From contig CASDYZ010000007.1 of assembly GCA_949285325.1 (NCBI GenBank), positions 17,215 to 81,214 of the forward strand: DNA of 64,000 nt. Reading direction: 5' to 3'. Positions 1-64,000 of the stretch are shown in pieces. Both the position numbers and the translations under genes were made by a program. Every line of letters begins with the position of its first letter. Positions within the stretch are counted from its first letter, which is position 1. The notes under the pieces were generated by a model. That model made no database searches and was not told the origin of the DNA. It saw only the letters and a program-made list of their open reading frames with translations. This DNA comes from an uncultured bacterium. Lineage in GTDB: Bacteria; Bacillota_I; Bacilli_A; RFN20; CAG-826.

Positions 1-11
1 CCTTGCTTTTA

Positions 12-467
12 TTATAAAGCGATATTTATAATTTTGAATAAAATATTTTTAAAGTGCTCTCCTAATTCAAAAATGAGTGTCTTTTTCACTTCCTCACTTC
101 CTGTCGCTTTTTTTGTTATTTCATAATTAGATATTTTAAGTAATGTCGGGGTGCCGTATATACAAGCTCCACTATCCGTTCCACAAAGCGGTACGCTATC
201 GTCATAATGAATAAAATAAATAGGTAGTAAATTACTTAAAGAAATTGTCAAAATATCTTGTTTAATTTCATTACAGTGTAGACAATTAATTTGATAGATG
301 TAGACAAAATAATTTATTTCATTAATTGAATATAATTCCTCCCAAGAAATATGTTTTTCTTCTACATCAAAATAAGTAAATTCTTTTATTTGTCTATCAG
401 TGTCATAATCAAATGAAACGCAAGAACAAAGACTAAATAATAAAGGTAAAAAAATTAATTTCCTCAT
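12..467 (-). CDS. putative lipoprotein, function unknown
   Basis: 151-aa ORF; N-terminus MRKLIFLPLLFSLCSC has a hydrophobic core followed by an L-x-S-C lipobox; ATG at 465-467. Confidence 0.5.
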   Translation of the reverse strand: MRKLIFLPLLFSLCSCVSFDYDTDRQIKEFTYFDVEEKHISWEELYSINEINYFVYIYQINCLHCNEIKQDILTISLSNLLPIYFIHYDDSVPLCGTDSGACIYGTPTLLKISNYEITKKATGSEEVKKTLIFELGEHFKNILFKIINIAL

Positions 468-514
468 ACATTATATATATATGGAAAAAAATTAAGATTT
501 GGTAAAATAATTTT

Positions 515-1435
515 ATGTCTATCTTTAAAAAGAAAGAAACACTTATACAAAATATTACTTATATGGCCGTTATGGCGGCGATAAATGTCGTATTTGTTTT
601 AATGACGACTTTTGTCCCAGTATTGATGTTTTTAATAATTTTTGTCTTGCCATTAACGAGTACGATAGTTACTCTTTTTTGCAAAAAAAGATATTTTCCA
701 ATTTATGCTTTTAGCACTGTCGGGCTTTGTATGCTCGTCACATTTTGGAATATAAGTGACACTCTTTTTTATGTTATCCCTTCAATTATTTCAGGCTTTT
801 TATTTGGAATAATGATAATTTATAAAATCCATTCTCTTTGGGTTATATTTGCGTCTAGTATCATACAGTTGATGTTCACTTACCTAATGATGCCAATAAC
901 AAAATTTTTAACTGGCATCGATATCGTAAATGTCTTTTCTAGTGCTTTTGGAGTAAATAATTTTATATATTTATCATATTTGATACCTAGTTTTATATTC
1001 TTTTTATCTTTAGTGCAATCTTCCTTCTCTTACATAGTGATTAAAGAAGAACTACCAAAATTTAATTATCAATTTAAAGATCATTCTTTGTATTTATGGT
1101 CTAGTTATATCGCTTTATTACTATCATCAATTTGTGTTTTAGTTTTTGCTTTTTTTAACGGGCCTATCGCTTTTTTATTCATGATGATACTTACTTATTT
1201 TGCTATATTTATCATCACTAATTCCATCGCAAATGGGAATAAGGTCGTTTGGATTTGCCTACCTATTGTTGGGTTTATCGGTGTATTAGTTTACGCTTCG
1301 CTTTATAAGTTAGTCGCATCACCAATTAACTATCTACTTATATCTATTATTTTTATTTTACTAGCGTTGGTTGGATTCATTTTTGATATATATAAATTTG
1401 AAAAGAAAAAGAGGGAAAAAATAAAGAGTGAGTAA
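515..1435 (+). CDS. polytopic integral membrane protein, function unknown
   Basis: 306 aa, about 8 hydrophobic helices; ATG at 515. First gene of a three-gene plus-strand unit. Confidence 0.45.
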   Translation: MSIFKKKETLIQNITYMAVMAAINVVFVLMTTFVPVLMFLIIFVLPLTSTIVTLFCKKRYFPIYAFSTVGLCMLVTFWNISDTLFYVIPSIISGFLFGIMIIYKIHSLWVIFASSIIQLMFTYLMMPITKFLTGIDIVNVFSSAFGVNNFIYLSYLIPSFIFFLSLVQSSFSYIVIKEELPKFNYQFKDHSLYLWSSYIALLLSSICVLVFAFFNGPIAFLFMMILTYFAIFIITNSIANGNKVVWICLPIVGFIGVLVYASLYKLVASPINYLLISIIFILLALVGFIFDIYKFEKKKREKIKSE

Positions 1436-1477
1436 ACTCTTTTATGATATAATTGTTGTGCTTTATTAAGAGGTTGT

Positions 1478-2173
1478 ATGGCGGGATTTTTTAAAAGTTT
1501 TGGTAAAGGTATTCTCTATGTCTTGTTTCTACCTTTTATTTTGCTCATCTTAGCGGTCTATGCAGTATTTGGTTTAATAATACTCATCATATTATTTTTT
1601 AAAAATGTCATATTATTTTTTAAAGGCAAATCAATTTATAGTGGCTTAGATGAAGATATAAAAGCAAAGGCTATTTTAGACGCGAGTAAAAATGCCGCCC
1701 AGCAAATGATTCAAAATCAATTAAACCCTATCAAACAAAATACGACGACAAACACGACGACAAACAATATATTTATCGTTAACCCAAATGATTTAAATAG
1801 TTTGACAAGCGCTCAACAATTAATACAAAAAGCTAGTGCAATAGATAATGAAATAGTTGAACCACCGCTCATAGAAAATAACGACGTTAAATTAATAAGT
1901 GACAATTCAACAATCGATGAAGATGGGGTAGAAACTATATCGTTATCTCGTCACGAACACACGCCTAAAGAACCGCCAAAAGATGAAATTAAAATAGAAG
2001 AAAAAATAGAAGAAGTAAAAGAAATTAAACCAATAGAGTCACCATCTTCTTTTTATGAACCTAAACAAGGTCGTTTTATTCAAGACGATGATTATATTGA
2101 TAACGAGGAAGAAGATACATCAGGAGTATCAATATCATCTTTTAAAACTAATGATAAAGGAGGCAAAAAATAA
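1478..2173 (+). CDS. membrane-anchored protein with disordered acidic C-terminal half, function unknown
   Basis: 231 aa; single N-terminal TM (LYVLFLPFILLILAVYAVFGLIILIILFF); rest low-complexity N/T/E/K-rich; SD aagagg upstream of ATG 1478; stop overlaps next start (TAATG at 2171-2175). Confidence 0.45.
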   Translation: MAGFFKSFGKGILYVLFLPFILLILAVYAVFGLIILIILFFKNVILFFKGKSIYSGLDEDIKAKAILDASKNAAQQMIQNQLNPIKQNTTTNTTTNNIFIVNPNDLNSLTSAQQLIQKASAIDNEIVEPPLIENNDVKLISDNSTIDEDGVETISLSRHEHTPKEPPKDEIKIEEKIEEVKEIKPIESPSSFYEPKQGRFIQDDDYIDNEEEDTSGVSISSFKTNDKGGKK

Positions 2174-2955
2174 TGAATACTATTCTTATTCAATTATCAG
2201 AAAATGATAAGAGATTAATTTTTGCCCTCTTATTAATTTTAATATTAGTGTTTGTCCTCATCGGTTTTATTGGTATGTGGATAACTAAAGTGATGAAATG
2301 GCAAGGTAAAAAGATGGATACACTTGTGCACGACGCGGTTGTCACTAGAGTCATAACTGATAGAAAACATCTATTAAAATATGGGAGAAAAAAGAACTTT
2401 AGATATTTTTATAAACAAGCGTGGATACCACTTCTTTTAATTGTAATTTCCTTTATAATTTTATTAATTACATGCCTGATCCGCATGGATTTTAATTATA
2501 ATATATTCGATTATCACAAAACTGGAATAGGGACAATTTTATATATTTGGGACTTTAATGACCCTGATATTTATGTCGAGTGGTTTGGTATTAATATCAT
2601 CGCGAATTGGCCTCCACTGATACATGAACCGACATTTGAAGTTGAGGCCATTGGCTCGTATTTATTCGTGCCGACATTTTTAGTTGGGGCAGTTTGGTAT
2701 TTGATAGTTATCCAATGTTTAATTGCAAGAAGTTTTCGTTTAAGAAGACTAAGTCAGTCTATTTTTGAAAAAAGTCTTGAAGGATATAATCAAAACGATA
2801 TCAATAATCAACTTTTAGGTCTTATGGGCGGTGTGGCGACTAATATGGTCAACAATAAACAAAACGAACAAACGCAAAACGCTAGTCAAAATGAACAACA
2901 AAACTATATAGAAAGACCCCCACTAGGTGGAGGTCAAAATAACAATAATAATTAA
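2173..2955 (+). CDS. membrane protein with Q/N-rich C-terminal tail, function unknown
   Basis: 260 aa; TM helices; C-terminal 60 aa dominated by N and Q (ends GGGQNNNNN); translationally coupled to the upstream gene. Confidence 0.45.
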   Translation: MNTILIQLSENDKRLIFALLLILILVFVLIGFIGMWITKVMKWQGKKMDTLVHDAVVTRVITDRKHLLKYGRKKNFRYFYKQAWIPLLLIVISFIILLITCLIRMDFNYNIFDYHKTGIGTILYIWDFNDPDIYVEWFGINIIANWPPLIHEPTFEVEAIGSYLFVPTFLVGAVWYLIVIQCLIARSFRLRRLSQSIFEKSLEGYNQNDINNQLLGLMGGVATNMVNNKQNEQTQNASQNEQQNYIERPPLGGGQNNNNN

Positions 2956-3109
2956 CTTATTTTAAGAATACGATAAATAGTTCAACGACCAAATAAACTA
3001 CTAAAGCAAAATCAATCGCGACTAATAACCACATGATACGAAATCGCGATTTTTTTCTTCTATTTAATTCCTCTTGAGTGTTGACGACTTTGTTCTTTTT
3101 CATATCCAA

Positions 3110-4489
3110 TTAATATTTTATCGTATTTGATGTTCTTGGGTAAGGTTGAACATCACGAATATTTTGCATGCCTGTGACATACATCAAAAGACGATCAAAA
3201 CCAATACCGAATCCAGAATGGACACATCCTCCATAACGTCTAGTATCTAAATACCAATCTAATTCATCTTTAATGCCCATTTTTTCCATCTTATTTGCTA
3301 AGACATCATATCTTTCTTCTCTTTGAGAGCCACCGACTAATTCACCGACTGCCGGGACGAGTAAGTCGCATGCGGCCACCGTTTTCCCATCGTCGTTTTC
3401 TTTCATATAAAACGCTTTAATTTCTTTTGGATAATCAATTAAAAACACCGGGCCTTTTACTACTTGTTCAGTAATGTATCTTTCGTGTTCTGAAAGTAAA
3501 TCCATGCCCCATTTAATGTCGCAGTTTTCAAATTTATGTCCATCCTCCACTGCTTTTGTTAAAATCTCAATTGCTCTCGTATAAGTCATTCTTTGAAAAT
3601 CGCTGTTATAGACATGCTTTAATCTTTCAATCAATGTTTTATCGATCATTGTGTTAAAGAATTCCATTTCATCAGGGCATTTATCAAATAGAGTTTTTAT
3701 GCAGTATTTGACACACTGCTCGATGACATCCATATTCCCATCTAAATCAGTAAACGCCATCTCGGGCTCAATCATCCAAAATTCAGAAGCATGTCTCACG
3801 GTGTTAGAATGCTCCGCTCTAAAGACAGGGCCAAATGTATAAACATTTCTAAATGCAAGAGCAAATGGCTCGACATGAAGTTGACCAGTAACTGTCAAAT
3901 TAACTTTTCTCCCATAAAATGCATTTTCATCTTTTTGGTCGTGAGTCACTACATCAAAAACATTCCCAGCCCCTTCACCATCATTAGTGGTTATAATAGG
4001 GGTGTGAACATACATGAAATCGTGGTCTTGAAAAAAATGATGAATAGCCATCGTAAGGACATTTCTAACACGAAATAAAGCATTAAAAGTATTTGCTCTT
4101 GGTCTTAGATGAGCAATATCTCTTAAAAATTCAAAGGTATGTTTTTTCTTTTGAAGAGGATAATCGTCTAGGATATCTCCTTCTAATTTGGCTTCTTTAA
4201 TTTTAATTTCTAACGGTTGTTTTCCTTGTGGAGTGTATACGACTTCACCGCTGACGCTTAAACACGCACCAGTTCTAACAGAAGAGAGCAATTTAATAAA
4301 ATCATTAGAGGAAGTATAAACAAGTTGAATATTTTTAAAACACGAACCATCGTTTAATTCAATAAAACCAATTGAACCATTGTCGCGGTTAGTTCTCACC
4401 CAACCGCTCAACATGACAATCTTACCTTCAAAAGATTTGTCAGAAACGCTCATAAATAATTTTTGTGCTGTTGTTTTAATGCCTTCCAT
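3110..4489 (-). CDS. asnS: asparagine--tRNA ligase
   Basis: 459 aa; N-terminal OB-fold anticodon-binding region (GWVRTNRDNGSIGFIELNDGS), class II aaRS motifs (FRAEHSNTVRHASEFWMIEPE, GGSQREER, GFGIGFDRL); ATG 4489 with SD agaggt. Confidence 0.9.
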   Translation of the reverse strand: MEGIKTTAQKLFMSVSDKSFEGKIVMLSGWVRTNRDNGSIGFIELNDGSCFKNIQLVYTSSNDFIKLLSSVRTGACLSVSGEVVYTPQGKQPLEIKIKEAKLEGDILDDYPLQKKKHTFEFLRDIAHLRPRANTFNALFRVRNVLTMAIHHFFQDHDFMYVHTPIITTNDGEGAGNVFDVVTHDQKDENAFYGRKVNLTVTGQLHVEPFALAFRNVYTFGPVFRAEHSNTVRHASEFWMIEPEMAFTDLDGNMDVIEQCVKYCIKTLFDKCPDEMEFFNTMIDKTLIERLKHVYNSDFQRMTYTRAIEILTKAVEDGHKFENCDIKWGMDLLSEHERYITEQVVKGPVFLIDYPKEIKAFYMKENDDGKTVAACDLLVPAVGELVGGSQREERYDVLANKMEKMGIKDELDWYLDTRRYGGCVHSGFGIGFDRLLMYVTGMQNIRDVQPYPRTSNTIKY

Positions 4490-4553
4490 ATTTTTATACC
4501 TCTAAATTCGATTAGTAATAATTATACATCTAAAATCTAAAAATTGACTTTAT

Positions 4554-5570
4554 TTATTTAAAATTTAAATAATCAGATAATTCCCAATTTGGATCTACTC
4601 CTATATCCAGTAGGGCAAATATTTTTCTTTCATATAATTTTTCCCCCACTTTTGCAATCATCGACGCGTTATCTGTCGTGCACCATAAAGGTGGAATAAT
4701 GACATTGACACCTAATTTATCCATTTCAATTTTAATTTGTTCTCTTAAATAACTATTTGCTGACACCCCACCCGCTAAAACGATATTTTTAATCTTGTAC
4801 ATTTTCACCGCTTTAATAGTTCTTTTTATCAATTCTCCAATCGCGACATCTTGAAAAGATTTACACATATTTTTTACATTTATTTCTTCACCTTTTTGAG
4901 TGAGGTTGTGCACTAGATTAATAACATTAGTTTTAAGTCCTGAATAAGATAAATCTAAAGTATCTTCACCTTTTAAAGGAATTGGTAAATCATAGGTGTG
5001 TTCACCTTCCTTAGCTAGATTATCAATTGGGACACCGCCTGGATATGGTAGTCCAAGAACTCTTGCGACCTTGTCGTAGCATTCTCCAATCGCATCATCT
5101 CTAGTGTGTCCGATAATTTTGAAATCGAGTTCTTTTTCCATATATACGAATTCAGAATTGCCCCCACTGACGACAACTGCTAAAAGTGGGTAGGTTAAAG
5201 GTTTATCAAATTCATTAGCGTATATATGCCCGGCTAGATGATGGACAGGTATAAGTGGTTTTTCATATAGCATAGATAGTGTTTTCGCGGCTTGCATCCC
5301 GACGTGAAGCGCCCCGATTAATCCAGGGCCTCGAGTAATAGCAAATGCATCTATTTCATCTAATTTCACCCCTGCTTTAATAAGCGCTTCTCTAAGAACT
5401 ATCGTTATATTTTCAGTATGTAATCTAGAGGCAATTTCAGGCATGACTCCTCCATATTTTGCATGCACTTCTATTTGCGTTGATACGACATTAGAAAGAA
5501 GCTTTCCATCTTTAATTATTGCCACGCCAGTCTCATCACAGCTCGACTCAATTGCTAGTATGCTTGCCAT
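4554..5570 (-). CDS. tsaD: tRNA N6-adenosine threonylcarbamoyltransferase TsaD (Kae1/YgjD)
   Basis: MASILAIESSCDETGVAI N-terminus and HxxGH metal motif (HHLAGH); start taken at ATG 5570 (SD GGAGGTGG upstream) rather than the track start 5612. Confidence 0.9.
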   Translation of the reverse strand: MASILAIESSCDETGVAIIKDGKLLSNVVSTQIEVHAKYGGVMPEIASRLHTENITIVLREALIKAGVKLDEIDAFAITRGPGLIGALHVGMQAAKTLSMLYEKPLIPVHHLAGHIYANEFDKPLTYPLLAVVVSGGNSEFVYMEKELDFKIIGHTRDDAIGECYDKVARVLGLPYPGGVPIDNLAKEGEHTYDLPIPLKGEDTLDLSYSGLKTNVINLVHNLTQKGEEINVKNMCKSFQDVAIGELIKRTIKAVKMYKIKNIVLAGGVSANSYLREQIKIEMDKLGVNVIIPPLWCTTDNASMIAKVGEKLYERKIFALLDIGVDPNWELSDYLNFK

Positions 5571-6036
5571 TAAGATCCACCTCCAATTCCATAATAATCG
5601 CATTGTCCCCATTTGTGTAATATTGGGGTTTTACCAACTTTTTTACAAATCCATGTTTTAAATAAAAATTAATCGCATTTTTATTATTTTCCCGCACTTC
5701 TAAGGTAATTGATTTAATTTTTTTAGAAAAACAATCATTATAAATCTCATCCATCAACGCACTTCCTAAGTTTCTTTTTTGTAGTGAAGGGTGAATGGCG
5801 ATTTGTATGATTGAGGCGGTGTCAAAAAGCGTCCAATAAATACTAAATCCCGCGATTATAGATTTTCCTTCATAAGATAATTCTATTACCCACGGATTAG
5901 AATAAGGATTATCATTTATCTCATATAACATATTGTCTTTATTGTAAGGGGAGAGGAAACATAAATTTTCTATCTCCATGACAGAAGATAAATCTTTGTC
6001 TTCCATTCGTCTTATATCAATATTTAAAAATTTCAT
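5548..6036 (-). CDS. rimI: ribosomal-protein-alanine N-acetyltransferase (GNAT)
   Basis: 162 aa GNAT fold, sitting between tsaB and tsaD as in the conserved tsaE-tsaB-rimI-tsaD cluster. Confidence 0.75.
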   Translation of the reverse strand: MKFLNIDIRRMEDKDLSSVMEIENLCFLSPYNKDNMLYEINDNPYSNPWVIELSYEGKSIIAGFSIYWTLFDTASIIQIAIHPSLQKRNLGSALMDEIYNDCFSKKIKSITLEVRENNKNAINFYLKHGFVKKLVKPQYYTNGDNAIIMELEVDLNGKHTSN

Positions 6037-6042
6037 TTTCTT

Positions 6043-6633
6043 TTAATCCTTTAAATACATAGGCTTAACTAAATCTGGGTTAATGGTCATAGTTAGTGTT
6101 TCTTTTAAATCAAGCATTCTCAAAAATATATTTTCACATTTCTCACCAAGATTTAAATATTTACATTCGCCAGCGATTTTATAGTTTTTATTTTCATTTA
6201 TATAGGTTAAAATATCATCGTTATTCATTATTCTGTCTTCTAAGATGATTTCATGTTTATCATACACTCCTATATACGACCTATTACTCCTTGCGTTCAT
6301 TAAACAAATCGTCTTGTCATCAATAAAAGAAAGTATTCTAAGAGAACTTATTGGATATATTGGTATATTAAGTGCGAGTGACATCACTTTTGCGATAGTA
6401 AGAGAAATCCTTACTCCAGTATATGAGCCAGGACCTATCCCCACTATTAGGTCCTTTATTTCTTCTTTTTTAATGTTATGTTTCTTTAATAAATTATCTA
6501 ATTCTTTCACCATATATTCTGATTGTCTTTGCCAAGCCTCATAATTTATGGTGTCGATTAAATCTTTATCTTTAGAAAGACCGATTGAAAGCATATTTGC
6601 GCTTGAATCTAATAGAATGGTGTACTGCTTCAT
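6043..6633 (-). CDS. tsaB: tRNA threonylcarbamoyladenosine biosynthesis protein TsaB (YeaZ)
   Basis: 196 aa; MKQYTILLDSSANMLSIGL N-terminus typical of inactive Kae1 paralogue; synteny. Confidence 0.8.
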   Translation of the reverse strand: MKQYTILLDSSANMLSIGLSKDKDLIDTINYEAWQRQSEYMVKELDNLLKKHNIKKEEIKDLIVGIGPGSYTGVRISLTIAKVMSLALNIPIYPISSLRILSFIDDKTICLMNARSNRSYIGVYDKHEIILEDRIMNNDDILTYINENKNYKIAGECKYLNLGEKCENIFLRMLDLKETLTMTINPDLVKPMYLKD

Positions 6634-7082
6634 AATTTATTTACCTCATCTATAAAATCTTTATTATCGCTTTCAATTTCAATGAGTCTTTCATCGTCTT
6701 TTTTATTTGTAATAGTAATATTAATCGCATCTTTAGGTATTAATTTATTAATATAATCTGGCCATTCAATCATCGTGATACCATTATCAATACCTATGTA
6801 TTCATCTAATCCTATATCAGCGTCATTATCTAAAAGACGATAGGCATCGATATGGACTAGTGGTATCTTCCCCTTTAAATAAAGTTTCATAATATTAAAA
6901 GTTGGTGAGATGACAGTCTCATTGATATTTAGTCCTTTGGCCACTCCTTTTACTAATGTCGTCTTCCCCGCGCCTAAATCACCTTTTAAGCATATTGTTG
7001 AGCCTAGAGGTAAAATATAGGCAAGTCTTTCTCCAAGATGCATTGTTTCTATATTAGACGATGTATTAAAATTAATTTTCAT
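6630..7082 (-). CDS. tsaE: tRNA threonylcarbamoyladenosine biosynthesis ATPase TsaE (YjeE)
   Basis: P-loop GDLGAGKTTLVKG; track start 7091 is GTG, ATG at 7082 more likely. Confidence 0.85.
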   Translation of the reverse strand: MKINFNTSSNIETMHLGERLAYILPLGSTICLKGDLGAGKTTLVKGVAKGLNINETVISPTFNIMKLYLKGKIPLVHIDAYRLLDNDADIGLDEYIGIDNGITMIEWPDYINKLIPKDAINITITNKKDDERLIEIESDNKDFIDEVNKL

Positions 7083-7087
7083 TATTT

Positions 7088-7630
7088 TCACCTTCTACTT
7101 TTTTTATTTGGAAGCATCGATAAAAATTTTTCATAATACTGTTTTATTTTTAAATCATTAAATGGAAATACTTGCTTACGCATCATATCGGTGACGCTTT
7201 TGATATAGTAATTTAAAACAGTATCGAGCTTTTCACTATATGAATATATATCTTTATTTCGAGTATATTCTTTTTCATCTAAAATGATGACTTTGTGATT
7301 AGGATATAATTTGGCGTCTAAATCATAATCAATATATAAAATGCTTTCTTTGTGAATGATAGACGGGGAAGCAATATTGCAGTAATAACAAATCCCATCA
7401 TCCTTAATCATACATATGACATTCCACCATTCTTTTTTAGAAAAGATAGTGACCGCGGGCTCTTTTGTAAACCATCTCCTGCCATTAGTTTCTATTACTT
7501 TTGCTTTTTTAGAAGCGACAACGATAAAATCATCGTTGTTTTCTAATACTAAACCACGATCCCACACACGATGAAGCGTGCCATCGTGCTTATAACTGAT
7601 AACATTTAACCAATGACCGATATATTCCAT
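7088..7630 (-). CDS. DUF402-family protein (putative nucleoside tri/diphosphatase, Ntdp/FomD-like)
   Basis: 180 aa; pattern HDGTLHRVWDRG ... ICYYCNIASP ... IDYDLD resembles DUF402 proteins; assignment from memory. Confidence 0.4.
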   Translation of the reverse strand: MEYIGHWLNVISYKHDGTLHRVWDRGLVLENNDDFIVVASKKAKVIETNGRRWFTKEPAVTIFSKKEWWNVICMIKDDGICYYCNIASPSIIHKESILYIDYDLDAKLYPNHKVIILDEKEYTRNKDIYSYSEKLDTVLNYYIKSVTDMMRKQVFPFNDLKIKQYYEKFLSMLPNKKSRR

Positions 7631-7647
7631 AGGTTCGGCCCTCTTTT

Positions 7648-8709
7648 TTATTTATTAATAATTAAACAAGTCTCAAGTATGTCGATTAAATTATTTCTAT
7701 ATTGTTGAGTCGCACTCTTTTTAAAAGGTTCTTGAAAAGGTAAGGATATAACCGCATCTGTATATGATAAATAAACTGCGGTGTGTCCTCCCCACACCCC
7801 AACATTGACATTTAACAAATCATCTTCAATTTTAATATTTTTAAGTTTTGATAAAAATTTAGGGGTAAGTATCTTTTTATAATCTGCGCCTTCAGGCCCA
7901 TAGATTGTATAAGATTCTTCTTGTTCTAAGATTGTTAAATCAGAAATGTCTGAAGGTAAATCAACTGGTTTTAATCCTTTAAAATTGATGATAAATCTTC
8001 CATCAAATTTAAGAGTGTTTGAAGTAATTAAATATTTACCAACAAATGCAGCGTTTGGTCTATTTTTTTCTCCAGGAACATAGGCCGCCATATCGCTGAC
8101 CTTAAATCTTTTATCTTTATATACTCCCACCACGACATTACGTGAACCAGTTCTAATAACATTCTCGTATACTCTATCGGACATGACTTCAGATTGATCT
8201 ATTTTTTCAAGTGGATCATATAGAGCTTTTGAGAAATCATTAGACTCAAAACAGTATCCATTTAATTGTTGATTGACATATTCAATATATTCTCTTGTCG
8301 CATTAGGAAATTTGTTTCTAATAAAGAAATAATAAATGATAATCGCGACGATTGCCGCCCCACCAAGACAGTAACCAACAATCTTCATCCACATCTCTTT
8401 TTGAGCGACCAAAATAAAGCAAATAATAACGATAACTACGACAATCGCCATTAAAATGTTGGAAATCATTTTGTTTTTCTTATATTGAGCGTATAGTTTT
8501 TTTCTCGCTTCTTCGACATTTTCAAGCGATGCTTTTTCAATAATTTTTACATCTTGTTGAGAGGTATTATCTTCTTGATTTTCATCGACTTTTTCATCGT
8601 TAGACACCGTGTCTTCACTCGGTGTATCGTTTTTAATTTCTTCTGTAGTTTCTTCTTTTTTAATCTCTTCAACTACTTCTTTTTCTTGTTTGATATCTTC
8701 TTCTAGCAT
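7648..8709 (-). CDS. membrane protein with acidic N-terminal tail (possibly DUF3137-like), function unknown
   Basis: Track start 8724 is GTG; ATG 8709 with SD gaggat. About 85 acidic residues, then two TM helices, then a roughly 220-aa globular domain. Confidence 0.4.
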   Translation of the reverse strand: MLEEDIKQEKEVVEEIKKEETTEEIKNDTPSEDTVSNDEKVDENQEDNTSQQDVKIIEKASLENVEEARKKLYAQYKKNKMISNILMAIVVVIVIICFILVAQKEMWMKIVGYCLGGAAIVAIIIYYFFIRNKFPNATREYIEYVNQQLNGYCFESNDFSKALYDPLEKIDQSEVMSDRVYENVIRTGSRNVVVGVYKDKRFKVSDMAAYVPGEKNRPNAAFVGKYLITSNTLKFDGRFIINFKGLKPVDLPSDISDLTILEQEESYTIYGPEGADYKKILTPKFLSKLKNIKIEDDLLNVNVGVWGGHTAVYLSYTDAVISLPFQEPFKKSATQQYRNNLIDILETCLIINK

Positions 8710-8785
8710 AGGCAAAATCCTCACTTACGATTAAATATACCATAAATGAGGACAAAAATAATTATATATTTTTGATATTAAACAA

Positions 8786-9748
8786 TTATTGTACTTTTTT
8801 TGAATATTTAATATCCATCAACATTATTGGTCGGTATAAAAGTAGAGATAAAACAATGAGCAATATCATACTTGGGCCCATATAAGTAAGTTGATAGATG
8901 AGTGATTCGACAAATCGTGTTTCATAAATAACGATACCCGAAATAGTCGACGCTGCTGTTCTACCTATACAGGCGACGATTATTGCTAACAAAAGAAACA
9001 ATACTCCTTTTACAGTTATCTTTGCTTCTTTATTCATAATTAGTGGTCTAAATAAACCCACTAACGCCATCGAGCCAAAGCCTAATAAATAATCGAGAGG
9101 GTAGGTGATAAATCCATATCCGTCAATTAAACAACTAAGTAAACCAAATACAACTCCGCAAGCAATAAATCCTTTGACAAATCCTTTTCTTAATGAAATA
9201 AGCACTAATGGGACCATCATAAGACTTATAGAGCCACCATTCGCGACTACTTTAATTTCAAATATTGATAAGTCTAAAACAATTGCTAAGCTGACAAACA
9301 CTGCTATTTCAACAATGTCATTGATTGTGAATTGATTTTGTTCAAATATTTTAGAAACAAAATATAAACTTATAACGATTAAGCCTACTCCTAATATAAT
9401 GCTTAAGTTGCCATTAAACACTAAATCCGGATCAACTCCCAAACCATTCGCGTAAAATAAATTACAAAATAAATAAAGCACACCTGTAAACAAGCTTAAG
9501 ATAAATAATGGATATGGTGATGCTTTATCACTTCTAAGTGCAAAACTAACAACGCTGAATGACAATGTTAAAATAAAAGGTAATAACAATAATAAAAAAT
9601 AACCAATATTACCTTTACTACATTCAACAAATGCGTCAATCGCAGTTAGTGAAGTGCTGTTATAAATTAAAAATGGTCCAAATAAACCAAAAATTAAAAA
9701 GGTAAAAACAATTCCTCCTAAAAAATACCTAATGCGTCTTGCTTCCAT
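8786..9748 (-). CDS. ECF-transporter S-component-like membrane protein, predicted thiamine or thiamine-precursor uptake (ThiT/ThiW-like)
   Basis: 320 aa polytopic; C-terminal half (NGGSISLMMVPLVLISLRKGFVKGFIACGVVFGLLS ... PLDYLLGFGSMALVGLF) matches the ECF S-component fold; sits directly downstream of a TPP riboswitch; ATG 9748 with GGAGG SD. Confidence 0.55.
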   Translation of the reverse strand: MEARRIRYFLGGIVFTFLIFGLFGPFLIYNSTSLTAIDAFVECSKGNIGYFLLLLLPFILTLSFSVVSFALRSDKASPYPLFILSLFTGVLYLFCNLFYANGLGVDPDLVFNGNLSIILGVGLIVISLYFVSKIFEQNQFTINDIVEIAVFVSLAIVLDLSIFEIKVVANGGSISLMMVPLVLISLRKGFVKGFIACGVVFGLLSCLIDGYGFITYPLDYLLGFGSMALVGLFRPLIMNKEAKITVKGVLFLLLAIIVACIGRTAASTISGIVIYETRFVESLIYQLTYMGPSMILLIVLSLLLYRPIMLMDIKYSKKVQ

Positions 9749-9754
9749 AAAAAA

Positions 9755-9870
9755 TCCTCCTTAAAAGGAGGGCAGTTAAAATTTTATCTTCCCTCCGCTA
9801 GCATTACCTAGATCAGGTACGGTCGATTCGAAGAAGAATCCTCTCAGTCAGGTTCGCCTAACTCCCAAAA
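9755..9870 (-). ncRNA. TPP (THI-box) riboswitch with SD-sequestering hairpin/terminator
   Basis: Minus-strand RNA reads GGGAGUUAGGCGAACCUGACUGAGAGG...CGACCGUACCUGAUCUAGGUAAUGCUAGCGGAGGGAAG, containing the conserved CUGAGA and ACCUGAUCUGGAUAAUGCCAGCGUAGGGAAG THI-box core, then CCCUCCUUUUAAGGAGG-AUUUUUU immediately before the ATG. Confidence 0.8.
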
Positions 9871-9917
9871 AGATTATATTAACTTTGTTAAATTAATAAA
9901 AGAGAAAATATATAAGT

Positions 9918-10616
9918 TTAAGGTAATTTATATGTTTCATCACATTTATTTGACCACATTATGGCTTTTTTACCACTGCTAACTAAATATTCATTTGCTT
10001 TGATAAAATGACCACATCCAAACCATCCTCCTTGATTTGCGCCTAAAGGAGAAGGATGTGTTGCTTCTAAAATTAAATGATTTGGATTATGTAGAAATTC
10101 TTTTAACTTTCTAGAAGGCCCACCCCAAAGCATAAAAACAATTGGTTGATTTAGATTGTCAAGTAGAGTCAAAACATCTTTAAAAAATAGTTTATACTCT
10201 TTGATATTGTGTGATAGTCGTTGTTGTTTTCTAACTGACAAAACAGCGTTTAATAATAGCACACCTTGTTTTGCTAAATAAGTTAAGTCTCCGTTTGTCA
10301 TATCCATAGGAAGAGATAATTCTTGTTCAATTTCTTTATATATATTGATTAATGATGGGGGAGGAAGAATCCCTTTTGGAACTGAAAAAGATAAACCCAT
10401 AGCTTGATTAGGATTAGGATAAGGATCTTGCCCAATGATAACAACTTTAACATCTTTTAAAGGGGTGAGGCGAAAAGCGTTAAACAATAATTGTCTAGGC
10501 GGATAACAAATATAATTTTTATATTCCTCATCTAAAAAATTATGTAATCTAACAATATAATCTTTTTTCTTCAATGAGGTAAAAAAATCGTTCCAAGTAT
10601 CAAAATCATTATTCAT
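9918..10616 (-). CDS. ung: uracil-DNA glycosylase (family 1)
   Basis: GQDPYPNPNQAMGLSFSV water-activating loop and HPSPLGANQGGWFGCGHF motif; track start is TTG, ATG at 10616 gives MNNDFDTW. Confidence 0.9.
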   Translation of the reverse strand: MNNDFDTWNDFFTSLKKKDYIVRLHNFLDEEYKNYICYPPRQLLFNAFRLTPLKDVKVVIIGQDPYPNPNQAMGLSFSVPKGILPPPSLINIYKEIEQELSLPMDMTNGDLTYLAKQGVLLLNAVLSVRKQQRLSHNIKEYKLFFKDVLTLLDNLNQPIVFMLWGGPSRKLKEFLHNPNHLILEATHPSPLGANQGGWFGCGHFIKANEYLVSSGKKAIMWSNKCDETYKLP

Positions 10617-10696
10617 ATTTACAATTATCAAATATTTTATTGTTAAAATCTATTATTGATATATGTAAAACAATCAAATTATTCAATTCGTTGTGA

Positions 10697-11461
10697 TTAG
10701 TTTTCTATTATTTCTAATATTCCCAAATCTAGAAAAGACACAATAAGCAAAGATATAGTGTCATATACTTTTGTTTTGTTATATTTTATTTCTTCGTGTT
10801 CAAATATTTGTTTGTTAATTGTGCCCATATTGTCTAATTCTTCATAACCAAAATCCTTTTTGATAATCTCATATATTAACTTTGAGAAATTTTTATAATT
10901 TAAAAATATCCCATCTTCTTTTAAATCTTTAATTGAGTATTTATCTTTAGAATATTGTTTAATTTCTTTGCCACATGAAAATTGTCTATTATCGTTTTTA
11001 GACATTAATATAAAAGATTCAATACTTGGATAACTCAAAAGCAATAGACCATTTATTTCTGTTTCATTGTCTAAAGAATTTTTGAATATATCGATAGCTT
11101 TTAAAATTGCACCTGGTCTATTATTATTTCTATCGCGATCAAAAATAAAATATTTAAAACTATTAATAATTAATAAATCGTTATCTTTCATTTTTTTGTA
11201 AATCGCATCGATATAGTCTTGACTTGTAAAAATTTTATTAATTGCACTGTATTTCATTGGGATCAAATAAACTGTAGAATATTTATCGGTCTTACTTGTA
11301 AGTTTTATGATTCTATCTATACGTTTGTCGTAGGAAACTACTTCATAATTTAAAATTGTATGAAACAAATGAGATAGAATTTCTACTTCGGTGACATCTC
11401 CTTCTACAAAATATATGACCTTGCCTATTCTTTTATTTTTGTTTATTTTAATTTCTTTCAT
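10697..11461 (-). CDS. RloB-like / DUF4276-type TOPRIM-family protein, defence-module partner
   Basis: About 255 aa from ATG 11461 (track start is GTG); N-terminal KVIYFVEGDVTEVEIL matches the xxCEGxTE signature of RloB/OLD-type TOPRIM domains; overlaps the upstream ATPase gene by 14 nt. Confidence 0.6.
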   Translation of the reverse strand: MKEIKINKNKRIGKVIYFVEGDVTEVEILSHLFHTILNYEVVSYDKRIDRIIKLTSKTDKYSTVYLIPMKYSAINKIFTSQDYIDAIYKKMKDNDLLIINSFKYFIFDRDRNNNRPGAILKAIDIFKNSLDNETEINGLLLLSYPSIESFILMSKNDNRQFSCGKEIKQYSKDKYSIKDLKEDGIFLNYKNFSKLIYEIIKKDFGYEELDNMGTINKQIFEHEEIKYNKTKVYDTISLLIVSFLDLGILEIIEN

Positions 11462-12587
11462 ATAAAGGGACTCCGCCAAAAGCACCAGCCAAATACATTT
11501 TTTCCATGTTTTGTGATTCCCTCATGCTATTAGATGAAAACTTGTTCAACACACTACCATTATCATCAAAATCAACAGCAAATACTTGATCAGGTCTAAT
11601 AATGCTCGTTTTTAAAATATTAGTAGAGTGTGAGACAAAAAACAGTTGAGATTCGGTGCTGTTTTCATAAAAATATTTGACTAGCAACTCTTCTAAATCA
11701 TTGTGAAATCCAGAAGAAAATTCATCAACGGCGAGTATCCCACCATTTTTAATAACCATTAAATATGATGGCAAAAAATTTAATAAAATTTTATTGCCTA
11801 GTGATTCGAGATAAAAAGGTATCGGAGAAAGGTTTTTTCTTTTAATACGAAGCCTATTGGCGAAGGGAATTAATTCTATATTCCCAACGTCAGTTTTTGT
11901 ATATTCAATTCTAAAAGAGAAATTAAATCTTTCTAAAAAATCATTAATGTCTTTTTCACCATATTTGTCTAAATATGTTTGAAGAAATATTTCTCTATTA
12001 GTCGAAGCATCAAAAGAAACAAAAGGAACAACACTGCGGATAGGATTAAAATAGATAGATTTTTTAAGAAAATCAAATTCTTTTTTTAAGCATGGATAAA
12101 GAACAAAACCAGTATTGAAATAAATAGTCTTTAAAAATAATGTGTTAGGGTCAATAGAGTCATAATCTTCGTTTTCGGTAATATATGATTTTGCGGAACA
12201 ATTAACCCTATTCAATAACATTTTATCGTTTTCATATAACAATTCTTTTGTGATGCCTTTGGTTTTATGAAATTCAATTTCATATGTTAAATAAACATTT
12301 GCGTCTGGTTTAAAAACATAAGTAAAAGACATAGTGTTAGATTTTGTAAATCTAGAAAATAAATCGATTTGAACTGTATAATTTTTAAATAATAAATCCA
12401 ATAATAAAGTTATCGCGTTAAGTGCGTTAGTTTTGCCCGATGCATTCGCACCGTAAAAGGCACAACCCTTTAAAATATTATTAAATATATTTGCGTCCTT
12501 TAAATATTCAATTTTACTCGGCGCTAAATCTATAACTGTTTCTGAAGAAAAAGATTTAAAATTATTAAATTTAATTTTGACTAACAT
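11448..12587 (-). CDS. AAA_21/ABC-like ATPase (RloA/AbiLi-like) of a two-gene abortive-infection-type module
   Basis: Walker A YGANASGKTNAL, Walker B ILAVDEFSSGFH, H-loop-like FFVSHS, C-terminal YLAGAFGGVPLY typical of this family; ATG 12587 is preceded by GGAGG contributed by an upstream in-frame ATG. Confidence 0.7.
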   Translation of the reverse strand: MLVKIKFNNFKSFSSETVIDLAPSKIEYLKDANIFNNILKGCAFYGANASGKTNALNAITLLLDLLFKNYTVQIDLFSRFTKSNTMSFTYVFKPDANVYLTYEIEFHKTKGITKELLYENDKMLLNRVNCSAKSYITENEDYDSIDPNTLFLKTIYFNTGFVLYPCLKKEFDFLKKSIYFNPIRSVVPFVSFDASTNREIFLQTYLDKYGEKDINDFLERFNFSFRIEYTKTDVGNIELIPFANRLRIKRKNLSPIPFYLESLGNKILLNFLPSYLMVIKNGGILAVDEFSSGFHNDLEELLVKYFYENSTESQLFFVSHSTNILKTSIIRPDQVFAVDFDDNGSVLNKFSSNSMRESQNMEKMYLAGAFGGVPLYERN

Positions 12588-12704
12588 ATCAACCTCCATG
12601 TTTATTATAGTAATTTTTTTACATCAAAACAATATAATATGTAATTTTTTTACAGTTGCTCAATTAAATTGTTTTCTTTCGACTAAAATAATTATAATAA
12701 AAGC

Positions 12705-13799
12705 ATGAAAATACTCTTTGTTTTTAACCATCCCGCACCTTATAAGGTTGCGTTATTTAACGAATTAGCAAAACATGACGATATAGATTTGACAGTCTTT
12801 TTTGAAAGGATGAAAAATTCTGACCGCAAAAACGCGTTTTATAATGAAAAAACTTTTCAATTTAAAACTATTTTTCTTAAAAAAGGATATGTCGGTAAAG
12901 AAAATTCATTTTCATTTAAATTAAAAAAATACATAAAAAAACACTATAAAGAATTTGATTTAATCATCATGAATGGCTATTCCACATTTACAGAACTTTT
13001 TGCCATTAGATACATGATTAAACATAATATCCCGTATGTCTTTTATATTAATGGGGGCATCGTAAAAAAAGATAACCCGATAAAATATAAAATTAAAACT
13101 AATGTGATAAAACACGCTTTAAAATGTTTTTCACCATGCATTGAAGCAGATGAATATCTATACCATTACGGTGCAAAAAAAGAAGACATTTTTCACTACC
13201 CTTATTCAACTGTCTATGACAATGAAGTTCTTGCTAAACCTTTAACTAGAGAAGAAAAAGATATCATTAGAGATAAATACGCTCTTCCTAAAAATGTTGT
13301 CATCGCATCAGCGTTTTCTCAATTTATAAAAAGAAAAAATATTCTTGAGATGTTAGAAATATTTAAAGATAGAAAAGAATATTTATTACTGATTGGAGAT
13401 GGACCAGAAAAAGAAGAATATATCGAATATATCAAACAAGAAAAAATGAGAAATATTATCATCGTGTCATTCATGTCCAAAAAAGATTTATTTGAAATAA
13501 TTAAATCAACTGATTTCCATATCACTCTTTCAAATGAGGACATATATGGTCATACGATCAATGAAGCTTTTGCTAACGGCCTTCCTACTATCGCCTCTAA
13601 CAATATTATATCCGCCCAACATTTAATCAAGAACAATATCAATGGTTTTATAGTCAAAGATAAATCTTCAACGATAAAAGCTCTTGACAATATCGATAAA
13701 ATCAATATTAATAATGTGTTGAATACCGCGAGAGAAAACACGATTGAACTATCCGCGAGTATTCATTACGAAAGATTTAAGGGATTATTAAAAAAATGA
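12705..13799 (+). CDS. glycosyltransferase family 4 (GT-B, group 1)
   Basis: 364 aa; C-terminal E-x7-E-like motif (YGHTINEAFANGLPTIASN); ATG 12705. Confidence 0.75.
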   Translation: MKILFVFNHPAPYKVALFNELAKHDDIDLTVFFERMKNSDRKNAFYNEKTFQFKTIFLKKGYVGKENSFSFKLKKYIKKHYKEFDLIIMNGYSTFTELFAIRYMIKHNIPYVFYINGGIVKKDNPIKYKIKTNVIKHALKCFSPCIEADEYLYHYGAKKEDIFHYPYSTVYDNEVLAKPLTREEKDIIRDKYALPKNVVIASAFSQFIKRKNILEMLEIFKDRKEYLLLIGDGPEKEEYIEYIKQEKMRNIIIVSFMSKKDLFEIIKSTDFHITLSNEDIYGHTINEAFANGLPTIASNNIISAQHLIKNNINGFIVKDKSSTIKALDNIDKININNVLNTARENTIELSASIHYERFKGLLKK

Positions 13800-14959
13800 A
13801 AATACTATATTTTACAACCGCGATAGATAAACAAGATTTCCAAAATTTTTTAAAAAGATGGTCTAGTTCACCTAACCCTTCACAACAAAATTTTCACGAT
13901 AAAATGATACGCTCACTAGCAATAAATAACGATGTCAGTGTCATATCGCTTAGACCATTCTCAAAACAACTTTGTTTAGATAATTATCTCCCTTACGAAG
14001 AAAAGACAATTGATAATATTCACTACTACTATTTAAAAGTTAAAAAACATCGTCTCGATAGATATTTTTCATACGCTAAACAAATTAAAAAATTGATGAA
14101 AAGCATCAACACTGATGACGCGCTTATTATTACCGACACCATTAATCCAATGGTCATTACATTCGCTAAAAAATATTCTAATAAATATGATTTGCCTATT
14201 GTTGGTATTTGTACTGATTCCCCTAGCAATATATCAAACACTAAACGTTCATATACTCTATATCTTTTAGATAAAACCAATAATCTAGATGGATATATTT
14301 GCCTCACAAAAGGTTTAAATGATTTATTTAATCCTAAACAAAGACCATCGATCATTATTGAAGGTATTGTAGAAAATAAATTAGTTAAAACTAAACTACC
14401 AGAAAATATTACAAAACCATATTTTCTTTACGCCGGGACACTGCTCCCATATTACGGGATATATAATCTTATCGACGCTTATAAAAAATTAAATAGAAAT
14501 GATGTAAGTTTATATATTTTAGGTCACCATGCGAATGAAAAAGAATTGATGGAAAAGATAAAAGGATACGACATACATTATCTAGGTACCCTGCCAGTAG
14601 AAAAAACTATACAATTTGAATCACACGCGCTTGCAAATATTAATCCAAGACCAACAAATGAGGATTTAGATCGCTTTTCTATCCCTTCAAAAACTATCGA
14701 ATATCTTTTTAGTTCACGCCCAGTGGTGAGCGTGAAAAACACACGCATTCAAAAATATTTTAACGATGAGATTATTTGGTGCAAATCTTCTTCTTGTGAC
14801 GATTTATTATTCGGTTTAAATAGGGTGATGGAATTAAATAGTGAAGAAAGAAAAAAATTAGGTGAAAACGGATATAGAAAAGTTATTGATTTATATTCTT
14901 TAAATTCGGTAAATAAAAAATTAATTCCCTTTCTTAACTCTATTAAAAATAGTTATTAA
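13796..14959 (+). CDS. glycosyltransferase (GT-B fold, GT4-like)
   Basis: 387 aa; ATGA overlap with upstream GT gene; C-terminal SIPSKTIEYLFSSRPVVS resembles the GT4 acceptor/donor loop. Confidence 0.55.
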   Translation: MKILYFTTAIDKQDFQNFLKRWSSSPNPSQQNFHDKMIRSLAINNDVSVISLRPFSKQLCLDNYLPYEEKTIDNIHYYYLKVKKHRLDRYFSYAKQIKKLMKSINTDDALIITDTINPMVITFAKKYSNKYDLPIVGICTDSPSNISNTKRSYTLYLLDKTNNLDGYICLTKGLNDLFNPKQRPSIIIEGIVENKLVKTKLPENITKPYFLYAGTLLPYYGIYNLIDAYKKLNRNDVSLYILGHHANEKELMEKIKGYDIHYLGTLPVEKTIQFESHALANINPRPTNEDLDRFSIPSKTIEYLFSSRPVVSVKNTRIQKYFNDEIIWCKSSSCDDLLFGLNRVMELNSEERKKLGENGYRKVIDLYSLNSVNKKLIPFLNSIKNSY

Positions 14960-16120
14960 TTCATCGCAAATAGCAGCGATTGAGCGGTTTTTTAAATAAT
15001 GAGATTGATTTTTATTTCCCATATTTTTCAATTCTTTTTTATTTAATGTCATCGCATATTTTATTCCTTTAACAATAGAGTCAGTATCTTCATCGACAAA
15101 AATACCTCCTCCCGCTTCTTCTAATTCACTTTTACCATCGCCTTTTAAACACGCGATAATCGGTTTAGAAAAAGTCATATAAAACATTAATTTATTTGGG
15201 ATGGTTTTTCCAACATATCCGTCGCTTTTTAAACCAACGTACAGTATAGACGCTCCTTTCAAATAAGGGGCGGCAGTAGGCGCGTACATTGGACCATAAA
15301 ACTTAACGTTATCTTCCACGTGATATTTTTTAATATTTGCTTGGAGTTCATCGCTTTTTGGACCCATGCCGATGATGTGGAGAAAGACGTTTTTATCATC
15401 TAGTTTTGAAATAACTTCTGGCAGTTTTTCTACCATTTGTATTTGTCCGATATTACCGCAGTAGACGATGTGGAAACCTTCACCAAAATCATGTGTAGAA
15501 ATTTCAGCGTTATCCTCAATTAGAGATGGTTGAGGAACAAAGGCTATTGGTGTGTTTTCTATTTTTAATACATCACGAAAATAGTTTTCAAATGAAGGTG
15601 AACCTACGCATATATGGTCGGCTTTAGAATATAAAGCTTTACTCCATTTATATAATATTTTATATGTTAAAGATTTTTTCCTAACAGCGTGGGTAATTAA
15701 TACAGATTCAGGCCATAGATCGACACAGTGGGCGACATGTGGCACTTTCTTTTTCTTTTTATATAGATTAGCTGGGGAAAGAATTGTGACTGGAGAAAGA
15801 GACATAGAATAAACAATGTCAAAATCTTTATCTAAATTCTTTTTAATCCATCTTTTTGAATTTCTCCAAAACGATAAATAATTTCTTATTATTGAGAATC
15901 TAGATTTACTTCTTGCAACTAATTTGACTCTATATACTTTTACACCATTAATTATTTCAAATTTAGTGTTTTTGTATTCTGGAATAATTTGACCTAGCCC
16001 ATAGTTAGGTAGGCCAGTAAGAACAGAGACATCATGTCCTTTTTTACTCAACGTTTCAGCAATTTTAGAAATGACAAAATTTTCTGGATAATAATACTGA
16101 CAAACAATTAAAATTTTCAT
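14921..16120 (-). CDS. glycosyltransferase family 4 (WcaI-like)
   Basis: MKILIVCQYYYPENFVISKIAETLSKKGHDV N-terminus typical of GT4 WcaI-like enzymes; convergent with and overlapping the previous gene by 39 nt. Confidence 0.75.
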   Translation of the reverse strand: MKILIVCQYYYPENFVISKIAETLSKKGHDVSVLTGLPNYGLGQIIPEYKNTKFEIINGVKVYRVKLVARSKSRFSIIRNYLSFWRNSKRWIKKNLDKDFDIVYSMSLSPVTILSPANLYKKKKKVPHVAHCVDLWPESVLITHAVRKKSLTYKILYKWSKALYSKADHICVGSPSFENYFRDVLKIENTPIAFVPQPSLIEDNAEISTHDFGEGFHIVYCGNIGQIQMVEKLPEVISKLDDKNVFLHIIGMGPKSDELQANIKKYHVEDNVKFYGPMYAPTAAPYLKGASILYVGLKSDGYVGKTIPNKLMFYMTFSKPIIACLKGDGKSELEEAGGGIFVDEDTDSIVKGIKYAMTLNKKELKNMGNKNQSHYLKNRSIAAICDELITIFNRVKKGN

Positions 16121-16205
16121 TCTTTAATTTTATCAATATTTGATTTTCTTTTATATAGTAAAGTTAGATGTATTAAAAATATTAAAAACAATTATAATTG
16201 AATGT

Positions 16206-17726
16206 ATGAAAGACAACATTAGAGTAAATGTCGTTATTAATATTATTAGAACGATTGTCTTAACTTTATTATCATTTGTCACGTTTCCTTGGGTTTGTCG
16301 TTATTTAATGGATGAAGCGATGGGGCTTTACACATGGCTTACCACTTTTACTGGTTATTTTTTAATACTAGCGAGAATAGGTATACCTAACCTAGCGATA
16401 AGAGAATGTGTCAAAGTTAGAGATAATAAAGAATTATTATCAAATAAAGTTCAATCGTTTTTCTTGCTTCAAATGATTGCAACCGCCTTATCATTTATAG
16501 TCATGGTGGGAGTAATATTTTCTGTCCCAAGTCTAAGAGCGAGCAAAGATTTAATATTTATTTTAAGTTTAAATTTCTTGTCGGGTGCTTTTTCATTTGA
16601 ATGGGTATTTATCGCTTTAGAAAAACAATACTATATGTCGGTAAGAAGCATCATCGTTTTAGCGACCACGGCGATTCTAATAATATCTTTTGTCACCACC
16701 CCAAGCGATATTTATATTTATGCATTTTTGACAGTCTTAGGGACAATTTTAACAATTATAATCAATGTCATTTATGTTAGACCTTATATCTCTTTTAAAA
16801 AGACGATGCCTTATTCTTATAAAGAATACATAAGACCTTTATTAATTTTATTTGCTTTGAGTTTTGTCATATCTTTATACAATCAAATAGATACATTGAT
16901 TTTAGGCTTTATAGATGAATCAAAAGCGGAAGTTGCCTCTTACTCAGTAGGGGTTAAAGGGATTGATATTATCATCGGCATCATGAGTGCTTTAAGCACT
17001 GTATTTGTTCCTAGAAGCGCATTTTATTATGAAAAAGAAGATAAGAGATTCTTTAATAATTTGAATCGATATTCAATAAACATTGGGGTATTTATAACCA
17101 TTCCCGCTATCATAACTATGTCAGTGCTCGCAGCCCCTATTTGTTCATTGATTTCTGGTAATTACTATCTTTCTCTTTCAAGTGAATATGGTACATCGTA
17201 TCTAGTTTTAATTATTCTCGCCTCGATGATGGTGACCTATTCGATAAGTGAGATGATTTATGGACAAATTTTATTACCTATGAAAAAAGAAAAATATTAT
17301 TTATTCACCCTTTTAGGTGGGGCAGTTTTAAATATGATTTTATGTGTCATATTTTCTCTTTACGTTTTCCCCACCCACCCATCTATTGGTATTGCAATAT
17401 CAACGATGATAGTCGAAATATTAGTCATATTAACTTTGACAATTATTTCTTGGAAATGGATTAAAAGGGCTGTCTTTAATAAAAACAATTTAAAAATACT
17501 TATTGCTGGGGTATTAATTTTAATCGCCTCAATACTACTTTCTAACCCACTGTTAAACTGGTATCAAGAAATATTTAGTAATTTAGGAATCGGTTATATT
17601 TATATTCTCCAAATACTTTCTATCGTTGTTATCGATGCACTAATTTATATTGGTTCACTATTAATAATGAAAGAAAATCTCATCTTATCATTCTTAGGTA
17701 AAAGAAAAACTCTTCCTATTGAATAA
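16206..17726 (+). CDS. Wzx-like polysaccharide/oligosaccharide flippase (MOP superfamily)
   Basis: About 507 aa from ATG 16206 with roughly 14 predicted TM helices; diverges from the GT4 gene. Confidence 0.6.
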   Translation: MKDNIRVNVVINIIRTIVLTLLSFVTFPWVCRYLMDEAMGLYTWLTTFTGYFLILARIGIPNLAIRECVKVRDNKELLSNKVQSFFLLQMIATALSFIVMVGVIFSVPSLRASKDLIFILSLNFLSGAFSFEWVFIALEKQYYMSVRSIIVLATTAILIISFVTTPSDIYIYAFLTVLGTILTIIINVIYVRPYISFKKTMPYSYKEYIRPLLILFALSFVISLYNQIDTLILGFIDESKAEVASYSVGVKGIDIIIGIMSALSTVFVPRSAFYYEKEDKRFFNNLNRYSINIGVFITIPAIITMSVLAAPICSLISGNYYLSLSSEYGTSYLVLIILASMMVTYSISEMIYGQILLPMKKEKYYLFTLLGGAVLNMILCVIFSLYVFPTHPSIGIAISTMIVEILVILTLTIISWKWIKRAVFNKNNLKILIAGVLILIASILLSNPLLNWYQEIFSNLGIGYIYILQILSIVVIDALIYIGSLLIMKENLILSFLGKRKTLPIE

Positions 17727-17789
17727 TTATTTAAAACATTGGACTTTTACATACTTTTTATAAAATTTCTATTAATTTTAAGTAAAATA

Positions 17790-17838
17790 AAAGAGGTTTA
17801 TTTAGAATAATATTCGTTTCCTTTTAAACCTCTTTTTT
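17790..17838. terminator. bidirectional rho-independent terminator between flippase and LRR genes
   Basis: aaagaggttta ... taaacctcttt stem with A-run upstream and T-run downstream, so it can terminate both convergent transcripts. Confidence 0.5.
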
Positions 17839-17850
17839 AATTAGATTATT

Positions 17851-19890
17851 TTACCATTTTACTGGGTTGTTATTTTCGTCGTAATGCCAGAAGCCAACAA
17901 AATATTCACCCACTTCTTCACTTGGTGAAGATTCACTGTAGGCGTAAAGCTCTACGCTGTCATCATGCCAACCTTCATTAATTCGACGTTGGCTTTCATA
18001 TTCACTTACTGACATTTCAATATAAATTGGCATCTTCTCTTCGCCCTCTTCTCTTACACCATAAATTACATTTTCTTCAAGTGTTTCAATAGTAGAAGGT
18101 ATAATTAAATATTCTAATGAACTAGTATTTGCAAACGCATCTTCATTGATACGATTAAATCTAGAACCGCTTGGTAAAGTGACAGTTTCTAACGAAGTAC
18201 AGTTCATAAACATTCCAACAGGAATGGTTCTAATATTTTGATTGTTAGAGAAGGATACATTCGTTAAAGATACACAACCATTAAATATGTTAGGGTTAAG
18301 TGTTTCTACACTGCTAGGAAGAGTGATACTACTGAGGTTAGAACAATCTCTAAACGCACCTTCTTCGATGGTGGTTAGAGAAGATTCTTCACCATTTTCT
18401 CCACTTAAGAACACTACTTCTGTTAGAGTTTCTAATCCTCTAAACAAATTTTGTCCAATTGTTCTAAGTGTATGAGGTATTTCAACTCTCTCTATAGAAG
18501 TACCAGCAAACACATATCCATTTGTGCTCGTCGACGAATTAGCAGTTGTCGTTACTGAAGTAGGTATGTAGATAGTATTATTATCTACACATCTATCCAA
18601 CAATTCTCCTTCATCGTCAAGAAGAAGAAGAGACTTAAAATTGCTAGAATTATAAAATGCACGAGCGTTAATTCTCACTGGTCCATTATCATACATATAA
18701 ACAGTTTCTAATTCATTACATTCGCTTAAAACATAGTCATCAATCGACTGTACACTCTTTGGGAATGTAAATGATGTCAATGCAGTTTTTGCAAGAGCAG
18801 AATAACCAATAGAAGTAATTTTAGATGCATCAGTAAAAGTCAATGAAGATAGATTGACACATCCGTCAAATACATAACTTGAAATGTTGATCGCGGGATA
18901 AACAATTTCAGTCACTCCTAGGCAATTTTGAAACGCTCCTTCACCAATATAAGTGACGTGAGATAAATCTCTCGAAATATTAGCTGATGTGTTTTTAAAA
19001 CAATAAGCACCATAGGAACTTACTGTATTAGGAACATAAGCATCGACTAAATTAGGGCAGTCCGCAAAAGCATAGTCGCCAATTGTGGTGACATTTTCTG
19101 GGAAAGCAACACCTTCTAAATTAGTACAATTTTGGAAGGATTGAGTAGGGATAGTCTCTAAGTATGAAGGCATCTCGACAAAGACGAGATTTTCATTCCC
19201 ATCAAATAGACCTTCCATCCACTGATTAACATCAGCAATTTGAGAAAAATAATAAACAGGAGAAGAAGCATATTGTGAAGGAATTTGGCTATCTTCATCT
19301 TTTAAAATGATAGAATTAGGCTCAAAATAATCTTCTCCAACATTTAGTAAAATATCATTGACCACGACGACATCATCATTTGGGAAATTTGCTTCAAACG
19401 CGGTGTTGGTGAACGCTGCTGTTCCGATGCTGTCGATATTTTTAGAAAATACGATTGTCTCTAAATTAGTGCAGTTAGCAAATGCACGAGAACCAATAGA
19501 TTTAATATTGTCAGTCATGACAATTTTTTTAATACGAGACGCGCCGACAAAAGCGTTGTCCCCGATAGCGGTAATCTTATGTCCATTGATTTCAGAAGGA
19601 ATTCTAAAAGTTGATGGATAATTAGCACTACCATTAATAGCGACGACAGTCGCTTCTGTATCGCTACCAGTCGCATATGCATATGTTAAATATCCAAGTG
19701 TCGTATAGTCTACTAGCCACTGCGTCGCCGCAAGATAATAGACTACACCAATCAAGATGAGTACAACCCCAAGAATAGGAAGCCCGATAGCGTAGTTTCT
19801 TTGTTTAGGTGTCAATTTTCTTTTCTTTTGTTTATCTTCAGGTTCAGGAAGATAAATATCTTCAGATAAATCGTAAACATTTTTAGCCAT
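17851..19890 (-). CDS. BspA-type leucine-rich-repeat surface protein with N-terminal signal-anchor
   Basis: N-terminal charged region then TM (AIGLPILGVVLILIGVVYYLAA), then about 20 repeats of the IxxIGxxAFxxCxxLxxIxxP type (LRR_5/BspA family); track start 19899 is GTG; ATG 19890 has AGGAGG 9 nt upstream and lies 2 nt after the oppF stop. Confidence 0.7.
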   Translation of the reverse strand: MAKNVYDLSEDIYLPEPEDKQKKRKLTPKQRNYAIGLPILGVVLILIGVVYYLAATQWLVDYTTLGYLTYAYATGSDTEATVVAINGSANYPSTFRIPSEINGHKITAIGDNAFVGASRIKKIVMTDNIKSIGSRAFANCTNLETIVFSKNIDSIGTAAFTNTAFEANFPNDDVVVVNDILLNVGEDYFEPNSIILKDEDSQIPSQYASSPVYYFSQIADVNQWMEGLFDGNENLVFVEMPSYLETIPTQSFQNCTNLEGVAFPENVTTIGDYAFADCPNLVDAYVPNTVSSYGAYCFKNTSANISRDLSHVTYIGEGAFQNCLGVTEIVYPAINISSYVFDGCVNLSSLTFTDASKITSIGYSALAKTALTSFTFPKSVQSIDDYVLSECNELETVYMYDNGPVRINARAFYNSSNFKSLLLLDDEGELLDRCVDNNTIYIPTSVTTTANSSTSTNGYVFAGTSIERVEIPHTLRTIGQNLFRGLETLTEVVFLSGENGEESSLTTIEEGAFRDCSNLSSITLPSSVETLNPNIFNGCVSLTNVSFSNNQNIRTIPVGMFMNCTSLETVTLPSGSRFNRINEDAFANTSSLEYLIIPSTIETLEENVIYGVREEGEEKMPIYIEMSVSEYESQRRINEGWHDDSVELYAYSESSPSEEVGEYFVGFWHYDENNNPVKW

Positions 19891-20926
19891 TTTTAGCACC
19901 TCCTAATCTTTCTAATTCAATTTTATAAAGTTCAAATTCACGGTCGTCGCATCTGACAAAATGACCTGGTTCAATTTCTCTTAATGACGGTGGGTTGTCA
20001 CGCGTATATTGATGCGCAGTCGCACGGTTATAGACGACTATTTGTTTTTTCTTTTCAATTTCAGGATCTGGGATTGGTACCGCTGTTAGAAGCGCTTTTG
20101 TATAAGGGTGAAGAGGCGCTTCAAATAATCTATTCGCGTCAGCAAGTTCTACAATCTTACCAGAATTAATAACCGCGATTCGATCTGAAATATATTTAAC
20201 GACACTCAAATCGTGTGCGATAAATAAGACGGTCATCTTTCTTTCTTGTTGGAATTCTTTTATCAAGTTGAGTACCTGCGCGCGAATAGAGACATCTAGT
20301 GCAGATATTGGTTCATCAGCGATGACGAATTCTGGATTCATAATCATACATCTAGCGATACCAATTCTTTGACGTTGTCCACCACTAAATTCGTGAGGAA
20401 AACGAGTTAGGTATTCAGGTCTTAAACCAACTTTAATCATCATGTTAGTGACTTTTTGAAGGCGATCAGCCTCGTTCTCATAAAGATGGAACGCTCTTAA
20501 ACCTTCAGAAACGATATAGTCGATATTTGCCCTATCGTTAAGGGAATCGCCTGGATCTTGGAAGATCATTTGAATCTTTGTTTTTAACAATCTTTCTCTC
20601 GATTTTGGTATTTTCCCGCTAATCTTGACATTGTTATATAAGATTTCACCAGAACTTACTTTATTGATGCGGATAATAGCCCGCCCAACAGTAGTTTTAC
20701 CAGAACCCGATTCACCAACTAAACCTAAAATTTCTCCTCGTTTAATGTCGAGGTTTAAATGGTTTATAACAATACGTTCCGCAGTTCCAATTTTAAATGA
20801 GATTTTAACATCACGCATTTTTACAATAGGTTCTTCTTCAACATAATTTTCTTGAAAAACGTCTTCGACAGGGGCTTTTGAAGGCTTTTTCAAATCTTTT
20901 TCATTGTTTTTAGTCTTTTTTAACAT
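19883..20926 (-). CDS. oppF: oligopeptide ABC transporter ATP-binding protein
   Basis: Walker A GESGSGKTT, ABC signature FSGGQRQR, Walker B VIADEP; follows oppD. Confidence 0.85.
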   Translation of the reverse strand: MLKKTKNNEKDLKKPSKAPVEDVFQENYVEEEPIVKMRDVKISFKIGTAERIVINHLNLDIKRGEILGLVGESGSGKTTVGRAIIRINKVSSGEILYNNVKISGKIPKSRERLLKTKIQMIFQDPGDSLNDRANIDYIVSEGLRAFHLYENEADRLQKVTNMMIKVGLRPEYLTRFPHEFSGGQRQRIGIARCMIMNPEFVIADEPISALDVSIRAQVLNLIKEFQQERKMTVLFIAHDLSVVKYISDRIAVINSGKIVELADANRLFEAPLHPYTKALLTAVPIPDPEIEKKKQIVVYNRATAHQYTRDNPPSLREIEPGHFVRCDDREFELYKIELERLGGAKNG

Positions 20927-22070
20927 TTAAGTTGCCCTCCTGTCTTTCAAGTTCTTCCGCTGCTGCTTTCATTCTTTCATGAAGTTCTTCAATGACTTTT
21001 GGTTTTTTGATTTTTGGTGCGTAAGGAGATAATAACCAAGTTTTTGCCCAGTGTGTTTCACTGATTTTAAAAGCTGGTGGCTCTCTTACAAAATCAATAT
21101 TCATCGCGTATTCATTTCTAGGTGCGAAAGCATCACCGATAATTTCTTTACCAAAGCTTGGTGGATTACCTTTGATATAACTAAGTGGTTCGTCTTTTGT
21201 CCCTAGTTGAGGTAAAGAACACAAAAGTGCCCAAGTGTAAGGATGAGCAGGATGATAAAATACTTCATTAACTTTTCCGTATTCGACAATTTGCCCACCG
21301 TACATGACCGCGATTCGATCAGCAATATTTGCCACGACACCTAAGTCATGGGTAATAAATATAGTTGTCCATTGATATTCTTTTTGTAAATCTTTGATAA
21401 GTTGAATAATTTGTGATTGGACTGTAACATCTAACGCGGTAGTTGGTTCATCACAAATCAATATTTCCGGGCGGCACGCCAGCGCGATTGCGATGACGAC
21501 TCTTTGCCTCATACCGCCAGAATATTGGAATGGATAATCTTTATATCTTTCTTCCGCGTGAGGTATCTTAACTTTTTCTAAAAGTGCGATTGCCTCTTTT
21601 TTAGCTTCTTCTTTATTCAACCCGTGGTGAATTCTAAGTACTTCACTAATTTGATAACCGATAGTTAAAAGAGGATTCAAACTAGTCATCGGATCCTGGA
21701 AGATAGTCGCAATTCTTTTCCCGCGAATTTGAAGCCAATCTTTATCAGTTTTAAATTGAGCTAAATCCATCCCATCAAACATGATGGAACCACTGTTGAT
21801 AAAGCCGTTTGAATCTAGCATACCAGTAAATGTTTTTGTAAATACTGATTTACCAGAACCAGATTCACCAACTATGGCGAGTGTCTCACCTTTATAGACA
21901 TCTAAATTAATATTTCTTAATACATGTGTCTTCTTCCCACGAGTGACAAATCCTATTTGTAAATCTCTTACAGAAAGAATGACTTCTTTTCCTTTTTCAG
22001 GAACGAATTCAGTCAGTGCACCTTTATCGATATCAATAGGAGCACGTGTTTTATTTTTTACTTTTTCCAC
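20910..22070 (-). CDS. oppD: oligopeptide ABC transporter ATP-binding protein
   Basis: Walker A GESGSGKS, signature YSGGMRQR, Walker B ILICDEPTTALD; GTG start with GGAGGT SD. Confidence 0.85.
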   Translation of the reverse strand: MEKVKNKTRAPIDIDKGALTEFVPEKGKEVILSVRDLQIGFVTRGKKTHVLRNINLDVYKGETLAIVGESGSGKSVFTKTFTGMLDSNGFINSGSIMFDGMDLAQFKTDKDWLQIRGKRIATIFQDPMTSLNPLLTIGYQISEVLRIHHGLNKEEAKKEAIALLEKVKIPHAEERYKDYPFQYSGGMRQRVVIAIALACRPEILICDEPTTALDVTVQSQIIQLIKDLQKEYQWTTIFITHDLGVVANIADRIAVMYGGQIVEYGKVNEVFYHPAHPYTWALLCSLPQLGTKDEPLSYIKGNPPSFGKEIIGDAFAPRNEYAMNIDFVREPPAFKISETHWAKTWLLSPYAPKIKKPKVIEELHERMKAAAEELERQEGNLNVKKD

Positions 22071-22083
22071 TTCTATTTACCTC

Positions 22084-23172
22084 CTATCGATGTGATTTTG
22101 GATCAGTCGCATCCGCTAGGGCAAGTCCTAGGTAGAAGAAAGCGACTGTCAAAGGTATCATAACCACTAATGGTCCAATCAATAAATATGGGTTTTCAAG
22201 CCATGCATATCCTGCGGTTGCTTCAGTTAAAACTTGTCCTAAAGTAATGTCGCCATCGCTGATTTTAAATGATAAATCGAAGAAGGCGAGACCAACCTCA
22301 GAACTAATTGCCGCCGGGATGGCGGTTGAAACAACGGTCACGATAACACTCACTAAATATGGTAATAAATTGTGATTTATCATCGTGATAGATTTTGAAC
22401 CAAGAGTTTGAGACGCAATGTTGTATTCACGGTTTCTAATAATAATAATTTGATTCCTAACAAAGCCAGCAAGGCCAATCCACCCGAGGGCAGAAAGGAG
22501 GAAAACAATAATCCAGAAACCATATTGTTTCATATATGGGGAGAAGTACTGCATGAGCATGATGTCGAGAAGAAGAGTAGGAATGTTATTAACAAAGTTC
22601 CTAAATTCAATCATGATAGGGTCTAACCAACGGAAATATCCCCAAGCCGCCCCGATAGCAATACCTAATATAATTTGAATAATCGCCACCACTGTACCTA
22701 AAAGAAGCGATAATCTAGTGCCTTCCCAAACACAAGACCACATATCTGTTCCTTCAAACCAAGAACCCATGTTTGCCCCGCATACACCAAACCAGTTGAC
22801 AGAATTAGGGCCTAGATATCCCGCGTTTGTGGCAAATGTCGTACCTTTGGTAATCATTCCACCTTGTTCTATAACTGGTGGAAAATAATGGATGATTGGT
22901 CCAAATATAGCAAAGAATACAATAATAGCAAGAATGACGATACACGCAATGGCTAATGGATTTTTAAATAATTGTGTAAAAGTCATTCTCCAGTATGAAT
23001 AAGGTGCACTTTCGAGTCTATCGATTTGTTCATCGCTCGTACCCACTACTTTAAATAAATCATTTAAATTAGTTTGTATGGTGTCATCTACTTCTACAGA
23101 ATCAATCGCACGAGGATCATCATCAATTAATTTAAATAAATTTTCTTCATCAATTTTATTTTTCTTTTTCAT
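22084..23172 (-). CDS. oppC: oligopeptide ABC transporter permease
   Basis: 362 aa polytopic permease in oppBCDF order; SD aggagg. Confidence 0.8.
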   Translation of the reverse strand: MKKKNKIDEENLFKLIDDDPRAIDSVEVDDTIQTNLNDLFKVVGTSDEQIDRLESAPYSYWRMTFTQLFKNPLAIACIVILAIIVFFAIFGPIIHYFPPVIEQGGMITKGTTFATNAGYLGPNSVNWFGVCGANMGSWFEGTDMWSCVWEGTRLSLLLGTVVAIIQIILGIAIGAAWGYFRWLDPIMIEFRNFVNNIPTLLLDIMLMQYFSPYMKQYGFWIIVFLLSALGWIGLAGFVRNQIIIIRNREYNIASQTLGSKSITMINHNLLPYLVSVIVTVVSTAIPAAISSEVGLAFFDLSFKISDGDITLGQVLTEATAGYAWLENPYLLIGPLVVMIPLTVAFFYLGLALADATDPKSHR

Positions 23173-23189
23173 TAAGATAATCCTCCTTT

Positions 23190-24362
23190 CTAATCTGAGA
23201 AGCTAATACGAGGATCAACCATCGCGGTGACGATATCACCAAGTAAGTATGAAAGAACACTTAAATATGCAGAAATTATAATAACACCCTGCAAAAGTGC
23301 CGCATTTTTTGTGTTATTCGCGGTAATAATTGCTTGTCCTATACCGTTAATACCATAAATATTTTCAAGGTAATAAGTTCCCATCAATGCACCAATGACG
23401 GCAGAAGGGAATGTTCTAACAAGAGGGACGACAGCGTTTCTTAGAATATGAACTCTCAATATTCTTCCGGACTTTAATCCTTTAGAACGGGCAAATTTGA
23501 CATAGTCACTGTTGAATTCATCGACCATGTATCTTCTAACCCATAACCCAATTCCCGCCATACCGGTAAATCCCATCGTAAGTACAGCTGGAAGCCAGCT
23601 GATAAAGTTAGAAGCTGTATATCGCTGAGGCATACCCATGACACCACAGAAAAGCGCCATCCAAATATAGTAATAAGCGACGCCAGGAATTGCGTCAATT
23701 GAAATAATATAAGCTTTACCTATTTTATCAAATGCACCATTTTGGTATTTAGCCATTAAAATACCAAAAGGGTAACCTAAACCAAGTTGAAGAACGACCG
23801 CTAAGATACCAATCTTAAACGACGTCATCATTCTACTTGACATGTAATTAATGACAAATTCTCCATCGCTGACACCAGCCAAATCATAAATACGGCCTAA
23901 ATCAATGATAAAGTTTTGACAGTTGCCAACTGCGTACATCATCGAATCAGTATCGATGCTGGTAATGCATAATGTTTTAGGGAAAGGTAAAATTGAATAG
24001 AAGAAATTAATCAATTGTTCTCCCATAGAACCAGCAAATCCCATATTCTCTTTCCAGTTGTCACAACGTAGATTATAAACTAAAGACCCTACAGGTACTT
24101 TAGGGTCGGCAAATTTTTCTACACAAGTAACGTCGGCTGGCTGCGCTAATCTGACTAAAAAGAATGTGACAAGAATCGCGAGCAAAACAGAAATAAGTGC
24201 TGAGCCAACTCTTCTAAATGAGTAATGAAGAAGAGGGTGACCAAACACTTTTTGCATTCCTGGGGTGTTACCAAACAATACTCTTTTTTTGACAAGGATA
24301 GAAAATATGACAAAAAGGACAACTGCGATGATGATAGTATATCCAACTAAATATAGTGTCAT
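23190..24362 (-). CDS. oppB: oligopeptide ABC transporter permease
   Basis: 390 aa polytopic permease; SD aaggagg. Confidence 0.8.
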   Translation of the reverse strand: MTLYLVGYTIIIAVVLFVIFSILVKKRVLFGNTPGMQKVFGHPLLHYSFRRVGSALISVLLAILVTFFLVRLAQPADVTCVEKFADPKVPVGSLVYNLRCDNWKENMGFAGSMGEQLINFFYSILPFPKTLCITSIDTDSMMYAVGNCQNFIIDLGRIYDLAGVSDGEFVINYMSSRMMTSFKIGILAVVLQLGLGYPFGILMAKYQNGAFDKIGKAYIISIDAIPGVAYYYIWMALFCGVMGMPQRYTASNFISWLPAVLTMGFTGMAGIGLWVRRYMVDEFNSDYVKFARSKGLKSGRILRVHILRNAVVPLVRTFPSAVIGALMGTYYLENIYGINGIGQAIITANNTKNAALLQGVIIISAYLSVLSYLLGDIVTAMVDPRISFSD

Positions 24363-24469
24363 ATAGCCCTCCTTTTAAGACAAAACGGGGTCGGCAATTT
24401 CTTATTAACAGAAATCACCGACTCCCTTATAGTTTAATTAAAACTTTTTAAGAAACTCGACGATAATGA

Positions 24470-26887
24470 TTAATAAATATTAATCGAGCCTCCACCAATT
24501 TCTTCAAGATAAGCTTCTTTTCTTTCAGCTTGTTCAGCACGTAAAGCGTTTCTTTCTTGACGTGTCAAGACTTCTTCAAGAACGTAAGTACCAGTTAAAC
24601 GGTCTCTACTTAAACCATACATACCACCTGGAGTTTCATATCCAGCAGCGCGTGATACACTCCAAGTCCAACCTTGACCATAGTTGACTTGAGGCATGTA
24701 GATAGCGAGTTCTTCAAGAAGCATATATTCTGCTTCAGCAAATAAGTCAAATCTTTCATTGTTATCATCAGTAATAGCGGCAGCTTCATCAACTAAAGCG
24801 TCATATTCAGTTAACAATTCTTCTTCGACGAGAATACCATCACTATTTAAATGATAATTTTCAATTTCGTCTAAACCTAAGTATGGGAAGACATCAGTCC
24901 AGTCACCATTTCTTGTATATGTATTCATATAAGATAATGGATCACCATAGTCAGCACCCCAACCCCATTGGACAGGTGCATAATCCCAACAACCATTTCT
25001 TGAAACAGTTTGATAATTGGTTTGATTGATTAAATCTGTTGGGACGACATTGAAGTAAGGATAAGTTCCTATATCCATAGGTTCGTCGACATTATTAAGT
25101 CTTAAATTCATACTGAGAATAGTGTCAGTATCGTTTTGTTGGGTATCACCATCAAACCACATTGAATAGTATTCAATATTGATAGGAAGGGTAATTTGTT
25201 GATTGCTTTCTGCTTGAGCGTTATATTGTTCGATTGCATCGAGCGCAATTTCGACATATTCCCAAACTTCTTCATCGGTTTTTTGTCTTGTATCATATTG
25301 TCCTGGTTCTAAAAGTCCAGCGACAGTGCCTTCTAAATTTTGTTCTTCTTCAGGTTTTGATAGTTCATCAACACCAGAAGGAATATTTAATTTATCAGCA
25401 TAAACTTCGTAAAGGTGATGTGTGACATAATCGTTACCATCATCATCGATAACGAAACCTTTTGGAGTGTAGGTGTGCACCATGTACTGTGAACGGAGAA
25501 GTTCATCAGCGACAGGATCTTCTTCTGATTCACCATATCTTTTGTTGTACACATCGTAATCTAAAGCATTTAAGATAGCTTCTCTAACTTCTTTAATTCT
25601 AAATGCACGAGCAGTATTCTCTACTGTTGCAAATGAGCCATAAGATGAATAAGAAGTTAATGTATTAGTTTTGTCTCTAGCCATGACGATGTTAGAACCA
25701 AACATATCGCCGATGGTGTCTAATAATCTAGCGTTGACACGTGAATCATATGGGTCCTCATAAGTTCCTGTGCCATCTGGTCCAGTAATGTAATTACGCC
25801 AACCGACTTCATCGTTAGTTGTGAGTGAGAAACCATCGATTTGATCAGTTTCAAATTGATCTCTAACATAAGTATCACCAATTGATGCTGGTGCGACTTG
25901 ATAGTCGATACGGTTAATTTTTATGATACTTGGATTCCAATAACTTTCATTCTTAACATAAATAACATTGTATTCATCGTAATCAGATAGTAAGAATGGT
26001 CCACAATATAAGATTTTATCATTATCTTTACCAAATTCAGTGAAGCGGACACTGTTTAAGAAATCTTCGTTGACTGGCAAATATGCAGAATATGTGAGCA
26101 TAGTTGGGAACCAACGAGATTGAGAATATAAACGATATGTGATGGTGCCACCACCATTAGGGGTGACTCCACTCGCTTCAATACCTAATCTTGATCCGCT
26201 AGCGATCGCGGCGATGTCGGATGCAAGTACTGGATTTTCACGGTAATGAGTACGATAGACAGTTGGATTATTAATTTCGATTTGTTCATTAATAAAATCT
26301 GCCATGTCTTGTTCATCCATACGGGCAAATTGTGGGCTACCACTTGCAATACCAGCAGCAATTTGGCTGTATTGGTAATACTCTTCGGCTCCGACGATGA
26401 AGTTGGATAACAAGTAAGTCAATGTACTTGCGTTTGTGTAATTTAAAATAGCTTTTGCAGAAGTTACCCAGTCATTTGCGGATACAAATTGAGGGGTTCC
26501 AGAGCCATTTTCACTAACGTATTGTTCGCCTTCATAAGTTACCCATTTTACACCGGTTCTAACAGTAAAGCTAAATTCGGTATAATCTGCGTTGTGCGTT
26601 GCGGTTTCAGCTAAATTTTTAACTAAGACATCGTATTCGTTATGAATTAATAGTCCATCGACAAAGTTAGCGAAATGCATCGCGTCTTGTGCTTCTTGCG
26701 TGTTCATGTAGTTCATGTCACCGACAGATGTAGCAAGGATTGAACGGTAAGTCTCTCTCTTTAAACGGCCGTTCAACAAATCGTAACTTGAATCAGTGAT
26801 ACGAGTACCACCGCCACCACCGGTACATGAAGCAAGGACTGCGACAAGACCTAGAATCATAGTTGATCTTATTTTTCCTAGTTTCAT
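24470..26887 (-). CDS. oppA: oligopeptide-binding lipoprotein (large Mollicutes/Erysipelotrichia-type OppA)
   Basis: 805 aa; signal peptide with lipobox LASC followed by a Gly-rich linker; first gene of the opp operon. Confidence 0.7.
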   Translation of the reverse strand: MKLGKIRSTMILGLVAVLASCTGGGGGTRITDSSYDLLNGRLKRETYRSILATSVGDMNYMNTQEAQDAMHFANFVDGLLIHNEYDVLVKNLAETATHNADYTEFSFTVRTGVKWVTYEGEQYVSENGSGTPQFVSANDWVTSAKAILNYTNASTLTYLLSNFIVGAEEYYQYSQIAAGIASGSPQFARMDEQDMADFINEQIEINNPTVYRTHYRENPVLASDIAAIASGSRLGIEASGVTPNGGGTITYRLYSQSRWFPTMLTYSAYLPVNEDFLNSVRFTEFGKDNDKILYCGPFLLSDYDEYNVIYVKNESYWNPSIIKINRIDYQVAPASIGDTYVRDQFETDQIDGFSLTTNDEVGWRNYITGPDGTGTYEDPYDSRVNARLLDTIGDMFGSNIVMARDKTNTLTSYSSYGSFATVENTARAFRIKEVREAILNALDYDVYNKRYGESEEDPVADELLRSQYMVHTYTPKGFVIDDDGNDYVTHHLYEVYADKLNIPSGVDELSKPEEEQNLEGTVAGLLEPGQYDTRQKTDEEVWEYVEIALDAIEQYNAQAESNQQITLPINIEYYSMWFDGDTQQNDTDTILSMNLRLNNVDEPMDIGTYPYFNVVPTDLINQTNYQTVSRNGCWDYAPVQWGWGADYGDPLSYMNTYTRNGDWTDVFPYLGLDEIENYHLNSDGILVEEELLTEYDALVDEAAAITDDNNERFDLFAEAEYMLLEELAIYMPQVNYGQGWTWSVSRAAGYETPGGMYGLSRDRLTGTYVLEEVLTRQERNALRAEQAERKEAYLEEIGGGSINIY

Positions 26888-27018
26888 TTCTTTTTCCTCC
26901 TTTGAAAATTTTCAATCATGAATGATTGTTAATACCTTACTACAAAACACAACAAAAACAAAGCGTTTTTTTACACACGCACATATATATGCTTGCATAT
27001 ATGGGAGGAAAAAATATT

Positions 27019-27393
27019 CTACAAAAGTGGAAAAACACCATTGACCATATACATTATGTCTATGACTATAAATGGTATTAAACAAATAATTCCAGCAATA
27101 TAAAATGGTAACCTTCTTTTCCAAAACGATGTCTTTATCTCGGGTTCTAATTTATCATCCCATCTTTTTGTCTTTCTTCTATAGGAGGCTTCTTTAGTGC
27201 TACCCCAAATATAACCAACTAAGAAAAAGATAACCATAATAGCCCCTAAAAGGTATGGATAGCCATAAAAAGGGGTGGCGTTTAAACTTGGGATAAGTGT
27301 AATTGCCACGATTATAAAAGGTAAAGACGCACCTATTACACCCATACATACACCGATAACCCAAACTCGATAATCTTTTAACGCTTTTAGCAT
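27019..27393 (-). CDS. small membrane protein, function unknown
   Basis: 124 aa, 3-4 TM helices; ATG 27393; divergent from the ATP-grasp gene. Confidence 0.4.
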   Translation of the reverse strand: MLKALKDYRVWVIGVCMGVIGASLPFIIVAITLIPSLNATPFYGYPYLLGAIMVIFFLVGYIWGSTKEASYRRKTKRWDDKLEPEIKTSFWKRRLPFYIAGIICLIPFIVIDIMYMVNGVFPLL

Positions 27394-27440
27394 GCATAGT
27401 ATTGTATCACAAGGTTATAAAAGTTTATAGTATAGTTGAT

Positions 27441-28355
27441 ATGGGAAATCCAAATTTAAAAGAAAATAAATTCAAACGTTTTGTCGCGGTGTCCATTCGA
27501 AATGTCATCAAATGTTTTTCACCTACCACATACGTCAAATTACAGTACAAATATATAACTGGACATAAGTTACGTCTAAATCCTCCTATAAGGTATACAG
27601 AAAAACTTCAATATTTGAGGTTATTTGTCTATCCAAAAACTCCACTTGTCTCTATGTGTGCTGGACGAGTAAGTGCTAGAAATTATGTAAAAGATGTGGG
27701 ATTTGAAAAGAATTTAATTAAAATTTATGGAGTTTTTGATAAATTTGAAGACATTGATTTTTCAAAATTACCAAACAAATTTGTTTTAAAATGTTCTCAC
27801 GCTTGTGCGTTTAATTATTTGTGCTACGACAAAGAAAAAATCGATTATAAAAAACTAAAAAAACAATTTGATAAATGGCTTAAAACGGACTATGGCAAAA
27901 AGACGGTTGAAAGACATTATTCTAATATTAAACCACAAATAATTGTTGAAGAATTTTTATTTGAAAACGATAAACTACCAACTGAATATAAAATACACTG
28001 CTTCAACGGCGTTGCTAAATCGATGTATGTTGTTACTTCAAGAGGTGTCGACATTCGTTATAACAATTATTATGTTGATTGGACTCCGTTTGATGGCTCA
28101 CAGTTCAATGGTTGGAAGAAAACTGATTATGAATTAAAAAAACCATCTAATTGGGACGAGATGGTCTTAATCGCAGAGACTCTTTCTAAGCCTTTCCCAT
28201 TCGTAAGAGTAGATTTATATAATATCGATGGAAAGATATATTTTTCTGAAATGACATTTACTCCCGCGAAAGGAACACTTATCCTCGATGATGATAAATG
28301 TGATTTTGAGATGGGAGAATGGTTAGATATAAGTAAATATATCAATACCAAGTAG
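27441..28355 (+). CDS. ATP-grasp fold amidoligase, TupA-like (teichuronopeptide-type)
   Basis: Track start 27402 is TTG; ATG 27441 gives MGNPNLKENKFKRF. Motifs FVLKCSHACAFNY ... YKIHCFNGVAKSMYVV ... RVDLYNIDGKIYFSEMTFTP resemble the ATPgrasp_TupA family. Confidence 0.6.
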   Translation: MGNPNLKENKFKRFVAVSIRNVIKCFSPTTYVKLQYKYITGHKLRLNPPIRYTEKLQYLRLFVYPKTPLVSMCAGRVSARNYVKDVGFEKNLIKIYGVFDKFEDIDFSKLPNKFVLKCSHACAFNYLCYDKEKIDYKKLKKQFDKWLKTDYGKKTVERHYSNIKPQIIVEEFLFENDKLPTEYKIHCFNGVAKSMYVVTSRGVDIRYNNYYVDWTPFDGSQFNGWKKTDYELKKPSNWDEMVLIAETLSKPFPFVRVDLYNIDGKIYFSEMTFTPAKGTLILDDDKCDFEMGEWLDISKYINTK

Positions 28356-29196
28356 TAAAAGGTATCATCATTTCATACACCATTATGGAGTAATCTAAAC
28401 CATATTCATCATGTAATTCATCTTCTATTAATTCAAATTCAATCGATATGCCACATAATCTAGATAAATTTAATCCATCTAGCGCAAAACCATAAAACCT
28501 ATAGCATCCTTCTGAGTGGCTTTCACCATAATTAGTTGGGATATTCTTTATCGTATAACTTGTTTTAATTTGGTTTAATGTATTATCAGTATTTTTTGTA
28601 TAAAAAGAAACACGCATTTCGATTGATGAAAAGTGTGGGTAAGATTCTTTTTCCTCATTAGTATAATCGACAGCGGCTTTAAAATTCATAGCAAAATAAG
28701 ATTTTCCGCCTTTATTGAAATCTTTAACTTCTTTATCAAACATGTGGCCAAAACCTTCTTCATTTAGTTGCACTCTCGCTAGTTGATAACGGCCGTTGCA
28801 AAACATTTGCCCATCAAATAATTTAGATAAATAACCATATCTAAAGGAGTCGTCGATCCTACTCATTTTGCGAGTCTCGCCATAAGCTTTGCCATATAAA
28901 TTAGGATCATCTACTCCTAATGGATTATCGTCCGAGTAAGAAAGACCACTATCTCGTTCAAAAGTATTTTCAGAATAGGTTTCAAAAACTTGGTCTATAC
29001 TATCTTGTAGTTTATAGTTTTGTATAGAAGTGACGTTATTTTTAAGTTGTCCATCCCAATGGCAATAATAATTTTCACTAAATATTGGGGAATTATAGGC
29101 GTTACCTTCATAAACATCATCTAACATCAAAGAACAAGATGAAGTAGACAACATAAATGTTAGAAATAAAACTATTTTATTCATCTTCGATTTCAT
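28342..29196 (-). CDS. putative lipoprotein, function unknown
   Basis: 284 aa; signal peptide with lipobox LSTSSC; 20-nt overlap with upstream membrane-protein gene. Confidence 0.5.
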   Translation of the reverse strand: MKSKMNKIVLFLTFMLSTSSCSLMLDDVYEGNAYNSPIFSENYYCHWDGQLKNNVTSIQNYKLQDSIDQVFETYSENTFERDSGLSYSDDNPLGVDDPNLYGKAYGETRKMSRIDDSFRYGYLSKLFDGQMFCNGRYQLARVQLNEEGFGHMFDKEVKDFNKGGKSYFAMNFKAAVDYTNEEKESYPHFSSIEMRVSFYTKNTDNTLNQIKTSYTIKNIPTNYGESHSEGCYRFYGFALDGLNLSRLCGISIEFELIEDELHDEYGLDYSIMVYEMMIPFTTWY

Positions 29197-30601
29197 CTGT
29201 TTCTACCTCCTTAGTTTGTTCGTTTTCTTCTTCTTGAGAACTGATATCAGTTACACTAATTTCTTGATAATGATACTTTTGTATTGAAGCGTACCCTAAT
29301 AAGAACAATGTGATAAGTCCTGGACCATTAAACAAGACAGGTACGACATTTGAATAATTAATATAAGGGGTATTGTCACCATTAATTAGGTTATAACCAA
29401 AGAAAGTGACAACAAAGGCAAGTAGAAGCGATTTATTTAAAATCGTCTCTTCTCCTTTAACAAAAAATTTAAGGACAAAATATAAACCAAATACTACTAA
29501 AACGATAATCGCGATAAAAGCGAATAGCCCACCTAAATACGCCGCGTCGAAAAGCCAAGAATTACTAAATGTAACACTGCCCGCTGGGTTTAAGCCAAAT
29601 AAATTTGAAATGTTAGATAAATTAACTACTTCATCGATAATCGCACCATATCTACCGAGAGTAAATATCTTGCCAATTAATGGAACAGAGGCAATCGCGT
29701 CGTGAATAGTTTTTAAAAATCCAACTTCGCTTTGAGATAGGAAAGACAATATCAAAATCCACAGTAAAAAGCAAGCAAGTACTATCCAAATAATAATTCT
29801 TATAGCCTTGCTTTTAACTAAATTTAATTTAGTCAAAATTACAATTAATGCGATTAAAATTAGTATTGCAATCGTTGTTAATAATGTGTAAATATTGCTC
29901 ATGAAAAGTAAAGTTAAAAATGCGATAAAGGCGTAAAATGCGTATAAAATAAATAATTTTGTTTGTTTTTTAGGAGAAAAATAAAATAGTCCAATGACTG
30001 AAGTTAACAAAAGAGAAGGGAATAAAATGAAGTATTCAATACTCACTTCTACAAATGAAAATTGAATTAAAGAATACGCAATGTCGCCGATCGGGGCTGG
30101 TGAAGGACGACCATTATAATAAAAATAAGAATTGGAATATATCAAAGGATAAAATGGGGTAAATTGAACCATTGAATAAAATAGACCAAGGACAGTGTAT
30201 AAGGCAAGTGCTCCATAGATGACGGTGAAAACTGTTTGAAGTTTAATGGCCTTAAAATAAGAAAATAAATATCCACATCCAATAAAAGCGATGACCATGA
30301 ACGGAATGAAAATCGCTTCAAGTGTACCAATATAAGTTCTACCCACTACTGAGACCACAACGAGCAAAGAATAAATAATTAAAGGTATTAATAAATACAA
30401 AAAATTACTCATCCCTTTAATTTTGATTTCTTTATACGAAGTGATAATGAGCCCAATAAAAAGTGTGATGCCTAAAAATGCGTAAGTTAAAATGGATGAG
30501 GTAAAAGTAAACACGGTAAACGCAAACACTTCTAAAGATAAAAATGATACGATACCTAAACTACTAGTTTTTTCATTGATATTGTCTTTTTTGTCTTCCA
30601 T
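29177..30601 (-). CDS. polytopic membrane protein, possibly Wzy/O-antigen-ligase-like; acidic C-terminal tail
   Basis: About 474 aa from ATG 30601 (track start 30616 is TTG); at least 10 TM helices with a larger loop late in the protein; C-terminus SQEEENEQTKEVETDEIEDE. Family assignment from topology only. Confidence 0.4.
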   Translation of the reverse strand: MEDKKDNINEKTSSLGIVSFLSLEVFAFTVFTFTSSILTYAFLGITLFIGLIITSYKEIKIKGMSNFLYLLIPLIIYSLLVVVSVVGRTYIGTLEAIFIPFMVIAFIGCGYLFSYFKAIKLQTVFTVIYGALALYTVLGLFYSMVQFTPFYPLIYSNSYFYYNGRPSPAPIGDIAYSLIQFSFVEVSIEYFILFPSLLLTSVIGLFYFSPKKQTKLFILYAFYAFIAFLTLLFMSNIYTLLTTIAILILIALIVILTKLNLVKSKAIRIIIWIVLACFLLWILILSFLSQSEVGFLKTIHDAIASVPLIGKIFTLGRYGAIIDEVVNLSNISNLFGLNPAGSVTFSNSWLFDAAYLGGLFAFIAIIVLVVFGLYFVLKFFVKGEETILNKSLLLAFVVTFFGYNLINGDNTPYINYSNVVPVLFNGPGLITLFLLGYASIQKYHYQEISVTDISSQEEENEQTKEVETDEIEDE

Positions 30602-30649
30602 AAATAAATTTATCAAAAAATATTTTACAAAATATTTATTGTATTAACA

Positions 30650-30680
30650 ATAATTAAAAAACCACCTCTTCGGTGGCGTA
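30650..30680 (-). terminator. rho-independent terminator (minus-strand orientation)
   Basis: Minus-strand reading GCCACCGAAGAGGUGGUUUUUUAAU: GC-rich 5-6 bp stem, 5-nt loop, U-tract. Lies 10 nt after the stop of a 46-codon ORF and about 50 nt upstream of the membrane-protein gene start. Confidence 0.45.
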
Positions 30681-30988
30681 CTTTTATTTTTAATCGGTAA
30701 ATGTCTCCGCGTCATCTACATTAAAGTTGATAGATTCGCTTATTGAGGAATAGGCTTTACAATACATTTCCGCCTCAGTGTAGGTGAGGTCATCTTTAAA
30801 TATATTTTCTTTCTTTTCTTTTTTTGACATAGGCGAATCCAACTTTCGAAAATTACTTTATCATAATGACTTATTTTAGTTGTAAAAAATCTTTCAAATT
30901 TTAGACAATGTAGAAATAAATTGTAAAAATATAAAGTTTAGTTTTTAATATTTATTTGTTATTATCAAATAAGAAACGGGTTGAGAAG

Positions 30989-31684
30989 ATGAAAAAAGAA
31001 TTAAATTTACCACAGATAGTCGCGAATAACTTAACATATTACCGCAAGACTTACGGCTATACACAAATACAATTAGCCAATAAATTTAATTATTCTGACA
31101 AAACTATTTCTAAGTGGGAAAGAGGAGAAAGTTTCCCAGATATTTTTGTTTTAAAAACTCTCGCTGATTTTTATGGAATAACAGTCAATGACTTCTTTAG
31201 AGAAAAGCCAAAAAAATATTATCCACCAATATTTAAAAAAAGATTCTTAATACTACTTTTATCGGTTGGGTTGGTGTGGCTTATCGCTTCTATCATCTTT
31301 GCATGTATGATGATATTCTCTAATGGTAGATTGTCCGACAGCTGGCTTGTATTTATTTTCGCCACTATACCGATGTTTATAATTTGTTTAGTATTCGCAA
31401 GCGTTTGGAAGCAAAGATTTTGGTCTTTTATATCCGTATCGGGCTTGATGTGGTGCGCGGCGACATCGATATATTTACCGTGGACTATGTACGCTCCTGG
31501 TGAATATTTATTCTTAATATTTATAATCGTCATCCCTCTTCAAGTTTTGGCCTTCCTTTGGTTTTTACTTAAATGGTCATTTAAATCATTTACAAATAAA
31601 GTCGCTAAAATTATTAGAAAAAGAAAAGAGGTTCCTACAAGTGAAACCTCTAATGATACAAATATTATTAGTAAAGAAGATTAG
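30989..31684 (+). CDS. membrane-tethered XRE-family HTH transcriptional regulator
   Basis: N-terminal Cro/C1-type HTH (LTYYRKTYGYTQIQLANKFNYSDKTISKWERGESFPDIFVLKTLADFYGITVNDFF) followed by about 4 TM helices; ATG 30989. Confidence 0.65.
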   Translation: MKKELNLPQIVANNLTYYRKTYGYTQIQLANKFNYSDKTISKWERGESFPDIFVLKTLADFYGITVNDFFREKPKKYYPPIFKKRFLILLLSVGLVWLIASIIFACMMIFSNGRLSDSWLVFIFATIPMFIICLVFASVWKQRFWSFISVSGLMWCAATSIYLPWTMYAPGEYLFLIFIIVIPLQVLAFLWFLLKWSFKSFTNKVAKIIRKRKEVPTSETSNDTNIISKED

Positions 31685-32544
31685 TCTTTAACCCCGCCAT
31701 CATTGTAATAGAGGATGCCGAGTGTTTTAGGTCCGCAGTGAGAAGAAATTGTACATCCCGCGGTGGTGACATAAATCTTTTTAAAGCCTCTATTTTTCAT
31801 CTTTTCATACGCCGCATCAACCATATCTTGTGGTGCGTAAGAATGGGTGATAAAACCGATTGATAAATCAGGATTATTGAATTCTTCAAGAGTGTCATCG
31901 CAGTATTTTTTAACGACTGCTACACCTCTTCCACTATATTTTTTGCCTGGGTGCATCTTACCTTGATCGACTATGATTTGAGGTTTGATGGCAAACATTT
32001 TTGCCGCAAAAGCTGCTAAACCAGAACATCTACCTCCCTTATAAAGGTAGTCGACAGTATTGACGACGAAGCTCGCTTGAACAGCACTTCTTCTTTCTTC
32101 AATTTTCTTTTTAACTTCGGCAGCGTCCAAGCCTTTATCGATTAACTGTCTTGCATATATTACTTGAAGAGCAATACCAGTGGCTAAAGACATTGAGTCG
32201 ATAACAAATACTTTACCTTTAAATTCCTCTTCTTCTGCTGCGAGCACTGCGTTCGCGTGAGTCGCGCTGATACCACCACTCAAACAAAGGTGAACAACCG
32301 CATCATTATCTTTTAACAATCCTCTAAAATATTCTTCAAATTGGAATGTATTAAAAGCTGCTGTTCTAGGAAGTTTTTTATTTTTCTCCACAAATTCAAA
32401 TATTTGAAGAGGATTTAAATCTACTCCGTCTTGATAAACTTTATCACCTAAAATAACTGTGCCATGTAAAATGCTCACATTATTTTCCTTGATGAGTTCT
32501 TCATTCATGTCGACTGTACTTTCAGTACTTAATGCAATTTTCAT
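31681..32544 (-). CDS. DegV-family fatty-acid-binding protein
   Basis: 287 aa; MKIALSTESTVDM ... typical DegV/EDD-fold N-terminus; SD aggag. Confidence 0.8.
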   Translation of the reverse strand: MKIALSTESTVDMNEELIKENNVSILHGTVILGDKVYQDGVDLNPLQIFEFVEKNKKLPRTAAFNTFQFEEYFRGLLKDNDAVVHLCLSGGISATHANAVLAAEEEEFKGKVFVIDSMSLATGIALQVIYARQLIDKGLDAAEVKKKIEERRSAVQASFVVNTVDYLYKGGRCSGLAAFAAKMFAIKPQIIVDQGKMHPGKKYSGRGVAVVKKYCDDTLEEFNNPDLSIGFITHSYAPQDMVDAAYEKMKNRGFKKIYVTTAGCTISSHCGPKTLGILYYNDGGVKD

Positions 32545-32638
32545 AATTAATTAACTCCTAAATTAAGATTCCACTTCAACAAAGATAGCATATTTTTGCG
32601 TAAAAAAACACCCACAAATTGCAGGTGAGAATTTCTAA

Positions 32639-33030
32639 TGGTGGAGCCGGCGGTGTCGAAACCGCGTCCGGAGACTACCCAACAATAACATCTACAGTTT
32701 AGATGAAATTGAATTTTAACAATCAATCAATAATTTCAACAAAGATTGAATGCGAGGTTGTAAGTTTTTCGTCTCATTAACCCAACCTATCAATGAGCTT
32801 ATCCTCTTGATAAAGACACCCTTGCTAGAGAAGAGAGGATGATCCTCTAGGGGGCGAGTTGCCCGATAATTAAGTATCGGTCCTGATATTAGGCGCTAAT
32901 TAAGCTGCAACTAATGAAGCACGAGGTGTGCTTCTCATAAAACTGTTGTCAGTTATTTTTGTTTGGTGATAACGTCACCACTCGACTGCCGTTAAAGCAT
33001 GATAGGTCCCCGTCGAATCCATTCGACCCC
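32639..33030 (-). ncRNA. ssrA: transfer-messenger RNA (tmRNA, ssrA)
   Basis: Minus-strand 5' end GGGGUCGAAUGGAUUCGACGGGGACCUAUCAUGCUUUAACGGCAG..., 3' end ...GGACGCGGUUUCGACACCGCCGGCUCCACCA (tRNA-Ala-like T-arm and acceptor with encoded CCA); candidate tag end GCA GCU UAA visible at plus 32900-32908. Confidence 0.8.
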
Positions 33031-33110
33031 ATGTGTATTTTATTTTTATATAAAAGGCAGTAATTATCAAGTATTTTTTTATTAATTACAAACAAATTTT
33101 ATAAATATTA

Positions 33111-33138
33111 TTGTAAAACAATAAAAGTGTCATATAAT
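33111..33138 (+). promoter_or_regulatory. sigma-70-type promoter for the PII-like/antiporter operon
   Basis: TTGTAA (33111-33116), 16-nt spacer, TATAAT (33133-33138), then SD aggag and ATG 33170. Confidence 0.4.
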
Positions 33139-33169
33139 AAACGAGATAACAGACTGAAAGGAGAAAAAA

Positions 33170-33499
33170 ATGAAACACTTAATCTTTGTCATATTAGAAC
33201 ATTCTCACGCCGCAGAAGAAACATTAGTTAAATTATCAAAAATGGGATATAACGGAACAGTTATACCTTCAACATCATTAAAACACACACTAGAAAATGA
33301 TGGAGAGGTACCGATGTTTATCAATTTAAGTTTACTTGAACACGGTAAATTTGAAAATAACACTACTCTATATATCGTCGCAGAAGAAGAACAAGTAGAA
33401 AATGTATTAGATATCATTAGAACTACCACCAAACATTTTAAAAGATGTAGAGGTGGGATGTTTGTCGTCCCGCTTGAAAGTTATGAAGGAAGTTTTTAA
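33170..33499 (+). CDS. PII-like signalling protein, DarA/PstA-like (candidate cyclic-di-AMP receptor)
   Basis: 109 aa, the same length as DarA; C-terminus GGMFVVPLESYEGSF resembles DarA/PstA GGATVFVxPVDxFHQF; overall beta-alpha-beta PII-like hydrophobic pattern. Assignment by recollection of DarA sequences, not a search. Confidence 0.4.
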   Translation: MKHLIFVILEHSHAAEETLVKLSKMGYNGTVIPSTSLKHTLENDGEVPMFINLSLLEHGKFENNTTLYIVAEEEQVENVLDIIRTTTKHFKRCRGGMFVVPLESYEGSF

Positions 33500-33502
33500 T
33501 TT

Positions 33503-34816
33503 ATGTCTTTAGTTATTTCGAGTGTCCTTTGGGTAGCGATCGCTCTTTCATGTGGGCTATTGATGTCCAAATTGATGAAATTAATACACTTTCCTAACGT
33601 CACCGGATATTTGATTGGTGGAATTATAATAGGCCCTTGGGTTTTAGGTTTATTTGACCGAGATTTATTTAGCAATATTCTTTCAAATATTAGTTGGATA
33701 AGCGACATTGCCTTAGGTTTTATCGCTTTTACTATCGGTGGTTCATTTAAATTATCCGCGCTTAAAAAGGTTGGGAAAAGAGCGACTGTCATCACTGTAT
33801 TTGAAGCATTAGGTGGGGCGATTGTCGTCATCATCGGATTATTTATCGGATACTTTGCTGGTTTAAAAAATCTAGGTTTAACAATACCGATGATATTGAC
33901 ATTAGGTTCAATCGCATGCGCGACCGCGCCAGCCGCTACACTATTAGTCATCCAACAATATAAAGCAGAAGGTCCAGTAACTAGAACTTTAATACCAGTA
34001 GTCGCATTTGATGATGGTGTCGCTTTAATCGCATTTGCTATTTTATTTGCTTTATCTAAAGTACTTACTATCGGTGGCACATTTGATTTTATCAGCGGAA
34101 TTCTCATCCCAATTTTAGAAATTATTATTTCTCTTTTAATTGGGGCCGCCATTGGATTTATTATCTCACTAGCTACTAAATGGTTTACTGGTAGAGGCAA
34201 CAGGATGATAATTTGCATCGCCGCGGTGCTTTTATGTGTTGGTCTATCTTTGATAGAAACAAGTTCTTTAGGCTGGGGTTTCTCTTTTCAATTATCTAGT
34301 TTATTAACTATCATGTCTATGGGTGCAATATATGTCAACATGGCAAAAGGAGTAGAAACTACAGGTGTATTTATAGATAAATTTACTCAACCAGTATTTA
34401 TGCTATTTTTCATAATAAGTGGGGCAAATTTAAATTTTGGCATATTCATGGACGACTCTGCAATCTTAGTCATTGTCATCGCTTTGATTTATTTGGTATG
34501 TCGTGTCATTGGAAAATGGGGTGGATCCGCTGTTGGGGCAAACATTACAAACTGCGAACCTAACGTTAAAAAGTATCTTGGTTTTACCCTTATTCCACAA
34601 GCTGGTGTCGCCCTCGGACTAGCGTCATCTGCAAAATTATTTTTTGCAAATCTAACCGACCCAGATTTAGTTTTAATCGGTGATTTGCTTTATACTTGCA
34701 TAATTGTGAGCACAATTGTGTACGAACTAGTTGGACCACTCATCACAAAGTGGGCTTTGACAAAAGCTGGGGAAATAAAACAAGTAGAAAATAAAAACGT
34801 AAAAACTAGTAATTAA
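33503..34816 (+). CDS. cation:proton antiporter (CPA1/CPA2 Na+/H+ exchanger family) membrane domain
   Basis: 437 aa, about 12 TM helices; N-terminal motif IHFPNVTGYLIGGIIIGPWVLGLF typical of the Na_H_Exchanger family; starts 4 nt after the PII-like gene. Confidence 0.65.
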   Translation: MSLVISSVLWVAIALSCGLLMSKLMKLIHFPNVTGYLIGGIIIGPWVLGLFDRDLFSNILSNISWISDIALGFIAFTIGGSFKLSALKKVGKRATVITVFEALGGAIVVIIGLFIGYFAGLKNLGLTIPMILTLGSIACATAPAATLLVIQQYKAEGPVTRTLIPVVAFDDGVALIAFAILFALSKVLTIGGTFDFISGILIPILEIIISLLIGAAIGFIISLATKWFTGRGNRMIICIAAVLLCVGLSLIETSSLGWGFSFQLSSLLTIMSMGAIYVNMAKGVETTGVFIDKFTQPVFMLFFIISGANLNFGIFMDDSAILVIVIALIYLVCRVIGKWGGSAVGANITNCEPNVKKYLGFTLIPQAGVALGLASSAKLFFANLTDPDLVLIGDLLYTCIIVSTIVYELVGPLITKWALTKAGEIKQVENKNVKTSN

Positions 34817-34891
34817 ATTACTAATTGTTGTAAATCTCACATTTTTAAAATAAAATACTAACTACATAACAAAAACAAGGGAAAGAAATTA

Positions 34892-35989
34892 ATGAAAGCA
34901 CAAACAAAAACAACTTTATTAAACATATTTGGTTCAATGTTCTCTAACGCGCGAGCGGTTGAATGTGGAAAAACTCTCCCGTGGTGGTCGGCGTTAATCG
35001 TCTTTATTTTAGGAGTATTTTTACCACTAATACCATCAATGGTGTCAATTGCAACTAGTTCTGGTTCAGCATTTTTAAACAATTTAACTTATGGCTATGA
35101 TGTTCAATTAGTCGGTTCATCCATCGGTGTATATTTAGATGGTTATGAATTTGAAATTGATGAAGAACATCGTTTAAGCGCGACGACACTCAATGGTAGT
35201 GAATATCAGCCATCTGCCGAACAAGATGTCACACCAATATTTAAATACATTAATACTGAAACTAACCAAGTGGATTTTGAAATATATTATTCAGTCCGTT
35301 CTACTCGCGGTTCATCAACTTTAGATGATTTATTAGACACCATTGAAGAAACATTGTATATAGAAGGCACCAATACTATTTATGAAGAAGAGGAGAACAC
35401 TTCTTCATCATCATCTTCTAGTGAAGAGGTTGTCTTATATCGACCATCATTTATGATTTATTATCCTGACGGTCTTTATTCTGCGATTGTTAGACCTAAT
35501 TCATCTACAATTTACGCCTCTACTGGTGGGGATTGGAAGCATCATGAACCAACCAAGAATTTCTTAAAAGATATGCTGAGTGTCGATGGTAAAGAACCTA
35601 CTGTCGATAATGAAGAATCTTTAAGAAAAGACAGTGTGTATATTGAAAGTGTATATGATAATTGGAAACATACATTCAATTTAATATATTTAACTGGTAA
35701 GAATAATTCTTTATTAATCAATTCATTAGTGTTTGAAGCAATCTATGTTGCTTTATCGTTCTTCATGGGATTAATGATTTTTCTCCTCACGAGAGGCAAG
35801 AGAAATTATTATCGATATCTATCATTTATCAAATGTCAAAACATCAATGCCTGGGCAAGTTTTATGCCAGGGCTACTCGCGATGATATTAGGGTTTATGA
35901 TACCTCAGTACGCGGTGATGTTCTTCATCATCTTACTCGGTTTAAGAACCATGTGGCTGTCGATGAGACAACTTAGACCTCAATATTAA
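34892..35989 (+). CDS. membrane protein with Ser-rich linker, function unknown
   Basis: 365 aa; N-terminal TM, large extracytoplasmic region with a poly-Ser stretch (NTSSSSSSSEE), 3 C-terminal TM helices. Confidence 0.4.
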   Translation: MKAQTKTTLLNIFGSMFSNARAVECGKTLPWWSALIVFILGVFLPLIPSMVSIATSSGSAFLNNLTYGYDVQLVGSSIGVYLDGYEFEIDEEHRLSATTLNGSEYQPSAEQDVTPIFKYINTETNQVDFEIYYSVRSTRGSSTLDDLLDTIEETLYIEGTNTIYEEEENTSSSSSSSEEVVLYRPSFMIYYPDGLYSAIVRPNSSTIYASTGGDWKHHEPTKNFLKDMLSVDGKEPTVDNEESLRKDSVYIESVYDNWKHTFNLIYLTGKNNSLLINSLVFEAIYVALSFFMGLMIFLLTRGKRNYYRYLSFIKCQNINAWASFMPGLLAMILGFMIPQYAVMFFIILLGLRTMWLSMRQLRPQY

Positions 35990-36003
35990 TATCCTCTCTA
36001 ACA

Positions 36004-36040
36004 AGCCTCAAGAGAATAGCTTCTTGAGGTTTTTATTTTT
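36004..36040 (+). terminator. rho-independent terminator
   Basis: gcctcaagag-aatagc-ttcttgaggc stem-loop followed by tttttattttt. Confidence 0.6.
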
Positions 36041-36134
36041 AAAATTATTATGCAGTTATTAAATGACAATGTGATATATAAAAGCATATTTAAATCTACA
36101 CTTATTAATATTTATCAACTTCTTATATAAAACA

Positions 36135-36476
36135 TTAGTCGCCATAATCTGAACCACGTGACTTATCTTCAACAAATATGCACAATGGATCAGTTATATC
36201 GTAAACTTCTAAATATATAAATCCATCCACTTCAGTCTGTGGATATTCATAACTTGCAGTGAAAACGATGTTACGGTTTTTTTCTACTAGTTCAAATAAT
36301 TTATTTATTATCTTAGGATAATCATCTTTTCTTTGTTCTTTAAAGCCCAAAAGTTGAGTATAAAACGCTGGTTCAATATAAAATCTCGCACCACTTTCAG
36401 TCTCATAAAGTGAACAGAATGGATTATTTTTATCTTCTAATTGTTTTAAGTGCTTAAATTCTTCATATTGTTTCAT
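36135..36476 (-). CDS. hypothetical cytoplasmic protein
   Basis: 113 aa, no recognisable motif; ATGA overlap with rlmH stop, so likely co-transcribed. Confidence 0.35.
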   Translation of the reverse strand: MKQYEEFKHLKQLEDKNNPFCSLYETESGARFYIEPAFYTQLLGFKEQRKDDYPKIINKLFELVEKNRNIVFTASYEYPQTEVDGFIYLEVYDITDPLCIFVEDKSRGSDYGD

Positions 36477-36949
36477 TTGTGATACACCTCGTTGTTATAT
36501 ATTTTAAACGCTCGATAAATTTGTTCTAATAAAATCAATCGACTCATGTGATGCAAAAAAGTCATCTTAGAAAGAGAAATTGACTCATTCGCTCTTGCCT
36601 TTACTTCGTCGCTCAACCCATAAGATCCACCGATAACAAAAGTTATAGAAGCACCAGAAATCTCTAAAGTTTTAATTAAAAAAGTTGAGAATTGCATGGA
36701 ATCTAGTTCTTTTTTATTTAAATCTAGGGCGATGACATAGTCGTTATTTTTAATGTTTTTAAGTATTTTTTCCCCTTCTATCTTTTTAGCGTTTTCTATT
36801 TCAAATTCACTATCTTTTTTAACGCCGACATCATCTAATTCTATCAAAGCGACATTGCAGTATGGTTCAATTCTTTTAGAGTATTCATCGATACCTATCC
36901 TTAAATATTTATCGATTTTTTTACCTATAGATATAATTTTAATTTTCAT
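36473..36949 (-). CDS. rlmH: 23S rRNA (pseudouridine1915-N3)-methyltransferase RlmH (SPOUT)
   Basis: C-terminal FVIGGSYGLSDEVKARANESISLSKMTFLHHMSRLILLEQIYRAFKIYNNEVYHK matches the RlmH consensus; start taken at ATG 36949 (MKIKIISIGKK). Confidence 0.8.
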   Translation of the reverse strand: MKIKIISIGKKIDKYLRIGIDEYSKRIEPYCNVALIELDDVGVKKDSEFEIENAKKIEGEKILKNIKNNDYVIALDLNKKELDSMQFSTFLIKTLEISGASITFVIGGSYGLSDEVKARANESISLSKMTFLHHMSRLILLEQIYRAFKIYNNEVYHK

Positions 36950-37691
36950 TAAATTTACCACCTGTGACATTTTCCCACTGCCTTGCACATTTTAATTCAT
37001 ATTTATCGATATCAATTTGATAATATTCAAATATTTTTCTATACGCTTCAACTGCTTTTTGAGGGGTGTTACATTCTTCAGATAAATGCATCAAAACAAT
37101 TTCTTTAGTGTTCTTGCCTATTAGGCTAATTGCCGCTAATGCGGAATCTTCGTTAGATAAATGCCCATATTCTGATAATATTCTCATCTTTAAATCAAAA
37201 GGTCGAGTGCTTTTAATGAGCATTTGTATATCGTGATTAGATTCAATTAATAAATAAGTAGGGTCTTTAGCCACTTCTAGGCTATCTTCTATAAGTTTAC
37301 CGGTATCTGTTATATACACTAATTTTTTGCTCCCTTCTAACACATATCCGCATGGATTTTCCGCGTCGTGGGAAGTAGGGACAGGAGTAATCTTAATATT
37401 ATTTATAAAAAATGGTTTATTTATTTCAACAACATTTGAATTAGGACTAGTTAATACACCTTCACAAGCATACATTTTATTTGTTTTTAAAAATCGAACC
37501 CCGCTTATGTGGTCAGTATGATCGTGGGTAAATAAACAAGCATCGATATCATTTATTTTTTTATTATATTTTTTTAACGTCTCTTCTAGTCTTTTTAATG
37601 TTATACCCATATCAATCAATATTAAAGTACCACCATCAAAAATTAGGGTGGCATTACCTTTAGAACCACTAGAAATAATATCAAAATACAT
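36939..37691 (-). CDS. MBL-fold metallo-hydrolase, YycJ/WalJ-like
   Basis: HxHxDH motif (FTHDHTDHISG) and MYFDIISSGSKGNATLI N-terminus; start taken at ATG 37691. Confidence 0.7.
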   Translation of the reverse strand: MYFDIISSGSKGNATLIFDGGTLILIDMGITLKRLEETLKKYNKKINDIDACLFTHDHTDHISGVRFLKTNKMYACEGVLTSPNSNVVEINKPFFINNIKITPVPTSHDAENPCGYVLEGSKKLVYITDTGKLIEDSLEVAKDPTYLLIESNHDIQMLIKSTRPFDLKMRILSEYGHLSNEDSALAAISLIGKNTKEIVLMHLSEECNTPQKAVEAYRKIFEYYQIDIDKYELKCARQWENVTGGKFNEN

Positions 37692-37693
37692 AA

Positions 37694-39241
37694 TTAATCT
37701 TCGCTTGCGGCATTGTCGGTAATTTTGAGCATCTTTTCTTCCCATTCTCTACTAGGAGTTTCAAATTTGGCGTAATCTTTATAGAAGAAAAGCCCACATC
37801 TACCAGTCTGTCCATTTCTATTTTTTGCCACGATAACTTCAACATAAGAAGCAGAGCCAGGCATTTCTTGCCCTAATTGTTTTTCTTCTACTTTCTTAGC
37901 TAGTTCAAATTTATCGCTTTCGCTCAATTTCCCAGTCTTCTTTTTGCTTGTTTCATCATTCCACATACTGTAGTAATCAGGACGATATAAAAGCAGCACC
38001 ACATCAGCGTCTTGTTCAATTGCGCCTGATTCTCTTAAGTCAGAAATCATTGGTCTTTTATTTTCTTTTCTGCTATCGGTGTTACGATTGAGTTGGCATA
38101 CGACAATTATTGGGACTTTTACATCTCTAGCGAGTTGCTTTAAACCTTTTGAAATTCTTCTAACTTCTTCTTGTCTATTATCTCCACTTTTACCATCGTT
38201 AGAAGAATCTAATAGACCGAGATAATCAACCACAACTAGTCCTAAATTAGGATCGGCGACAGATAGTTTTTTAACTTTATTGACGACATCTGAAAGTCTA
38301 AGACCAGATGAATCATCAATATATATATTAGCGTTAGATATTTCATCAATGGCCGCGGAAACTTTAACTTTATCTTGCCCACTTACTCTATTGGTATTGA
38401 TAGATTTTAAAGAGACGAAAGATAGTGATGAGACTAGTTTTTTAACTAGACTTTCGCTAGACATTTCAAGAGAAAAGATGGCGACACCTACTCTACCCAT
38501 CCTCGCCGCATTAAGGGCGAGATTTAAAGTAAAAGTAGTTTTTCCTACCGAAGGTCTAGCCCCGACAATAATATATTCTTCACGGTGAAAACCATTGGTT
38601 AATTGATTTAATCTTTTAAATCCTGTGGTGACGCCTGTCACTTCTTCATCTTCTTCGTTTTCATTAAAATTACGAACAGTATCTAATTCACTTTTTACTA
38701 CTTTGGCGATGTCGTCGACTTTTTTAAAAGTAGAAACTCTTCTTCTCTCTATTGCTTTTTTAAATTCTTCTTCGCTCTCAAGGATAAAGTCGTTGACGTT
38801 TTCTATCACTTCATTTTGATATTTTTCATTGATATTTCTAACGCTAGTAAGCATTTTTCTTAAGACAGATTGGTCGATTAAAATATTTATATAAAATTCT
38901 AAATTTGATAACGACACCATCGTGTCGACACACTCTTGCAAATAATTTACTCCACCGACTAAGTCAATTTCTTTTAATAACACTAATTCATCATATACAG
39001 TTAAAACATCAACATTAGATGACTTGTCGTTAAGACCTCTTATCGCTTTATAAATGGCTTTGTGTTTAGGTAAATAAAAATCCTCTTCCTCTAAAGAAGA
39101 AAGAATATTTAAAAGAGCATTTTTGTCTACTAAAGCACTACCTAAAACAGCCTTTTCCGCCTCGAGGTTAAATGGTATAGCGTTCTTAGGTAAAGGTTTA
39201 GTAAATGTTGATCTTTTTTTATTGTTATTGTTAGAAGCCAT
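37694..39241 (-). CDS. dnaB: replicative DNA helicase
   Basis: Walker A GARPSVGKTTFTLNLA, conserved DnaB N-terminal (PFNLEAEKAVLGSALVD) and C-terminal RecA-like domains; SD aaggag. Confidence 0.9.
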   Translation of the reverse strand: MASNNNNKKRSTFTKPLPKNAIPFNLEAEKAVLGSALVDKNALLNILSSLEEEDFYLPKHKAIYKAIRGLNDKSSNVDVLTVYDELVLLKEIDLVGGVNYLQECVDTMVSLSNLEFYINILIDQSVLRKMLTSVRNINEKYQNEVIENVNDFILESEEEFKKAIERRRVSTFKKVDDIAKVVKSELDTVRNFNENEEDEEVTGVTTGFKRLNQLTNGFHREEYIIVGARPSVGKTTFTLNLALNAARMGRVGVAIFSLEMSSESLVKKLVSSLSFVSLKSINTNRVSGQDKVKVSAAIDEISNANIYIDDSSGLRLSDVVNKVKKLSVADPNLGLVVVDYLGLLDSSNDGKSGDNRQEEVRRISKGLKQLARDVKVPIIVVCQLNRNTDSRKENKRPMISDLRESGAIEQDADVVLLLYRPDYYSMWNDETSKKKTGKLSESDKFELAKKVEEKQLGQEMPGSASYVEVIVAKNRNGQTGRCGLFFYKDYAKFETPSREWEEKMLKITDNAASED

Positions 39242-39242
39242 C

Positions 39243-39695
39243 TTATTTAGTTTGCTCCTTTACATGTACATTAACTATCCCTTCAACACCTTTATAGAGT
39301 TCAATTCTTAAACGAGTAACGCCAAAAGTATCGACTGGACCTTTATCAATAAATTTTCTTTTATCAATTTTAATGTTGAAAGTCTTTAGCATTTCTTCTT
39401 CTATTTGTTTTAAAGAAATTGAACCAAACATTTTTCCATCTTTCCCGCTTTTAGCGACAAATTCAAGCATTATATCTTTTAATTTTAAAGATAATTCTTG
39501 AGCGTCTTTTCTATTATTTTCGTCTAAAATTCTTAAATTTTCTTGTTGATTTGCAAGGATTTCTAAACTTTTTTTAGTTTCTGGCACAGCAAGATGACGA
39601 GGAATTAAAAAATTATTTGCGTATCCATCGCTGACAGAAACGCTCGCGTTTTTCTTCCCGACACCTTTAACGTCTTCTAATAAAATAACTTTCAT
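39243..39695 (-). CDS. rplI: 50S ribosomal protein L9
   Basis: MKVILLEDVKGVGKK N-terminus; 150 aa; SD agaggagg. Confidence 0.9.
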   Translation of the reverse strand: MKVILLEDVKGVGKKNASVSVSDGYANNFLIPRHLAVPETKKSLEILANQQENLRILDENNRKDAQELSLKLKDIMLEFVAKSGKDGKMFGSISLKQIEEEMLKTFNIKIDKRKFIDKGPVDTFGVTRLRIELYKGVEGIVNVHVKEQTK

Positions 39696-39697
39696 TT

Positions 39698-41737
39698 TTA
39701 ATCCTCCTCTATCTTATCTCTAGTTCTCGCATCCGCTTTCGCTTTGTTTAGATTATTTTCTAACACATTTAAAAGCGAATTGGTTACTGTATTTAAATCT
39801 GCCTTTTCAAAATACGCCGCAGCGGAAGTAAAATGTCCACCACCACCGAGCTTTTCAGCGAGCATTTGAACATTGATTGAGCCATCGCTTCGACATGATA
39901 TTCTCACATCTTTATTCGATACTTTGCCAATCGCAAATGCCGCGTGGTTACCTTTCATTGTCAAACATAGATTCGCGGCTTTTGCTAATGTCGCATTATC
40001 ATAAATCCTGTTTTCAGGACCAACAACATAAACTACTCCATATGATGGCGTTTTCATTGTTTTAACTAAATCACTTATAGTGACATATTCTTCATAATCG
40101 TCTTTTAACAAATCGTCAGCGAGAGAATTATCTGCCCCATAATCTTTTAAAATTGTACATGCTTCAAATGTTCTTAATCCAGTATGTTTACTTTTAAAAT
40201 ATGAACTATCTAAGAAGATGCCAGACAACATGATGGTGGCGAATATTTGAGGTAGTTCTATACGAGGATTAATAGAAGCATATTTTATAAGTTCAGCAAT
40301 TAATTCACAAGAAGATGATGCGGATGGATCGATATGATTAAATACTGGTGAATCAATATATTCTTCCGCTCTTCGATGGTGGTCGATAACGACAATTTTA
40401 CTCGCCTTTTCTAATAGATTAGGGGCCATGACCATATTAGGAATATGGACATCACAAACGACGAGGAGAGTGTCAGGAGTTATTTGTTCATATGCTTCTT
40501 TAGGACTAATCATTATTTCTGCGATTTCTTCTTTTGAGAAGCTCGACGTAATCGCAGCCCTTGTTTTATATTCAGTAAGTTTTAAATCGACAACTATCTT
40601 AGATGGTTTAGAAAATCTAGAACACATAGCCTTAATACCTAAACACGCACCTAAAGCGTCCATATCCATGTCTTTATGTCCCATTATAAATACGCGTGAA
40701 CTAGTCTTAATTAAACCGATTAAAGAGTCTGCTAAAACTCTAACTTTAACTCTATTTCTTCTCTCTTGTGCTTCGGTTTTACCGCCGATAAATTCCATGT
40801 CTGCCCCATATGTGGATATAACTACTTGGTCACCTCCACGAGACATCGCTATATCTAATGCTTCGTTTGCTAATTCATTTAATTTAATGACGTCAGGAAA
40901 AGCGTGGGCAAGGCCTATAGATATAGTGAGAGGAATATCTGTCCCAGAACCTATTTCTCTCACTTGGTCTAATATTTCAAAATTATTTTCTTTCATTTTT
41001 GAAAAAGACTCAAAATTACAAAGCATTGAATAACTGTCATCTTTAAATTTTCTTAAAAGCACACCATATTCTTTCGCATAATTAAATATTGTATTTTTAA
41101 CTTTTGTAACTGTGTCGTTAAAATCATCTTCTCCATGGACGACATCTTGATAATTATCAATAGATAAAATACCGATGACAGGGGCTTGATCTTTTGAATA
41201 TTTGTATATAGATTCATAATCTGTCACATCTTTGAATATCCAAAGTCCTGCTTCAAGCAAAAACTTAACTTCATATGAACGAGAATTAATTGTAATTTTA
41301 GAAGTCTTATCAGCCCCACCACTCTCTTTTAAAGTAGCTAAATCTGGTTGCCAAGATAAAATATTTGTATCGATGATGTCGATATGTCTATCCTTAAATA
41401 AATCGTTAGTCCAAAGAACCATGTCGTTATCGTCAGTGACCACTAAACCTATCATCGCGAAATTGTATGCTTCTTGGACGTCGCTTCCAATTACTTCCGC
41501 CGCATGTAAATCAGATTTTTGTCTAAGTCTAGAGATAGTTATGACAATTATCCAAACAAATAAACAGTTAATAAAAATGAGGGCTGACGCACCAATAATG
41601 ACATATTCTATTGGAATTAAAGTTTTCAAATTCAATAAATTATTAAAATAAAACGTGCAAAACAGGCATATAAGTATCAATTCTACTAAGATTATGACAA
41701 ACGACGCTATTCGTGTTCTTTTAATTACTTTTCCCAT
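39698..41737 (-). CDS. gdpP: cyclic-di-AMP phosphodiesterase GdpP (YybT): TM-PAS-GGDEF-like-DHH/DHHA1
   Basis: 679 aa; two N-terminal TM helices, DHH motif (VVIDHHRR), DHHA1 GGGH, conserved position upstream of rplI-dnaB. Confidence 0.8.
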   Translation of the reverse strand: MGKVIKRTRIASFVIILVELILICLFCTFYFNNLLNLKTLIPIEYVIIGASALIFINCLFVWIIVITISRLRQKSDLHAAEVIGSDVQEAYNFAMIGLVVTDDNDMVLWTNDLFKDRHIDIIDTNILSWQPDLATLKESGGADKTSKITINSRSYEVKFLLEAGLWIFKDVTDYESIYKYSKDQAPVIGILSIDNYQDVVHGEDDFNDTVTKVKNTIFNYAKEYGVLLRKFKDDSYSMLCNFESFSKMKENNFEILDQVREIGSGTDIPLTISIGLAHAFPDVIKLNELANEALDIAMSRGGDQVVISTYGADMEFIGGKTEAQERRNRVKVRVLADSLIGLIKTSSRVFIMGHKDMDMDALGACLGIKAMCSRFSKPSKIVVDLKLTEYKTRAAITSSFSKEEIAEIMISPKEAYEQITPDTLLVVCDVHIPNMVMAPNLLEKASKIVVIDHHRRAEEYIDSPVFNHIDPSASSSCELIAELIKYASINPRIELPQIFATIMLSGIFLDSSYFKSKHTGLRTFEACTILKDYGADNSLADDLLKDDYEEYVTISDLVKTMKTPSYGVVYVVGPENRIYDNATLAKAANLCLTMKGNHAAFAIGKVSNKDVRISCRSDGSINVQMLAEKLGGGGHFTSAAAYFEKADLNTVTNSLLNVLENNLNKAKADARTRDKIEED

Positions 41738-41820
41738 AAAAACCTTCGTATTAACTATTATAAATGATTTGTCCTCTTTATTACATAAAGTTTTAATTTA
41801 TTTCTCTTTATTCTCTAAAC

Positions 41821-41866
41821 ATAATAAAAACAGTTACCTTCCTTTAACAATTAGAATAGTAACTGT
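41821..41866 (-). terminator. rho-independent terminator after rpsF-ssb-rpsR
   Basis: acagttac / gtaactgt stem with U-tract on the minus strand (plus-strand A-run 41821-41830). Confidence 0.5.
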
Positions 41867-41885
41867 TTTAGTAAACTTATTATTC

Positions 41886-42113
41886 CTAGTCAGCAATATA
41901 TGGGAGAAGAGCCATATAACGAGCATTTTTAATTGCTCTAGCTAATTCTCTTTGATGTTTAGCACAAGTGCCGGTTGCACGTCTTTGGGCAATTTTCCCG
42001 TTTGGAGTGATAAACATCTTCAACATATCAACATCTTTGAAGTCAATATATTTAATATTGTTTTTCTTAAAATAACAAACTTTTTTATGTGGTCTAACTT
42101 TTTTAAATGCCAT
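41886..42113 (-). CDS. rpsR: 30S ribosomal protein S18
   Basis: 75 aa; [29 protein letters not shown]. Confidence 0.9.
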
Positions 42114-42136
42114 TTTACTTATTTCCTTTCTATCTT

Positions 42137-42574
42137 TTAGAATGGAAGGTCATCGTCTGGTAAATCAAGTGTATCTAAATTCTCGTTTTGTTGATTGTCA
42201 TTCACTCTTGGTTCATCATCGAATGTCGGCGTATCAGCGTTAGAGGCTGATGAGCCTTTTGGTTCTAAGAATTGAACAGAATCACAATTAACTTCAATTA
42301 CCGAGGCTTTACTATTGTCTTGTCTTACATAAGTTCTTTGAACTATTCGACCTTCAACACCAATTAAGGAACCTTTCTTAATAAATTTGCTCATGTTATC
42401 CGCTTGCGTGTTAAATGCGACGCATGGAATAAAACTTGTACCTTTAGAGCCATCTTGATTTTTTCTAATATTGTCGATGGCGACAGTAAATGAGCAAATA
42501 GAATTACCTGAATTGGATTTTCTTAGTTCTGGGTCTTTGGTAATTCGACCTACTAGAACAACACGATTAATCAT
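42137..42574 (-). CDS. ssb: single-stranded DNA-binding protein
   Basis: OB-fold N-terminus [18 protein letters not shown] and acidic C-terminal tail ending DDDLPF. Confidence 0.9.
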
Positions 42575-42585
42575 ATTTGTCCTCC

Positions 42586-42876
42586 TTATTCGTGACTGAT
42601 GACAACAATATGACGTAATACGAGTGAGTCAATTTTCACTAGGCGTGAGAATTCATCAGTCGCTTTTGAATCAGAAGTGACTTCAACGACTACATAGTAG
42701 CCTCTTTTTTCGCCTTTGATTTCGTACGCAAGTTCTCTAAGTCCCATGGTTTCATCGACTTTGTTAATCTTTGCACCATTGTCCTCGAGGATTTTGTTTA
42801 ACTTTGCGATTTCGTTTTGGCGAGCAGTTTCATCTAAATCTGCCTTCAAAATGTACATAATTTCGTAATTTCGCAT
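42586..42876 (-). CDS. rpsF: 30S ribosomal protein S6
   Basis: 96 aa, MRNYEIMYIL N-terminus; conserved rpsF-ssb-rpsR order. Confidence 0.9.
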   Translation of the reverse strand: MRNYEIMYILKADLDETARQNEIAKLNKILEDNGAKINKVDETMGLRELAYEIKGEKRGYYVVVEVTSDSKATDEFSRLVKIDSLVLRHIVVISHE

Positions 42877-43051
42877 GTGTACACCTCCCTATGGTCTTCT
42901 GGCTGCTTTGTTTAGTAGCAGAGAGTATTGCTATAAAATAGCATGTAGTATTATACAAAATACTTAATTAGAAAGTAAAGTATTGTTGCCCTCTATATTA
43001 ATAAATTAGGTATTTTGTTTTGATTTTAGATAAAATATTTACTTTTTTTAA

Positions 43052-44545
43052 TTATTTATCATTTGGTTTCATGGTTGGGAATAGAATAACTTCTCTTATT
43101 GTCGTTTGATTGGTTAAAAGCATGGTGAGTCTATCGATACCCATCCCCACTCCTCCTGCTGGAGGCATGCCATATTCTAAAGCTTCAATAAAATCATTAT
43201 CCATTTCATTGGCTTCTTCGTCACCTAAATCTTTGGCTTTTAATTGTTCGATAAATCTTTCTTTTTGATCTATAGGGTCATTTAATTCAGTATATGCGTT
43301 TGCGAGTTCTTTACCATTGACAAATAGTTCAAATCGTTGGACAAATCGTGGGTCTTTACATTTTTTAGTTAAAGGAGAAACCTCGATTGGATATTCGTAT
43401 ACAAATGTTGGTTGAATTAAATCATCTTGGCAGAAGTTTTCAAAAAATTCATTTAATACATGCCCAACTGTATTTTTAAATGGATCGAGATGAATATCAA
43501 ATTTTGTCGCTAGTTGTTTAGCTTCTTCAAAACTCATTTCTTTTGAGAAATCAACACCTGTTTTTTCTTTTACTAAATCGGTTAATTTAACCCATCTAAA
43601 TTTATTTTTAAAATCGATGATTTTATCTTGATAATTAACAACAGCAGATCCACACACTTGTTTTGCCGTATATCTAATCATTTCTTCTGTCAATTTACCA
43701 ATTCCTTTTAAATCTGAAAATGCTTCATAAACTTCAATCGTAGTAAATTCAGGATTGTGAGTTGCGTCCATCCCTTCATTTCTAAACATGCGACCTATTT
43801 CATATACTTTTTCCATCCCGCCAACTAGAAGTCTTTTTAAATTTAATTCAGTAGCAATTCTTAAATAAAAATCGTGATCTAGAGCGTTGTGGTGAGTGAT
43901 AAAAGGACGGGCTGAGGCGCCACCTAGGATAGGGGAAAGGATACTAGTTTCAACTTCAACAAATCCTTTTTTATCTAAAAATGATTGAATAGAACGAATG
44001 ATTTTAGGTCTAGCAAATGCGACTTTTCTCGCTTCGTCATTCATTATTAAATCTAAATATCTTTTTCTCGACCTCTCTTCAACGTCAGTTAAACCATGAA
44101 ACTTTTCAGGAAGAGGATGTAAAGACTTAGTAAGATGAGTATATTTATCAGCCTTAACTGTGAGTTCGCCCGTTCTAGTAGTCATAACATAGCCGTGTAT
44201 CCCGACGATGTCACCAATATCAGCGAGGCGAAAAACTTCATATGCTTTTTTACCAACGACATCGATACCTAAATAAACTTGCATGTTGCCAGTTTTATCT
44301 TGGATATTTAAAAATGACGCTTTCCCCATTCGCCTAATAGCTTTAATTCTTCCAGCGATAGAGACGACTAAATGCATCTTTTCAATTTGCTTTGGATTCT
44401 TTTTTGCACATATATCTCTAATATCTTGAGCGTGGTGAGTCACTTTAAAAGCATGCCCATATGGTTCAATACCTAATTGTTCGTATTTTTCTAATTTTTC
44501 TCTTCGAATAATTTCTTGATCGTTCAATTCATTTTTAACATCCAT
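43052..44545 (-). CDS. lysS: lysine--tRNA ligase (class II)
   Basis: 497 aa; class II motifs (FRNEG, GGVGMGIDRLTMLLT) and N-terminal OB anticodon-binding domain. Confidence 0.9.
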   Translation of the reverse strand: MDVKNELNDQEIIRREKLEKYEQLGIEPYGHAFKVTHHAQDIRDICAKKNPKQIEKMHLVVSIAGRIKAIRRMGKASFLNIQDKTGNMQVYLGIDVVGKKAYEVFRLADIGDIVGIHGYVMTTRTGELTVKADKYTHLTKSLHPLPEKFHGLTDVEERSRKRYLDLIMNDEARKVAFARPKIIRSIQSFLDKKGFVEVETSILSPILGGASARPFITHHNALDHDFYLRIATELNLKRLLVGGMEKVYEIGRMFRNEGMDATHNPEFTTIEVYEAFSDLKGIGKLTEEMIRYTAKQVCGSAVVNYQDKIIDFKNKFRWVKLTDLVKEKTGVDFSKEMSFEEAKQLATKFDIHLDPFKNTVGHVLNEFFENFCQDDLIQPTFVYEYPIEVSPLTKKCKDPRFVQRFELFVNGKELANAYTELNDPIDQKERFIEQLKAKDLGDEEANEMDNDFIEALEYGMPPAGGVGMGIDRLTMLLTNQTTIREVILFPTMKPNDK

Positions 44546-44608
44546 AAAATAACCTCGTAATTTGTCTTTAATATTATACCGAAAATAAATATTTTCACCA
44601 ATTTATAT

Positions 44609-45577
44609 TTACCGATTTGGTATCGATTTAATTATCTTTTTTAACTCGTCATAACTCGATAAGGATGTCGCGATTTTCACTCTTATCTGTTTTGAAAATG
44701 GGAATCCAAAAAAGAAAGACGGACCAATACTTCTAAAAGCGCGCATAGCAAGCTTTTCTCCTTTTTCTTTTATGAGGAGTCTAGCCAAAAGTAAACACCA
44801 CTTCTTTTGTTTTCTTATAGATGGATTTTTTAATCTTTTACCACTTTTAAAGTAAGTATTAATTTGTTTAATTAGATAAGGATTACCAACACCACCTCTA
44901 GCCGCCATTACGTAGTCCGCACCTGTGATATCGATAGCGGTAATCGCGTCGTCCAAAGTAAAAATATCGCCAGAAATAATAAGTGGAATATCATATTTCT
45001 TTTTTATCCCACTTAACAGTTCAAATCTAGGTTTACCAGTATATCCCATTTTTCTCGTCCTCGCGTGTATGGCGATAAAGTCTATGCCCGCCGAAACGGC
45101 CTTATCTATAACATCCATAAAATTAATAGATTCATCGTCCCAACCTAATCTAATTTTAATAGATATACTAAGAGAGGTAACTCGTTTTAACTCTTCAATA
45201 ATCTCTTTGATTTTTTCTGGTTCTTTCATTAAAGACGAACCAGCACCAGAATTGGTAACTTTAGGTACAGGACACGCGCAATTTATATCGATAAAATCAA
45301 AATTTGGATTGAGTTTTAGAGCAATTTTGGCAGCACTTGCTATATTTTTTGCATCGTGCCCGAATAATTGAAGACCGATAGGTTTATCTTTTTTATCTGT
45401 TTTTAAATAGGATATTGTTTCTTCATTATGATAAATTAAACCCATGTCGGATACCATCTCTGTATAAGAAAAATTTACCCCAAATTTCTTCATAAATTTA
45501 CGGTAACCAACACTCGTATATCCCGCCATCGGGGCAAGGACTACTTTACCTTTATTTTTCCTTTTTCTAATATCCAT
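44609..45577 (-). CDS. dusB: tRNA-dihydrouridine synthase
   Basis: 322 aa TIM-barrel FMN enzyme; VVLAPMAGYT and NCGCP-like catalytic Cys region (INCACPVPKV). Confidence 0.8.
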   Translation of the reverse strand: MDIRKRKNKGKVVLAPMAGYTSVGYRKFMKKFGVNFSYTEMVSDMGLIYHNEETISYLKTDKKDKPIGLQLFGHDAKNIASAAKIALKLNPNFDFIDINCACPVPKVTNSGAGSSLMKEPEKIKEIIEELKRVTSLSISIKIRLGWDDESINFMDVIDKAVSAGIDFIAIHARTRKMGYTGKPRFELLSGIKKKYDIPLIISGDIFTLDDAITAIDITGADYVMAARGGVGNPYLIKQINTYFKSGKRLKNPSIRKQKKWCLLLARLLIKEKGEKLAMRAFRSIGPSFFFGFPFSKQIRVKIATSLSSYDELKKIIKSIPNR

Positions 45578-45625
45578 AATTATCGTCTTTTAAAAAGGGA
45601 AGGATTTTAACCTTCCCAATCAAAT

Positions 45626-47737
45626 TTAATTGTCTTTATTTTCACCTTTGTTTTCTTCTTTATTCACTTCTTTTTCTTCACCGCTATTAGGCGTTGGTGT
45701 TTCACTAGTGGCTACATTTTCATTAGGTGCAACAACAGGATTAACTACTGCTTGTTTAGGAAGTTCGCGATGCTCTAACAAATAATCAATTTGTTCAGCA
45801 GTTATACTTTCATTTTCAAGCAATGTATTGGCGATTAAAGTAACATCATCTTTATATTTAAGAATAATCTCTTTTGCCTTGTCGTGTGCATCGTCGATGA
45901 TTTTGCGAACTTGTTTATCAATTTCAAAGGCGATTTCAGTTGAGAAATTCTTCTGTGTCGATGTGTAGTCTCTACCTAAGAATACCGAACCAGTATTATT
46001 TTCATATTGGATAGGCCCTAGAGGAGACATACCAAGTTCAGTAACCATCATTCTAGCAATTCTAGTCGCCACTTCTATGTCGTTTTGCGCGCCGGTAGAA
46101 ATATCATCAAAGAAGATTTCTTCACTTGAACGACCGCCTAAATACCCAACAATACGGGCAATTAATTCTTTCTTAGTCAATAAGAATCTATCATCTTCTG
46201 GAGTCATTCTAACATGTCCACCTGTATTGCCTCTTGGGACAATAGTAATTTTTTGAACTTTGTCGCTGTGCTCTAATTTTAAGCCTATAATCGCGTGTCC
46301 GGCTTCGTGGAAAGCAACTGTTCTTCTTTCTACTTCTGAAAGTGCTCTTGAGGATTTAGCAGGTCCGGCAATGCGTCTATCGATTGCTTCATCAATGATG
46401 GCCATAGTAATTTCAGGTGCATCATTTCTAACCGCTAAGATGGCTGCTTCATTCATGATATTTTCAATATCAGCACCGGTGAAACCAACAGTTCTTTTTG
46501 AAAGAGCGACAAAGTCGACATCTTTTGCGAGATGTTTATTTCTTGAATGGACTTTAAATATTTCTTCACGTCCTTTTCTATCAGGATAATTGACAGTGAT
46601 TTTTCTATCGAAACGTCCCGCTCTTAAAAGGGCAGGATCTAATACATCATCTCTATTAGTTGCAGCGATGACAATAATACCTGAAGTATCAGAGAAACCA
46701 TCCATTTCAACCAATAATTGGTTGAGTGTTTGTTCTCTTTCGTCGTTGCCTCCGCCTAATCCAGCGCCTCTTTGACGTCCGACAGCGTCAATTTCATCAA
46801 TAAAGATTAAACATGGTGCATTTTCTTTTGCAACTTTAAACATGTCTCTAACTCTACCAGCACCGACACCGACAAACATTTCAACAAAATCTGAACCAGA
46901 AATGGAATAAAATGGAACACCAGCCTCGCCCGCGACTGCTTTTGCTAGGAGTGTTTTACCACATCCAGGTGGGCCAACTAAAAGTATACCTTTTGGTAAT
47001 TTTGCCCCAAAACGAATATATTTTTTCGGTTCTTTTAAATAAGAAACGATTTCCTGCATTTCGGTTTTTTCTTCATCCGCCCCAGCGACATCAGAGAAAC
47101 GAACTTTGCTCGCATTTTCTCTTCTTGCTCTTGATTTATTAAAGTCGAGGGCAGTTCTATTAGAAGCGCCTACAGAACTTGATAATCTAGAGAATAAGAA
47201 TATGACGATAAGTATTGAACCACCGAGCATCAACAATGTTGGTCCCCATTGATCCCACCAACTTGTCACATATGCGTCATGTGTTGTCACTATTAGATCA
47301 TCGTTATTTTGTTGTTGCATGGTGACGATATAATTTAATGAAACAGGAGTGGCGTCTCCATTTTCATCCGCGACTACTGGTTTTGAATCACCTAAGTTGC
47401 TTAAATCATCATAAGTATAAGGAAATTCTTCGTAATATGAATCAAAAGGTAGTCTCAATACGAAAGATCTATTTATTTCTCTATTGTTTTCTACTCTTTC
47501 ATATCGGCCTTCAATAACAATAATAGTTTCTTCTTTTGGTGTAACCACTATCTCAGTGATTTGGTTATTCATTAAATAATTCACAAAATCAACTTGTGAA
47601 AATGTGTCGACTGAACCACTATTACCAAATAGTATCCACGCCATAAAGGCGACAATTGCGATAACTATAAGAAAAGAAAATATAAAACTCCAGGAAAAAC
47701 CACGCCTTCTTTGTGGTCTTGGTTGATTTTCTGGCAT
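45626..47737 (-). CDS. ftsH: ATP-dependent zinc metalloprotease FtsH
   Basis: TM-AAA-M41: Walker [12 protein letters not shown] region, HEAGH zinc motif; SD aggaggtg. Confidence 0.9.
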
Positions 47738-47822
47738 ATGTTCACCTCCTAAAAATCGTTATTCAATCAAACGATTGATAATATGATACATTATTTTACT
47801 AGTCTTTATAAAGTAAAAGACA

Positions 47823-49049
47823 TTAAAAAAATAAATTTTTTAAATAGAAAAATTGCTTTTGTGTTTCTTTGCAGTCTTTTCTATATCGAGGAATGTAGAT
47901 AATTTCATTTTTATTATTTACGACAACTGGCCAAATTTTTCTAAGCAATAAAGGCATTTTCCAATCGATTACTAAACGATTTAAATTCACATAGAAGTTA
48001 TCAATCTTATAAATATCATTCATATCAATATTACGAACAAAAAGAGGAAAATTATCAAGTTTAATTTCTCTTTCTTTAAACTTTGAAATAACGTCAAAAT
48101 AAAAATATTTATCATCGATAGGATTAACGTTTGCATCTAATATTTCATATCGATAATTATGAGAAAATGAAGAGGAAATAAAATAACAATATCCATATGA
48201 TTTTTCAAAACAAATATCACCATTTATTTTCAATGTCACATTAGGTTTTGTAGACAGCAATAAATGTTTAATTGAAAGGGCTGTCTTTTTAGACATTGGA
48301 CAATATAAATTTGAATTCTTTAAAAGCATATTTAAAGCGTATTGAAAAGAGATAAAATCAAGGTTTAGTAGGTTATTAATTTCATTTAGATTAATCTTAT
48401 TTAAATGGGAAAATATATCGACTAACTCTCTATTTTTATTAGCGATCTCTACTAGTATATTTTCTCTATCTTCTCTCTTTAATTTTTCAATTACATTATG
48501 CCTTATTTTATTCCTTATAAATTTATCCTCCAAATTGGATAAATCTAAAGCGTAAGGAACACTATTTTGTTCATTATATTGTATTAACTCTTTCTTAGTA
48601 AATCGTAGTAAAGGTCTGACTACTTTAATCCCCTTATTTAAAGTAGAAAATTTAATACCATACCACGATGATAAAATACCTCTTTTTTTCTGCAATAAAT
48701 AAGTCTCAATTAAATCATCTTGATGATGGGCAACAACAACCTCATCAAAAAAATTTTCTTCAACAATGTTTTTGAAAAAATTATATCTAATCTCTCGGCA
48801 CACTCCTTCGATATTACTTTTAATTTTTTCTTTGTTGTCGTATACATAAATATCTATATTATTATCCAGACAATATTTTCTTAATTTCCTTTCTTCTTCA
48901 TCTGATTCATCCCTTAAATGATAATTAACATGTGCGACACTAAAATTATAATTTTGAGATTTAAGCATATGAAAAAGGGCCATTGAATCAACACCAAAAG
49001 AACAGGCTAAAAGATATTTTTTATTATGGTCTAAAATTAATTTATTCAT
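47823..49049 (-). CDS. tilS: tRNA(Ile)-lysidine synthetase
   Basis: PP-loop LLACSFGVDSMAL near N-terminus; start taken at ATG 49049 (track start is TTG). Confidence 0.75.
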   Translation of the reverse strand: MNKLILDHNKKYLLACSFGVDSMALFHMLKSQNYNFSVAHVNYHLRDESDEEERKLRKYCLDNNIDIYVYDNKEKIKSNIEGVCREIRYNFFKNIVEENFFDEVVVAHHQDDLIETYLLQKKRGILSSWYGIKFSTLNKGIKVVRPLLRFTKKELIQYNEQNSVPYALDLSNLEDKFIRNKIRHNVIEKLKREDRENILVEIANKNRELVDIFSHLNKINLNEINNLLNLDFISFQYALNMLLKNSNLYCPMSKKTALSIKHLLLSTKPNVTLKINGDICFEKSYGYCYFISSSFSHNYRYEILDANVNPIDDKYFYFDVISKFKEREIKLDNFPLFVRNIDMNDIYKIDNFYVNLNRLVIDWKMPLLLRKIWPVVVNNKNEIIYIPRYRKDCKETQKQFFYLKNLFF

Positions 49050-49281
49050 GCTTTTTTTCTTCAAAACTCGGTATTTCTCTATTATTTTTCTCTAAAATGT
49101 ATGCAATATACGTTTTTTCTTTACCGTTTATTCTTATAATAATTTCATCTAAGTTTTTAACTATGGTAGAAGGCTTCGTCACCTTTTCATTAATAAAAAC
49201 TTTACCTTCTTCTATAAGCTGTTTGGCTATAGTTCTTCTTTTAATAATCATCGTCTTTTTTAAAAATAAATCTAATCGCAT
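49042..49281 (-). CDS. S4-domain RNA-binding protein (YabO/Hsp15-like)
   Basis: 79 aa; MRLDLFLKKTMIIKRRTIAKQLIEEGKVFINEKV S4 motif. Confidence 0.7.
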   Translation of the reverse strand: MRLDLFLKKTMIIKRRTIAKQLIEEGKVFINEKVTKPSTIVKNLDEIIIRINGKEKTYIAYILEKNNREIPSFEEKKHE

Positions 49282-52200
49282 ATTTCTTCCTTATCTATAT
49301 TATAAATATTTGCTAAACTTTTTAATATTGCTAATATATCGTCAGTCCATGTTTTTCTTTTATTTACCCTTATCGTAAAACGATTATTAACATAAGATAA
49401 TTTAATAAATCCTAAATAAGGCACCATCGATTCAAATAATAAATTTCCAATATTTTTTATCGATAGATAATCATGAGATAATTCCCCTTCAATATATTTA
49501 GGATATTCGATAAATTTTTCTATGTGCGCACTATCGATATTTAAGTCAATTTTTTTCTTTATAAATAGAAGGTGAACAGGCTCAGGAATTTTACCATATA
49601 TATCCTCTATTCTTTGACTTACATTTTCTAATTGTTTTTCGTTTTCACAAGATAAAATTTCTTGGTAAAGTTCTATCTTATCTGAACCTGATGCATATGT
49701 GTCAGGAATATAAGCGTCAATAGATAAATTTGCGTTCGGCTTTATTTCTTCTTCTTTCGTATCGTGGGTTAATTTAGACTGCACCGATTCATTGAGTAAT
49801 TTCAAATACATATCAAGTCCGATTGAATCGATAAATCCTGCTTGTTCTGGTCCTAAAATATCGCCCGCTCCTCGTATGAGTAAATCTCTTTGTGCAATTC
49901 TATATCCTGAACCAAATTCAGTAAATTCTTGAAGGGTTTTTAATCTCTTTTTCGCATTGTCATTTAATTCTTTAAATTCGTTGTAAGTCAAATAAGCATA
50001 CGCGATTCTATCGCTTCTTCCTACTCTTCCTTTTATTTGATATAACTGTGATAGTCCATATTTGTCGGCGTTTTCCACTATTATCATGTTTGCATTAGGT
50101 ATATCGATGCCGTTTTCAATAATAGATGTACATATCAAAATATCTATTTCTCCAGCGTAAAATTTATTCATAACGTCTTCTAGTTCTGTTTTATCCATTT
50201 TCCCATGTCCAACCCCAATTGATGCGTTTGGCACTAATTTTGCTACTCGCGAAACAGCTTGATAAATGCTTTCTATCTCGTTATGAAGATAAAATACTTG
50301 TCCACCTCTACCTAATTCTCTTTCAATAAGTTCTTTAATAACTGCCTTGTTATATGGAAGAACAAATGTTTGAATTGGTAATCTTTCAGAAGGAGGAGTA
50401 TTAATTGTGGATAAAGATCTAACGCCTATTAAAGAAATTTGTAAAGTTCTAGGAATAGGAGTCGCTGACAAAGTTAAAACATCGATATTGTTTTTTATTT
50501 CTTTTAGAAGTTCTTTTTGTTCTACACCAAATCTTTGCTCTTCATCAATTATTAATAAACCTAGGCGTGGAAAATGAATTTTTTTAGATAATATTTTGTG
50601 TGTTCCTATTATCAAATCAATTTTGCCATTATTTATGTCGTCTATATAAGTTTGTAATTGTTTAGGGGCAACGAGCCGCGAAAGATGGGCAAGTCTAACT
50701 CCATATGGTTTAAAACGAGGTAAAGCCCTTTCAAAATGCTGTCTTGCTAAAAGAGTAGTGGGGCATAGTATTGCAACTTGTTTACCACTTAAAATTGCTT
50801 TAAACGCCGCGCGAAAAGCTAGTTCTGTCTTACCAAAACCAACGTCTCCACACAATAATCTATCCATAGGAGATTCGCTTTCCATGTCGTTTTTTATTTC
50901 AATTAATGCTTTTTGTTGGTCAGGAGTTAATTCATATTCAAAATCATTTTCAAATTGAGTTTGAAATTCACTATCTTTTTCAAAGGCAAAACCTTTTATT
51001 TTTGACCTTTCAACATAAAGATTGACAAGTCTTTGGGCTAGATCATTAATTTTTTCTTTAATCTTTTGTTTTTGTTTTTCCCAATCGTTAGAATGAAGTT
51101 TACTAAGTCTAGGCCTATATCCTTCTTTCCCCATATATTTTCTAACAAGTTGAAATTGTGAAAGTGGAACATAATATACTTCATTATTTTTAAATAGAAG
51201 TTTTAAAAAGTCTTTTTGTTGATTTTCAACAGTCAAAGCAACTAGACTATCAAACTGCGCGATACCTTGATATTCATGCACGACATAATCACCAGGATTT
51301 AAATCTTCAAATGATTTTAATATAGTCCCTTCTTTAAATTTAGAAGTGTATCTTGAACCAGTATTTTTAGTATTAAAAAGTTCTTTTGGGGACAAATAAA
51401 TTATCTTTTCGTCTCTTAAAATAAACCCGTAAGGTAAAAGTACAACTTTTATACCAACTTGCTTGGAAGTGAAATCGAAATCAAAAACTTGTTCGTAGGT
51501 TATATTTTTAGAGGTTAATATTTCTTCAATAATCTTTAGTTCACTCGCCGAAGAAACACAAAGATAAATCTTATATTCATCATTTATTAAACTTGCGATA
51601 ATGTCAGGAATATCGCTCATTTTTCTCGCCCCGATATTGACATTATTAATATTAAAAACTACATCGTTTTTATCCTGTATAAACTCGGAAGTTTTCCACA
51701 CATTTTTACTTTTTAAATAAGGCCTTATATCATTAAACATTTCAAGTCCAATAGGCAGTCTTCCTTTACTTGATTGTTCGTATAAATATTCAAACGATTC
51801 GTTAATTAAAATATCCATGTTTTGTTCTAATGAATCGATACTAGAAAAGACAATTTCAAAGTCCTTACAATAATTTAATAATGTCGTCTTGTGAGTTTGA
51901 AAAAATGAATAGTATTTATAAGATGCGATAGTGTAGTTGTGGTTGATAATATCATCTATATCATTATCGACATTAATTAACAATTTCTCATATATTTCAG
52001 GTATGTGATTTTCTTTAAAATCATTTAAATTTGAACGAATTTTATCTAAAAACCAACTCTTTTCATTGTTTTCAAATATAAAATCATTGCCAGGTAATAT
52101 TGATATTTCTTCTACATTTTTAATTGATCTTTGGGTGGCTATATCAAAATATCTAATCGATTCGATCTCGTCATCAAAAAATTCAATACGCACTGGATTA

Positions 52201-52748
52201 TCAAAATTGACAGAGAAAATATCGATGATATCTCCTCTTATAGCAAACTGCATCGACTGGTCAATTTTATTTACTATAGAATAACCATTTTCAACTAATA
52301 TTTTTTTAATTTTACTGAAGTTATATCTTTGACCAATTTTAAATTTTATACAGTGCGATTTAAATAACTGTTCTTCTGGTAGAAATCTACTCGCTCCACT
52401 TAAGTTAGCAATGACTATATCGACATTGTTATTAACTATCTCATTTAATACAAAAATTCTATTGGCAATAAAATCTTTGTTGCTAGCAATTATATCAGCG
52501 TGGATAAGCTCATCATTTAAAAATAAATGTATCTTTTTCTGTGGTAGTAAAGCGCATAAAAAACTATAAATCTTTTGTGCCTTATATAGGTTAGAAACTA
52601 CAATTAAAATTGGCTTATTTTGACTGTTAGATAAATAAGCACAAAAAGGGGGTAAACCCACCATTTCATCAACGACAAAACGCCCAATTTTATTTGGGCG
52701 AGGGGATGTATTTAATTTTTTTTCAATCAAGGAAAATAAATTATCCAA
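49272..52748 (-). CDS. mfd: transcription-repair coupling factor
   Basis: UvrB-like N-domains, RecG-like SF2 helicase motifs (GDVGFGKTE, DEEQRFGV), C-terminal TRCF domain. Track start 52805 is TTG with no SD; an in-frame TTG at 52748 is preceded by AAGAAGGAGG (5-nt spacer) and gives a B. subtilis-like N-terminal length; start is inferred. Confidence 0.85.
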   Translation of the reverse strand: MDNLFSLIEKKLNTSPRPNKIGRFVVDEMVGLPPFCAYLSNSQNKPILIVVSNLYKAQKIYSFLCALLPQKKIHLFLNDELIHADIIASNKDFIANRIFVLNEIVNNNVDIVIANLSGASRFLPEEQLFKSHCIKFKIGQRYNFSKIKKILVENGYSIVNKIDQSMQFAIRGDIIDIFSVNFDNPVRIEFFDDEIESIRYFDIATQRSIKNVEEISILPGNDFIFENNEKSWFLDKIRSNLNDFKENHIPEIYEKLLINVDNDIDDIINHNYTIASYKYYSFFQTHKTTLLNYCKDFEIVFSSIDSLEQNMDILINESFEYLYEQSSKGRLPIGLEMFNDIRPYLKSKNVWKTSEFIQDKNDVVFNINNVNIGARKMSDIPDIIASLINDEYKIYLCVSSASELKIIEEILTSKNITYEQVFDFDFTSKQVGIKVVLLPYGFILRDEKIIYLSPKELFNTKNTGSRYTSKFKEGTILKSFEDLNPGDYVVHEYQGIAQFDSLVALTVENQQKDFLKLLFKNNEVYYVPLSQFQLVRKYMGKEGYRPRLSKLHSNDWEKQKQKIKEKINDLAQRLVNLYVERSKIKGFAFEKDSEFQTQFENDFEYELTPDQQKALIEIKNDMESESPMDRLLCGDVGFGKTELAFRAAFKAILSGKQVAILCPTTLLARQHFERALPRFKPYGVRLAHLSRLVAPKQLQTYIDDINNGKIDLIIGTHKILSKKIHFPRLGLLIIDEEQRFGVEQKELLKEIKNNIDVLTLSATPIPRTLQISLIGVRSLSTINTPPSERLPIQTFVLPYNKAVIKELIERELGRGGQVFYLHNEIESIYQAVSRVAKLVPNASIGVGHGKMDKTELEDVMNKFYAGEIDILICTSIIENGIDIPNANMIIVENADKYGLSQLYQIKGRVGRSDRIAYAYLTYNEFKELNDNAKKRLKTLQEFTEFGSGYRIAQRDLLIRGAGDILGPEQAGFIDSIGLDMYLKLLNESVQSKLTHDTKEEEIKPNANLSIDAYIPDTYASGSDKIELYQEILSCENEKQLENVSQRIEDIYGKIPEPVHLLFIKKKIDLNIDSAHIEKFIEYPKYIEGELSHDYLSIKNIGNLLFESMVPYLGFIKLSYVNNRFTIRVNKRKTWTDDILAILKSLANIYNIDKEEICD

Positions 52749-52776
52749 AATATCCTCCTTCTTAATATTGTAATAT

Positions 52777-53334
52777 TTAATTATATTTAGACATAGTCTT
52801 TTCAAAAGACCCTATTTTTAAAATATCGAGAAGTGCGTTTGTCGCATTTTTAATCGCTTCTTCTAATAGTGGCCATTCATCCTTAGTAGGCACGCTAAGC
52901 ACATAATCTTTACCGTCATTATAAACAGGTTCTCCAATTCCAATTCTGATGCGTTTGATATCTTCTGTCTTTAAATTATCAATGATGTTTTGCATACCTT
53001 TATGTGCGCCAGAAGAACCTTTTAATCTCAACCGTATTTGCCCAACTGGAAGCGCCATATCATCATACACAACGACTACATCTTCTATTTTTATTTTAAA
53101 ATAATTTACTACTTCTCTAACTGCTTCACCGCTTAAATTCATAAAAGTAGTGGGTTTAAAAATCATGACATCTTGGTCAAATATATTTCCTCTACCAAGA
53201 TAGCCTCTAAAAACTTCTCTATCGACATCAATCTTGGATATGTCGGCAAGATTATCTACCACCATAAATCCAAGATTGTGTCTTGTTTTTTCATATTTTT
53301 TACCAGGATTGCCTAGTCCAACAATTAATTTCAT
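52777..53334 (-). CDS. pth: peptidyl-tRNA hydrolase
   Basis: MKLIVGLGNPG N-terminus, 185 aa. Confidence 0.9.
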   Translation of the reverse strand: MKLIVGLGNPGKKYEKTRHNLGFMVVDNLADISKIDVDREVFRGYLGRGNIFDQDVMIFKPTTFMNLSGEAVREVVNYFKIKIEDVVVVYDDMALPVGQIRLRLKGSSGAHKGMQNIIDNLKTEDIKRIRIGIGEPVYNDGKDYVLSVPTKDEWPLLEEAIKNATNALLDILKIGSFEKTMSKYN

Positions 53335-53337
53335 AAA

Positions 53338-55308
53338 TTATTCGAGTTCAAACGCTCCTGTGTAAAGTTGATAATATGTTCCTTTTTGTGCAATTAAAGA
53401 ATCGTGGTCGCCTCTTTCGATAATGCGTCCGTGATCTAGCACCATAATCGCGTCAGAATCTTGAACAGTAGATAAACGGTGTGCGATGACAAATACTGTT
53501 CTACCTTTCATCAATTTATCCATACCACTTTGAACTAATTGTTCAGTTCTCGTGTCGATTGAGCTCGTCGCTTCATCAAGAATCATGACAGGCGCATCCG
53601 CACATGCTGCTCTAGCAATACTTAGCAATTGTCTTTGTCCTTGAGAAAGATTAGCCCCATCCGCGGTTAACATAGTGTTAAATCCTTGTGGAAGACGCGT
53701 AATAAAGTCGTATGCATTTGCGATTTTTGCTGCTTCATATACTTCCTCATCAGTCGCATCTAGTCGACCATATCGGATGTTTTCCATGACGGTACCGGTG
53801 AATAAATTAGTGTCTTGTAAAACGATGCCTAAAGAACGTCTTAAGTCACCTTTTTTAATCTTGTTTATATTTATACCATCATATCTAATCTTACCATCTT
53901 GAATGTCGTAGAAACGATTAATCAAATTAGTAATAGTGGTCTTGCCCGCGCCAGTCGCACCGACAAGAGCGATCTTTTGTCCTGGATGAGCATAAATATA
54001 TACATCATGTAAGACCATCTTATCTTCTGTATAACCAAAATCAACGTGGTCTAAAAGAATATCACCCTTAAGTTCAGTATAAGTAATAGTCCCGTCGTGA
54101 TGAGGGTGTTTCCAAGCCCATAAATGTGTCCTTTCATTAGTTTCACTTAAAGAACCATCTTCATTTCTTTTCGCGTGAACTAAGGTGACATATCCATCAT
54201 CTTTTTCAGGCTCTTGATCTAATAAATCTAGTACACGTTTAGTGCCCGCTAAAGCCATCGCTGCCATGGAGAATTGTTGTGAGATTTGACCAACATTGTA
54301 GGAGAATTGTCTCGTCATCATTAAAAATGATATCAATATTGCGGATGTAAAGGTTGGCCAAACATAACTTGCAGTTCCAACACCAGGAGTGAATAGACAA
54401 ATTAAACCAAAATTAGGAACTTTGAAATACCATAAAAGCGCACCAACACCAGCGACAAGAACATACATAACATTACCAATATTACCAAGTATTGGCATCA
54501 TAATATTACCGAAAATGTTTGCTTTGGTGGAGTTTTTGCAGAGTTCTGTGTTTCTAACATCGAAATCTTCTTTCGCTTTTTCTTCGTGAGTAAAGACTTT
54601 AACAACTTTTAAACCATTCATCATCTCTTCAATGAAACCTTCAGTTTTAGAGACAGATTGTTGTTGTTTGAAGAAGTAAGTTGCGCTTTTTCCAGAAAGT
54701 TTTTTGGTAACTAAAATCATCGCAGTCGCGCCTAACGCCACAACGAGAACTAGATATAAAGAAGTGTAAATCATGTAGCAAGTTGCGAAAAGGAGGGTTA
54801 AACCTGTCGCGAGGAATTGCACTAATGATTGTGATAAAAATTGATATAAGGCATCGACGTCGTTTGTGTAATATGACATGATCTCACCGTGTGAATTTTG
54901 ATCAAAAAATTTAATTGGAAGAGATTCCATCCTGTTGAACATATCCGTTCTTATTTGATGCATTACTTTTTGTGAAGTAACCGCGAGCAGTTGCGTATAA
55001 ATAACTGCGGCAAGTGTTCCTAATAAATACACTCCAATCATCAGCCCAATTATTAACCATAACGCACCCATGTAAGGTGTCAGCCCTTGAGGATCATCGA
55101 TCGCGGGCTCAATGACAAAAGTCAATAGTTGTTGGATGAACATTGAACTTGAAGCGTGTGCTAATGAATAGAAGAAAACCATGACTGCGATGATAATTAC
55201 TTCTTTTTTATAGTTTTTAAAAACCATAGAAAGAAGTCTTTTCATCGTGCCGTCTCTTGTTAATTCTTTGACGGAGAAAGACGCTCCTCGTCTACGTGGT
55301 TGTGGCAT
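53338..55308 (-). CDS. ABC exporter, fused permease-ATPase (multidrug type, YheH/LmrD-like)
   Basis: 6-TM domain plus NBD (GATGAGKTT, LSQGQRQLL, ILDEATS); ATG 55308 with GGAGG SD. Confidence 0.8.
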   Translation of the reverse strand: MPQPRRRGASFSVKELTRDGTMKRLLSMVFKNYKKEVIIIAVMVFFYSLAHASSSMFIQQLLTFVIEPAIDDPQGLTPYMGALWLIIGLMIGVYLLGTLAAVIYTQLLAVTSQKVMHQIRTDMFNRMESLPIKFFDQNSHGEIMSYYTNDVDALYQFLSQSLVQFLATGLTLLFATCYMIYTSLYLVLVVALGATAMILVTKKLSGKSATYFFKQQQSVSKTEGFIEEMMNGLKVVKVFTHEEKAKEDFDVRNTELCKNSTKANIFGNIMMPILGNIGNVMYVLVAGVGALLWYFKVPNFGLICLFTPGVGTASYVWPTFTSAILISFLMMTRQFSYNVGQISQQFSMAAMALAGTKRVLDLLDQEPEKDDGYVTLVHAKRNEDGSLSETNERTHLWAWKHPHHDGTITYTELKGDILLDHVDFGYTEDKMVLHDVYIYAHPGQKIALVGATGAGKTTITNLINRFYDIQDGKIRYDGININKIKKGDLRRSLGIVLQDTNLFTGTVMENIRYGRLDATDEEVYEAAKIANAYDFITRLPQGFNTMLTADGANLSQGQRQLLSIARAACADAPVMILDEATSSIDTRTEQLVQSGMDKLMKGRTVFVIAHRLSTVQDSDAIMVLDHGRIIERGDHDSLIAQKGTYYQLYTGAFELE

Positions 55309-55310
55309 AA

Positions 55311-57101
55311 TTATTTACCTCCTCCCATTCTATTTTGAATTGAGTATATCTCACGATAAATCTCGTTAGTTTTAAGAAGTTCTTCACTTTTACCCATGCC
55401 GTTAATCTTACCGCCATCCATGACGATAATTAAATCAGCATCTTCTACTGATGAAGCACGTTGAGTAATGATAATCTTAGTAACTGATGGAATGTATTCT
55501 TTAAAAGATTTACGAATAAGTGCATCAGTTTTTGTATCAACAGCGGAAGTGGAGTCGTCTAGTATTAATATTTTTGGATTTTTAAGAAGTGCTCGTGCGA
55601 TACAAAGTCTTTGTTTTTGTCCACCAGACACGTTTGTGCCACCTTGTTCAATATAAGTATTATATTTATCAGGGAAAGACTGTATAAAACTGTCGGCTTG
55701 TGCAAGTTTTGCGGCTTCTATACATTCTTCTTCACTCGCATCTTCTTTACCCCATCTGAGGTTTTCTAATATTGTTCCTGAGAATAAAACATTCTTTTGT
55801 AAAACGACTGCAACATTGTTTCTTAAAGTGTCTAGGTCATAATTTTTAACATTGACCCCACCAACTTTAACTTCACCTTCTGTCGTGTCATATAATCGAC
55901 AAATCAAATTAACTAATGTTGTTTTAGATGAGCCAGTTGAACCAATAATACCAACTGTCATACCAGACCTAATATGTAAATTAATATCGCTCAATGCGTA
56001 TTTTTCAGCTTTTTCTGAATATTTGAAACTGACGTCATCAAAATCTATTGAACCTTCTTTAATTTCATATATTGGATTTTCTGGGTTGTGGAGTGTTGAT
56101 TCTTCATTTAACACTTCACAAATTCTTTTCGCACTCGCCGCACTCATAACTATCATAACCATGATCATCGATAGCATCATTACTGAGGAAAGAATTTGAA
56201 TACCATAAGTAATTAATGACGATAAATTACCAGTTTTAAGTGGACCATAAGTTAAATCACCTTTACTGTACGCGACTATTGCAAACGCACCAAATATACC
56301 AATAAGAATATAAGCGACATACATGGTAAGTTGCATAGAAGGGTTAGTGAGGGATACTAGTCTATCAGCTTTAGTAAATCTATTTTTTAAATCATTTGAA
56401 GAAGCAGAAATTTTTGCTTTTTCAAAATCTTCTCTAACATAGGTTTTAACGACTCTAATGCCTTTGACATTTTCTTGAACAGAAGCGTTAACATTATCAT
56501 AACGTTTGAAAACATCAGAGAATAATTTGAACGCTTTAACCGTGATAAAAATCAAAATAGCCCCTAAAACTGGGATTAAACAGACGAAAATCCAACTTAA
56601 TTTGTGGTTTATAGAAAAAGACATAACAAACGCAAATATCATCATAAGTGGCACTCTAAAGGCTATACGAATTAGCATTTGGAATGCTTGTTGAACGTTA
56701 TTTGTATCAGTTGTCATACGAGTGACAAGTGACGAGGTTGAAAATTTATCAATATTTGCAAATGAGAAACTTTGAATTTTAGCAAATAAATCGTGACGAA
56801 GATTTTTTGCAAAACCAGTTGAGGCAATCGCAGCAATTTTTCCTCCTAAAAAACCAAATATCAACGAAGCGACAGCAAGTGCGAGAAGTATACCAGCGTA
56901 TTTAAATATTTCTAATAGTTCTTCTTGCCCACCGATAACTATGGTCGCATCACCTGTTGGAGTTAAAACATTGATTAATTCTCCAATAACAAAAGGAATA
57001 ATACATTCACACGCTACTTCACCTATCATGAAAAAAGGATTTGCTATTGCATAACCTTTATATTCACGTATTGATTTAGCTATTGTTCTAACTACTCCCA
57101 T
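55311..57101 (-). CDS. ABC exporter, fused permease-ATPase (YheI/LmrC-like heterodimer partner)
   Basis: 6-TM domain plus NBD (GSTGSSKTT, VSGGQKQRL, ILDDSTS); SD aaaggagg. Confidence 0.8.
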   Translation of the reverse strand: MGVVRTIAKSIREYKGYAIANPFFMIGEVACECIIPFVIGELINVLTPTGDATIVIGGQEELLEIFKYAGILLALAVASLIFGFLGGKIAAIASTGFAKNLRHDLFAKIQSFSFANIDKFSTSSLVTRMTTDTNNVQQAFQMLIRIAFRVPLMMIFAFVMSFSINHKLSWIFVCLIPVLGAILIFITVKAFKLFSDVFKRYDNVNASVQENVKGIRVVKTYVREDFEKAKISASSNDLKNRFTKADRLVSLTNPSMQLTMYVAYILIGIFGAFAIVAYSKGDLTYGPLKTGNLSSLITYGIQILSSVMMLSMIMVMIVMSAASAKRICEVLNEESTLHNPENPIYEIKEGSIDFDDVSFKYSEKAEKYALSDINLHIRSGMTVGIIGSTGSSKTTLVNLICRLYDTTEGEVKVGGVNVKNYDLDTLRNNVAVVLQKNVLFSGTILENLRWGKEDASEEECIEAAKLAQADSFIQSFPDKYNTYIEQGGTNVSGGQKQRLCIARALLKNPKILILDDSTSAVDTKTDALIRKSFKEYIPSVTKIIITQRASSVEDADLIIVMDGGKINGMGKSEELLKTNEIYREIYSIQNRMGGGK

Positions 57102-57122
57102 ACATTTCCTCCTTTTTAATCA

Positions 57123-57572
57123 TTAACGTTTTTCTTTGATATTACTAATCGCTCTTTTGATAAATTCAATGAATTTATACTTTTCTTCGTTGGTAAAACC
57201 TTTAGTAATTTCTTCATTCACTTGTGCAATTTCTGTTTGAATGTCGTTTGCGATTTCAATTGCTTTTTTAGTAGGAATGATTCTCTTTTTTCTCTTGTCA
57301 CCATAAATTTCAGCTCTTTCGATATATTCTTTCAATTCGAGATTAGAAAGAATCTTACTTAGTGTTCCCTTCGTGACGCTGAATCGATTAGCTAAATCAT
57401 TTTGATAGACGATATCATTGATGTGATCTACCAAATAAATGAGAATAAAAGCATTCATCCCTAATTGTTCTTTTAGATTTGTTAAGATAGGTAAATTTTC
57501 TACTCTCCTAGAGAATATAGAATTTAGTCTTTTGATTTGAAATCCAACAATGTCTTCTTTTGAAAAAGTCAT
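57123..57572 (-). CDS. MarR-family transcriptional regulator
   Basis: 149 aa winged-helix (VTKGTLSKILSNLELKEYIERAEIYGDKRKKRI). Confidence 0.75.
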   Translation of the reverse strand: MTFSKEDIVGFQIKRLNSIFSRRVENLPILTNLKEQLGMNAFILIYLVDHINDIVYQNDLANRFSVTKGTLSKILSNLELKEYIERAEIYGDKRKKRIIPTKKAIEIANDIQTEIAQVNEEITKGFTNEEKYKFIEFIKRAISNIKEKR

Positions 57573-57581
57573 AAGCTTAAA

Positions 57582-57599
57582 TAGTTTGAAATCAAACTA
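57582..57599. promoter_or_regulatory. candidate MarR operator (8-bp inverted repeat, 2-bp spacer)
   Basis: TAGTTTGA-aa-TCAAACTA perfect palindrome 10 nt upstream of the MarR start codon. Confidence 0.35.
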
Positions 57600-57749
57600 A
57601 TACTATTATAAAGACGAAATATATATAGTCAATACATAAAAATAAATTTTTATATGCTACAAAAAACATTATCTAAAACATATTTTTAACCTCTATTTAC
57701 TTTTAAAATAGAAAGAAAAAAGGCATAATAATATCTACCTATAAACATT

Positions 57750-58391
57750 ATGAATTGGGAACTTGAATTTCTTTATAATCTTACAAAAAACGGAGTAGGA
57801 AATGACTCATTGTCGTGGTTATCTTGGTTTTTTGCTATCATAACTCATTTAGTGGAAGGTGGGCTCATTTGGATAGTTATCGCCATTATATTTGTATGTT
57901 TTAAAAAGACGAGAAGGTGTGGCGTTACTTTAGGTGTAGGCCTAGTTGTCTTCGCCCTTTTATTTAACAATGTTTTAATTAAATACATAGTGGCAAGAAT
58001 TAGGCCTTTATATATAACTGACATAGAACTTAGATCTAATTACATTTTAAATGTGCTAGAAACTACTCCTTATTTTTTTAACATAGGACAAGGTCCGCTT
58101 GGATTATTTGAAATACCGAAAGAAACAAGTTATTCATTTATGTCAGGTCATTCTTTCACTTCATTTTTATGTTCTACCATCATATTATTTTATTTTAAAA
58201 GAACCGCGATAATCGCGTTTATATTTGCTCTTCTCGTCGCTTTTTCAAGACTTTATTTTGGTGTACATTTCCCAACCGATGTCATATGCGGGATAATATT
58301 TGGAATTATATTAGGTGTAATAACTTTAATTCTCACCAATCCGGTTTTAGATGTTATCTATTTAAAAATCAGCAAGAAAAAAACTAATTAA
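57750..58391 (+). CDS. PAP2-family phosphatase (undecaprenyl-diphosphatase/PgpB-like)
   Basis: PAP2 motifs KxxxxxxRP (ARIRPLY), SGHS, SRxxxxxHxxxD (SRLYFGVHFPTDV); 213 aa, membrane. Confidence 0.7.
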   Translation: MNWELEFLYNLTKNGVGNDSLSWLSWFFAIITHLVEGGLIWIVIAIIFVCFKKTRRCGVTLGVGLVVFALLFNNVLIKYIVARIRPLYITDIELRSNYILNVLETTPYFFNIGQGPLGLFEIPKETSYSFMSGHSFTSFLCSTIILFYFKRTAIIAFIFALLVAFSRLYFGVHFPTDVICGIIFGIILGVITLILTNPVLDVIYLKISKKKTN

Positions 58392-58426
58392 AAATGACTT
58401 ATTTTTATTAAAATATATGCAATTCT

Positions 58427-59977
58427 TTAATATTTTTTATCGAATTTTTTTAAATCGCGATATACACCTTTAAATTGTGGATACATTTTTAAATATACTT
58501 TTTTGTATAAATATTCATATTGCTCATGTTGTTTATCTCTAGGTTTAAATACTTTTGTTATATGAACCATTTCTTGCTTTGCTTGTTTATAATCTTTAAA
58601 TTCATTTGTCGCTAAAAATACAGCGATTGCCGCCCCTAGAGTAGTGACCTCAAATGTTTGAATTTTATATACAGGTAAGCCAAAAATATCCGCGGTTATT
58701 TGGCATATTGCGGTGCTTTGACTGCCTCCACCAGATATCATTATACAATCGACTTTATGATGTTGTTTTTTCTCTATGCCTTCTAAACCTTCTCTTAAAG
58801 CATAAGCAATACCTTCAATAATTGCTCTATATAAATGTTCTCTTGTGTGAATATCGCTAAAACCGACGATTGAGCCTTTCACTAACGGTCTTTTTAATCC
58901 TGCGCCCCAATATGGTTGAAGAACCAACCCATCACAGCCCGGAGGTATTTCTTCTAATTTTCTATTTAATACCTCTTCAACCGCCATCTTTTCTATTTTT
59001 GCTTCATTTATTTCAGTGCTTGCAAATTCTTTGCTAAACCATCCAAGCATCCAATATCCTCGATATATTTGTACTTCCATGTTGTACCATCCAGGAATTG
59101 CTGAGCCATATGCTGGTAAAAAAGTTTCAGGTTCATAATATTTTTTGTTAGATACTTCAACAGTACTTGCGGTCCCATATGATATCGCTGCAATACTCCT
59201 AGAAAGTGCACCTAAACCAATAGTTTCACATCCCTTGTCTGTACCAGAAGCATAAAAAACAATGTTTTTGGGTAACCCAGTCATTAAAGCAACTTCTTCT
59301 TTAATCGTGCCAAGTACTTCTCCTGGATCAACAAGTTCACAAAGCATATCTTTTTTAACACCAAAAATGCATCCTTTTAATTCATTGCCTTTATACCATT
59401 TTTTCTTTCGATAATTAATTGGATAATGTCCTGTCATACTCGCTGATGAATCAACTAATTTACCGACAAAAAGATAAGTTAAATAAGTAGAAATATTGAC
59501 ATATTTTTTCGTCTTTTTCCAATTTTCTATTTCGTTTTCTTTATACCAATGGGCCATCGTTCTTTTTCTATTTAAATCAACTGTCTCTTTCATCCCGACA
59601 AGCCAAAATAAAAAGCGATATAACCAAGGTATTTTTTCTTTTGCTTCAGCGTTTCTTTGGTCTAACCACAAAATACAGTCTCTAACTGGTTTATTATTTT
59701 CATCTAACAAAACCGCACTATCTCTAAAAGTCGTAATAGTGGCGCCGACTATATTTGGTAGTAAATCTTTGTACTCGCTAGTCAACTTTTTAAGCGCGTC
59801 GATGGCGCATTCGAAATAATAATCAGGATTTTGTTCTGCATAGCCTTTTTTACTTGAATAATAAACGGGGTTATATGCATGTTTAATTATCGCGACGATA
59901 TTTCCTTTTTTATCAACTAGTGACGCCCTTACAGATTGAGTGCCAAAATCAAGTGTTAAAGCTAGTGAATTATCCAT
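58427..59977 (-). CDS. FGGY-family carbohydrate kinase
   Basis: 516 aa; N-terminal LTLDFGTQSVRASLVD (ASKHA phosphate-1 motif) and C-terminal GGGS region; SD agagga. Confidence 0.75.
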   Translation of the reverse strand: MDNSLALTLDFGTQSVRASLVDKKGNIVAIIKHAYNPVYYSSKKGYAEQNPDYYFECAIDALKKLTSEYKDLLPNIVGATITTFRDSAVLLDENNKPVRDCILWLDQRNAEAKEKIPWLYRFLFWLVGMKETVDLNRKRTMAHWYKENEIENWKKTKKYVNISTYLTYLFVGKLVDSSASMTGHYPINYRKKKWYKGNELKGCIFGVKKDMLCELVDPGEVLGTIKEEVALMTGLPKNIVFYASGTDKGCETIGLGALSRSIAAISYGTASTVEVSNKKYYEPETFLPAYGSAIPGWYNMEVQIYRGYWMLGWFSKEFASTEINEAKIEKMAVEEVLNRKLEEIPPGCDGLVLQPYWGAGLKRPLVKGSIVGFSDIHTREHLYRAIIEGIAYALREGLEGIEKKQHHKVDCIMISGGGSQSTAICQITADIFGLPVYKIQTFEVTTLGAAIAVFLATNEFKDYKQAKQEMVHITKVFKPRDKQHEQYEYLYKKVYLKMYPQFKGVYRDLKKFDKKY

Positions 59978-60032
59978 TTTTTTATGTTCCTCTTTAATAA
60001 AAATAATTCACTTTTATTTAATGTTCAACAAT

Positions 60033-60064
60033 TATTTGTTGAGATAACTATTTGTTGAGATAAC
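60033..60064. repeat. exact 16-bp tandem duplication (TATTTGTTGAGATAAC x2) abutting the ppdK promoter
   Basis: Units at 60033-60048 and 60049-60064, immediately upstream of the -35 element. Confidence 0.6.
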
Positions 60065-60067
60065 TCT

Positions 60068-60096
60068 TTTACATGGGTGTGCGTGTGTGGTAATAT
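60068..60096 (+). promoter_or_regulatory. sigma-70-type promoter of ppdK
   Basis: TTTACA (60068-60073), 17-nt spacer ending TGG, TAATAT (60091-60096); SD aggagg 7 nt before ATG 60143. Confidence 0.45.
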
Positions 60097-60142
60097 ATTA
60101 TGCGGAAATGCAATTATGCATATAGCCACAGGAGGAAAAGTA

Positions 60143-62779
60143 ATGGCTGATAAAAGATACGTTTATGCCTTCAAAGATGCCTATGGATTAGGCAAAGAAC
60201 TTCTCGGAGGCAAAGGTGCAGGTTTAGCGGAAATGACCCACATCAATATTCCGATTCCACAAGGTTTTACAATCACCACAGAAGCTTGCACACTTTACTA
60301 TCAAAATAGTAAAAAATTGCCAGACTATCTAGTGAAAGAAATTTTCGAAAATGTTCACAAAATCGAAAAAGATTCTGGCAAAACATTCGGTGGAGATACC
60401 GATCCACTTCTCGTCTCAGTCCGTTCTGGCGCGCGTGTTAGTATGCCAGGTATGATGGACACAATTTTAAACTTAGGTTTAAACGATAAAACAGTCGCTG
60501 CCTTAGTTAAAAAGACAGGCAATGAAAGATTTGCGTATGACTGCTACAGACGTTTCATCTTAATGTTCACTAACATCGCAAAAGGTCATCCACGTGATGA
60601 TATGGACAAAATGTTAGACGAATTAAAAGAAAAGAATGGTTACAAATTAGATACTGAAGTAACCGCAGAACAATTAAAAGATTTAGTTAAAGAATACAAA
60701 GCTTACTACAAGAAAACTTTTGGTGAAGAATTCCCAACTGATCCATACGATCAATTAATTGAAGCAGTAACCGCTGTCTTCCGTTCATGGGACAACCCAA
60801 GAGCAAATGTTTATCGTAAGATGAACAACATCCCATATGAATGGGGCACCGCCGTTAACGTCCAATCAATGGTCTTTGGTAACATGGGTGAATCAAGTGG
60901 TACAGGCGTCGCCTTCTCACGTTCTCCTTCAACCGGTGAAGCAAAAGTCTTTGCAGAATATTTACCAAATGCTCAAGGCGAAGACGTCGTCGCTGGTATT
61001 CGTACTCCATTACACATCGAAGAACTCGAAAAGAGAATGCCAGATGTCTATAAACAATTCATCGAAACTATCAAAGGTATGGAACACCATTACCGCGATA
61101 TGCAAGATATGGAATTCACTGTCGAAGAAGGTAAATTATATTTCTTACAAACAAGAAATGGTAAGAGAACTGCCGCGGCAGCGTTAAAGATTGCTTGCGA
61201 TTTAGTAGATGAAGGTTTAATCACTCCAGAAGAAGCTGTCTGTAGAGTTGAACCAAACGCATTAGATAGTTTATTACACCCAAGCTTTGACCCAGCAGAA
61301 TTAAAACAATTAAAACCAATTGGTGTTGGTCTTCCTGCTTCACCAGGTGCTGGTACAGGACACCTCTCATTCGATGCGGCTGATGCGAAAGCAAGACACG
61401 CTAATGGGGAAAAGGTTGTATTAGTTCGTGCTGAAACCTCACCAGAAGATATTGAAGGTATGGTGTCAAGTGAAGGTATTCTCACCAAACGTGGTGGTAT
61501 GACTTCTCACGCTGCTGTCGTTGCCCGTGGTATGGGTAAATGCTGTGTCGCTGGTTGTTCAGACGCGATTATCGATGAAGAAAACAAAACTCTTGAACTC
61601 AATGGTGTTATATATCATGAAAATGATACTATCTCACTCGATGGTTCAACAGGTTATGTATACGCTGGCTCAGTCAAAACTGTCGACCCAGAATTAACTG
61701 GTTACTTCGGCCGTATTATGAAATGGGCTGATGAATTCCGTGATTTAAAAGTTCGCGCGAATGCTGATACTCCAAAAGACGCTATTCAAGCAGCTAAATT
61801 TGGTGCTCAAGGCATCGGGCTTTGCCGTACAGAACATATGTTCTTTGAAAAAGATCGTATCTTCCACATGAGAAAGATGATTCTTTCTGACAATGTCGAA
61901 TATCGTGAAGCAGCACTTAACGAACTTCTTCCTTATCAAAGAGATGACTTCTATAAATTATATATGGCGATGGATGGTAAAAACGTCAATGTTCGTTTAT
62001 TAGATCCACCTCTCCACGAATTCCTTCCACAAGAAGAAGACAAGATTGAAGAACTTGCAAATGCATTACATATGAGTGCTCAACAAGTTAAAGACCGTAT
62101 CTCATATTTACACGAATTTAACCCAATGATGGGTCACCGTGGTTGCCGTCTTGATGTCTCTTACCCAGAAATTGGTAGAATGCAAGCACGTGCAATTATT
62201 GAAGCAGCTTTAAAAGCACAAAAAGATATGGGTAAACCTGTTACTCCTGAAATTATGATTCCATTAACATTAGATGTTAAAGAATTTAGATTTGTCAAGA
62301 GTATCATCACCGAAGAAGCAGATAAAGTTATCAAAGAATCTGGTGAAAAAATGACATATAAAGTTGGCACGATGATTGAAATCCCACGTGCTGCGTTATT
62401 GTCTGGTGAAATTGGTAAAGAAGCTGCCTTCTATTCATTTGGCACTAACGACTTAACACAAATGACGTTCGGTTTCTCTCGTGATGACGCTGGTAAATTC
62501 TTACCTGATTATTACAAGAACAAAATCCTCGAACAAGATCCATTTGCTACAGTCGACCAAAAAGGTGTTGGTAAACTCATCAAAATGGCGGTCGCTGATG
62601 GTAGAGAAGTCAATCCTGACTTACACATCGGTGTCTGTGGTGAACATGGTGGTGAACCAGTCTCAGTCGAATTCTTCCACCGCGCTGGATTAGATTATGT
62701 TTCTTGCTCACCATTTAGAGTGCCTGTAGCACGTTTAGCCGCCGCGCAAGCTGCGATTAAATATCCAAGAAAAAAATAA
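60143..62779 (+). CDS. ppdK: pyruvate, phosphate dikinase
   Basis: About 878 aa; PEP-utilising enzyme motifs, catalytic His region (GGMTSHAAVVARGMGKCCVAG), C-terminal TIM barrel (GLCRTEHMFF); ATG 60143 chosen over the upstream track start because of AGGAGG SD. Confidence 0.9.
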   Translation: MADKRYVYAFKDAYGLGKELLGGKGAGLAEMTHINIPIPQGFTITTEACTLYYQNSKKLPDYLVKEIFENVHKIEKDSGKTFGGDTDPLLVSVRSGARVSMPGMMDTILNLGLNDKTVAALVKKTGNERFAYDCYRRFILMFTNIAKGHPRDDMDKMLDELKEKNGYKLDTEVTAEQLKDLVKEYKAYYKKTFGEEFPTDPYDQLIEAVTAVFRSWDNPRANVYRKMNNIPYEWGTAVNVQSMVFGNMGESSGTGVAFSRSPSTGEAKVFAEYLPNAQGEDVVAGIRTPLHIEELEKRMPDVYKQFIETIKGMEHHYRDMQDMEFTVEEGKLYFLQTRNGKRTAAAALKIACDLVDEGLITPEEAVCRVEPNALDSLLHPSFDPAELKQLKPIGVGLPASPGAGTGHLSFDAADAKARHANGEKVVLVRAETSPEDIEGMVSSEGILTKRGGMTSHAAVVARGMGKCCVAGCSDAIIDEENKTLELNGVIYHENDTISLDGSTGYVYAGSVKTVDPELTGYFGRIMKWADEFRDLKVRANADTPKDAIQAAKFGAQGIGLCRTEHMFFEKDRIFHMRKMILSDNVEYREAALNELLPYQRDDFYKLYMAMDGKNVNVRLLDPPLHEFLPQEEDKIEELANALHMSAQQVKDRISYLHEFNPMMGHRGCRLDVSYPEIGRMQARAIIEAALKAQKDMGKPVTPEIMIPLTLDVKEFRFVKSIITEEADKVIKESGEKMTYKVGTMIEIPRAALLSGEIGKEAAFYSFGTNDLTQMTFGFSRDDAGKFLPDYYKNKILEQDPFATVDQKGVGKLIKMAVADGREVNPDLHIGVCGEHGGEPVSVEFFHRAGLDYVSCSPFRVPVARLAAAQAAIKYPRKK

Positions 62780-62801
62780 TTTAATTTAAATAAATGTTTT
62801 T

Positions 62802-62837
62802 ACTCCCTTAGTTCAATCAACTTTGGGAGTTTTTTTA
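62802..62837 (+). terminator. rho-independent terminator after ppdK
   Basis: actccc...gggagt stem followed by ttttttt. Confidence 0.55.
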
Positions 62838-63026
62838 TTGCATAAGAAAACCTCTCTAGAGAGAATAGAGAGGCCTTCTTTTTGTAATTTCTAAGAAAGG
62901 AGGGTAGAAAATTACAAAGATTAAAGGAAAAGAAACATGTCACAACAGAAAGTTTATTTACACATAATATAAAATATTTGTATTTCTTTTTCAATAAATA
63001 TAAAAATCATATATTAATATATGAAA

Positions 63027-63284
63027 TTAAAAGTTTTTTGATAAAAATGACGAATAAAAGACCATATTAAAATCAGGGTCTAAATATCCGACTTCTTTCT
63101 TGTTGATAATGATTGAACCATCATCATCAATATATCCAACTTCGATATCTTTTATGCTTAAAATACCTTCATCGTTCATATCCATGACTTTTTTACCACG
63201 AATATATATGACATTATCATCGATATATCCGATAGTTTCATCATCGACGATGACACTTTTACCAAAACATTGAATAAATAACAT
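63027..63284 (-). CDS. small protein with internal (I/V)GY(I/L)DD repeats, function unknown
   Basis: 85 aa; three copies of a roughly 20-aa unit (ETIGYIDDNVIYIRGKKV / IEVGYIDDDGSIIINKKEV / GYLDPDFNMVF); ATG 63284 only 3 nt after glmU stop. Confidence 0.4.
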   Translation of the reverse strand: MLFIQCFGKSVIVDDETIGYIDDNVIYIRGKKVMDMNDEGILSIKDIEVGYIDDDGSIIINKKEVGYLDPDFNMVFYSSFLSKNF

Positions 63285-63286
63285 AA

Positions 63287-64000
63287 TTATTTCTTCTCTT
63301 TTTTTGAAAGGGCTTTATTTCTAATTTTTGTATAACCGCCAGCAATATTTTTTTGTTCAGGTCTAGTTATAGCTAATTCATCATAACAAATATCTTTTGT
63401 AATGACACTTCCCGCCGCGCTGAAAGATTGATCATCCATTTTAATAGGTGAGACAAGTATTGTTCCAGAACCGACAAAGCAGTGCTTACCAATATCAGTA
63501 TGGCTTTTATTCACCCCGTCGTAATTGGCGGTGACACTCATACAGCCGATATTAGTTGCTTCACCGACATTAGAGTCACCGATATATGATAAGTGAGCAC
63601 ATTTAACACCATTGTCAAATATAGCGTTTTTAAGTTCGACAAAATTACCAACTCGACAGTTGTTACCAATGATGGTATTAGCTCTAGTTTTAGTAAATGG
63701 ACCAACTTCATTATTGTCACCTATCGTCGTATCAAATAAATAAGATGCTATAACGTGATTGTTGTTGCCAATAATTGAATTTTGAATATAACAATTTGGG
63801 CCAATTAAATTTGAATGCCCAATTTTACTTTTCCCCGTAATAGTGGTGAAAGGTAAAATGACGGTGTCTTGTCCAATTTCTACATCTGGAGATATGTAGG
63901 TGGTATCAGGATCTTCCATCGATACACCAGAAAGCATTAATTTTTTATTTACTCTTTTTCTTATTACCTTCGCCGCATAGCTTAACTGCACTCTATCATT
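63287..64000 (-). CDS. glmU: GlmU, C-terminal left-handed beta-helix acetyltransferase domain (partial, 5' end beyond window)
   Basis: Hexapeptide-repeat region and the conserved linker LMLSGVSMEDPDTTYISPDVEIGQDTVILP; the pyrophosphorylase domain must lie upstream beyond position 64000. Confidence 0.7.
   Translation of the reverse strand, partial: NDRVQLSYAAKVIRKRVNKKLMLSGVSMEDPDTTYISPDVEIGQDTVILPFTTITGKSKIGHSNLIGPNCYIQNSIIGNNNHVIASYLFDTTIGDNNEVGPFTKTRANTIIGNNCRVGNFVELKNAIFDNGVKCAHLSYIGDSNVGEATNIGCMSVTANYDGVNKSHTDIGKHCFVGSGTILVSPIKMDDQSFSAAGSVITKDICYDELAITRPEQKNIAGGYTKIRNKALSKKEKK

Follow-up and report, generated by a model that had tools for sequence, protein, structure and literature searches.

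A two-gene ABC ATPase and Toprim module inserted between ung and glycosylation genes of an uncultured bacterium: a probable anti-phage cassette with predicted operator palindromes

The window analysed here, a stretch of 64,000 nucleotides from an uncultured bacterium, contains a pair of minus-strand ORFs placed between ung and glycosyltransferase genes. In the initial annotation it was read as an AAA_21 ATPase with an RloB-like Toprim partner, of AbiL/RloAB type, situated between ung and a glycosylation cluster. The flanking genes confirmed this placement, and the class assignment was supported by matches to AAA_21, AbiLi and AbiLii. We consider it probable that the two genes make up an anti-phage module of the ABC-ATPase plus Toprim-nuclease class (AbiL/RloAB type), complete in itself and acquired horizontally. 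The layout of the locus is as follows, in positions of the window.

10617..12704: inserted segment of 2,088 bp, from the ung start codon to the glycosyltransferase start codon
10616-9918, same strand as the pair: ung (UDG, PF03167), flanking the partner side
from 12705, opposite strand to the pair: Glycos_transf_1 genes
11448..12587, minus strand: ATPase gene, 379 aa, AAA_21 / Rad50-SMC-type ABC ATPase, AbiLi-like
12593..12597, minus strand: Shine-Dalgarno GGAGG, 5 nt upstream of the ATG at 12587, read from the sequence
10697..11461, minus strand: partner gene, 254 aa, ATG at 11461, divergent RloB/AbiLii-like Toprim protein, predicted nuclease effector
11448..11461, minus strand: ATPase/partner gene overlap of exactly 14 nt, with the ATPase stop TAA at 11450-11448

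The longest ORF of the ATPase extends from 12599 to 11448 and has a second ATG at 12587 (MLVKIK...). This second ATG is almost certainly the true start, because GGAGG is found 5 nt upstream, the family consensus begins with MLxKV, and the identical database protein P0121 has a length of 379 aa. The overlap of 14 nt, which had been counted correctly at the outset, implies translational coupling of the predicted ATPase and partner genes in one operon.

The inserted segment consisted of the two genes and their promoter and nothing else. In 23 syntenic relatives the interval between ung and the glycosyltransferase gene was 48-85 nt long and held no such pair, so that this genome carries an insertion of about 2 kb. 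The insertion of the pair into an otherwise conserved intergenic gap is thus directly supported, and the horizontal insertion proposed initially was borne out by synteny. No recombinase was found in 10617..12704, and a repeat scan gave nothing convincing in the way of target-site duplications or terminal inverted repeats around the insertion. Base composition was less informative. Both genes had been described as looking more AT-rich than the neighbouring housekeeping genes, which held only in part. Of 44 ORFs the partner had the lowest GC content (23.7%, z = -2.35), whereas that of the ATPase (28.0%, z = -1.2) was no lower than in the neighbouring glycosyltransferases (28-29%). As the housekeeping PP-loop (tilS-like) gene at 47823-49064 is equally AT-rich with 24.9%, the GC deviation is not diagnostic of acquisition, and GC and GC3 were rejected as weak evidence for it.

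The product of the first gene is an ABC ATPase of Rad50/SMC type, intact and belonging to the AAA_21 family. It matched Pfam AAA_21 (PF13304) with 75.4 bits (E 1.1e-20, gathering cut-off 27), residues 47-329 aligning to profile positions 3-303 of 304. Among the PADLOC models it matched AbiLi with E 1.7e-51 and PDC-M12A with 5e-30 over positions 1-367 of 369, and there were weak matches to HEC-01A. The scores for RecF (19.6 vs 172 bits) and SMC_N (23.3 vs 40 bits) were below their cut-offs. Since AAA_21 and AbiLi scores pass while RecF and SMC_N fail, a transporter NBD and a RecF/SbcC fragment, the readings that the initial annotation had set against its own, were ruled out. The AF2 model of the ATPase (pLDDT 87) gave as top Foldseek matches the heads of Rad50, SMC, PtuA and GajA, with E from 6e-11 to 1e-8 and probability 1.00. 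The catalytic motifs were located as follows.

12452-12429, minus strand: Walker A GANASGKT(N), G46-T53
11726-11721, minus strand: Walker B VDEFSSG, D288-E289
11630-11628, minus strand: H-loop VSHS, H320

Across 30 homologues these residues, together with the signature-like SxG (E261-S262-x-G264), were either invariant or conserved to 90% or more, and the ATPase of the window has every one of them. The C-terminal tail MYLAGAFGGVPLYERN (YLAGAFGGVP) is likewise conserved, and it is disordered in the model. All motifs quoted in the initial annotation for the two proteins (GANASGKTN, DEFSSG, SHS, YLAGAFGGVP and YFVEGDVTE) could be found in the translations.

The partner was harder to place. The window's own protein had no match in Pfam, RloB (PF13707) included, and none to the PDC-M12B models; its match to PADLOC AbiLii was weak (E 3e-6, profile positions 25-114 of 170), so the HMM check proposed for it failed with Pfam and was narrowly passed with PADLOC. 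The family gave a clearer picture. In an alignment of 52 homologues with 31-49% identity to the window's protein, AbiLii was matched by 34 and PDC-M12B by 23 (best 2.3e-12), while Pfam RloB was matched below threshold in eight (best 29.1 bits vs the gathering cut-off of 31.5). The following positions of the partner are those relevant to a Toprim site.

11404-11402, minus strand: E20 (in YFVEGDVTE), with E25 in the same motif series
11140-11132, minus strand: D108-R-D110, Toprim DxD
11035-11018, minus strand: S143-Y-P-x-I-E148
10960-10958, minus strand: K168, followed by a C-terminal helical domain

E20, E25, D108, D110, S143 and K168 were invariant in the 52 homologues and E148 was at least 90% conserved. 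The catalytic set of a Class 2 OLD nuclease is E400/E404/D455/D457/T506/E508/K562 (PMC6755086), and the set from E20 to K168 parallels this BpOLD set by residue order and motif (cf. PMC6755086). Judged in this way, the partner keeps the full residue set expected for an OLD-type two-metal nuclease site. With default settings hhalign aligned the family to a single RloB and to an alignment of 34 RloB sequences by the EGxxTE motif alone. With relaxed settings the family was collinear with RloB over 201 columns, at weak significance (probability 16%, E 0.0015), and in this weak overall alignment EGxxTE, FD[KR]D and SxxxxE were in register. Foldseek searches with the partner model gave no match below E 0.1 in the PDB, and the family profile against PDB sequences gave chance-level matches alone (E > 0.3). 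GajA and OLD are among the fold matches of both proteins, those of the partner being weak. By its motifs the partner family is a distant relative of RloB and Toprim proteins, and the initial view of it as a divergent, uncharacterised subtype is right, even though the argument from short length fails: canonical RloB has 219 aa and the Pfam RloB model 195 positions, so that the partner of 254 aa is the longer protein.

Many Bacillota and a few other phyla inherit the pair as a unit, and its surroundings in their genomes are unrelated. The ATPase gene was directly upstream of the partner gene in 79 of 80 species-representative genomes, the only exception being a partner locus without upstream sequence; in the 79 loci the two genes, arranged head to tail, overlapped by up to 13 nt or were separated by at most a few tens of nt. 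With the profile of the partner family, 609 clusters (50% identity) were found at E values up to 0.001. The clade originates mostly from gut and rumen Bacillota, and cultured carriers include Ruminococcus albus AR67, R. flavefaciens ND2009, Defluviitalea phaphyphila, Tumebacillus flagellatus and Paenibacillus sp. YN15. Neighbours of the pair in relatives were AbiEii and helicases, Phd/ParE, a phage integrase near smpB, and gyrB/gyrA; within the window no other defence genes were found flanking the module. Four copies of the pair are carried on predicted viral contigs. In annotated plasmids and phage genomes tblastn found no match to the partner, and the ATPase had only distant relatives on annotated plasmids (at most 28% identity).

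Upstream of the ATPase gene there were two operator-like palindromes lying over promoter elements.

12640..12654, minus strand: palindrome site 1 TGTAAAAAAATTACA, with a GTAA-N5-TTAC core, in the spacer of the upstream promoter-like pair TTGAGC (12663-12658) and TATTAT (12639-12634)
12610..12623, minus strand: palindrome site 2 TGTAAAAAAATTAC, 31 nt downstream of site 1, filling the 17-nt spacer from the -35-like TTGTTT (12632-12627) to the -10 TATAAT
12604..12609, minus strand: predicted -10 TATAAT, consensus match read from the sequence

The two sites share an exact 14-nt repeat (family D6 of the repeat scan). In 34 aligned relatives TG-n-TATAAT boxes were present downstream of site 2, and site 2 overlapped the -35 box or the spacer. 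When up to two mismatches were allowed, the 14-mer occurred within 250 nt upstream in 81 of 89 loci, at a density of 5.56 per kb upstream vs 0.059 per kb elsewhere. At least one GTAA-N5-TTAC site was found in 80 of the 84 distinct upstream regions and at least two in 53 of them. Paired sites were spaced by 31-32 nt in 48/54 cases, and two sites were obtained in none of 20,000 shufflings of the intergenic region. The palindrome is conserved across four phyla in the family loci, while GTAA-N5-TTAC was absent upstream of a canonical AAA_21/RloB pair. As there is no operator-like site at the ung-proximal end of the insertion, the palindrome was rejected as a recombination site.

Among known regulator boxes are the cre/CcpA site TGTAAGCGCTTACA, the TnrA/GlnR site TGTNA-N7-TNACA, the ARG box and the CRP/FNR types. 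The half-sites of the palindrome resemble some of these, but the spacing differs. A host regulator would also leave the conservation across four phyla unexplained. The conserved paired palindrome over the promoter implies, and its sequence pattern suggests, autoregulation of the module through these sites by a protein of its own. The cis element of such a predicted autoregulatory operator, as in a type II toxin-antitoxin module, is present and conserved. No HTH domain was recognisable in the ATPase or the partner. Candidate readers are the insertion segments or domain of the ATPase, and the OLD-like helical domain of the nuclease; the helical domain of an OLD nuclease resembles HTH controller proteins (PMC6755086). 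The insertion segments of the ATPase were missing from exactly those short-ATPase lineages which are operator-less. That the whole clade may be transcriptionally autoregulated by means of the dual palindrome, whose copies cover the core promoter at a distance of three helical turns and would be read by one of the module's own two proteins although neither has a recognisable HTH, is a tentative reading which falls slightly short of even chances. Literature searches on AbiL did not find the conserved GTAA-N5-TTAC operator pair, and those on RloB autoregulation or operators and on PDC-M12 found nothing relevant.

The module is most likely an abortive-infection, toxin-antitoxin-like system, whose logic, by analogy, would resemble that of PARIS and OLD nucleases. 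The Toprim partner would be the toxic nuclease effector, and the ATPase would both restrain it and sense infection. The nuclease would be freed or activated by a cue from the phage, or when the ATPase ceases to function, and could then abort the infection by cutting a nucleic acid, tRNA or DNA, of the host or the phage. The palindromes would serve as operators at which a module protein or complex represses its own promoter, in the manner of type II toxin-antitoxin systems. Lactococcus lactis AbiL gives abortive infection and AbiLii of F. nucleatum is toxic in E. coli (PMC3985639). TOPRIM_OLD toxins were neutralised by AAA ATPases in tested pairs (PMC10440598). In trans, which was tried for a single AbiL homologue, AbiLi failed to neutralise AbiLii (PMC3985639), for which reason an antitoxin role of the ATPase is not general or simple.

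Several observations would suit a selfish addiction cassette of toxin-antitoxin type, having no part in phage defence and stabilising only itself or its carrier DNA. The two genes form a tight operon, the palindromes in the promoter are of a kind typical for type II systems under autoregulation, and the pair has a scattered distribution; moreover, AAA/TOPRIM pairs were recovered in a TA network and were themselves validated by toxicity-neutralisation assays (PMC10440598). We nevertheless regard a purely selfish role as rather unlikely, as the prototype AbiL was isolated through its phage-resistance phenotype (PMC13064643), the nearest HMMs are models of defence systems, and some relatives adjoin AbiEii and helicase defence genes; besides, addiction and defence are not mutually exclusive. 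It is decidedly unlikely that the partner is an inert Toprim-like protein or a regulatory DNA binder, with the ATPase or an unlinked factor as effector. Such a role would agree with the missing Pfam match of the window's protein and its weak fold matches, and it would supply the DNA-binding factor which the conserved operators need and which is not recognisable otherwise, the OLD helical domain being similar to HTH controllers (PMC6755086). Against it stands the conservation described above for E20, E25, D108, D110, S143, K168 and E148, which is the pattern of a working two-metal Toprim site, as well as the AbiLii and PDC-M12B matches of most family members.

Two further explanations connect the pair to other cellular systems. 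A housekeeping DNA-repair pair of RecF/SbcC/OLD-like type, working with the neighbouring uracil-DNA glycosylase, would account for the location of the pair, which lies directly upstream of ung, shares its strand and is not separated from it by any terminator-like site that could be found, and for the Rad50/SMC-like fold of the ATPase. This role was rejected on synteny and is very improbable, since 23 relatives share the ung neighbourhood and do not have the pair, homologous pairs sit in unrelated contexts, and the RecF and SMC_N scores are far under the cut-offs. The family name RloB and the origin of the PDC models could point instead to an accessory of a restriction-modification locus, the original RloA/RloB and the PADLOC PDC candidates having been found inside type I R-M, BREX or DISARM loci (PMC10440598; 10.1101/2024.01.29.577857). 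Neither in the window nor in the other contexts examined is the pair flanked by hsd, BREX or DISARM genes, and we find this role hardly credible.

The ABC-ATPase plus Toprim design, as in OLD, Gabija, PARIS, AbiL and RloAB, is among the most widespread defence architectures, and mechanistic models exist only for PARIS, Gabija and OLD; whether AbiL and RloAB work like those was called an open question in a 2026 review (PMC13064643). The present clade is handy for experiments, offering a minimal 2-kb cassette (promoter, ATPase, nuclease) and cultured carriers, and its sharply defined, conserved operator-like motif gives a handle on how such systems stay silent. If the operators are indeed read by the module's own protein, a sensor complex that binds DNA sequence-specifically would be new for the AbiL/PARIS/OLD class. 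Promoter occupancy might then be coupled to activation, for example if the complex is titrated off the operator during infection, and this would parallel the conditional cooperativity of TA systems. For genome annotation, the pair should be treated as an acquired defence or TA cassette outside the ung and glycosylation functions.

Among known systems, OLD and Gabija GajA share with the module the ABC ATPase plus Toprim chemistry and, by order and motif, the same catalytic residue set. In those proteins the ATPase and Toprim parts are fused, whereas here they are two separate ORFs, and Gabija adds the UvrD-like helicase GajB, while no helicase is near the window's pair. PARIS (AriA/AriB) also combines an ABC ATPase with a separate Toprim nuclease, with a proposed logic of sensor/sequestration and effector. 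AbiL has been grouped with PARIS as ABC ATPase plus TOPRIM (PMC11464382; PMC13064643), and a tree of AAA15/21 ATPases places the two together (PMC11464382). The match to AriA was however confined to the generic AAA_21 core (6.8e-19), and AriB, a DUF4435-type Toprim, was not matched; AriA is a protein of 55 kDa with a larger insertion, compared to 379 aa for the window's ATPase, and PARIS has its own trigger, Ocr, and target, tRNA-Lys. PDC-M12, a multi-gene phage-defence candidate in PADLOC, is similar in that the ATPase matches the full PDC-M12A model and 23/52 partner homologues match PDC-M12B, and HEC-01 (ABC ATPase + TOPRIM) in the weak HEC-01A matches; PDC systems are candidates without experimental support (10.1101/2024.01.29.577857). 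With RloA/RloB the module has in common the gene order and the motif series [VT]EGxxTE, hhhFD[RK]D, SxxxxE and a conserved K, and the window's ATPase has a distant relative in a Clostridium beijerinckii plasmid pair named 'ATP-binding protein / RloB family protein'. It differs from RloB (PF13707) by a partner which is about 35 aa longer, with extra helices inserted between Toprim strands, and from RloA/RloB by lying outside a type I R-M locus and by its operator motif, which the canonical pair lacks. AbiL of L. lactis, as represented by the PADLOC models, has the AAA_21/Rad50-like ATPase gene first and the Toprim/OLD-like gene second, and the adjacent, overlapping genes of the window match AbiLi (1.7e-51) and AbiLii (3e-6), as judged by HMM E-values. 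The partner match is weak and partial, and the likeness is drawn through PADLOC HMMs and not through the lactococcal proteins themselves; the lactococcal system is plasmid-borne, whereas the module here is chromosomal, in a low-GC, uncultured, gut-type Bacillota-like host. The module belongs to the already known AbiL/RloAB class, and Pfam does not recognise its predicted nuclease.

The interval 10697-12704 holds an operon, two ORFs on the minus strand preceded by 117 nt of upstream sequence. The ORF of the AAA_21 ATPase was listed from an ATG at 12599 and has a second ATG at 12587. The start was assigned to the latter, since GGAGG (12597-12593) lies 5 nt ahead of it, the consensus of the ATPase family starts with MLxKV, and P0121, a database entry identical to this protein, has 379 aa. 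The initial annotation had reported a 14-nt overlap of the two genes, which agrees with the partner ATG at 11461 and the ATPase stop codon at 11450-11448, and the peptide motifs quoted there were all found in the translations. The genes and elements in and around the module are:

12587-11448, minus: ATPase gene, predicted start
11461-10697, minus: partner gene, ATG at 11461, 254 aa
10616-9918, minus: ung (UDG), downstream of the module on the same strand
9773-9878, minus: TPP riboswitch, 57.8 bits, between ung and Thia_YuaJ
9748-8786: Thia_YuaJ thiamine transporter gene, downstream of the TPP riboswitch
from 12705, divergent from the module: Glycos_transf_1 gene, upstream of the module

No terminator-like site was found in 10617-10696, between the partner stop codon and ung; read-through from the module promoter is therefore possible, and transcription could continue into ung and the genes beyond.

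The ATPase scored 75.4 bits with Pfam AAA_21 (cut-off 27). It stayed below the cut-offs of the SMC_N model (23.3 vs 40) and the NCBIfam RecF model (19.6 vs 172), so the possibility of a RecF/SbcC fragment, raised in the initial annotation, can be set aside. The best PADLOC models were AbiLi (1.7e-51), PDC-M12A (5e-30, full length) and AriA (6.8e-19), the last being a generic-core model, followed by weak matches to HEC-01A, GajA and PtuA. An AF2 model based on 30 homologues (pLDDT 87) was matched by Foldseek to Rad50 and SMC heads, PtuA and GajA, with E from 6e-11 to 1e-8. The family conserves Walker A, Walker B including the Glu, a signature-like ESxG motif and the H-loop. The C-terminal 12 residues (368-379; 11448-11483) were modelled as disordered, with pLDDT below 50, and the conserved peptide MYL[AS]GxFGG[IV]P, or MYLxGxFGGxPxY, lies in this tail, which may dock on the partner nuclease or on a neighbouring protomer during oligomerisation.

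HMM support was thus obtained for the ATPase with both AAA_21 and AbiLi, while for the partner it was divided: PADLOC AbiLii matched at 3e-6, and neither RloB nor any other model in Pfam or NCBIfam gave a significant match. The partner belongs to a family of proteins of about 250 aa, 190 of which were found by word-indexed search; an exhaustive profile search, at E up to 0.001, gave 609 clusters (50% identity), 176 of them scoring below 1e-30. Among 52 aligned members, PADLOC AbiLii matched 34 (best 4.1e-10), PADLOC PDC-M12B (PDLC04430) 23 (best 2.3e-12) and Pfam OLD-like_TOPRIM four, weakly. Pfam RloB matched 8/52, the best at 29.1 bits, under the cut-off of 31.5, over model positions 1-166 of 195, and the partner falls outside the current Pfam RloB family. 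We compared the family with 34 aligned canonical RloB proteins. The seed of this alignment was a C. beijerinckii plasmid gene annotated as 'RloB family protein', which scores 146.5 bits to PF13707 and comes directly after a gene distantly related to that of the ATPase. Default hhalign aligned the first motif alone (E 0.0015, probability 16%). With a relaxed alignment threshold the two were collinear across 201 columns, pairing VEGxxTE with TEGTxTE, YYIFDRD with VWVVFDKDD, and LLLSYPxIESF with AWSNxSFEYW. Invariant columns of the family are G13, E20, G21, E25, D108, R109, D110, G138, L141, S143, Y144, P145, K168 and L246. In a Class 2 OLD nuclease the series E, E, DxD, S/T...E, K was shown to bind two metals and catalyse cleavage (PMC6755086); the partner residues were equated with this set on the basis of order and motif rather than superposition. 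We conclude that the partner is probably a distantly related Toprim protein of the RloB/AbiLii type whose active site appears to be intact. The initial annotation had called it short, which does not hold, its 254 aa exceeding the 219 aa of canonical RloB.

The two genes travel as a unit. Through the partner, 80 loci were located in species-representative genomes. In 79 of them an ATPase homologue lies directly upstream, the two genes overlapping by up to 13 nt or standing at most a few tens of nt apart, and the single exception has just 19 nt of upstream sequence. Hosts are chiefly Clostridia and Bacilli, with a few Desulfobacterota, one Bacteroidaceae MAG and one Akkermansia MAG. Four copies, each with its ATPase, were found on predicted viral contigs; none was found in the annotated plasmid and phage collections searched. 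One MAG (Lapin-032__bin111) carries the module twice on two contigs (loci L006 and L064), one copy of a short-ATPase clade lacking the operator described below and the other of the operator-bearing clade.

Insertion between ung and the glycosylation cluster, as originally proposed, is borne out by comparison with relatives of the UDG. A scan gave loci at 46-69% identity, 23 of which keep the whole neighbourhood: a flippase and three glycosyltransferases and, divergently, ung, the thiamine transporter, DUF2207, DUF402 and tsaE. In these 23 the tblastn match ends of the first glycosyltransferase and ung are 48-85 nt apart, and neither module gene occurs in any of the 47 examined loci of at least 6 kb. 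The corresponding interval in the window measures 2,088 bp, with the module as its sole content; recombinase, flanking repeat and tRNA were looked for around it and none was found. Gain at this locus is far more probable than 23 separate losses, a direction that we infer from comparators of which the nearest is distant. AT-richness of both genes had also been put forward as a sign of acquisition. This stands for the partner gene, whose GC of 23.7% is the lowest among 44 window ORFs, and fails for the ATPase gene, which at 28.0% equals the adjoining glycosyltransferases. GC content adds little here, because a PP-loop tilS-like housekeeping gene (47823-49064, minus) has 24.9%, nearly as low as the partner gene, and low GC alone is no mark of foreign DNA in this genome.

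The pair is mobile, and elsewhere homologous pairs lie with AbiEii, an AEP-TOTE helicase and an SLFN-like helicase, with Phd/ParE, adjacent to gyrB/gyrA, or in a smpB-phage integrase interval with a second AAA_21 pair. The closest relatives (L003:1-4708 and L174:1-6697; ATPase 63% identical) sit in islands with AbiEii, DUF6577, an AEP-TOTE/SNF2-like helicase and an SLFN-like helicase, and have a divergent 134-aa gene with no recorded Pfam match just upstream. In the smpB-phage integrase interval, a tmRNA/smpB-side integration spot, two ATPase-partner modules are stacked (L170:8801-10646, also L171); the second comprises a different AAA_21 ATPase of 357 aa and a 263-aa partner lacking a Pfam match, convergent to the first pair. 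The window has its own tmRNA gene (32639-33030, minus), near an HTH_3 protein (30956-31684; weak PADLOC RmrA match, 2e-10) and two ORFs lacking a Pfam match (28342-29196 and 29177-30616), and 28342-33030 may be another accessory region. Two long ORFs, 33496-34218 (minus) and 33503-34816 (plus), overlap almost totally on opposite strands, and likely at most one is a real gene.

A pair of sites over the module promoter, absent from the initial annotation, was found in the present analysis. TGTAAAAAAATTAC, with the palindromic core GTAA-N5-TTAC, occurs in two exact copies on the minus strand (12654-12641 and 12623-12610), 31 nt apart. Copy 2 occupies the 17-nt spacer from TTGTTT (12632-12627) to TATAAT (12609-12604), and copy 1 lies between TTGAGC and TATTAT, a promoter-like pair further upstream. 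The strict motif occurs four times in the 64-kb window, two of these upstream of the module, and two sites never arose in 20,000 shuffles of the intergenic region. The motif was present in the first five unrelated module loci inspected; with up to 2 mismatches allowed, the 14-mer was found no more than 250 nt ahead of the ATPase start in 81/89 loci, at 5.56 per kb upstream vs 0.059 per kb in the remainder of the loci. By a half-site definition, one or more sites were present in 80 of the 84 distinct upstream regions and two or more in 53, with spacings of 31 or 32 nt in 48/54. When 34 loci were aligned at site 2, its 3' half formed a TTGCAT -35 box, followed by TG-n-TATAAT. The motif was not seen upstream of the canonical RloB pair, nor at the second pair of L170.

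Since module copies from different phyla and contexts share the motif, which is placed ahead of the predicted transcription start and at one cassette end only, the simplest reading is a putative operator for a module-encoded protein, with autorepression as in type II TA systems. No HTH is recognisable in the ATPase or the partner. The only lineages lacking a good site (L006/L011, L079 and L046/L173) have ATPases of 338-354 aa (e.g., L006:4989-6005) and partners of normal length; these ATPases lack two segments conserved in the operator-bearing clade, at about residues 128-150 and 236-250. Coming from three lineages, which happen to be the most divergent too, this gives a bare hint that the segments may read the operator. 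The partner is a candidate as well, because the helical domain of OLD nucleases is reported to resemble HTH controller proteins (PMC6755086). Within the limits of the searchable literature, we found no description of such an operator pair for AbiL-type systems.

AbiL causes abortive infection, acting after phage transcription (PMC13064643). AbiLii of F. nucleatum is toxic in E. coli and was not rescued by AbiLi in trans (PMC3985639), TOPRIM_OLD toxins in tested pairs were neutralised by AAA ATPases (PMC10440598), and in PARIS an ATPase scaffold holds a Toprim nuclease, which is set free by a phage protein and then cleaves tRNA (PMC11464382). By analogy, the ATPase at the window locus would restrain the partner and sense infection, the Toprim partner, once activated, would cleave nucleic acid, and the module's own promoter would be repressed by one subunit or by the complex.

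The module would thus work like AbiL, RloAB and PARIS, and its original interpretation as an AbiL/RloAB-type module is correct. It belongs to AAA_21 and, at HMM level, to AbiL as defined in PADLOC, whereas its partner scores under the Pfam threshold for RloB; it is neither PARIS nor Gabija, nor a fused OLD nuclease. PDC-M12, a candidate system in PADLOC, overlaps the same family. The class is already well known and widespread, and the module is less unusual than first implied; what it adds to these systems is clean insertion evidence, a divergent nuclease clade and a conserved, testable putative operator.
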